Assembly: GCA_034722055.1 (NCBI GenBank)
Contig: JAYENL010000239.1
Span: forward strand, 1 to 24,771
Length of the DNA stretch: 24,771 bases
From: Armatimonadota bacterium
GTDB lineage: Bacteria; Armatimonadota; Zipacnadia; Zipacnadales; UBA5352
Direction of reading: 5' to 3'
In this document: positions 1 through 24,771 of the stretch, piece by piece
Layout of the letters: every line of letters begins with the position of its first letter
Position numbering within the stretch: the first letter of the stretch is position 1
Position numbers and translations under genes: made by a program
The notes under the pieces: generated by a model
Told to the model about the DNA's origin: nothing
What the model saw: only the letters and a program-made list of their open reading frames with translations
The model's database searches: none

Positions 1-455
1 AGCGGCGGGCAGCCTTGCCCGCCAGCCATTTGCCGTTGCCGTCTCCCCCTCTCTCGCCTCCGAGCGAAGCACAAACGCCGGGCCGGCCGGTGGTCCGGCC
101 CCTCCATGACTGCTCGCGTCGCTCCCTTTGGCGTAGGGAGCGGCGGGGAGCCTTGCCCGCCAGCCGTTTGCCGTTGCCGTCTCCCCCTCTCTCGCCTCCG
201 AGCGAAGCACAAACGCCGGGCCGGACAATGGTCCGGCCCCTCCATGACGGCTCGCGTCGCTGCGTCTGCCGTACGGAGCGGCGGGCAGCCTTGCCCGCCA
301 GCCGTTTGCCGTCTCCCCCTCCCTCGCCTCCGAGCGAAGCACAAACGCCGGGCCGGCCGGTGGTCCGGCCCCTCCATGACTGCTCGGGGCGCTGCCTCTG
401 CCGTACGGATCGGCGGGCAGCCTTGCCCGCCGGCCGTCTGTCGTTGCCCCCTCTC
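1..455. repeat. Tandem repeat of ~138-bp units (starts 1, 139, 277, partial at 409), each with two REP-like palindromes; BIME-like
   Basis: Units align directly (third unit is 132 bp from a 6-bp deletion). Hairpin A is GGCGGGCA-GCCT-TGCCCGCC. Hairpin B is GGGCCGG..CCGGCCC (GGGCCGGAC-AATG-GTCCGGCCC in unit 2). The array may extend left of the window. Confidence 0.92.
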
Positions 456-714
456 CAGCCTGCGGGCGGCGCCCGCCGACGAGAGTGGAGTGGAGTTTGC
501 GTGGCAAACTCCGAGGGGAGAGGCCCGCGTTCGGGCTGTCCCGACGGCTTCAACCCGCTGGAGAGGTCTTGCGCGTCACAGGCCGAAATGCGCCCCGTCA
601 CGGAGTATGTGCGGCCACGAGCGCGTGAGGGAGGGTGTGGGGCGGTGCCACGTGGCGAGGGCCGCGACCCGGTGCTGGACGCGGCGCTTGCCACGCTGAA
701 GGAGGTGTAGCACC

Positions 715-2961
715 ATGAGGTCACGAGCAATCCAGTACGCTGCTCTGTCGGGACTGGTGATCGCCATGACTGGCGCGCAGGGTGATGTCGCGGAGCATCC
801 CTCGCAGGTCACTGACGAAGAGCTGTGGGCTGCCATGGACCTGCAGCGGCCGGGACTGGAGGACGTGCGGGCGGCGGTGGAGGCCCAGGACTGGCAGGCC
901 GCCGCCGAGGCCTGGGCGGAGTACTTCCGGCGGCGGGAGAGGCCCACCCCGCACGTCCGGCGCGACACCTGGCCGGAGTATGTCCGCGAGCACTATCCGC
1001 AGCTCGTGCAGCCCATCGTGGAGATGGCTGACGAGATCGGCGAGGGCGACATCGCGCACGGCCCCTACGTGCTGCGCGTGGAGGGCCGGGAGATCAAGTG
1101 GCTGGAGAACCCCACCAGGGACACCAACTACGTCTCCGCGGTCGGCTCGCAGTGGTTCCTCAACCCGCTGGGGCGGGCGTATCTGCTCACCGGGGACGAG
1201 AGGTATCCGGAGACATTCGCCTGGATCTTCGACTCCTGGTACGACCACCAGCTTCAGATCCGCGAGCAGCAGGGCGGCCTGGGCTTCGATCCGGTGTTCC
1301 GCGCCTACTACCCCGGGATACGGGCCCGCATCCTCACCGACAACTACTACTGCATGGCCCAGAGCCCGGCCCTGACGCCCGAGCTGCACGTGAAGGTCAT
1401 GAAGCAGCTCCTCGGCTGCGCGGCGTGGCTCTACGCGCATGAGAGCCCGCGCTACCGCCGCGGCAACCAGCAGGTGGCAGCGGTGCTGGGCTGCGGCATC
1501 GGCGGCCTGGTCTTCCCGGAGTTCCGCGACGCCGAGCAGTGGGTGGAGCTGGCCGAGCGGCGCATGCGCGAGCACCTCCAGCAGGACTTCTTCGCCGACG
1601 GCGGCCACAGGGAGCTGTGCACCCAGTACCATAAGACCGTCCTGCGCGACATCGGCTACGTGGCGCTGACCGCGGAGGCCAACGGTCGCGAGAGCCTCTA
1701 CTCCGACCCCGAGGCCGGACCGCTGATCGAGCGCGCCTGCGAGTGGCTGGCGAAGCTGGTCATGCCCACCGGCGAGACCCCGGCGCTGCACTCGGCGGTC
1801 TTTGCCACCGACTACGCGGTGCATCTGGAGCTGGCGGCGCGGCACTTCGGGCGGCCGGACTTCGCGTGGCTGGCCGGGCGCGTCTGGGAGCGCGGGCAGG
1901 CGCCGAGCCAGAAGTCGCCCTTCGGGTTCGCGAACTTCATGCTGGCGGCAGCCACCGGGGATTCGCCGACGCCCGGGCCGAAGCGGCCCCAGTGGCTGAG
2001 TCTGCACCTGGCGGACTCGGGCTTCGCGGTGATGCGCACCGGGTGGGAGCCGGAGGACCGCTACCTGGTGGCACAGTACGGGTGGGCGAACACCGGCCAC
2101 GCCTACCCCGCCGCGCTGCACCTGCTCTACGAGTCGAACGGGGAGCTGGTGGCGACCTCGCCGGGCTCTCCCCGCAGCTACCGCCATCCGGCCTACGGCT
2201 ACTGCCACTCCACGCCCAGCCACAACGTGGTCACTATCGACGGGGAGAGCTACCCGGGCAGACCGGCCCCGGGCGGGCACCTGGAGCTGCTGGAGGACCT
2301 GCCGGGCGCGTGGATGTTCAGCGGCTACCACGAGGGCTACGAGGAGCCCTTCGGCGCGACGGTCCACCGCGACATCCTGGTCGTGAAGGACGGGCCGGTC
2401 CTCGTCCGCGACCGGATCGTCGGCGGCGAGGGCCATGAGGCCCAGTGGAGCTTCCATACCCCGCTGGAGATGAGCGTGGCCGCGGAGCGCACCGCGCACC
2501 TGGAGGGCAGCGTGCGCTACACGCTTTCGGCGGCGCGCCCGGACGAGATCGAGCAGGTCACTACCGAGGAGCACTGGGAGGCGGTGCTGCCGCGCGACTG
2601 CCAGCCGGAGGACTGCGGCGCGCCCGTGAATGTGCTGCGCTGGCACAAGCGCATCGGTCCCGAGGGCGCGCAGTTCGCGGCGGCGCTGTTCGAGGGCGAC
2701 GGACACATCGAGGCCGCGGGCGAGGATGCCTATCGGCTGACGCTCGGCGACCGGCGGTGGTTGGTGCTGTTCGGCGACGATGGCGGGCGGGTGGAGGTCG
2801 ATGACGTGGCGGCCATCGCTCGCTGCGCCTGCGTGGAGCTGCGCGACGGCAAGCCCACCCGCGCGTGGGTCTTCGAGGGCACGCGGCTGACCGTCGGCGA
2901 CAGGCAGTGGCTGAGCTCGCGCGAGCGGACCTCGCGCGAGGTCGAGCCGCCGGGGCTGTGA
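715..2961 (+). CDS. Secreted heparinase II/III-like polysaccharide lyase (alpha/alpha toroid plus beta-sandwich), 748 aa
   Basis: SD AAGGAGG before ATG; N-terminal signal peptide; motifs LGRAYLLTGDERY, DGGHRELCTQYH, DSGFAVMRTGW, HNVVTIDG typical of Hepar_II_III family proteins. Confidence 0.85.
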   Translation: MRSRAIQYAALSGLVIAMTGAQGDVAEHPSQVTDEELWAAMDLQRPGLEDVRAAVEAQDWQAAAEAWAEYFRRRERPTPHVRRDTWPEYVREHYPQLVQPIVEMADEIGEGDIAHGPYVLRVEGREIKWLENPTRDTNYVSAVGSQWFLNPLGRAYLLTGDERYPETFAWIFDSWYDHQLQIREQQGGLGFDPVFRAYYPGIRARILTDNYYCMAQSPALTPELHVKVMKQLLGCAAWLYAHESPRYRRGNQQVAAVLGCGIGGLVFPEFRDAEQWVELAERRMREHLQQDFFADGGHRELCTQYHKTVLRDIGYVALTAEANGRESLYSDPEAGPLIERACEWLAKLVMPTGETPALHSAVFATDYAVHLELAARHFGRPDFAWLAGRVWERGQAPSQKSPFGFANFMLAAATGDSPTPGPKRPQWLSLHLADSGFAVMRTGWEPEDRYLVAQYGWANTGHAYPAALHLLYESNGELVATSPGSPRSYRHPAYGYCHSTPSHNVVTIDGESYPGRPAPGGHLELLEDLPGAWMFSGYHEGYEEPFGATVHRDILVVKDGPVLVRDRIVGGEGHEAQWSFHTPLEMSVAAERTAHLEGSVRYTLSAARPDEIEQVTTEEHWEAVLPRDCQPEDCGAPVNVLRWHKRIGPEGAQFAAALFEGDGHIEAAGEDAYRLTLGDRRWLVLFGDDGGRVEVDDVAAIARCACVELRDGKPTRAWVFEGTRLTVGDRQWLSSRERTSREVEPPGL

Positions 2962-2964
2962 GGT

Positions 2965-3025
2965 GCTGCCGGGCCGCCCCCAGGGCCGAGTGGTTCCCAG
3001 GGACGCACTGGCCGGGCACGGCAGC
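2965..3025. terminator. Long imperfect hairpin between convergent genes, possible bidirectional terminator
   Basis: GCTGCCG (2965-2971) pairs with CGGCAGC (3019-3025), enclosing GGCC-G-AGTG/CACT-GGCC and TCCC/GGGA. No U-tract. Confidence 0.4.
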
Positions 3026-3046
3026 CGTAACGGCGCCGCGCTTCAG

Positions 3047-4210
3047 TCAGTAGACGCCGACCTCTTCAATCGTCACGTTTTCGGGGGGCAGGAGGTTGTC
3101 GTGGGGGTCGGCGGTCCCGGTGGCGAGCGCCCAGAAGGTGAGGTCCTTGTCCGCGATGCTCACATTGCATTCCGCGTCCAGGCGCCCCGCGATCTGCCGT
3201 ATGTGTGAGGAGGAGGTCGCTGCGATGCACGCCGCCCCGGTACCCAGGCTGTGCGCACCGGCAAGGACAAGAGCCAGGCGGTCGTTGGGGAAGCACGGGT
3301 GTGGCCCTCGCACGACGAGGCCGGAGTCTTTGGAGAAGATCGTCCCCTCCTCCACCTCTGTGACCTCGGCGGGAACGGGTTCGTCTCCCCGGTAGAGCAT
3401 CATGGGGTAGTCGCCGACCTCCTCCTCTCCGGGAGCGGCGCCGAGGCGCCATTGCGGCCCCCTGCTGGTGATAAGCGATTCCAGCACGCCGGGGGTAAAC
3501 TGATTGACCTTGCCGGAGCCGATGAGGTAGAGGCTGCCCGGCGTGGTGACGAGATTGGGATCGGCGTGCTTGGCTGAGATCAGGTCCACGCAGTCGCGCT
3601 CTCCCAGCATCAGGCCGAAGGCCGAGATCAGCCCGCGGATGCCCAGATTGTCGCCGTACGTCCGCCGGTCATAGGCCTGCCCATGAATCCGAGCCTTGGG
3701 ACCAGGATACTTGGGGCTGGCCACGACGTAGGCCGGCTGCGGCGTCGGCGGTAACAGCATGTCGCGGAGAATAGCCACCTCTGAGTACAATTGCACCCGC
3801 AGCTCCCTGCGCAGATCCTCCTTGAGCGCCGCGATTCCTGCCGGGCTCTCCTCGTACTCCACGTGCAGGCGACCCCGCAGGTCGGTGGCCATCTGCTCCC
3901 CGCGCTTGAGGAGGAAGACGCTGGGCTTATCCAGCGCTGTCGCGTAGCCGATCTCGTAGAATACGTTCGGATTCTCGTGCGAGACCTCGGCGATGACCAG
4001 CTCCGCGCGCCCGATGAGCGTGTGCACCTTCGACAGCAGGTCCTGGCCGGCGCCCGGGACATCCTCCGCGTCAACGCAGGCCATGTCGAACTCCTCGACG
4101 ATGGGCCGGACTACCTCCCGAATGAGGGCGTACTTCGTCCCGAACTCGCGGATCACGAAGACGTAGGGCTTCCCCTTGGTGATCTCCTGAACCGCCTGCC
4201 AGATGCGCAT
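3047..4210 (-). CDS. Two-domain protein: N-terminal nucleoside 2-deoxyribosyltransferase-like (NDT/TIR-like) domain plus uncharacterised alpha/beta C-terminal domain
   Basis: N-terminal FVIREF...AELVIAEVSHENPNVFYEIGYATALDKP is the NDT-like signature. C-terminal LYLIGSGKVN...DSGLVVRGPHP...LVLAGAHSLGTGAA. Start placed at ATG 4210; the ORF is open to TTG 4258. Confidence 0.75.
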   Translation of the reverse strand: MRIWQAVQEITKGKPYVFVIREFGTKYALIREVVRPIVEEFDMACVDAEDVPGAGQDLLSKVHTLIGRAELVIAEVSHENPNVFYEIGYATALDKPSVFLLKRGEQMATDLRGRLHVEYEESPAGIAALKEDLRRELRVQLYSEVAILRDMLLPPTPQPAYVVASPKYPGPKARIHGQAYDRRTYGDNLGIRGLISAFGLMLGERDCVDLISAKHADPNLVTTPGSLYLIGSGKVNQFTPGVLESLITSRGPQWRLGAAPGEEEVGDYPMMLYRGDEPVPAEVTEVEEGTIFSKDSGLVVRGPHPCFPNDRLALVLAGAHSLGTGAACIAATSSSHIRQIAGRLDAECNVSIADKDLTFWALATGTADPHDNLLPPENVTIEEVGVY

Positions 4211-4472
4211 GCCCGCCGACGTCTCCACGCCAAACACCTCCGATACATTCACCCGCAAGAAGGCGAGATTGGCTTCGATCCCATGACGCGCGCGGCAAGG
4301 CGCACATTCCCGACGATGGGCCCGAATCCCTTCGGTCCTATGTCGCTACCCCCAACTCCACGATCCACGCCGCGAGCTGCGCCCGCCCCCCAGTAGGCCC
4401 AGCCGACCGGCGTACCGTCCTGCGCCCGGACACACGGGCATACTGCCAGCGCCACCGCATTGGTCTGCGTCA

Positions 4473-5612
4473 TCAGTACATTCCGTACTCCCTGCAGGCC
4501 CGGAAGTAGGTCTCGATGTTCTCGGGCGGCGTGCCCTCCCGGAAGCTGTCCGAGGAGCCGATGATGAAGCCCCCGCCGGGCTTGGCGAGCTCCATGGCCT
4601 CCCGCACCGTCTCCTCCACCAGCTCCGGCGTGCCGTGCTTGATGACATACAGCAGGTCCACGTAGCCCTTGATGGTGGTCCGCTCCCCGATGGTCCGCTT
4701 GGCCTCGGCGAGGTCGAAGTCGCCGACCGGCGGCGGTGTGCAGGTCTCCAGCACGTCCACGCCGCAGTCGGCGATCATCTCCATCGAATCCGCCAGCTTC
4801 CCGTCATCATAGTAGTCGTGGTAGGCGCCGTAGCCGTGCGTCAGCTCCACGTGCTCGCGGATCTGCGGGACGAAGACCTCCTCGAAGATGGCCGGCGACC
4901 AGCCCGAGGAGAGCGAGTTGTAGTACCAGCTTCCGAAGATGAACTCCACCCCGCCCTCCAGGGCGGCCCGAACCTGCTGGAGGGAGCGCTGGTGGAAGAT
5001 GTCGATGACCGCGTCGAACAGCTCCCGGTCGGTGTAGTAATCGATCATCAGGTTCTCCATGCCCCGCGCATCGCCGGCCTGGTGATCCAGGCCGCTGCGG
5101 ATGCAGACCATCACCACCCCGCGGTCCCCCAGCGTCTCCTCCGCGCGGTGGACGTAGTCGTAGCTCGTGCGCACCTGCGGCAGGATATGGCGCAGGGCGT
5201 CCAGGTCATCGCGCGACTCCACCAGGTGCTCGAGCTTCACGGGATTGGGCGACACGCCGTACTCCCGGCCCGCCGGAGGCACGCGGGTGACGTCGGAGAG
5301 CCGGCCCGCCGGGGTGTGGAAGGTGCGCTCCACGATGTAGCAGTCGCCGTCATCGCGCCGGCTCTGCTCCACGTGCACGTCGGGCAGGTCGTACTCCTGG
5401 GGGTGTGAGTAGACGTAGTTGGGAGTGGGCTCCCCGAGGATGTGCATGAAGTCCACGTCCGGCAGCCGCCGCATCTGGTTCTCGAGGCTCAGGTCGTCGT
5501 ACACGGTGCTGAACCACGCGGAGTAGCGGGGCGAGATGGGGACCCGGTCGGGCTCCTCGTGCCGCAGCGCCGTCAGGATGCGCTCCCGTCCGGTCATCTC
5601 CGCTGGTGGCAT
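4473..5612 (-). CDS. Uroporphyrinogen decarboxylase (URO-D/MtaA-CmuA-like) family protein
   Basis: MTGRERILTALRHEEPDRVP N-terminus; TPAGRL, RGMENLMID, FDLAEAKRTIG, GTPELVEETVRE, PGGGFIIGSS, TPPENI. GGAGG lies 6 nt before ATG 5612. Confidence 0.88.
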   Translation of the reverse strand: MPPAEMTGRERILTALRHEEPDRVPISPRYSAWFSTVYDDLSLENQMRRLPDVDFMHILGEPTPNYVYSHPQEYDLPDVHVEQSRRDDGDCYIVERTFHTPAGRLSDVTRVPPAGREYGVSPNPVKLEHLVESRDDLDALRHILPQVRTSYDYVHRAEETLGDRGVVMVCIRSGLDHQAGDARGMENLMIDYYTDRELFDAVIDIFHQRSLQQVRAALEGGVEFIFGSWYYNSLSSGWSPAIFEEVFVPQIREHVELTHGYGAYHDYYDDGKLADSMEMIADCGVDVLETCTPPPVGDFDLAEAKRTIGERTTIKGYVDLLYVIKHGTPELVEETVREAMELAKPGGGFIIGSSDSFREGTPPENIETYFRACREYGMY

Positions 5613-5818
5613 TGTCATCCTCCGCTGCAGCGCGGTGTTCGGGGCGCGGTCAGGAGCTGTGGCGACTGACCGCGCAGGTTCCACCCCGGCCCCGGGCGCT
5701 CGGAGCCAAACGGCATGCAGGCGAGGGCGCCTGCATTACTCAACGTGTGGCCTGGGGTGAGACCCGAACAGACACACCACCGTGACGCCCCACGACACGC
5801 GAACTTCCGCCCTGAGCA

Positions 5819-7030
5819 TTACGGCGCGGCCGCCGCCAGCTCGCGCTCCAGCAGGATGGCGTCCTCCACCAGCCGCTTGGCCTGACCCAGCAGCACGATG
5901 ACCTCCTCCGCCGTCAGGCTGGCCCGCCGCTGCTGCTGGCTATCGAGGTAGCGCCAGCGGCCCAGGAGCATGGTCAGCCGGGAGGCGGCGTCAAAGGGCC
6001 GCGCATCCCCGGGCAGGAAGACGTAGGTCCTGTAGGCCTTGGCGATCTTCGCGACGGCCTCATCGAGCGTGGCGCCCAGCGGGGCCAGCTCGAAGGGCAT
6101 CTGCGGGGTCCGCAGGGCCGTGAGCGCGGTGGTGCCCGCCACGACCTGCACCGACAGCTCCACGGCGCAGCGGCCGCCGCGGTTGACCTCCCAGGTCACC
6201 GGCACCGCCCGGGCCTCCCCGGCGCCGAGCGTGAGCTTCTCGACGTCGAAGAAGTGCGCCCGGCGGGTGGGGCCGCTGACGCGCACATTGACCTTCACGG
6301 TCTGCGGCTCGGCGGTGAGATTCCGGAGGCTGACATCGGTGGTGTTGCGCCCGTACCAGGGCTCGTCGATGGGCGGCACCTCGCACCGCAGGGCGGGCCT
6401 GCCGAAGCTCATGGTGCCCACGGTCCCCGGCTGTCCGGTCATGGAGCTGGTCTCCGCGATGCGGGGGGCGTGGCGGTGCAGGTTCAGCCCCCAGGTGGCG
6501 CCGGCCTCGGGGGTGCCGTCGGCGCCGAACAGGTAGGCGACCTCCACGACCCAGGCGCTCTCACCCACGGCGGCAGCGCAGTCCCACGCGATGGTCGGCT
6601 GGGGGTCGCCGTCGATGGCGTCGTACTCGGTGCCCTCCGGGTTGACGGCCAGGGTCACGACGGTCTCCCCGTCGTTGCCGGGATCCAGGACGATAGTCAG
6701 CGACTCATCGGAGGTCACCGCGCCGTCGCGCTGGGCGGCGGTGCACTGCACCGCCAGCGGCATGGGCTCCTGCATCCACGCGGCGACGTACAGGCCGGTA
6801 TCGTCGTACCCCAGCCAGGCCCTAGTGCGCAGCGAGGGGACGCCGCCGTCCTCGAGGATGAAAGGCCCCGCCATGGCGGCCCGCGCCCACTCTCCCTCCT
6901 CCAGCGTGCCGTCGATGGTCGGCGCGGTCGCCAGCCTGGGACATGTGACCGCCGCCGGGCTGGACAGCCCCGCATGAGAGCACGCAGCCCCCATTGCCAG
7001 CAGGGCGATGATCAGCAGCACCCGTCGCAT
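5819..7030 (-). CDS. Secreted protein with CBM9/DOMON-like sugar-binding domain
   Basis: GGGAGG SD; signal peptide MRRVLLIIALLAMGAACSHA; APTIDGTLEEGEW, YDDTGLYVA, WVVEVA, WGLNLHR motifs of CBM9-like domains. Confidence 0.75.
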   Translation of the reverse strand: MRRVLLIIALLAMGAACSHAGLSSPAAVTCPRLATAPTIDGTLEEGEWARAAMAGPFILEDGGVPSLRTRAWLGYDDTGLYVAAWMQEPMPLAVQCTAAQRDGAVTSDESLTIVLDPGNDGETVVTLAVNPEGTEYDAIDGDPQPTIAWDCAAAVGESAWVVEVAYLFGADGTPEAGATWGLNLHRHAPRIAETSSMTGQPGTVGTMSFGRPALRCEVPPIDEPWYGRNTTDVSLRNLTAEPQTVKVNVRVSGPTRRAHFFDVEKLTLGAGEARAVPVTWEVNRGGRCAVELSVQVVAGTTALTALRTPQMPFELAPLGATLDEAVAKIAKAYRTYVFLPGDARPFDAASRLTMLLGRWRYLDSQQQRRASLTAEEVIVLLGQAKRLVEDAILLERELAAAAP

Positions 7031-7209
7031 CGCGGTCGCCTCCCTGCCCGCCAGATTCATCTCCCGCGCCCTTTCGTCGCATCCCACGCCCATCCCTCCC
7101 GCCGGCCCCGGCAGGTCCCGAGCCCGTGGCGCGAGAATAGATACCGACACACCCCCCGCACGCCCGCGTGGGGGCAGGTCCACACACATGCATGGGAGGG
7201 CAACACGGA

Positions 7210-7539
7210 ATGCCGGTCATCAATGCGCGTGAGCTTCGCGACAACCCGGACGCTTCCGAGCACTTCTCCTCCTTCGGAGTCATGCAGGTGCCGCGGGGGG
7301 AGTCCGTCGAGCTGCATTTCCACGACTGCGACGAGTGGTGGATCGTGACCCGCGGGCACGCCCTCATCTCCACCGAGGGCGAGGACCATGAGATCCAGCC
7401 CGGCGACATGGTCTACACCCCCATGGGGGAGGACCACGCCATCATGGAGGTCTACCGCGACCTGGAGGGCGTCTACTTCGAGGGACCCCTGCAGGGCCAG
7501 AAGCGTCGCGGGCACCTCCACCACCCGGACGACGACTGA
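7210..7539 (+). CDS. Cupin domain protein
   Basis: HFHDCDEWWIVTRG and GDMVYTPMGEDH metal-binding cupin motifs; GGGAGG upstream. Confidence 0.88.
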   Translation: MPVINARELRDNPDASEHFSSFGVMQVPRGESVELHFHDCDEWWIVTRGHALISTEGEDHEIQPGDMVYTPMGEDHAIMEVYRDLEGVYFEGPLQGQKRRGHLHHPDDD

Positions 7540-7673
7540 GCCGCATGAATGCGCGCAGCTCGGCCTGCGCCTGACGCGCACGGTGAGGCGCGGGCGCACA
7601 CTCGTGGACCCGAGGCTTGCAGCGGGGATGACATTCAGGGCGCGTAGAGGTGATCAAGAGCGGGTCGTCGGAC

Positions 7674-9206
7674 CTACCGGCCGAGCAGCGTGCGGTAGAA
7701 CGGGAGGACGACGGCCACCAGGCAGTAGAGGTTGAAGGCCAGCATCAGGGCCCCTGCCAGCCACGGCAGCGCCCGGCGGGCCTCCCTCTGCAGCAGGCGT
7801 CCCACGCCCAGGGCCCAGAGCATCCCCAGCGCCGGGAAGGCCGGGAACAGATACCGCCCCTGGCTGCCGCCGCCGAGGTCGATGGTGAGGATATACCACA
7901 GCATGGCCAGCGAGAGCACCGCCGCGGTCAGCAGCAGCAGCCACATCCCCCGCACCTGCAGCGCCGAGCAGCGCACGCGGCCGGCCCGAGAGTCGGCCAT
8001 GAGCATGACCAGCCCCGGCGCCGGCAGCAGCGTGATCCCCAGCAGCAGCCAGTAGATCCACAAAGCCGCCGCCACGTTCGTCCACCCGAAGCCGGCCCAG
8101 AAGTTACGGAAGGTCATGGGCAGGGCGATGTCGAGCACCACGCCGAGCAGATCCGGGCGCGCCACATAGATCTGCCAGGGGATCTGCTTGTCGATGTTGG
8201 CGGGGAAGTGCTGCAGGGCGCCGTAGAGGAGCATGTTGCGCACGTACCACCAGCCGCCGACCGCGGCAGCGACGCCCAGGGCGATGGCGGCGTGGCCCAG
8301 GATCCGCCCCCAGCGGAGGGCCGCCACGCGCCTGGCGAGGTCGGTCAGGAAGCTGTCCGCCGGCTCGGGCCGATGGCGGCGTCCGGCCGACCACGCCAGC
8401 GCCAGCAGGGCGGCCGGGAGGGCCGCCACCGCGGAGTCCTTGGTCAGCATGGCGAGGCCCAGCGCCAGGCCCAGCAGCGCGGCCCGCGCAGGCGAGAGGC
8501 CCTCGCGCATAATCAGCACTGACAGCAGCAGCACCAGCCCCACCGCGACCACCGTGGGAGGGTCGTTGCCCACCGAGGCGCAGATGTGCACGTACATGGG
8601 GTGGACGGCCATGGCGGCCGCCGTCGCGGCCGCGATCCAGAGGCGCTCGGGGAAGATCACCAGCAGGATACGCCACCCCAGCAGCACGCCGGAGGCTCCC
8701 AGCAGCACAGTGAGCAGGCGCATGGCGCGCCACGCCCGCCGCTCCGCGATGGTGAACCGGTGGGCCTGGCGCAGGGCCTCAACGGCCAGCACGTGCTGGC
8801 GGTCGCGCACGGTGGGGTAGTCCGGGAGGCGTGCGGCCACCTCCTCGGCGGGGCCGTGCAGAGCGGCGGGGGGCTCTGCGGTGGGCATGGTGGCGGAGCC
8901 CCCGCCCAGCATCGCCAGCTTGCCAACCGCGGCGCACAGCGTGTAGTATAATGGCGCCTGGTAGCTCTCGTAGCCGGCGTTGTCGGCGTAGAAGCTGGGC
9001 AGCCTGCCGTGCCGGGCGATGAACAGGGCGTAGTGGAAGTGCGCCGGCTCGTCGGGCGCCTGCCCCAGCGGGAAGATGAAGGCGTAGGTCACGCCCAACA
9101 TCAGGTGCGCTGCGAGGCAGCCGGCGAGGAAGCTGGACCAGGGGCGGGAACGCCAGCGCGCTCCGGACGCGTTGTCTTGAGTGGCCTCGGCGCCGCGTGT
9201 GCTCAT
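7674..9206 (-). CDS. Polytopic membrane glycosyltransferase, GT-C fold (GT39/ArnT/DUF2142-like)
   Basis: First TM followed by PDEPAHFHY; YQAPLYY, VGND, LAMLTK, WWYVRN and QGRYLFPA motifs; many hydrophobic segments. Confidence 0.82.
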   Translation of the reverse strand: MSTRGAEATQDNASGARWRSRPWSSFLAGCLAAHLMLGVTYAFIFPLGQAPDEPAHFHYALFIARHGRLPSFYADNAGYESYQAPLYYTLCAAVGKLAMLGGGSATMPTAEPPAALHGPAEEVAARLPDYPTVRDRQHVLAVEALRQAHRFTIAERRAWRAMRLLTVLLGASGVLLGWRILLVIFPERLWIAAATAAAMAVHPMYVHICASVGNDPPTVVAVGLVLLLSVLIMREGLSPARAALLGLALGLAMLTKDSAVAALPAALLALAWSAGRRHRPEPADSFLTDLARRVAALRWGRILGHAAIALGVAAAVGGWWYVRNMLLYGALQHFPANIDKQIPWQIYVARPDLLGVVLDIALPMTFRNFWAGFGWTNVAAALWIYWLLLGITLLPAPGLVMLMADSRAGRVRCSALQVRGMWLLLLTAAVLSLAMLWYILTIDLGGGSQGRYLFPAFPALGMLWALGVGRLLQREARRALPWLAGALMLAFNLYCLVAVVLPFYRTLLGR

Positions 9207-9292
9207 CGCTCCGACGGGCACTGTACCACAGCCTTGCGGCCAAGGCAACACAGGCTGCGGCCCGGCGATGATGTGCCCCTGGAGGTCCCGGC

Positions 9293-10069
9293 ATGAAGGT
9301 TGTGCTGCTGGTCGGCGGCAAGGGCATTCGACTGGCCGGGGAGGACGCCCCCCTGTCCAAGGCCCTCTTCCGCATCGGCGACCAGCCCATCATCTATCAC
9401 ATCATGCGCAGCTTCGCCGCATCGGGCCTCACCAGCTTCCTGCTGACGCTGGGCTACCGCGGCGAGCAGATCATCGACTATTTCCTGCACCACCTTCCCT
9501 ACCTGGAGAGCGATCTGCGAGTGCGCCTGGACGGCGACGGCGGCACCGCCGGCATCGACCGACTCGGCGGCGGAGCGCAGGACTGGCAGATCATTCTCGC
9601 CCGCACAGGCCCGGACTCGCCCACCGGCGAGCGGCTGCGCCGGGTGCGCGAGCACCTGGCCGAGGATGACAGTTTCATCGTCACCTACGGGGACGGCCTG
9701 TCGGACCTGGACCCGCGCGCCCTGATCGCCTTTCACCGCGAGCACGGGAGGGCCGGGACGATCACCGTGGTGCGCACCCACTCGCAGTTCGGGCACGTGG
9801 AGTTCGGCGAGGGGGCCGTGGTGCAGCAGCTCGACGAGAAGCCGCCACTGCCCGGCTGGATCAACGGAGGCTTCTTCGTCTTTGACCACCGGCTGTTCGA
9901 CTACCTGCAGCCGGGCGACAGCCTGGAGGCCGACTGCCTGCCGCGGATGGTGGCCGACGGGCAGCTCGTGGCACGCCCGCACGAGGGCTTCTGGGCGTGC
10001 ATGGACACCTACAAGGACGGGGTGGAGCTCAACGAGCTGTGGGAGTCCGGGCGGGCGCCGTGGGTCTGA
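9293..10069 (+). CDS. rfbF: Glucose-1-phosphate cytidylyltransferase-like sugar nucleotidyltransferase
   Basis: GGKGIRL, LGYRGEQIIDYF, TGERLRR, TYGDG, WINGGFFVF, HEGFWACMDT, LNELWESGRAPW; 258 aa; GGAGG SD. Confidence 0.85.
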   Translation: MKVVLLVGGKGIRLAGEDAPLSKALFRIGDQPIIYHIMRSFAASGLTSFLLTLGYRGEQIIDYFLHHLPYLESDLRVRLDGDGGTAGIDRLGGGAQDWQIILARTGPDSPTGERLRRVREHLAEDDSFIVTYGDGLSDLDPRALIAFHREHGRAGTITVVRTHSQFGHVEFGEGAVVQQLDEKPPLPGWINGGFFVFDHRLFDYLQPGDSLEADCLPRMVADGQLVARPHEGFWACMDTYKDGVELNELWESGRAPWV

Positions 10070-10081
10070 CGGGCGGGCCTG

Positions 10082-10289
10082 CGCTCCCGCCCGGCCGTTG
10101 GCTCGAGGCTTCGCGTTGGCTACACCCTCCGCGTAGGTCGGGCTTCCGGAGATCGCACGCGATCTCAGCGACAACGCCAAACGGCGTGCGGAGGAGGGCC
10201 TCCGCACCACGCACAGGCGTGTGCGTGCTAGGGGACGGCGACGTTTGCCGAGCCGACTGGAGGGGCTGGACTACGCTCCCGCCCGGCCG
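10082..10289. repeat. Multi-hairpin intergenic cassette bounded by 16-bp direct repeats
   Basis: CGCTCCCGCCCGGCCG at 10082-10097 and 10274-10289; internal inverted repeats of 8-9 bp at 10149-10166, 10186-10207 and 10208-10227. Confidence 0.6.
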
Positions 10290-10314
10290 CTCGCTCAACC
10301 GAGAGGAGACTCGT

Positions 10315-11307
10315 ATGGCCGACGTTGCGGGAATGAGGGTGCTGGTCACCGGCGCCCATGGGTTCGTCGCCGGCCACCTCATCGAGCGGCTGGTGGGCAT
10401 GGACGCGGACGTGGTGGGCGTGGACCTGTGCGCGCGCCGGCAGTCCTACCTGAGCATCTCGGAGGCCGTCCACAGCATCGACCTCGTCGAGGGCGACATC
10501 GCCAGCAACGACCAGATGAGGGAGCTGTTCGATGAGTGGCGGCCCCGGGTGGTGCTGCACCTGGCGGCACAGGCGGACGTCACCCGGGCGCTCGCCGACC
10601 CCCTGGGCACCTTCGAGGCGAATGTCCGCGGCACCTACATCCTGCTGGAGCACGCGCGCAGGATCTGGGAGGGCGAGGACGGCCCCCACGCCATGGTGGT
10701 GGCCTCCTCCGACAAGGCCTACGGCCGGCACACGCACCTGCCTTACCGTGAGGACGACGAGCTGCTGGGACTGTATCCCTACGACGTGTCCAAGGCCTGC
10801 GCGGACATGATCGCCCGCGGCCACCACGTGGCCTACAGTATGCCCACGGGGGTGGTGCGCTGCGCCAATATCTACGGTCCGGGCGACCTGAACTTCAACC
10901 GCATCGTGCCGGGCACCTTCCGCTCGCTGCTGCGCGGCGAGCGGCCCGTCATCCGCTCCGACGGCACACCCATGCGCGATTACATGTACATCGACGACGC
11001 CGCGGACGGCTACCGGCGGGTGATGGAGGCCGTGCTCGACGGCGAGCGGCACGGCGAGGCCTTCAACTTCGGCACCGGCGAGCCGGTCAGCGTGCTGGAT
11101 CTCTTCGAGGAGATGGTGCAGGTCGCGCAGCGGCCGGACCTCGAGCCACAGGTACAGGGGGAGGCCTCGAAGGAGCTGCGCGACCAGTACATCTCCGCCC
11201 ATCGCGCCCGCCGGCTGCTCGGCTGGGAGCCCCGCACGCCCCGCCGGGAGGGTCTGCAGCGCACCTACGAGTGGTACGCGAGGCACCTGCCGGAGATCGA
11301 GGACTGA
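10315..11307 (+). CDS. rfbG: NAD-dependent sugar epimerase/dehydratase, CDP-glucose 4,6-dehydratase-like
   Basis: VLVTGAHGFVAG, HLAAQ, SSDKAYG, YDVSK (YxxxK), NIYGPGDLNFNRIVP; GAGGAG SD; adjacent to rfbF. Confidence 0.75.
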   Translation: MADVAGMRVLVTGAHGFVAGHLIERLVGMDADVVGVDLCARRQSYLSISEAVHSIDLVEGDIASNDQMRELFDEWRPRVVLHLAAQADVTRALADPLGTFEANVRGTYILLEHARRIWEGEDGPHAMVVASSDKAYGRHTHLPYREDDELLGLYPYDVSKACADMIARGHHVAYSMPTGVVRCANIYGPGDLNFNRIVPGTFRSLLRGERPVIRSDGTPMRDYMYIDDAADGYRRVMEAVLDGERHGEAFNFGTGEPVSVLDLFEEMVQVAQRPDLEPQVQGEASKELRDQYISAHRARRLLGWEPRTPRREGLQRTYEWYARHLPEIED

Positions 11308-11344
11308 CGCCGGCGGACGGCGCAAGGAGCGAGGTCAGGCGATC

Positions 11345-11647
11345 ATGCCGCTGCAGATCGAGGTATCGAGACGGGAGATCGCCGACTTCTGCCGGCGGAA
11401 TCAGATCCGGAAGCTGGCGGTCTTCGGCTCGGCCCTGCGCGAGGACTTCACGCCCGACAGCGACGTGGACGTGATCGTGTGGTTCGAGCCGGAGGCAAGG
11501 GTGGGGCTCATCACGCTCGGCGGCATAGAGCGCAGGCTTTCGGAGCTGATGGGGCGGAAGGTGGACATGCACACTCCGGAGATGCTCAGCAAGTACTTCC
11601 GTGACCGGGTGCTCGCGGAGGCGCAGGTCGTCTATGAGCGAACGTGA
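11345..11647 (+). CDS. mntA: Minimal nucleotidyltransferase (MNT) antitoxin, copy 1
   Basis: GS-x10-DxD motif (GSALREDFTPDSDVD), GRKVD; 100 aa; overlaps the downstream HEPN gene. Confidence 0.92.
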   Translation: MPLQIEVSRREIADFCRRNQIRKLAVFGSALREDFTPDSDVDVIVWFEPEARVGLITLGGIERRLSELMGRKVDMHTPEMLSKYFRDRVLAEAQVVYERT

Positions 11648-12002
11648 TCCGCTGGTGCGGCTCCTGCACATGAGGGACTACGGTCGGGCCGTCTTGCGGC
11701 TCACAGACCAGGGCAGTCGAGAGCGCCTGGACAGCGACGAGATGTTCGCCTTCGCCATGATCCACGCGCTTTCGATGATCGGTGAGAGTGCTGCGGGCGT
11801 CTCCCAACAAGTGAGGGATGCCTCTCCGAAGATCCCTTGGGCGGACATCGTGGGCATGAGGCATCGCCTGATTCACGGTTACGAGTATGTCAGCTATGAC
11901 ATCGTGTGGGAGACGGCCACGGTGGATGTGCCTGAACTCATGCAGAAGCTGGACACCTTAGTAGCCCGCCTCCAGAACGACCAGGACGCGCGTGGAGTAT
12001 GA
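11634..12002 (+). CDS. hepT: HEPN (DUF86) ribonuclease toxin, copy 1
   Basis: IGE..., IPWADIVGMRHRLIHGY (Rx4HxY), DIVWET. Confidence 0.92.
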   Translation: MSERDPLVRLLHMRDYGRAVLRLTDQGSRERLDSDEMFAFAMIHALSMIGESAAGVSQQVRDASPKIPWADIVGMRHRLIHGYEYVSYDIVWETATVDVPELMQKLDTLVARLQNDQDARGV

Positions 12003-12006
12003 ACCC

Positions 12007-12312
12007 ATGCCGCTGCAGATCGAGGTATCGAGACGGGAGATCGCCGACTTCTGCCGGCGGAATCAGATCCGGAAGCTGGCGGTCTTCGGCTCGGCGCTGC
12101 GCGAGGACTTCACGGCCGACAGCGACGTGGACGTGATCGTGTGGTTCGAGCCGGAGGCGAGAGTGGGGTTCTTCGAGCTGTTCGACATGGAGGAGGAGCT
12201 TTCGCGACTGCTGGCCGGGCGGAAGGCGGACATGAACACGCCGAAGATGCTCAGCAAGTACTTCCGTGACCGGGTCATCAGCGAAGCGGAGGTGTTGTAT
12301 GACCGAACGTGA
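12007..12312 (+). CDS. mntA: Minimal nucleotidyltransferase (MNT) antitoxin, copy 2
   Basis: GSALREDFTADSDVD motif; first 152 bp nearly identical to copy 1. Confidence 0.92.
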   Translation: MPLQIEVSRREIADFCRRNQIRKLAVFGSALREDFTADSDVDVIVWFEPEARVGFFELFDMEEELSRLLAGRKADMNTPKMLSKYFRDRVISEAEVLYDRT

Positions 12313-12658
12313 TCCGGTCGTGTATCTACTGCATATGCGGGACCTCACCGAGGAGGCGCTCGAGCTCTGTGCGGGACGGGAGCGCGCGGATCTGGAGCGC
12401 GACAGGCTCTTCGGCCTCGCGATGACCCGCTTGGTTGAAGTCATCGGCGAGGCGGCGACCAAGCTGCCGGCGGAGGTCCACGACAGATATCCAGACATCC
12501 CCTGGCGGAAGATCATTGGAATGCGTAATAGGCTCATCCATGGGTACGAGTACGTCGATTACGACGTTCTCTGGGAGACGATCACGACCAGCCTGTCGGA
12601 ACTACTGCCGCCGTTGACCGCCGCCATCAGCGACATGGGCGCAGCCGAGCAGGAGTAG
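12299..12658 (+). CDS. hepT: HEPN (DUF86) ribonuclease toxin, copy 2
   Basis: LVEVIGEAA, IPWRKIIGMRNRLIHGY (Rx4HxY), DVLWET. Confidence 0.92.
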   Translation: MTERDPVVYLLHMRDLTEEALELCAGRERADLERDRLFGLAMTRLVEVIGEAATKLPAEVHDRYPDIPWRKIIGMRNRLIHGYEYVDYDVLWETITTSLSELLPPLTAAISDMGAAEQE

Positions 12659-12691
12659 GACGGCGTGGCAGTCGCGGTGGCAGCCAAGCAC

Positions 12692-13402
12692 ATGAAACTA
12701 ACCGTTGTCATGCCGGTCTACAATGAACGGGAGACGATCCTGGCGATACTCGACCGGGTGCGAGCCGTGGACATCGGCAAGGAGATCATCATCGTCGATA
12801 ACTGCTCCACCGACGGCACCCGGGAGATCGTACAGGGGATCGACCTGCCCGAGGTCCGCACCATCCTGCAGGACCGGAACCGCATGAAGGGCAACTCCGT
12901 CAAGAAGGGCATCGCGGCGGCGGAGGGCCAGTACACCATCATTCAGGACGCCGACCTGGAGTACGACCCGCGCGACTACCAGCCGCTGGTGGCCGAGGTC
13001 CAGCGCCAGGGCGTGCTGGCGGTGCTGGGCTCGCGGGTGCTGGGGGCCGCGGAGCGCGGCGAGCGGCTGCCGGCATCGCCCTTCTCGGTGGGTCGGGACT
13101 TCCTCAATGACTGGTTCAATATGCTCTTCGACACGAGCCTGACCGACATCGCCACCTGCTACAAGCTCGCGCCCACTCGCTTCCTGCAGGGCCTGGACCT
13201 GGTCAGCGAGGGCTTCGACCTGGACTTCGAGCTGCCCGCGCGCTTCGTGCTTGAGGCCCGGCGCCGGGGGATGCGTGTCAGCGAGGTCCCGATCCGCTAC
13301 TGTCCGCGGAGTCTCGAGGAGGGCAAGAAGATCCGCTGGACGGACGGCATCGCGGCGCTGGCGGCCATCACCAGATTCCGCTTCGCCGCCATGAGCGGGT
13401 GA
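12692..13402 (+). CDS. Glycosyltransferase family 2, polyprenol-phosphate glycosyltransferase (DPM1-like)
   Basis: VVMPVYNE, VDNCSTDGT, IQDADLEYDP, GSR, TDIATCYK, EGKKIRWTDG. Alternative GTG start at 12665. Confidence 0.9.
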   Translation: MKLTVVMPVYNERETILAILDRVRAVDIGKEIIIVDNCSTDGTREIVQGIDLPEVRTILQDRNRMKGNSVKKGIAAAEGQYTIIQDADLEYDPRDYQPLVAEVQRQGVLAVLGSRVLGAAERGERLPASPFSVGRDFLNDWFNMLFDTSLTDIATCYKLAPTRFLQGLDLVSEGFDLDFELPARFVLEARRRGMRVSEVPIRYCPRSLEEGKKIRWTDGIAALAAITRFRFAAMSG

Positions 13403-13406
13403 GCGA

Positions 13407-13997
13407 ATGGGCCGACGACCTGGTTTGATCGTGCTGATCGTGGTGGGTCTGGGGCTGGCGGCGGTCGCGATCTTCGTGGGCATCGTGGGCCGCCCCGGCC
13501 AGCAGCAGGTCCCCGCCGAGCGGCCGGAGGAGCTCGAGGCGCAGGCCGCGGATGAGGAGTCCGAGGCGCCGGAGGCGCAGGTCTCGGGCGCGGAGGTCAC
13601 TGTCAGCGATGCACAGGGCGAGGTAGTGTGGCGCGCCAGCTTTGGCGGCGAGATCACTTATGACCAGGACAGCCGCATCGCTCGGGCCGAGGATGTGCAC
13701 TGGCGCTTTGAGGGGCCGGGCTTTGAGCGGCTGAGTCTGAAGGCCCCGGTGATGGTGGCCGGGTGGGAGGAGAAAGTGCTGCGCTTTGCGGAGGGCGTGG
13801 CCATTGAGGCCCACGGTGGCGACCTGTCCTTCTCGGCGGGCGCGGCGGAGTACCAGTTCGGCACCCGCAAGCTGATCGGCCGGGGGGATGTGCGCTTCCA
13901 GCGCGGGTCCTTCTCCGGTCGGGCGGAGGAGCTGGTGATCGACAACCGCGCGGAGGTGATCCGGCTCAAGCGCGGGGAGCTCGTCCGCCGGTGGTGA
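13407..13997 (+). CDS. lptC: LptC-like membrane-anchored beta-jellyroll protein
   Basis: Single N-terminal TM then beta-rich sequence (GDVRFQRG); position upstream of lptA/lptB. Confidence 0.6.
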   Translation: MGRRPGLIVLIVVGLGLAAVAIFVGIVGRPGQQQVPAERPEELEAQAADEESEAPEAQVSGAEVTVSDAQGEVVWRASFGGEITYDQDSRIARAEDVHWRFEGPGFERLSLKAPVMVAGWEEKVLRFAEGVAIEAHGGDLSFSAGAAEYQFGTRKLIGRGDVRFQRGSFSGRAEELVIDNRAEVIRLKRGELVRRW

Positions 13998-14034
13998 CCG
14001 CCCACCCACAGCGAACGAATGAGGCGATGCAACG

Positions 14035-14598
14035 ATGAAGAGGCAGATAACACTTGTCGCGGTGGCGCTGCTGGTGAGTGCGACCGTGGCCCAGCAGGTC
14101 AGGCAGACGCGGACGGGTAAGCTCACCTTTCGCGAGCTGACCTGGGACTTCGCCAAGAACACTATCACCATGACCGGGGACCCGGCCGTCGTAACCATCG
14201 AGGGGCGGCATCACGCCGAGCTGCGCGCCCCGCGGGTGGACATCGACGCCGACCAGCGGCTGCGGGAGGTGCACGGCGCAGTGGCTCACGGGGCCGTGCG
14301 CCTGAATCTGCTGACGGCGCCGGACCAGGACGGGAGGCGGCGCCGGGTCGAGGCCACCTGCACCCGGCAGGCGACCTACAGCCAGTCTGAGCAGCAGGTG
14401 GTGATGACCGGGGATGTGAAGGCCGACATCATCACACTGCCCGAGGAGGAGGGGGAGGCCGCACACCTGGAGGACGTCGATAAGGTGGTCGTGGACCTGG
14501 CCACCAGCGTCCTGACCGCTCATTCTGCCGAGGATGCCGAGGAGCAGGGCACCTTCACGGTCACCACCGACGTCGATCTGGAGAGCGAGGAGCAGTAG
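14035..14598 (+). CDS. lptA: LptA/OstA-like periplasmic protein
   Basis: Signal peptide; AHGAVRL and QATYSQSEQQVVMTGDV OstA-like pattern; directly before lptB. Confidence 0.65.
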   Translation: MKRQITLVAVALLVSATVAQQVRQTRTGKLTFRELTWDFAKNTITMTGDPAVVTIEGRHHAELRAPRVDIDADQRLREVHGAVAHGAVRLNLLTAPDQDGRRRRVEATCTRQATYSQSEQQVVMTGDVKADIITLPEEEGEAAHLEDVDKVVVDLATSVLTAHSAEDAEEQGTFTVTTDVDLESEEQ

Positions 14599-14599
14599 C

Positions 14600-15319
14600 A
14601 TGGCGCTGGTCGCCGAGGGGCTGGTGAAGAGCTACGGCGGGCGCCGGGTGGTTGACGGCGTGGACCTGCACGTTCAGCGGGGGGAGATCGTCGGGCTGCT
14701 GGGGCCCAACGGGGCGGGCAAGACCACCAGCTTCTACATGATTCTGGGCCTGGTGCGCTCGGAGGCGGGGAGGGTGGAGCTGGATGGCGAGGACCTGGCC
14801 CCCTTCCCCATGCACGAGCGCTGCCGCCGGGGGCTGGGCTATCTGGCCCAGGAGGCCTCGGTCTTCCGCCGCCTGACCGTGCGTGAGAACCTGCTGCTGA
14901 TCCTGGAGATGCAGGGGCTGTCACGGAAGCAGCAGGCGGAGCGCGCCGATGAGCTGCTGGGGCGGTTGGGGCTGACGGAGCGCGCCGACGCCAGGGGCGC
15001 GGTGCTGTCCGGCGGCGAGCGGCGCCGGGTGGAGATCGGCCGGGCGCTGTGCACCCGTCCGTCCTTCATCCTCCTCGACGAGCCGTTCACCGGCGTGGAC
15101 CCCATCGCCATCGACGACATCCGCAGCCTGGTCGCCGACCTGCAGTCCGAGGACATCGGCATCCTCATCACCGACCACAACGTTCGCGAGACGCTCGGCA
15201 TCTGCCACCGCGCCTACATCATCTCCGAGGGCAAGATCCGCACCCAGGGGCCCGCGCAGGAGCTGCCCAATGACCCCATCGCCAGGCAGTACTACCTCGG
15301 CGACCGGTTCCGGATGTAA
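14600..15319 (+). CDS. lptB: LPS export ABC transporter ATP-binding protein
   Basis: GPNGAGKTT, GYLAQEASVFRRL, LSGGERRRVEI, LLDEPFTGVDP, ITDHNVRETL, YLG. Confidence 0.96.
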   Translation: MALVAEGLVKSYGGRRVVDGVDLHVQRGEIVGLLGPNGAGKTTSFYMILGLVRSEAGRVELDGEDLAPFPMHERCRRGLGYLAQEASVFRRLTVRENLLLILEMQGLSRKQQAERADELLGRLGLTERADARGAVLSGGERRRVEIGRALCTRPSFILLDEPFTGVDPIAIDDIRSLVADLQSEDIGILITDHNVRETLGICHRAYIISEGKIRTQGPAQELPNDPIARQYYLGDRFRM

Positions 15320-15320
15320 G

Positions 15321-15390
15321 GGCGGCAGATAACGGCAGAGAACAGCAGATCACGGCAGACAACATCAGACAACGGCAGAGAACGGCAGCG
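15321..15390 (+). repeat. 10-bp tandem repeat (consensus AACGGCAGAN) x7
   Basis: Seven consecutive imperfect units, followed by a partial inverted copy at 15395-15408. Confidence 0.85.
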
Positions 15391-15417
15391 ACCCCTGCTA
15401 TCTGCCGTGTGCTCGTA

Positions 15418-15477
15418 GCTGATAGCTGACCGCTGATAGCTGACCGCTGATCGCTGACCGCTGATCGCTGGTAGCTG
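15418..15477 (+). repeat. 14-bp (7+7) tandem repeat GCTGATAGCTGACC x~4
   Basis: Directly visible; reverse complement of the array at 24211-24304. Confidence 0.88.
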
Positions 15478-15486
15478 TCCTCACCA

Positions 15487-16575
15487 ATGAAACGCCTCGA
15501 TCGCTATGTCCTGACCGAGATGCTCCCCCCGTTCCTGTTCGGGATCGGGGCCTTTCTCGCCATCCTGGTGGGCGTGCAGCTCCTGTACGAGATGCTGCGC
15601 ATGATCTACACGGCCGGCTTCCCGGCGTGGGCGGCCATCCGGATCTTCCTGCTGGAGATCCCCGGTACGGTCACCCTCACGCTGCCCATGGCCACCATGT
15701 TCGGCAGCCTCATGGCCATGGGGCGGTTGTCGGGGGACGGCGAGGTGGTCGCCATGCGGGCAGGGGGGACCAGCGTTCCCAGAATCGGGGCGTCGCTGAT
15801 CGTTGCCGGGATGCTCATCTCTATCATCGGCCTGGTTGTCAATGAGAGCGTGGTGCCGCCGGCGAAGAACCGCGCCTTCGAGATCGCGCGGGATGTGCGG
15901 ACCACAGCCGCGGGTGAGGATGACTTCGTGTACGTGGATCGGGATGACGAGGGCCATGTCGAGCGCATTCTTCATGCCGAGCGCTTCGACATGGAGCGCC
16001 TCGCCCTCTACGACGTGACGGTCGTCGATTACACCCTCGGCTCCAAGCCCGTCTTCTATACCGTCCCGAAGGCGTGGTGGCAGGGCGAATACTGGATTAT
16101 GAGGAATCCTGAACAGACCATCTGGGACGAGAACCTGGGGGGCCTCCGAAGCTGGACGGTCCCGAAGGCGTCGATACCTGTGGGCCACAGCAAAGATGAA
16201 ATGGAGCGCATCCGCAAGGGCCCCGATGACATGACGCTGGAGGAGCTGCGCGAGGAGATGGCGACCGCTCGGCGGCGCGAGGCGGACGCCCGGGCCGACC
16301 GGCTGTGGATGCACTACCACGTGCGCCTGGCGATCCCCTGGGCCTCGCTGGGCTTCGCGGTCCTGGGCCTGGCGCTGGGCGTTCACCGGCAGCGCTCTTC
16401 GCGGGGCATCGGCATGGGCGTGTCGCTGCTGGTAATCTTCATCTACTACGTGGTGGCCCACACCCTCACGCTGGTCGGCGAGCGCGGGGTGGCGCACCCG
16501 GCGATCATGGCCTGGACGCCCAACGTGCTGCTGTATCTGACGGGAATCGGCCTGCTGCTGAGCAACTCACGGTGA
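15487..16575 (+). CDS. LptF/LptG family permease
   Basis: LDRYVLTEMLPPFLFG, GRLSGDGEVVAMRAGGTS, periplasmic domain, RLAIPWA, AWTPN; 362 aa. Confidence 0.93.
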   Translation: MKRLDRYVLTEMLPPFLFGIGAFLAILVGVQLLYEMLRMIYTAGFPAWAAIRIFLLEIPGTVTLTLPMATMFGSLMAMGRLSGDGEVVAMRAGGTSVPRIGASLIVAGMLISIIGLVVNESVVPPAKNRAFEIARDVRTTAAGEDDFVYVDRDDEGHVERILHAERFDMERLALYDVTVVDYTLGSKPVFYTVPKAWWQGEYWIMRNPEQTIWDENLGGLRSWTVPKASIPVGHSKDEMERIRKGPDDMTLEELREEMATARRREADARADRLWMHYHVRLAIPWASLGFAVLGLALGVHRQRSSRGIGMGVSLLVIFIYYVVAHTLTLVGERGVAHPAIMAWTPNVLLYLTGIGLLLSNSR

Positions 16576-16615
16576 AGGCGGCGGCTGACCGCGACGGAAA
16601 CGGGCTCTGAGGCGA

Positions 16616-18094
16616 ATGTTCACCTACACCACTGTGCTCGTTGCCGCGCTGGCGGTCCTCGGGGCACTGATCGCCTACCTCGGGGACCTCCTGGGGGCGT
16701 GGCTGGGCAAGCGCAGGAGCACCATCTTCGGCCTCCGCCCCCGCCGCAGCGCCCGGCTGATGGCCGCCGTGGTCGGCGCGCTGCTGCCGCTGATCGGCCT
16801 CACCGTCGCCACCATGGGCTCCCGCTACGCCCGCGTGGCGGTCTTCGAGCTGCAGTCCCTCCTGCAGCGGCGCAAGGACCTGGAGGAGAGCGTAGCCGAT
16901 CTGCGCGACCGGGTGAAACGGGCCCAGAGGCGAGCCGGCGAGGCGGAGGAGCGGGAGGCCAGCGCAGAGGCGGACGCCAAGGAGGCCCAGAGCCTCCGCG
17001 AGGACGCGGAGGCGGAGCTGGCGCGCGTCCAGGAGGCCCGAGACGCGCTGAAGGCCCGCCGGGATGAGCTGGAGGCCCGCGTGGCCGACCTCCTCGCCAG
17101 ACGGGAGGCGTTGGTGGCCGAGCGCGACCAGGCTCAGTTGGAGCTCAGCGAGGCGAGGGACAACCTTGAGGATGTCCGCGCGACGCTTAACGCCACCAGG
17201 GAACAGGTCAAAGAGGCGGAGCAGCACGTTGCGAACCGGGCGCTCGAGCTCAAGAGGATCAGCGATAGGCTGCAGACGGTGCAGCGCCGGTTGGAGCCCA
17301 CCCAGCGAGAGCTGGAGGCTGCGACCGAGGACCTGGCCGCGCGCCAGCAGGAGCTGGAGGATGTCGAGGCGCACCTCCGGGAGGTCCTCCAGCGCCAGGA
17401 GCTGATGGCCGAGCAGCGGGCGGCCTTCGAGCCCGGCGCTGAGCTGATCCGCTTCGTCGCATCGGGCGACGAGACGCAGGATCAGCTCGAGAGCACGCTC
17501 TACGAGTACCTCCACATCGCCAGCGCGGTGGCCGAGAAGGAGGGGGTGCCGGAGGGTGAGAACGGCCGCTCCGTGATCGCCGTGGCCCCCATCCCGCCCT
17601 GGGCGCTGGCGCACGAGGTGCCCGAGACGATGATCGTCCGCCACGTCGCCGAGGAGCTGCGGGAGGGCGAGGCGGATGAGTATGTGGTGATGATCCGGGC
17701 CTTCCGCCGCTGGTTCGAGGGCGATGAGCAGCAGCTCGCGGTGCAGTTCAAAGCCGCCCCCAACCGCCTGGTCTTCACCAACGGCCAGGTGCTCGACGAG
17801 CTGCTCATCAGCTCGGAACTGAGCGCTCTGGAGGCCTTCGAGGCCCTGTGGCTGCGCATCACCGATGAGAGAGAGAGCCGCGTGCGGGCGCGGGCCATCG
17901 AGGAGGGAATGCTGCCTCACCCCACCACCGGCAACTACGGCTCCGTGGACCTCGCGGAGCTGTTCACGGCCGCCGAGGCCGTCAGTGAGGGCGTGGGCAT
18001 GATGCGCGTCCGGGTGATGGCCGCGCAGGACACCTTCACGCGCGGCCCCCTGCTGCTGGACATCAGCGTGGAGCCGGCCGGCGAGAGCCCCTGA
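16616..18094 (+). CDS. DUF3084-like membrane-anchored coiled-coil protein
   Basis: GALIAYLGDLLGAWLGKRRSTIFGLRPRRSA N-terminal motif, two TMs, long heptad region, globular C-terminus; lpt-linked context. Confidence 0.8.
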   Translation: MFTYTTVLVAALAVLGALIAYLGDLLGAWLGKRRSTIFGLRPRRSARLMAAVVGALLPLIGLTVATMGSRYARVAVFELQSLLQRRKDLEESVADLRDRVKRAQRRAGEAEEREASAEADAKEAQSLREDAEAELARVQEARDALKARRDELEARVADLLARREALVAERDQAQLELSEARDNLEDVRATLNATREQVKEAEQHVANRALELKRISDRLQTVQRRLEPTQRELEAATEDLAARQQELEDVEAHLREVLQRQELMAEQRAAFEPGAELIRFVASGDETQDQLESTLYEYLHIASAVAEKEGVPEGENGRSVIAVAPIPPWALAHEVPETMIVRHVAEELREGEADEYVVMIRAFRRWFEGDEQQLAVQFKAAPNRLVFTNGQVLDELLISSELSALEAFEALWLRITDERESRVRARAIEEGMLPHPTTGNYGSVDLAELFTAAEAVSEGVGMMRVRVMAAQDTFTRGPLLLDISVEPAGESP

Positions 18095-18122
18095 CGCGCC
18101 GGGGGAGGCCCCCCATGTCTGA

Positions 18123-18337
18123 GCTAGCCTTTACCCGCAAGTTCCGCGAGGGTTGTGTGCCTTGGGAGGGGCTGCCTGAGGGCGCTCCGCAGGAGCGCAC
18201 GAAGTCAGCCCGCAGGCTCCGGGCGCAACAACGGCCGGGCGGGCTTCGGCTCCAGCATACAGCTTGGAGCCTCAGACGGCCCCTCCGAACCACAAACGGC
18301 GCGACTCGCCGGTCGCCACGAAGTGGGTAAAGGTAAC
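18123..18337. mobile_element. MITE-like structured insertion with 8-9 bp target-site duplication at the yqgF start codon
   Basis: CATGTCTGA at 18114-18122 and 18337-18345; subterminal inverted repeats CCTTTACCCGC (18128-18138)/GTGGGTAAAGG (18323-18333); nested internal stems; no transposase. Confidence 0.65.
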
Positions 18338-18763
18338 ATGTCTGACAGCGACCCGCAGGTCGTCGTGGCTGTGGATCCCGGGCGCGCCAAGTGTGGAATC
18401 GCCGCGGTGGCCGCCGACGGAGGCGTCCTGGGGCGCCGCATCGTCCCCGCCGACCAGGTCGGACGCGCCGCATGGCAGCTCGCCACCACACACGGCGCAT
18501 CCACCATCGTGCTCGGGGGGCGCACCGGCGCCGGCGAGGCCTGGGAGCGGCTGACGCAGGCCACCTCCCTCCCCATCGCGGAGGTCGAGGAGCACATGAC
18601 CACCCTCCAGGCCCGGCGCCGCTACTGGCGTGAGAATCCGCCACGCGGCCTCTGGCGGCTCGTGCCCACCAGCCTGCGCGTCCCTCCTGAGCCCTACGAC
18701 GACTGGGCGGCCGTCATTCTGGCTGAGAGATACCTGGGGCTGGCGGACACCGAGGCGAGGTAG
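18338..18763 (+). CDS. yqgF: YqgF/RuvX-like RNase H-fold nuclease
   Basis: VAVDPGRAKCGIA, VEEHMTTLQARRRYW, PYDDWAAVILAERYL; this subfamily is typically found next to DUF3084. Confidence 0.82.
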   Translation: MSDSDPQVVVAVDPGRAKCGIAAVAADGGVLGRRIVPADQVGRAAWQLATTHGASTIVLGGRTGAGEAWERLTQATSLPIAEVEEHMTTLQARRRYWRENPPRGLWRLVPTSLRVPPEPYDDWAAVILAERYLGLADTEAR

Positions 18764-18841
18764 CGCCGCCAGCGCTGCCCCTGGCGGCCACAGTATGCGG
18801 CAACTGCCGCGCGCCATGCCGATCAGAATCGAGGGGATGAC

Positions 18842-19786
18842 ATGAACGATCCCAAGTCCCTGCTTCTGCCCGAAGAGGGTCCCATCGTCCCGGACTCCTG
18901 GCATGATGTCGCCAGCGCCATCGAGGGTGAACGTGGCACGATCATGGTTGTGGGTGGCACGGATACCGGCAAGACCGTCCTCGCCTGGTGGCTGGCCGAG
19001 CGGCTGGCGGAGCGCGACAGCGCGGCCGTCGTGGACGCTGACCTGGGCCAATCGATGCTCGGTCCGCCGGGAACGGTGGGGTGGCGGGAGATCGGGGGAG
19101 GCCGCGAGGAGTTCGTGTTCGTCGGCGTGGTCTCACCGGCGGGGCGGCCGCTGGGAGCGGCCATGGCCACCTGGAGGGCCGCCCAGCGCGCGGGAGAGGC
19201 GGCAGCGTGGGTCGTCCTGGACACCTCCGGCTACGTGGATGGCTCCGGCGCCATCGCTCTCAAGCGCGGCAAGATGGACCTCGTGTCCCCCACCGACGTC
19301 ATACTCATCGAGGATGAGCCCGGGCGGCTGGAGGCCATCGCCCGAGCGGTGCGGCCCGGCGAGACGCGCCTGCATCGCCTCCAGCCCACGCCGGCGGACG
19401 CCAAGAGCCCCTCCTTCCGCCAGCGCTGGCGCCAGGAGCGGTTCGGGGAGTACATGCAGGGCGCGGAGGTGCGGGAGATCTCCCTGCGCGAGCGCGCGGT
19501 CTACGGCGGCCGCCCGTGGGTCTGGGGCGGCTCCTGGGCGCAGATCGCCGAGCGCCTCCGGGGCCTGCTGATCGGGCTCAGCGACGCCCGGGGCATGGGG
19601 CTGGCCATCGGCCTGCTGCGCGAGGTGGAGGATGAGGGCGAGACGCTGCACGTGCTTACGCCGCTGGGCAAACGAGAATCCCCCGGGGAGGACACAGAAT
19701 CTCCGCGAGGGCTCGATGACGTGGCCGCGGTCGGGCTGGGCACGGTCCGACTGCGGGAGGATGGAACGCAGATTCGCGAGGAGTGA
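18842..19786 (+). CDS. clp1: Clp1/Nol9/Grc3-family polynucleotide 5'-hydroxyl kinase
   Basis: Walker A GGTDTGKT, DADLGQSMLGPPG, clasp-like DTSGY, RxxxR lid (RQRWRQER). Confidence 0.85.
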   Translation: MNDPKSLLLPEEGPIVPDSWHDVASAIEGERGTIMVVGGTDTGKTVLAWWLAERLAERDSAAVVDADLGQSMLGPPGTVGWREIGGGREEFVFVGVVSPAGRPLGAAMATWRAAQRAGEAAAWVVLDTSGYVDGSGAIALKRGKMDLVSPTDVILIEDEPGRLEAIARAVRPGETRLHRLQPTPADAKSPSFRQRWRQERFGEYMQGAEVREISLRERAVYGGRPWVWGGSWAQIAERLRGLLIGLSDARGMGLAIGLLREVEDEGETLHVLTPLGKRESPGEDTESPRGLDDVAAVGLGTVRLREDGTQIREE

Positions 19787-20148
19787 CACCGAGAGGGGGC
19801 CCCCGGGCGCGCCGGCGGTGCTCTTCGAGGACATCCCGCTGCCGGCGGAGCTGACGGCGGCGGTGGAGTTCTGATGTCGTGACGCAACGTAGAGCTCGCG
19901 GTGATGGAGGTGCGACCAGTCCCGGCTGTCGGGTATCATGAACGTGACGGGCAGTTCGACTGGATGATCCGGGCGCATCTGAGCGAGGCCCCATCTGAGG
20001 CAGCACCCTGAGGGGGACGATGGCAGTGCTGAGCGAGAAGATGCCGGAGCCGCGGGAGGGCGAGGACGGGGAGGACGGCGAAGGCTGAGACGCTCAAACA
20101 CTGGCGGGGCGCCGCCGTCGAACGACACTCACGAGGAGCACTGATATC

Positions 20149-21204
20149 ATGGCCAGCAAGACCGTCAACGAGCTCGAGGTCGGCGACCGCGTGGTCGGCA
20201 CCTACGCCGCTCGCAACAAGTCCCTGGCGAGCTTCCGCAGCAAGCCCGGCCAGTACCTGTCGCTGACGCTCGCGGACGCCACGGGGGAGATCCCCGCGCG
20301 CATGTGGGACAACGCCGAGGAGGCCGCGGCGCTGTTCGGCGCCGGGGACGCGGTGACCGTCCGCGGGGTGGTGGAGGAGTACCGGGGGCAGAAGCAGCTT
20401 GTCATCGAGCGGCTGAAGAGGGCCGAGGTGGAGGAGGTGGACCGGGCCGTCCTGGTGCCCTCCAGCTCGCGGGACATCGAGCATTTGCGCCAGCGACTGC
20501 TGGAGACCGCCGAGGGCGTGCGGGAGCCGCACCTGCGGGCACTGGTGGACAGCTTCTTCGGCGACGAGGAGTTCCTGGAGTGCTTCTGCCGCGCCCCGGG
20601 CGCCAAGAGCCTGCACCACTCCTACATCGGCGGGCTGCTGGAGCACACCGTGGGCGTGATCGAGGTGCTGGAGGCTGTGGTGCGGGTGCACCCGGAGCTG
20701 GACCGCGACGTCCTCATGGCCGGGGCCCTGCTGCATGACATCGGGAAGGTCGCCGAGCTTGAGTGCTCCACGTCAATCGAGTACACTGACCAGGGGCGGC
20801 TGGTGGGACACACCGTGCTCACCGACCGGATGGTGAACCGGGCCATCGACGAGATCGATGGCTTCCCGGAGGAGCTGGCCAACCGCCTCACGCACCTGCT
20901 GCTGTCGCATCATGGCCAGCGGGAGTACGGCGCCCCGGTACTGCCCATGACCGCGGAGGCCTGCGCCCTGCATTACGCTGACAACCTGGACGCGCACGTG
21001 CAGTACTTCAACCAGGTGGTCAGCGACGGCCGCAGCGCCGGCACGCAGTGGTCGGACTACCAGCGCCTCTTCGAGCGGTACATCTACGTGGGCTCGGACT
21101 CCGCGACCCCCGGCTCGCAGCTTCCGCCTCAGGCGCCGAAGGCGCCGCCGCCTCAGGAGCGGGCCGAGGACTCCCAGCCGCCCGGCAACCTCTTCGACGA
21201 GTGA
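20149..21204 (+). CDS. yhaM: OB-fold plus HD-domain 3'-5' exoribonuclease, YhaM family
   Basis: N-terminal OB fold (LTLADATGEIPARMW), HHSYIGGLLEHT, LLHDIGK, GRLVGH, SHHG, ADNLDA; GAGGAG SD. Confidence 0.92.
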   Translation: MASKTVNELEVGDRVVGTYAARNKSLASFRSKPGQYLSLTLADATGEIPARMWDNAEEAAALFGAGDAVTVRGVVEEYRGQKQLVIERLKRAEVEEVDRAVLVPSSSRDIEHLRQRLLETAEGVREPHLRALVDSFFGDEEFLECFCRAPGAKSLHHSYIGGLLEHTVGVIEVLEAVVRVHPELDRDVLMAGALLHDIGKVAELECSTSIEYTDQGRLVGHTVLTDRMVNRAIDEIDGFPEELANRLTHLLLSHHGQREYGAPVLPMTAEACALHYADNLDAHVQYFNQVVSDGRSAGTQWSDYQRLFERYIYVGSDSATPGSQLPPQAPKAPPPQERAEDSQPPGNLFDE

Positions 21205-21227
21205 GGGGGGAGAACCCGCGCCGAAGG

Positions 21228-21364
21228 GGAATCAAAGGGGTACCCGATGTCGTCTACCTTCCAACGTGGCTGCGCGGACTGCTGCCGGATGGCGGCAGGC
21301 CGGGCATCGAGAACCTGACGCGACGCTCAATCGCTTCTGAACAATACAAGTGGGGCAGCGTCTA
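21228..21364 (+). promoter_or_regulatory. Two candidate ECF-type autoregulatory promoters
   Basis: GGAATC-N17-CGTCTA (21228-21256) and TGAAC-N16-CGTCTA (21338-21364) upstream of an ECF sigma gene. Confidence 0.6.
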
Positions 21365-21367
21365 CGA

Positions 21368-21988
21368 ATGGCGAGAGGCAACGAACTCACACAAGAGGCC
21401 GTAGAGCAGCTCGTGGAGCGAGCCAAGACCGGCGACCGCCGGGCCTTCGGCCGACTTGTGGATGAGTACAAGGACAAGATATACAACTACGTCGCCCGGA
21501 TGCTCAATGATCCGTATGAGGCGGAGGATGTGACGCAGGAGGCCTTCCTGCGGGCCTTCCGGTCCCTTCCGCGCTTCCGGGGCGCATCCAGCTTCCATAC
21601 CTGGCTGTATCGCATCGCCAGCAACCTGGCGATTGACGTGGTCCGGCGCCGTAAGCGTCAGGAGCCGACCTTCTCGCTGGACGAGCCGCTGGAGGGTGAG
21701 GACGGGGAGTACGACCGGGAGATCCCCGATGAGACCGGCGGGCCGGAGGAGGCCAGCACCACGCGCGAGACGCGGGTGGCTGTGCGCCGGGCCATCATGG
21801 ACCTTCCCGAGAAGCTGCGGGATGTCATGATCCTCTACGAGCTTCAGGGAGAGACCTACGAGGATATCGCCGAGATCCTGGACGTGCCGCTGGGAACGGT
21901 GAAGAGCCGACTATTCAACGCCCGCAATCGCCTCAAGGACGAGCTGGAGGAGCTGGTGGCGGCGGGCGAGATCGAGGTCGAGCGGTAG
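21368..21988 (+). CDS. ECF RNA polymerase sigma factor (RpoE/SigW-like)
   Basis: GDRRAFGRLV, EAEDVTQEAF, FHTWLYRIASN, YEDIAEILDVPLGTVKSRLFNAR. Confidence 0.95.
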   Translation: MARGNELTQEAVEQLVERAKTGDRRAFGRLVDEYKDKIYNYVARMLNDPYEAEDVTQEAFLRAFRSLPRFRGASSFHTWLYRIASNLAIDVVRRRKRQEPTFSLDEPLEGEDGEYDREIPDETGGPEEASTTRETRVAVRRAIMDLPEKLRDVMILYELQGETYEDIAEILDVPLGTVKSRLFNARNRLKDELEELVAAGEIEVER

Positions 21989-22108
21989 CCGGAGCTGTGC
22001 GGCCGACGGCACGCGCTTCCCATAGCCAACAACACGGCGGGACGGTCCGCCGACAGTGACGCGACCCGTAACGGGCATGTCAGTGTGGGGAGCTGGAGGT
22101 CGAGGCAT

Positions 22109-22636
22109 ATGACGTGCAAGCAGGTGCGCGCGGCGCTGGTCGCGTGCTGGGGACGCACCGACGAGCTCGCGACCGAGGTGCTGGAGCACCTGGAGGTGTG
22201 TGAGGAGTGCCGGCGCGAGGCGCTGCTGTTCCGAGAGACCCGCGTGATGGTGCGGTCACTGCCTCCACTGAGAGCGCCGAGCGGACTCAGCGAGCGCGTG
22301 CTGGCTGAGATCGAGCAGGAGGCTGCAAGCCGGACCTGGCCCCAGCGCCTCACCCGGTGGCTGGTCCCCTCGGGGCAGCCGTCCTGGGCGCGGGCGGCTG
22401 CGGTGGCCGCGGCCCTGGTACTGGCGGTGGGCGGCGGCATGTGGTACGCCCAGAACGGCCAGCCACAGCAAACAGTCGCGGTGAGCAGTGACTCTCCCGC
22501 CCCCGGCACATCGGCGGCACATGTGGCGACCGCCGGAGAGATCGACCAGCTCATGCTCGAGCATCAGACGCTGGAGATGACGCAGCCGCTGGCGGACGAC
22601 GCAGGCGTCAGCCTCGTCGTCTACACCGCGCGGTAG
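22109..22636 (+). CDS. Membrane-anchored zinc-binding anti-sigma factor (zf-HC2/ZAS)
   Basis: HLEVCEEC (HxxxCxxC), single TM, short extracytoplasmic tail; follows the ECF sigma; GGAGG SD. Confidence 0.88.
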   Translation: MTCKQVRAALVACWGRTDELATEVLEHLEVCEECRREALLFRETRVMVRSLPPLRAPSGLSERVLAEIEQEAASRTWPQRLTRWLVPSGQPSWARAAAVAAALVLAVGGGMWYAQNGQPQQTVAVSSDSPAPGTSAAHVATAGEIDQLMLEHQTLEMTQPLADDAGVSLVVYTAR

Positions 22637-22645
22637 GCAATCGAA

Positions 22646-23644
22646 GTGAAGAAGCCATCCCCCGCAATGAGCAGAGCACGCAGGCTGGCGGCCGTGGCTG
22701 TGGCCGTGGCGGCCGGCTCCATGATTCTGGCACAGAGCGAGATCGACCCCCTGGACGTCCTGCGCAGATCCATCGCCGCCCGCAACTCCGTGGACTTCTC
22801 CGGCGTGCGCACCGTGGTCGTCTTCGAGGACGGCCGGAAGGTGCGCGGGGTGGAGCAGCGCATTGACTGCGATGCTCCCGACAAGCTCCGCGTCGTCGTG
22901 CTCGCGCCCGAGGAGGAGGCCGGCAGGCTGTGCATCACCAACGGCCACGAGCGCTGGGACTACGACCCCGGCATCGGCCGCGCCGTCCAGGCACACGTCC
23001 CGCATCCCAAGCGTGTGACGCAGCAGCGGCTGCGGGAGCTGGAACGGCTCGCGCACCGCATGAAGCTGCAGTACGTGGGCACGGAAAGCATCGCGGGGCG
23101 ACCGGTGCACGTGGTGAAGGTCTACACCCGTCAGGGCCTGCCGGCGAAGAAGACCTGGGTGGACACACAACGCTTCCTCCCCCTCAAGACCCAGCGCTTT
23201 GACTCTCACGGCCGCATGCGGTCCTCAGCCTACTACACCAGCATCGACTACAGCCCTACCTTCTCGCCCGGCCTCTTCGACTTCACCCCACCCGCCGACG
23301 CCACCGTGGTGCAGGTGCCGCGCCCGGGCGAGCGTATGCCGCTGCCCCGGGCTCAGCAGCGCGCCGGCTTCGAGGCCGCCCTGCCTGACTACCTCCCGCC
23401 CGGCTATCACTTCCAAAAAGACCGCGTGGCGGTGCTGAAGATCGGTGGCCGCAAGGCTCTGTGGCTGTCGTTCAGCAATGGGGCGGACACCTTCAGCCTC
23501 TTCCAGCGCCCCGGCAGCGGACCGGCGGACCCCCTCCACCGGGGCCGATCCGTCACCTGGGAGGACGGCGGCTTCCGCTTCACCCTCATGGGACCGCTCT
23601 CCGACGAGGAGATGCGCCAGGTGCGGGCCACCATGAAGCCCTGA
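22646..23644 (+). CDS. MucB/RseB-like (LolA-fold) periplasmic sigma-E regulatory protein
   Basis: Signal peptide; GTESIAGRPVHVV, WVDTQRFLPLK, FDFTPP, LPDYLPPGY, FSNGADTFSLFQ. Start may be ATG 22667. Confidence 0.8.
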   Translation: MKKPSPAMSRARRLAAVAVAVAAGSMILAQSEIDPLDVLRRSIAARNSVDFSGVRTVVVFEDGRKVRGVEQRIDCDAPDKLRVVVLAPEEEAGRLCITNGHERWDYDPGIGRAVQAHVPHPKRVTQQRLRELERLAHRMKLQYVGTESIAGRPVHVVKVYTRQGLPAKKTWVDTQRFLPLKTQRFDSHGRMRSSAYYTSIDYSPTFSPGLFDFTPPADATVVQVPRPGERMPLPRAQQRAGFEAALPDYLPPGYHFQKDRVAVLKIGGRKALWLSFSNGADTFSLFQRPGSGPADPLHRGRSVTWEDGGFRFTLMGPLSDEEMRQVRATMKP

Positions 23645-23695
23645 GCTCCCCGGGGGCGGCATCGGGAAAGAATCGGGAAAACCTTCCGCGAACGC

Positions 23696-23722
23696 TAAAG
23701 TTCTCCAGCCACCTGCCGATAG
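23696..23722 (+). promoter_or_regulatory. Sigma-28 (FliA/SigD) promoter of flgM
   Basis: TAAA-N15-GCCGATAG, a near-perfect match to TAAA-N15-GCCGATAA. Confidence 0.85.
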
Positions 23723-23779
23723 TCCCATGCGAGGGATGCGGCTAAGCGACTCGGACGCGCATGTGTGGGAGGAGCGGCA

Positions 23780-24085
23780 ATGAAGATCGATCCCAGCAGA
23801 CTTCACAGCATCGGTCGCGGCACCGTGGGACGAGTGGAGGGCAGTGACAGCGTCGAAGGCGCGCGTCCTGTGCAGGAGGCGGGCGCGAGCCCGGCCACCC
23901 GCGGGGTGGACCAGCTCGCCCTCAGCCAGCGTGCGGAGGAGATCAGGGCGGCCAGAGCCGCCCTTGCTGAGGCGCCGGCGGTTCGCGCCGACCGCGTGGC
24001 GCAACTGAAGGCCCAGGTGCAGGCAGGCACCTACAAGGTGGATCCGAATAGGGTGGCCGAGCGGATACTCAACCCGCGTATCTGA
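23780..24085 (+). CDS. flgM: Flagellar anti-sigma-28 factor FlgM
   Basis: DQLALSQRA, VRADRVAQLKAQVQAGTYKVDPNRVAERIL; GGAGG SD; sigma-28 promoter. Confidence 0.93.
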   Translation: MKIDPSRLHSIGRGTVGRVEGSDSVEGARPVQEAGASPATRGVDQLALSQRAEEIRAARAALAEAPAVRADRVAQLKAQVQAGTYKVDPNRVAERILNPRI

Positions 24086-24104
24086 GCGCACCTCGGTTCA
24101 CCTG

Positions 24105-24136
24105 GCCGGTCGCGCGCTGACCCCCGCGCGGCCGGC
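24105..24136 (+). terminator. GC-rich hairpin after flgM
   Basis: GCCGGTCGCGCG/CGCGCGGCCGGC 12-bp stem with one G-U pair; no U-tract. Confidence 0.45.
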
Positions 24137-24210
24137 ACATGCGTTAACGGCAGCGACAAGCTACAAGCGACAAGCTCCAGGCTGACGGCAACGGCTTCAC
24201 GGCAACGACA

Positions 24211-24304
24211 AGCTATCAGCGGTCAGCTATCAGCGGTCAGCTATCAGCGGTCAGCTATCAGCGGTCAGCTATCAGCGGTCAGCTATCAGCGGTCAGCTAT
24301 CAGC
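24211..24304 (+). repeat. Perfect 14-bp tandem repeat AGCTATCAGCGGTC x6.7
   Basis: Six exact units plus a 10-nt partial unit. Confidence 0.95.
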
Positions 24305-24344
24305 CTGAAGGCAACGGCTTAGCGGCAGGGACGGCCAGCCCTTC

Positions 24345-24771
24345 GTTGTAGGGCCTGGACCTGTAGCGCGCACACTGCTCTCCGTGCGTCGTTCCGTTCG
24401 GAGGGACGGGTCTTCAGACCCGTCCGCCGTTCGTCCCTCTTCCCCTTCCCCGGCTCCAACTCGTGGGCCAAGCTTCCAGCCTGTCGCCGTTCTTCGGGGC
24501 AGAGGTGCACCCCCTGGCCTGTGGAGGATCGCGTCAACGGCGGCCTTCCCCGGAGATGAAGAGCATCTCACGTCCCGGAGGCGGGATGGCCGGACGGGCA
24601 AGGAAGCCCGCCCCCCGTACGGCCTATGCATTACCCACATCTGGCGCGCTCGTGGAGGGCCCGTGCCCACGCTGCGCGGCAAAGCCGGTTGCCGTGATGG
24701 AGGGGCCGCCGGGCGCGTAGCGCCCGGTGAGGCCAGTGAGCGCAGCGAACAGGCCGAAGGTTCCACCCCGG
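24345..24771. repeat. Non-coding field of heterogeneous REP-like palindromes
   Basis: GGAG-GGACGGGTCT-TC-AGACCCGTCC (24400-24425); reverse-strand relatives of both palindromes of the 1-455 repeat at 24592-24623 and 24691-24707; CCGGGCGC-GTA-GCGCCCGG near 24709-24727. Confidence 0.65.

Follow-up and report, generated by a model that had tools for sequence, protein, structure and literature searches.

A MITE with IS50/Tn5-type ends inserted at the start codon of a YqgF-like gene in an Armatimonadota bacterium

A 214-bp element with IS50/Tn5-type ends interrupts the translation start of a YqgF/RuvX-like gene in a 24,771-nt stretch of DNA from an Armatimonadota bacterium (assembly GCA_034722055.1, contig JAYENL010000239.1; the whole stretch is called the window here). 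The element is a genuine insertion: it belongs to a dispersed family, it carries the ends of that family, it is flanked by a 9-bp target duplication, the same-genus genome G001 has the junction without it, and the gene downstream is intact. The probable explanation is a chance insertion of an IS50/Tn5-type MITE at the start codon, which was tolerated because the gene came out of the duplication complete and with a start that it can use. Regulation by the leader ORF or the stem that the insertion created is unsupported, and translational coupling may help expression of the gene.

The insertion lies between a DUF3084 gene and the YqgF-like gene (Table 1), and 20 nt separate the DUF3084 stop from the original ATG. 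The YqgF-like protein scored 21.3 bits against PF03652 (cut-off 29.2), and the gene was called a paralogue because the canonical RuvX sits on another contig of the same genome (C242). A CLP1-type P-loop kinase gene (18842-19786) follows directly, and an OB-fold/HD-domain gene (20149-21204) is next. Between 17900 and 18900 no sigma-70 promoter match was obtained and one terminator-like match was recorded, on the minus strand. A literature search of partial scope returned nothing dealing with DUF3084.

Table 1. Features of the DUF3084-YqgF-like junction (window coordinates).
Feature	Position	Strand	Basis
DUF3084 gene, 492 aa	16616..18094	+	PF11283, E 1e-18
Original SD GGAGG (18104-18108) within G5/C5-6 hairpin; C-run doubles as left target arm	18101..18114	+	Hairpin from folding; identical in empty site
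Left copy of 9-bp target duplication, contains original ATG	18115..18123	+	Sequence, empty-site comparison
71-codon leader ORF, ends in TAA of right end, no Pfam match, flat GC by codon position	18115..18330	+	ORF list, Pfam
IS50/Tn5-type MITE, 214 bp, non-coding	18124..18337	+	Family ends, both-end search
Left 19-bp end, 6/7 IS50 signature positions	18124..18142	+	Signature comparison
Stop-free stretch in the frame of the YqgF-like gene, GTG at 18155; likely remnant of ancestral in-frame read-through	18128..18337	+	Frame scan
Inner inverted pair of the genome's GGAGGGGC repeat, REPIN-like cargo; arms 18162-18181 / 18270-18289	18162..18289	+	Inverted-repeat search
Extra base making the copy 214 instead of 213 bp, approximate place	18164	+	27/30 copies without extra base
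Right 19-bp end, 4/7 signature positions, terminal base altered, weak SD-like stretch for second ATG	18319..18337	-	Signature comparison
Right copy of target duplication, contains present ATG of YqgF-like gene	18338..18346	+	Sequence, empty-site comparison
YqgF/RuvX-like paralogue, intact, 141 aa	18338..18763	+	PF03652 match weak, below cut-off

The preliminary description of this locus, made from the sequence alone, had noted the repeat CATGTCTGA at 18114-18122 and again at 18337-18345, and this was confirmed. Its insertion of about 215 bp is real, but the borders were off by one base, as the family ends place them, and the inverted repeats that it took for subterminal (arms at 18128-18136 and 18325-18333) are the terminal repeats of the element. 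The two copies of the target duplication agree at 8 of 9 bases, with one mismatch; a 10-bp reading (18114-18123 and 18337-18346) with the last G lost is possible. The segment folds better than shuffled versions of itself (z = -4.49; 1 of 200 shuffles equally good), and an Rfam scan of it gave no family at cut-off, the sole chance match lying below. The flanks of the empty site in G001 align with 90.5% identity over 411 nt on one side and 87% over 400 nt on the other. This is an empty DUF3084-yqgF junction of the kind that the description had envisaged in relatives, and its statement that deleting the segment restores an intact start holds; the SD of that start, described as ideal, lies inside the G5/C5-6 hairpin there too. 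The end of DUF3084 was in view at 28 of 30 homologue loci, and element ends occurred at the window junction only. No joint skipping the element was detected in contigs of four sequencing runs from one study. The contigs of three of these runs, possibly the source of the assembly, span both junctions without differences. As contigs lose rare variants, the absence of an element-free joint is no proof of fixation. None of the sequencing runs listed as holding this sequence was an RNA run.

The window copy carries 27 substitutions and one extra base that are absent from both closest siblings; these two share 94% identity, and each has 84-85% identity with the window copy. Its 28 private changes make the window copy seem old, unless the assembly has dropped closer siblings. 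An insertion that reduced or silenced the gene, tolerated because a YqgF-like paralogue is dispensable, would agree with the canonical RuvX encoded elsewhere in the genome and with a junction that seems permissive to repeats: the distance from the DUF3084 stop to the conserved Asp codon is 19-65 nt at 25 of 28 junctions, and two genomes of the family (G010, locus L044; G012, locus L046) have unrelated, independent expansions to 131 and 154 nt. We consider such a loss very unlikely, since the reading frame is intact and dN/dS against G001 is about 0.13 although the copy looks old, and since a homologue was present in all 31 genomes searched. The dN/dS value is a sum over both branches from which the time since insertion is not separable; the last 400 codons of the neighbouring DUF3084 gene gave 0.22. 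The expansion at L044 contains two REP-like cores.

The element is one of many in this genome. BLAST returned 43 family matches, and a profile search found 107 loci; 55 of these have one end or both, and the other 52 consist of the inner part alone. Thirteen short copies of 177-283 bp carry both 15-bp ends, all of them intergenic according to a crude self-trained gene caller (4,575 genes, 87% coding), which predicted the gene at 18338 and did not call the leader. Among the 12 other both-end copies the duplication is 9 bp in nine, in line with the 8-9 bp anticipated for further copies, 10 bp in two and unclear in one. The ORF of the window copy has no Pfam match. The window element is thus a MITE: it is short, has no transposase, is bounded by terminal inverted repeats of 15-19 bp and a target duplication, and has dispersed copies. 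The earlier view of it as a non-autonomous element therefore holds for this multi-copy family. Two long end pairs (1,626 and 1,915 bp) were dropped from the family, their left ends having three mismatches, no duplication being present and their right ends belonging to short copies. Some longer copies have a further small insert inside the left end (C219:15705-15957, C3:32542-32824, C221:27196-27440, C4:21206-21461).

The 8-base core of the GGAGGGGC repeat, which forms the inner part of the MITE, occurs 1,522 times in the genome, and the repeat borders both sides of four Y1 transposase genes (L036-L039, on C193, C100, C256 and C30). L036 scored above the RAYT cut-off NF047646 and L037 slightly below it. 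The inner part and the usual target of the MITE are therefore a REP/REPIN sequence, that is, a high-copy palindrome flanking a RAYT gene. In L037 the RAYT part appears to be fused in frame, via the repeat, to an unrelated upstream ORF. The top 16-mers of the genome include at least three further high-copy palindromic repeat families (60-160 copies).

Elements of the IS50 subgroup of the IS4 family are described as 1,350-1,550 bp long, with a DDE/YREK transposase and an 8-9-bp direct repeat (De Palmenaer et al., 2008; PMC2266710), and Table 1 of that paper gives an end signature of seven positions. All seven are present in the left end of the closest sibling, whose two ends score 7/7 and 6/7, and the left end of the family agrees with the published outside end of Tn5 (PMC2566895) at 14 of 19 positions. 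In the window copy both ends lack some of the signature bases, the terminal base among them, and these changes have likely immobilised it. Insertion sequences with matching ends, which had been proposed as a check on the element, were found, all in other genomes. L086 is 1,504 bp long, has identical 15-bp ends and is flanked by a perfect 9-bp duplication; its Tn5-like transposase (PF14706, PF02281, NF033590; Tn5 in the PDB, E 7e-22) is frameshifted and has Q in place of the K of YREK. Within the taxonomic family of the window, a Tn5-like transposase was found in 3 of 17 other genomes. Partners with similar ends occur in G009, G016 and G005. L148 and L149, in G009 and G016, are 1,471-bp elements with intact 463-aa IS4 transposases; the ends of the G009 element match the left end of the window copy at 14 of 19 positions. 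The full Y-R-E-K is present in L148, L149, L151 and L152. Partner lengths of 1,471, 1,471, 1,504 and 1,594 bp include one above the published range. L085 was set aside as a host gene with a chance end match.

In the genome of the window itself, in an assembly that is 93% complete, neither PF14706 nor the L086 protein detected a Tn5-type transposase; four PF01609 matches were recorded alongside this search. The putative mover of the MITE is an IS50-group transposase acting in trans.

Insertion sites of the family follow a clear preference, which is for the C-rich/G-rich arms of the REP-like repeat and not for start codons. At arm position -4, 22 of the 24 arms from this genome and 55 of the 62 from elsewhere have a C, as do the two arms of the site in the window. 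Most sibling copies were inserted at the foot of the repeat that flanks the RAYT genes. The C-run 5' of the ATG in the window fits the C-rich arm, so that the site is a look-alike arm and not a REP. A trans-acting IS50-group transposase would have cut here on account of that C-run, the ATG itself being irrelevant. We give practically no credence to a family that targets translation starts and is built to preserve translation downstream. The preferred G-rich right arm does resemble an SD, and three further copies lie 20-22 nt from predicted starts, but only 4 of 55 end-bearing loci fall within 25 nt of a predicted start, below the 12% of random intergenic points that do so. Nor are copies enriched at ATGs, a point that had been proposed as a check: the window copy is the only one of the 55 that abuts a predicted start (0 nt), and no ATG was found in the duplications of 13 full copies from five relatives. 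These 13 were kept from 38 loci examined, of which 24 were without a full copy with duplication and one was a repeat; one of them has a TTG that opens 138 codons and is ambiguous. In other phyla 4 of 31 duplications contain ATG or CAT, none opening more than 65 codons, and the lengths of family copies fall in all three phases. A 9-bp duplication would contain a start with a chance of about 0.04 per tolerated insertion, and at least one such case among 13 has a chance of about 0.40. The three copies near starts are decayed (C27:10861-11095, C221:25526-25731, C174:12678-12843), and in the C27 copy the target arm is formed by an SD-like sequence.

The 71-codon ORF from the original ATG, ending 7 nt before the duplicated one at 18338, exists as described; it was missed at that time that, from 18128 on, the element can also be read without a stop in the frame of the gene itself. 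Frames that stay open across the element are nothing unusual in this family: of the 78 frames in 13 copies, 38 reach the last 15 nt without a stop, and 68 codons stayed open in 31% of shuffles. The leader has a GC content of 0.69/0.66/0.69 by codon position, against 0.75/0.57/0.87 in the YqgF-like gene. Both closest siblings are 213 bp long with the first frame (frame 0) open from end to end, and 213 plus the 9 duplicated bases makes 222 nt, a whole number of codons, so that the original SD and ATG would have read on into the gene. Given a 9-bp duplication, the insertion was likely in frame at birth and would have added 74 residues to the protein. The extra base, missing from 27 of 30 copies, likely came later and turned this N-terminal extension into a leader by moving the frame onto the TAA in the right end. 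The frame of the gene is still open from 18128, as such a history predicts. An in-frame origin does not hold for a 10-bp duplication with the last G lost; 10 bp is the length in 2 of 11 clear cases in this genome. An out-of-frame ATG at 18322, in the right end, has also been lost; an adaptive reading of this loss was set aside, as it is one of the 28 private changes.

Today the gene is probably made from the second ATG, by way of a middling SD-like stretch in the right end of the element. That the right end supplies such a stretch had been recognised from the sequence. Against the 16S tail of this genome its binding energy is -6.6 kcal/mol, which falls between the quartiles for 3,947 predicted genes (median -7.8 kcal/mol); 61% of the genes have a stronger SD, and the original SD, at -11.0 kcal/mol, is surpassed in 13%. 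In the folding model, the cost of opening the start region is 20.6 kcal/mol in the empty site, 16.1 at the leader and 8.6 at the new start, the last figure being exceeded in 91% of a sample of 300 genes. The minimum free energy fold pairs the new SD in an end-to-end stem. This stem is real but modest by the folding model: with the left end blocked, opening the new start becomes 1.2-1.9 kcal/mol cheaper. From the low opening cost and the small effect of the stem, the second ATG could likely initiate alone, and from the same 1.2-1.9 kcal/mol leader ribosomes could matter.

Ribosomes that stop 7 nt upstream may aid initiation at the second ATG, and reinitiation or coupling across this distance is plausible. 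In E. coli reporters described in PMC10666635, reinitiation over gaps of 2-14 nt varied and depended on the gene, and at 38 nt it had mostly disappeared. Under the same origin, expression could by now depend on the leader, with ribosomes crossing the element, melting the stem, stopping 7 nt short and reinitiating, a chance rescue and not an evolved one. Such dependence would suit a strong original SD next to a weaker new one, the pairing of the new SD, the E. coli distances and the many family relatives in which the DUF3084 stop lies only a few nt from the YqgF-like start. We hold it to be unlikely, while giving it some weight, because the new start is predicted to open more easily than that of most genes and the leader start less easily, because the stem adds so little, and because, with the leader frame open in both siblings too, no stop needed removal. 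A more elaborate form, in which a bacterial upstream ORF was born in two steps (a MITE inserted in frame, then one added base that freed the protein) and the leader now gates the gene by stem melting, relaying a coupling from DUF3084 across the MITE to the YqgF-like gene, strikes us as decidedly doubtful.

The preliminary description had also raised a domesticated cis-regulator; leader and stem would then form a condition-sensitive switch under selection. The geometry is suggestive, the ends of the copy have decayed, and both frames are still open: in a simulation with 27 random changes the leader frame stayed open in 40% of runs and both frames in 18%, which makes their openness a faint hint of constraint that is not significant. 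We nevertheless judge this reading highly improbable. The element is present at 1 of 28 junctions examined, the leader ORF being absent from the 27 others, and private changes are spread evenly over the leader codon positions (10/7/9), which show no bias. No regulatory codon run or sensor was evident in the peptide and no Rfam family was matched at cut-off. Crossing frames are common in the family, the folding model makes the new start more accessible than the old, and a switch would have a small predicted amplitude.

Chance insertion with a tolerated outcome, the reading that we prefer, has counterparts in several known systems. The family resembles IS50/Tn5 in its 19-bp signature ends and mostly 9-bp duplication (De Palmenaer et al., 2008, PMC2266710; PMC2566895) and in partner elements of 1,471-1,594 bp with Tn5-type domains and YREK (PMC2266710). 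It differs in that the window copy has no transposase, holds a REP-like inverted pair and has decayed ends, and in being a MITE family with strong C-rich/G-rich target arms and also 10-11-bp duplications. REP repeats are the insertion sites of ISRm22, a member of the IS4 family (Tobes and Pareja, 2006; PMC1525189), and likewise most sibling copies lie at the foot of the RAYT-flanking repeat. Unlike this family, ISRm22 is assigned to subgroup IS4Sa (PMC2266710), with a 6-bp repeat reported, and the window copy, unlike ISRm22, lies at a look-alike arm outside any REP. In-frame fusions of host ORFs with MITEs and other small repeats are reported for the RPEs of Rickettsia, the MITEs of Anabaena and REP2 of Neisseria (PMC10969869, PMC3184786), where, as here, insertion in a coding sequence is tolerated through an open frame or a supplied start signal; the present case differs in being a single copy at a start codon whose probable later frameshift gave an upstream ORF. 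The junction also resembles termination-reinitiation coupling (PMC10666635) in having a stop a few nt before the next start and an SD-like stretch inside the upstream ORF, with the difference that this ORF is an accidental product of a MITE and that coupling is putative. A literature search of partial scope gave nothing on IS50-ended MITEs and nothing on a target duplication that rebuilds a start codon.

The locus is a clean natural before/after case of an insertion at a start codon that was survived; it is instructive and follows from known parts. The duplication rebuilt the ATG, the old start likely went on serving through an open GC-rich frame, and a new start probably comes from the transposon end. 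Should the leader prove necessary for expression, the case would matter more, because the origin of an upstream ORF from selfish DNA would be dated and traced.

The wider family, with one 19-bp end in many phyla and strong target arms, may interest those who seek site-selective relatives of Tn5. The exact 19-mer end occurs in 77 stretches of the GTDB collection (L071-L147) from several phyla, many of them elements of 110-370 bp with duplications of 9-11 bp; outside this genome the duplication is 9 bp in 16 of 31 cases and mostly 10-11 bp in the remainder. The MITEs that this end delimits in Chloroflexota, Parabeggiatoa, Poribacteria and Armatimonadota have unrelated interiors and lie mostly between C-rich/G-rich arms, and the Parabeggiatoa copies contain a short AT-rich tandem repeat. 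Two Fibrobacteria elements (L094 and L106) share the end, L094 being 1,046 bp long with a 312-codon frame. L148, L149 and L151 (G016, G009) and L152 (G005) are intact or near-intact IS50-type insertion sequences. They are candidate target-selective Tn5 relatives, and the left flank of L149 is the same REP foot that the MITE uses.
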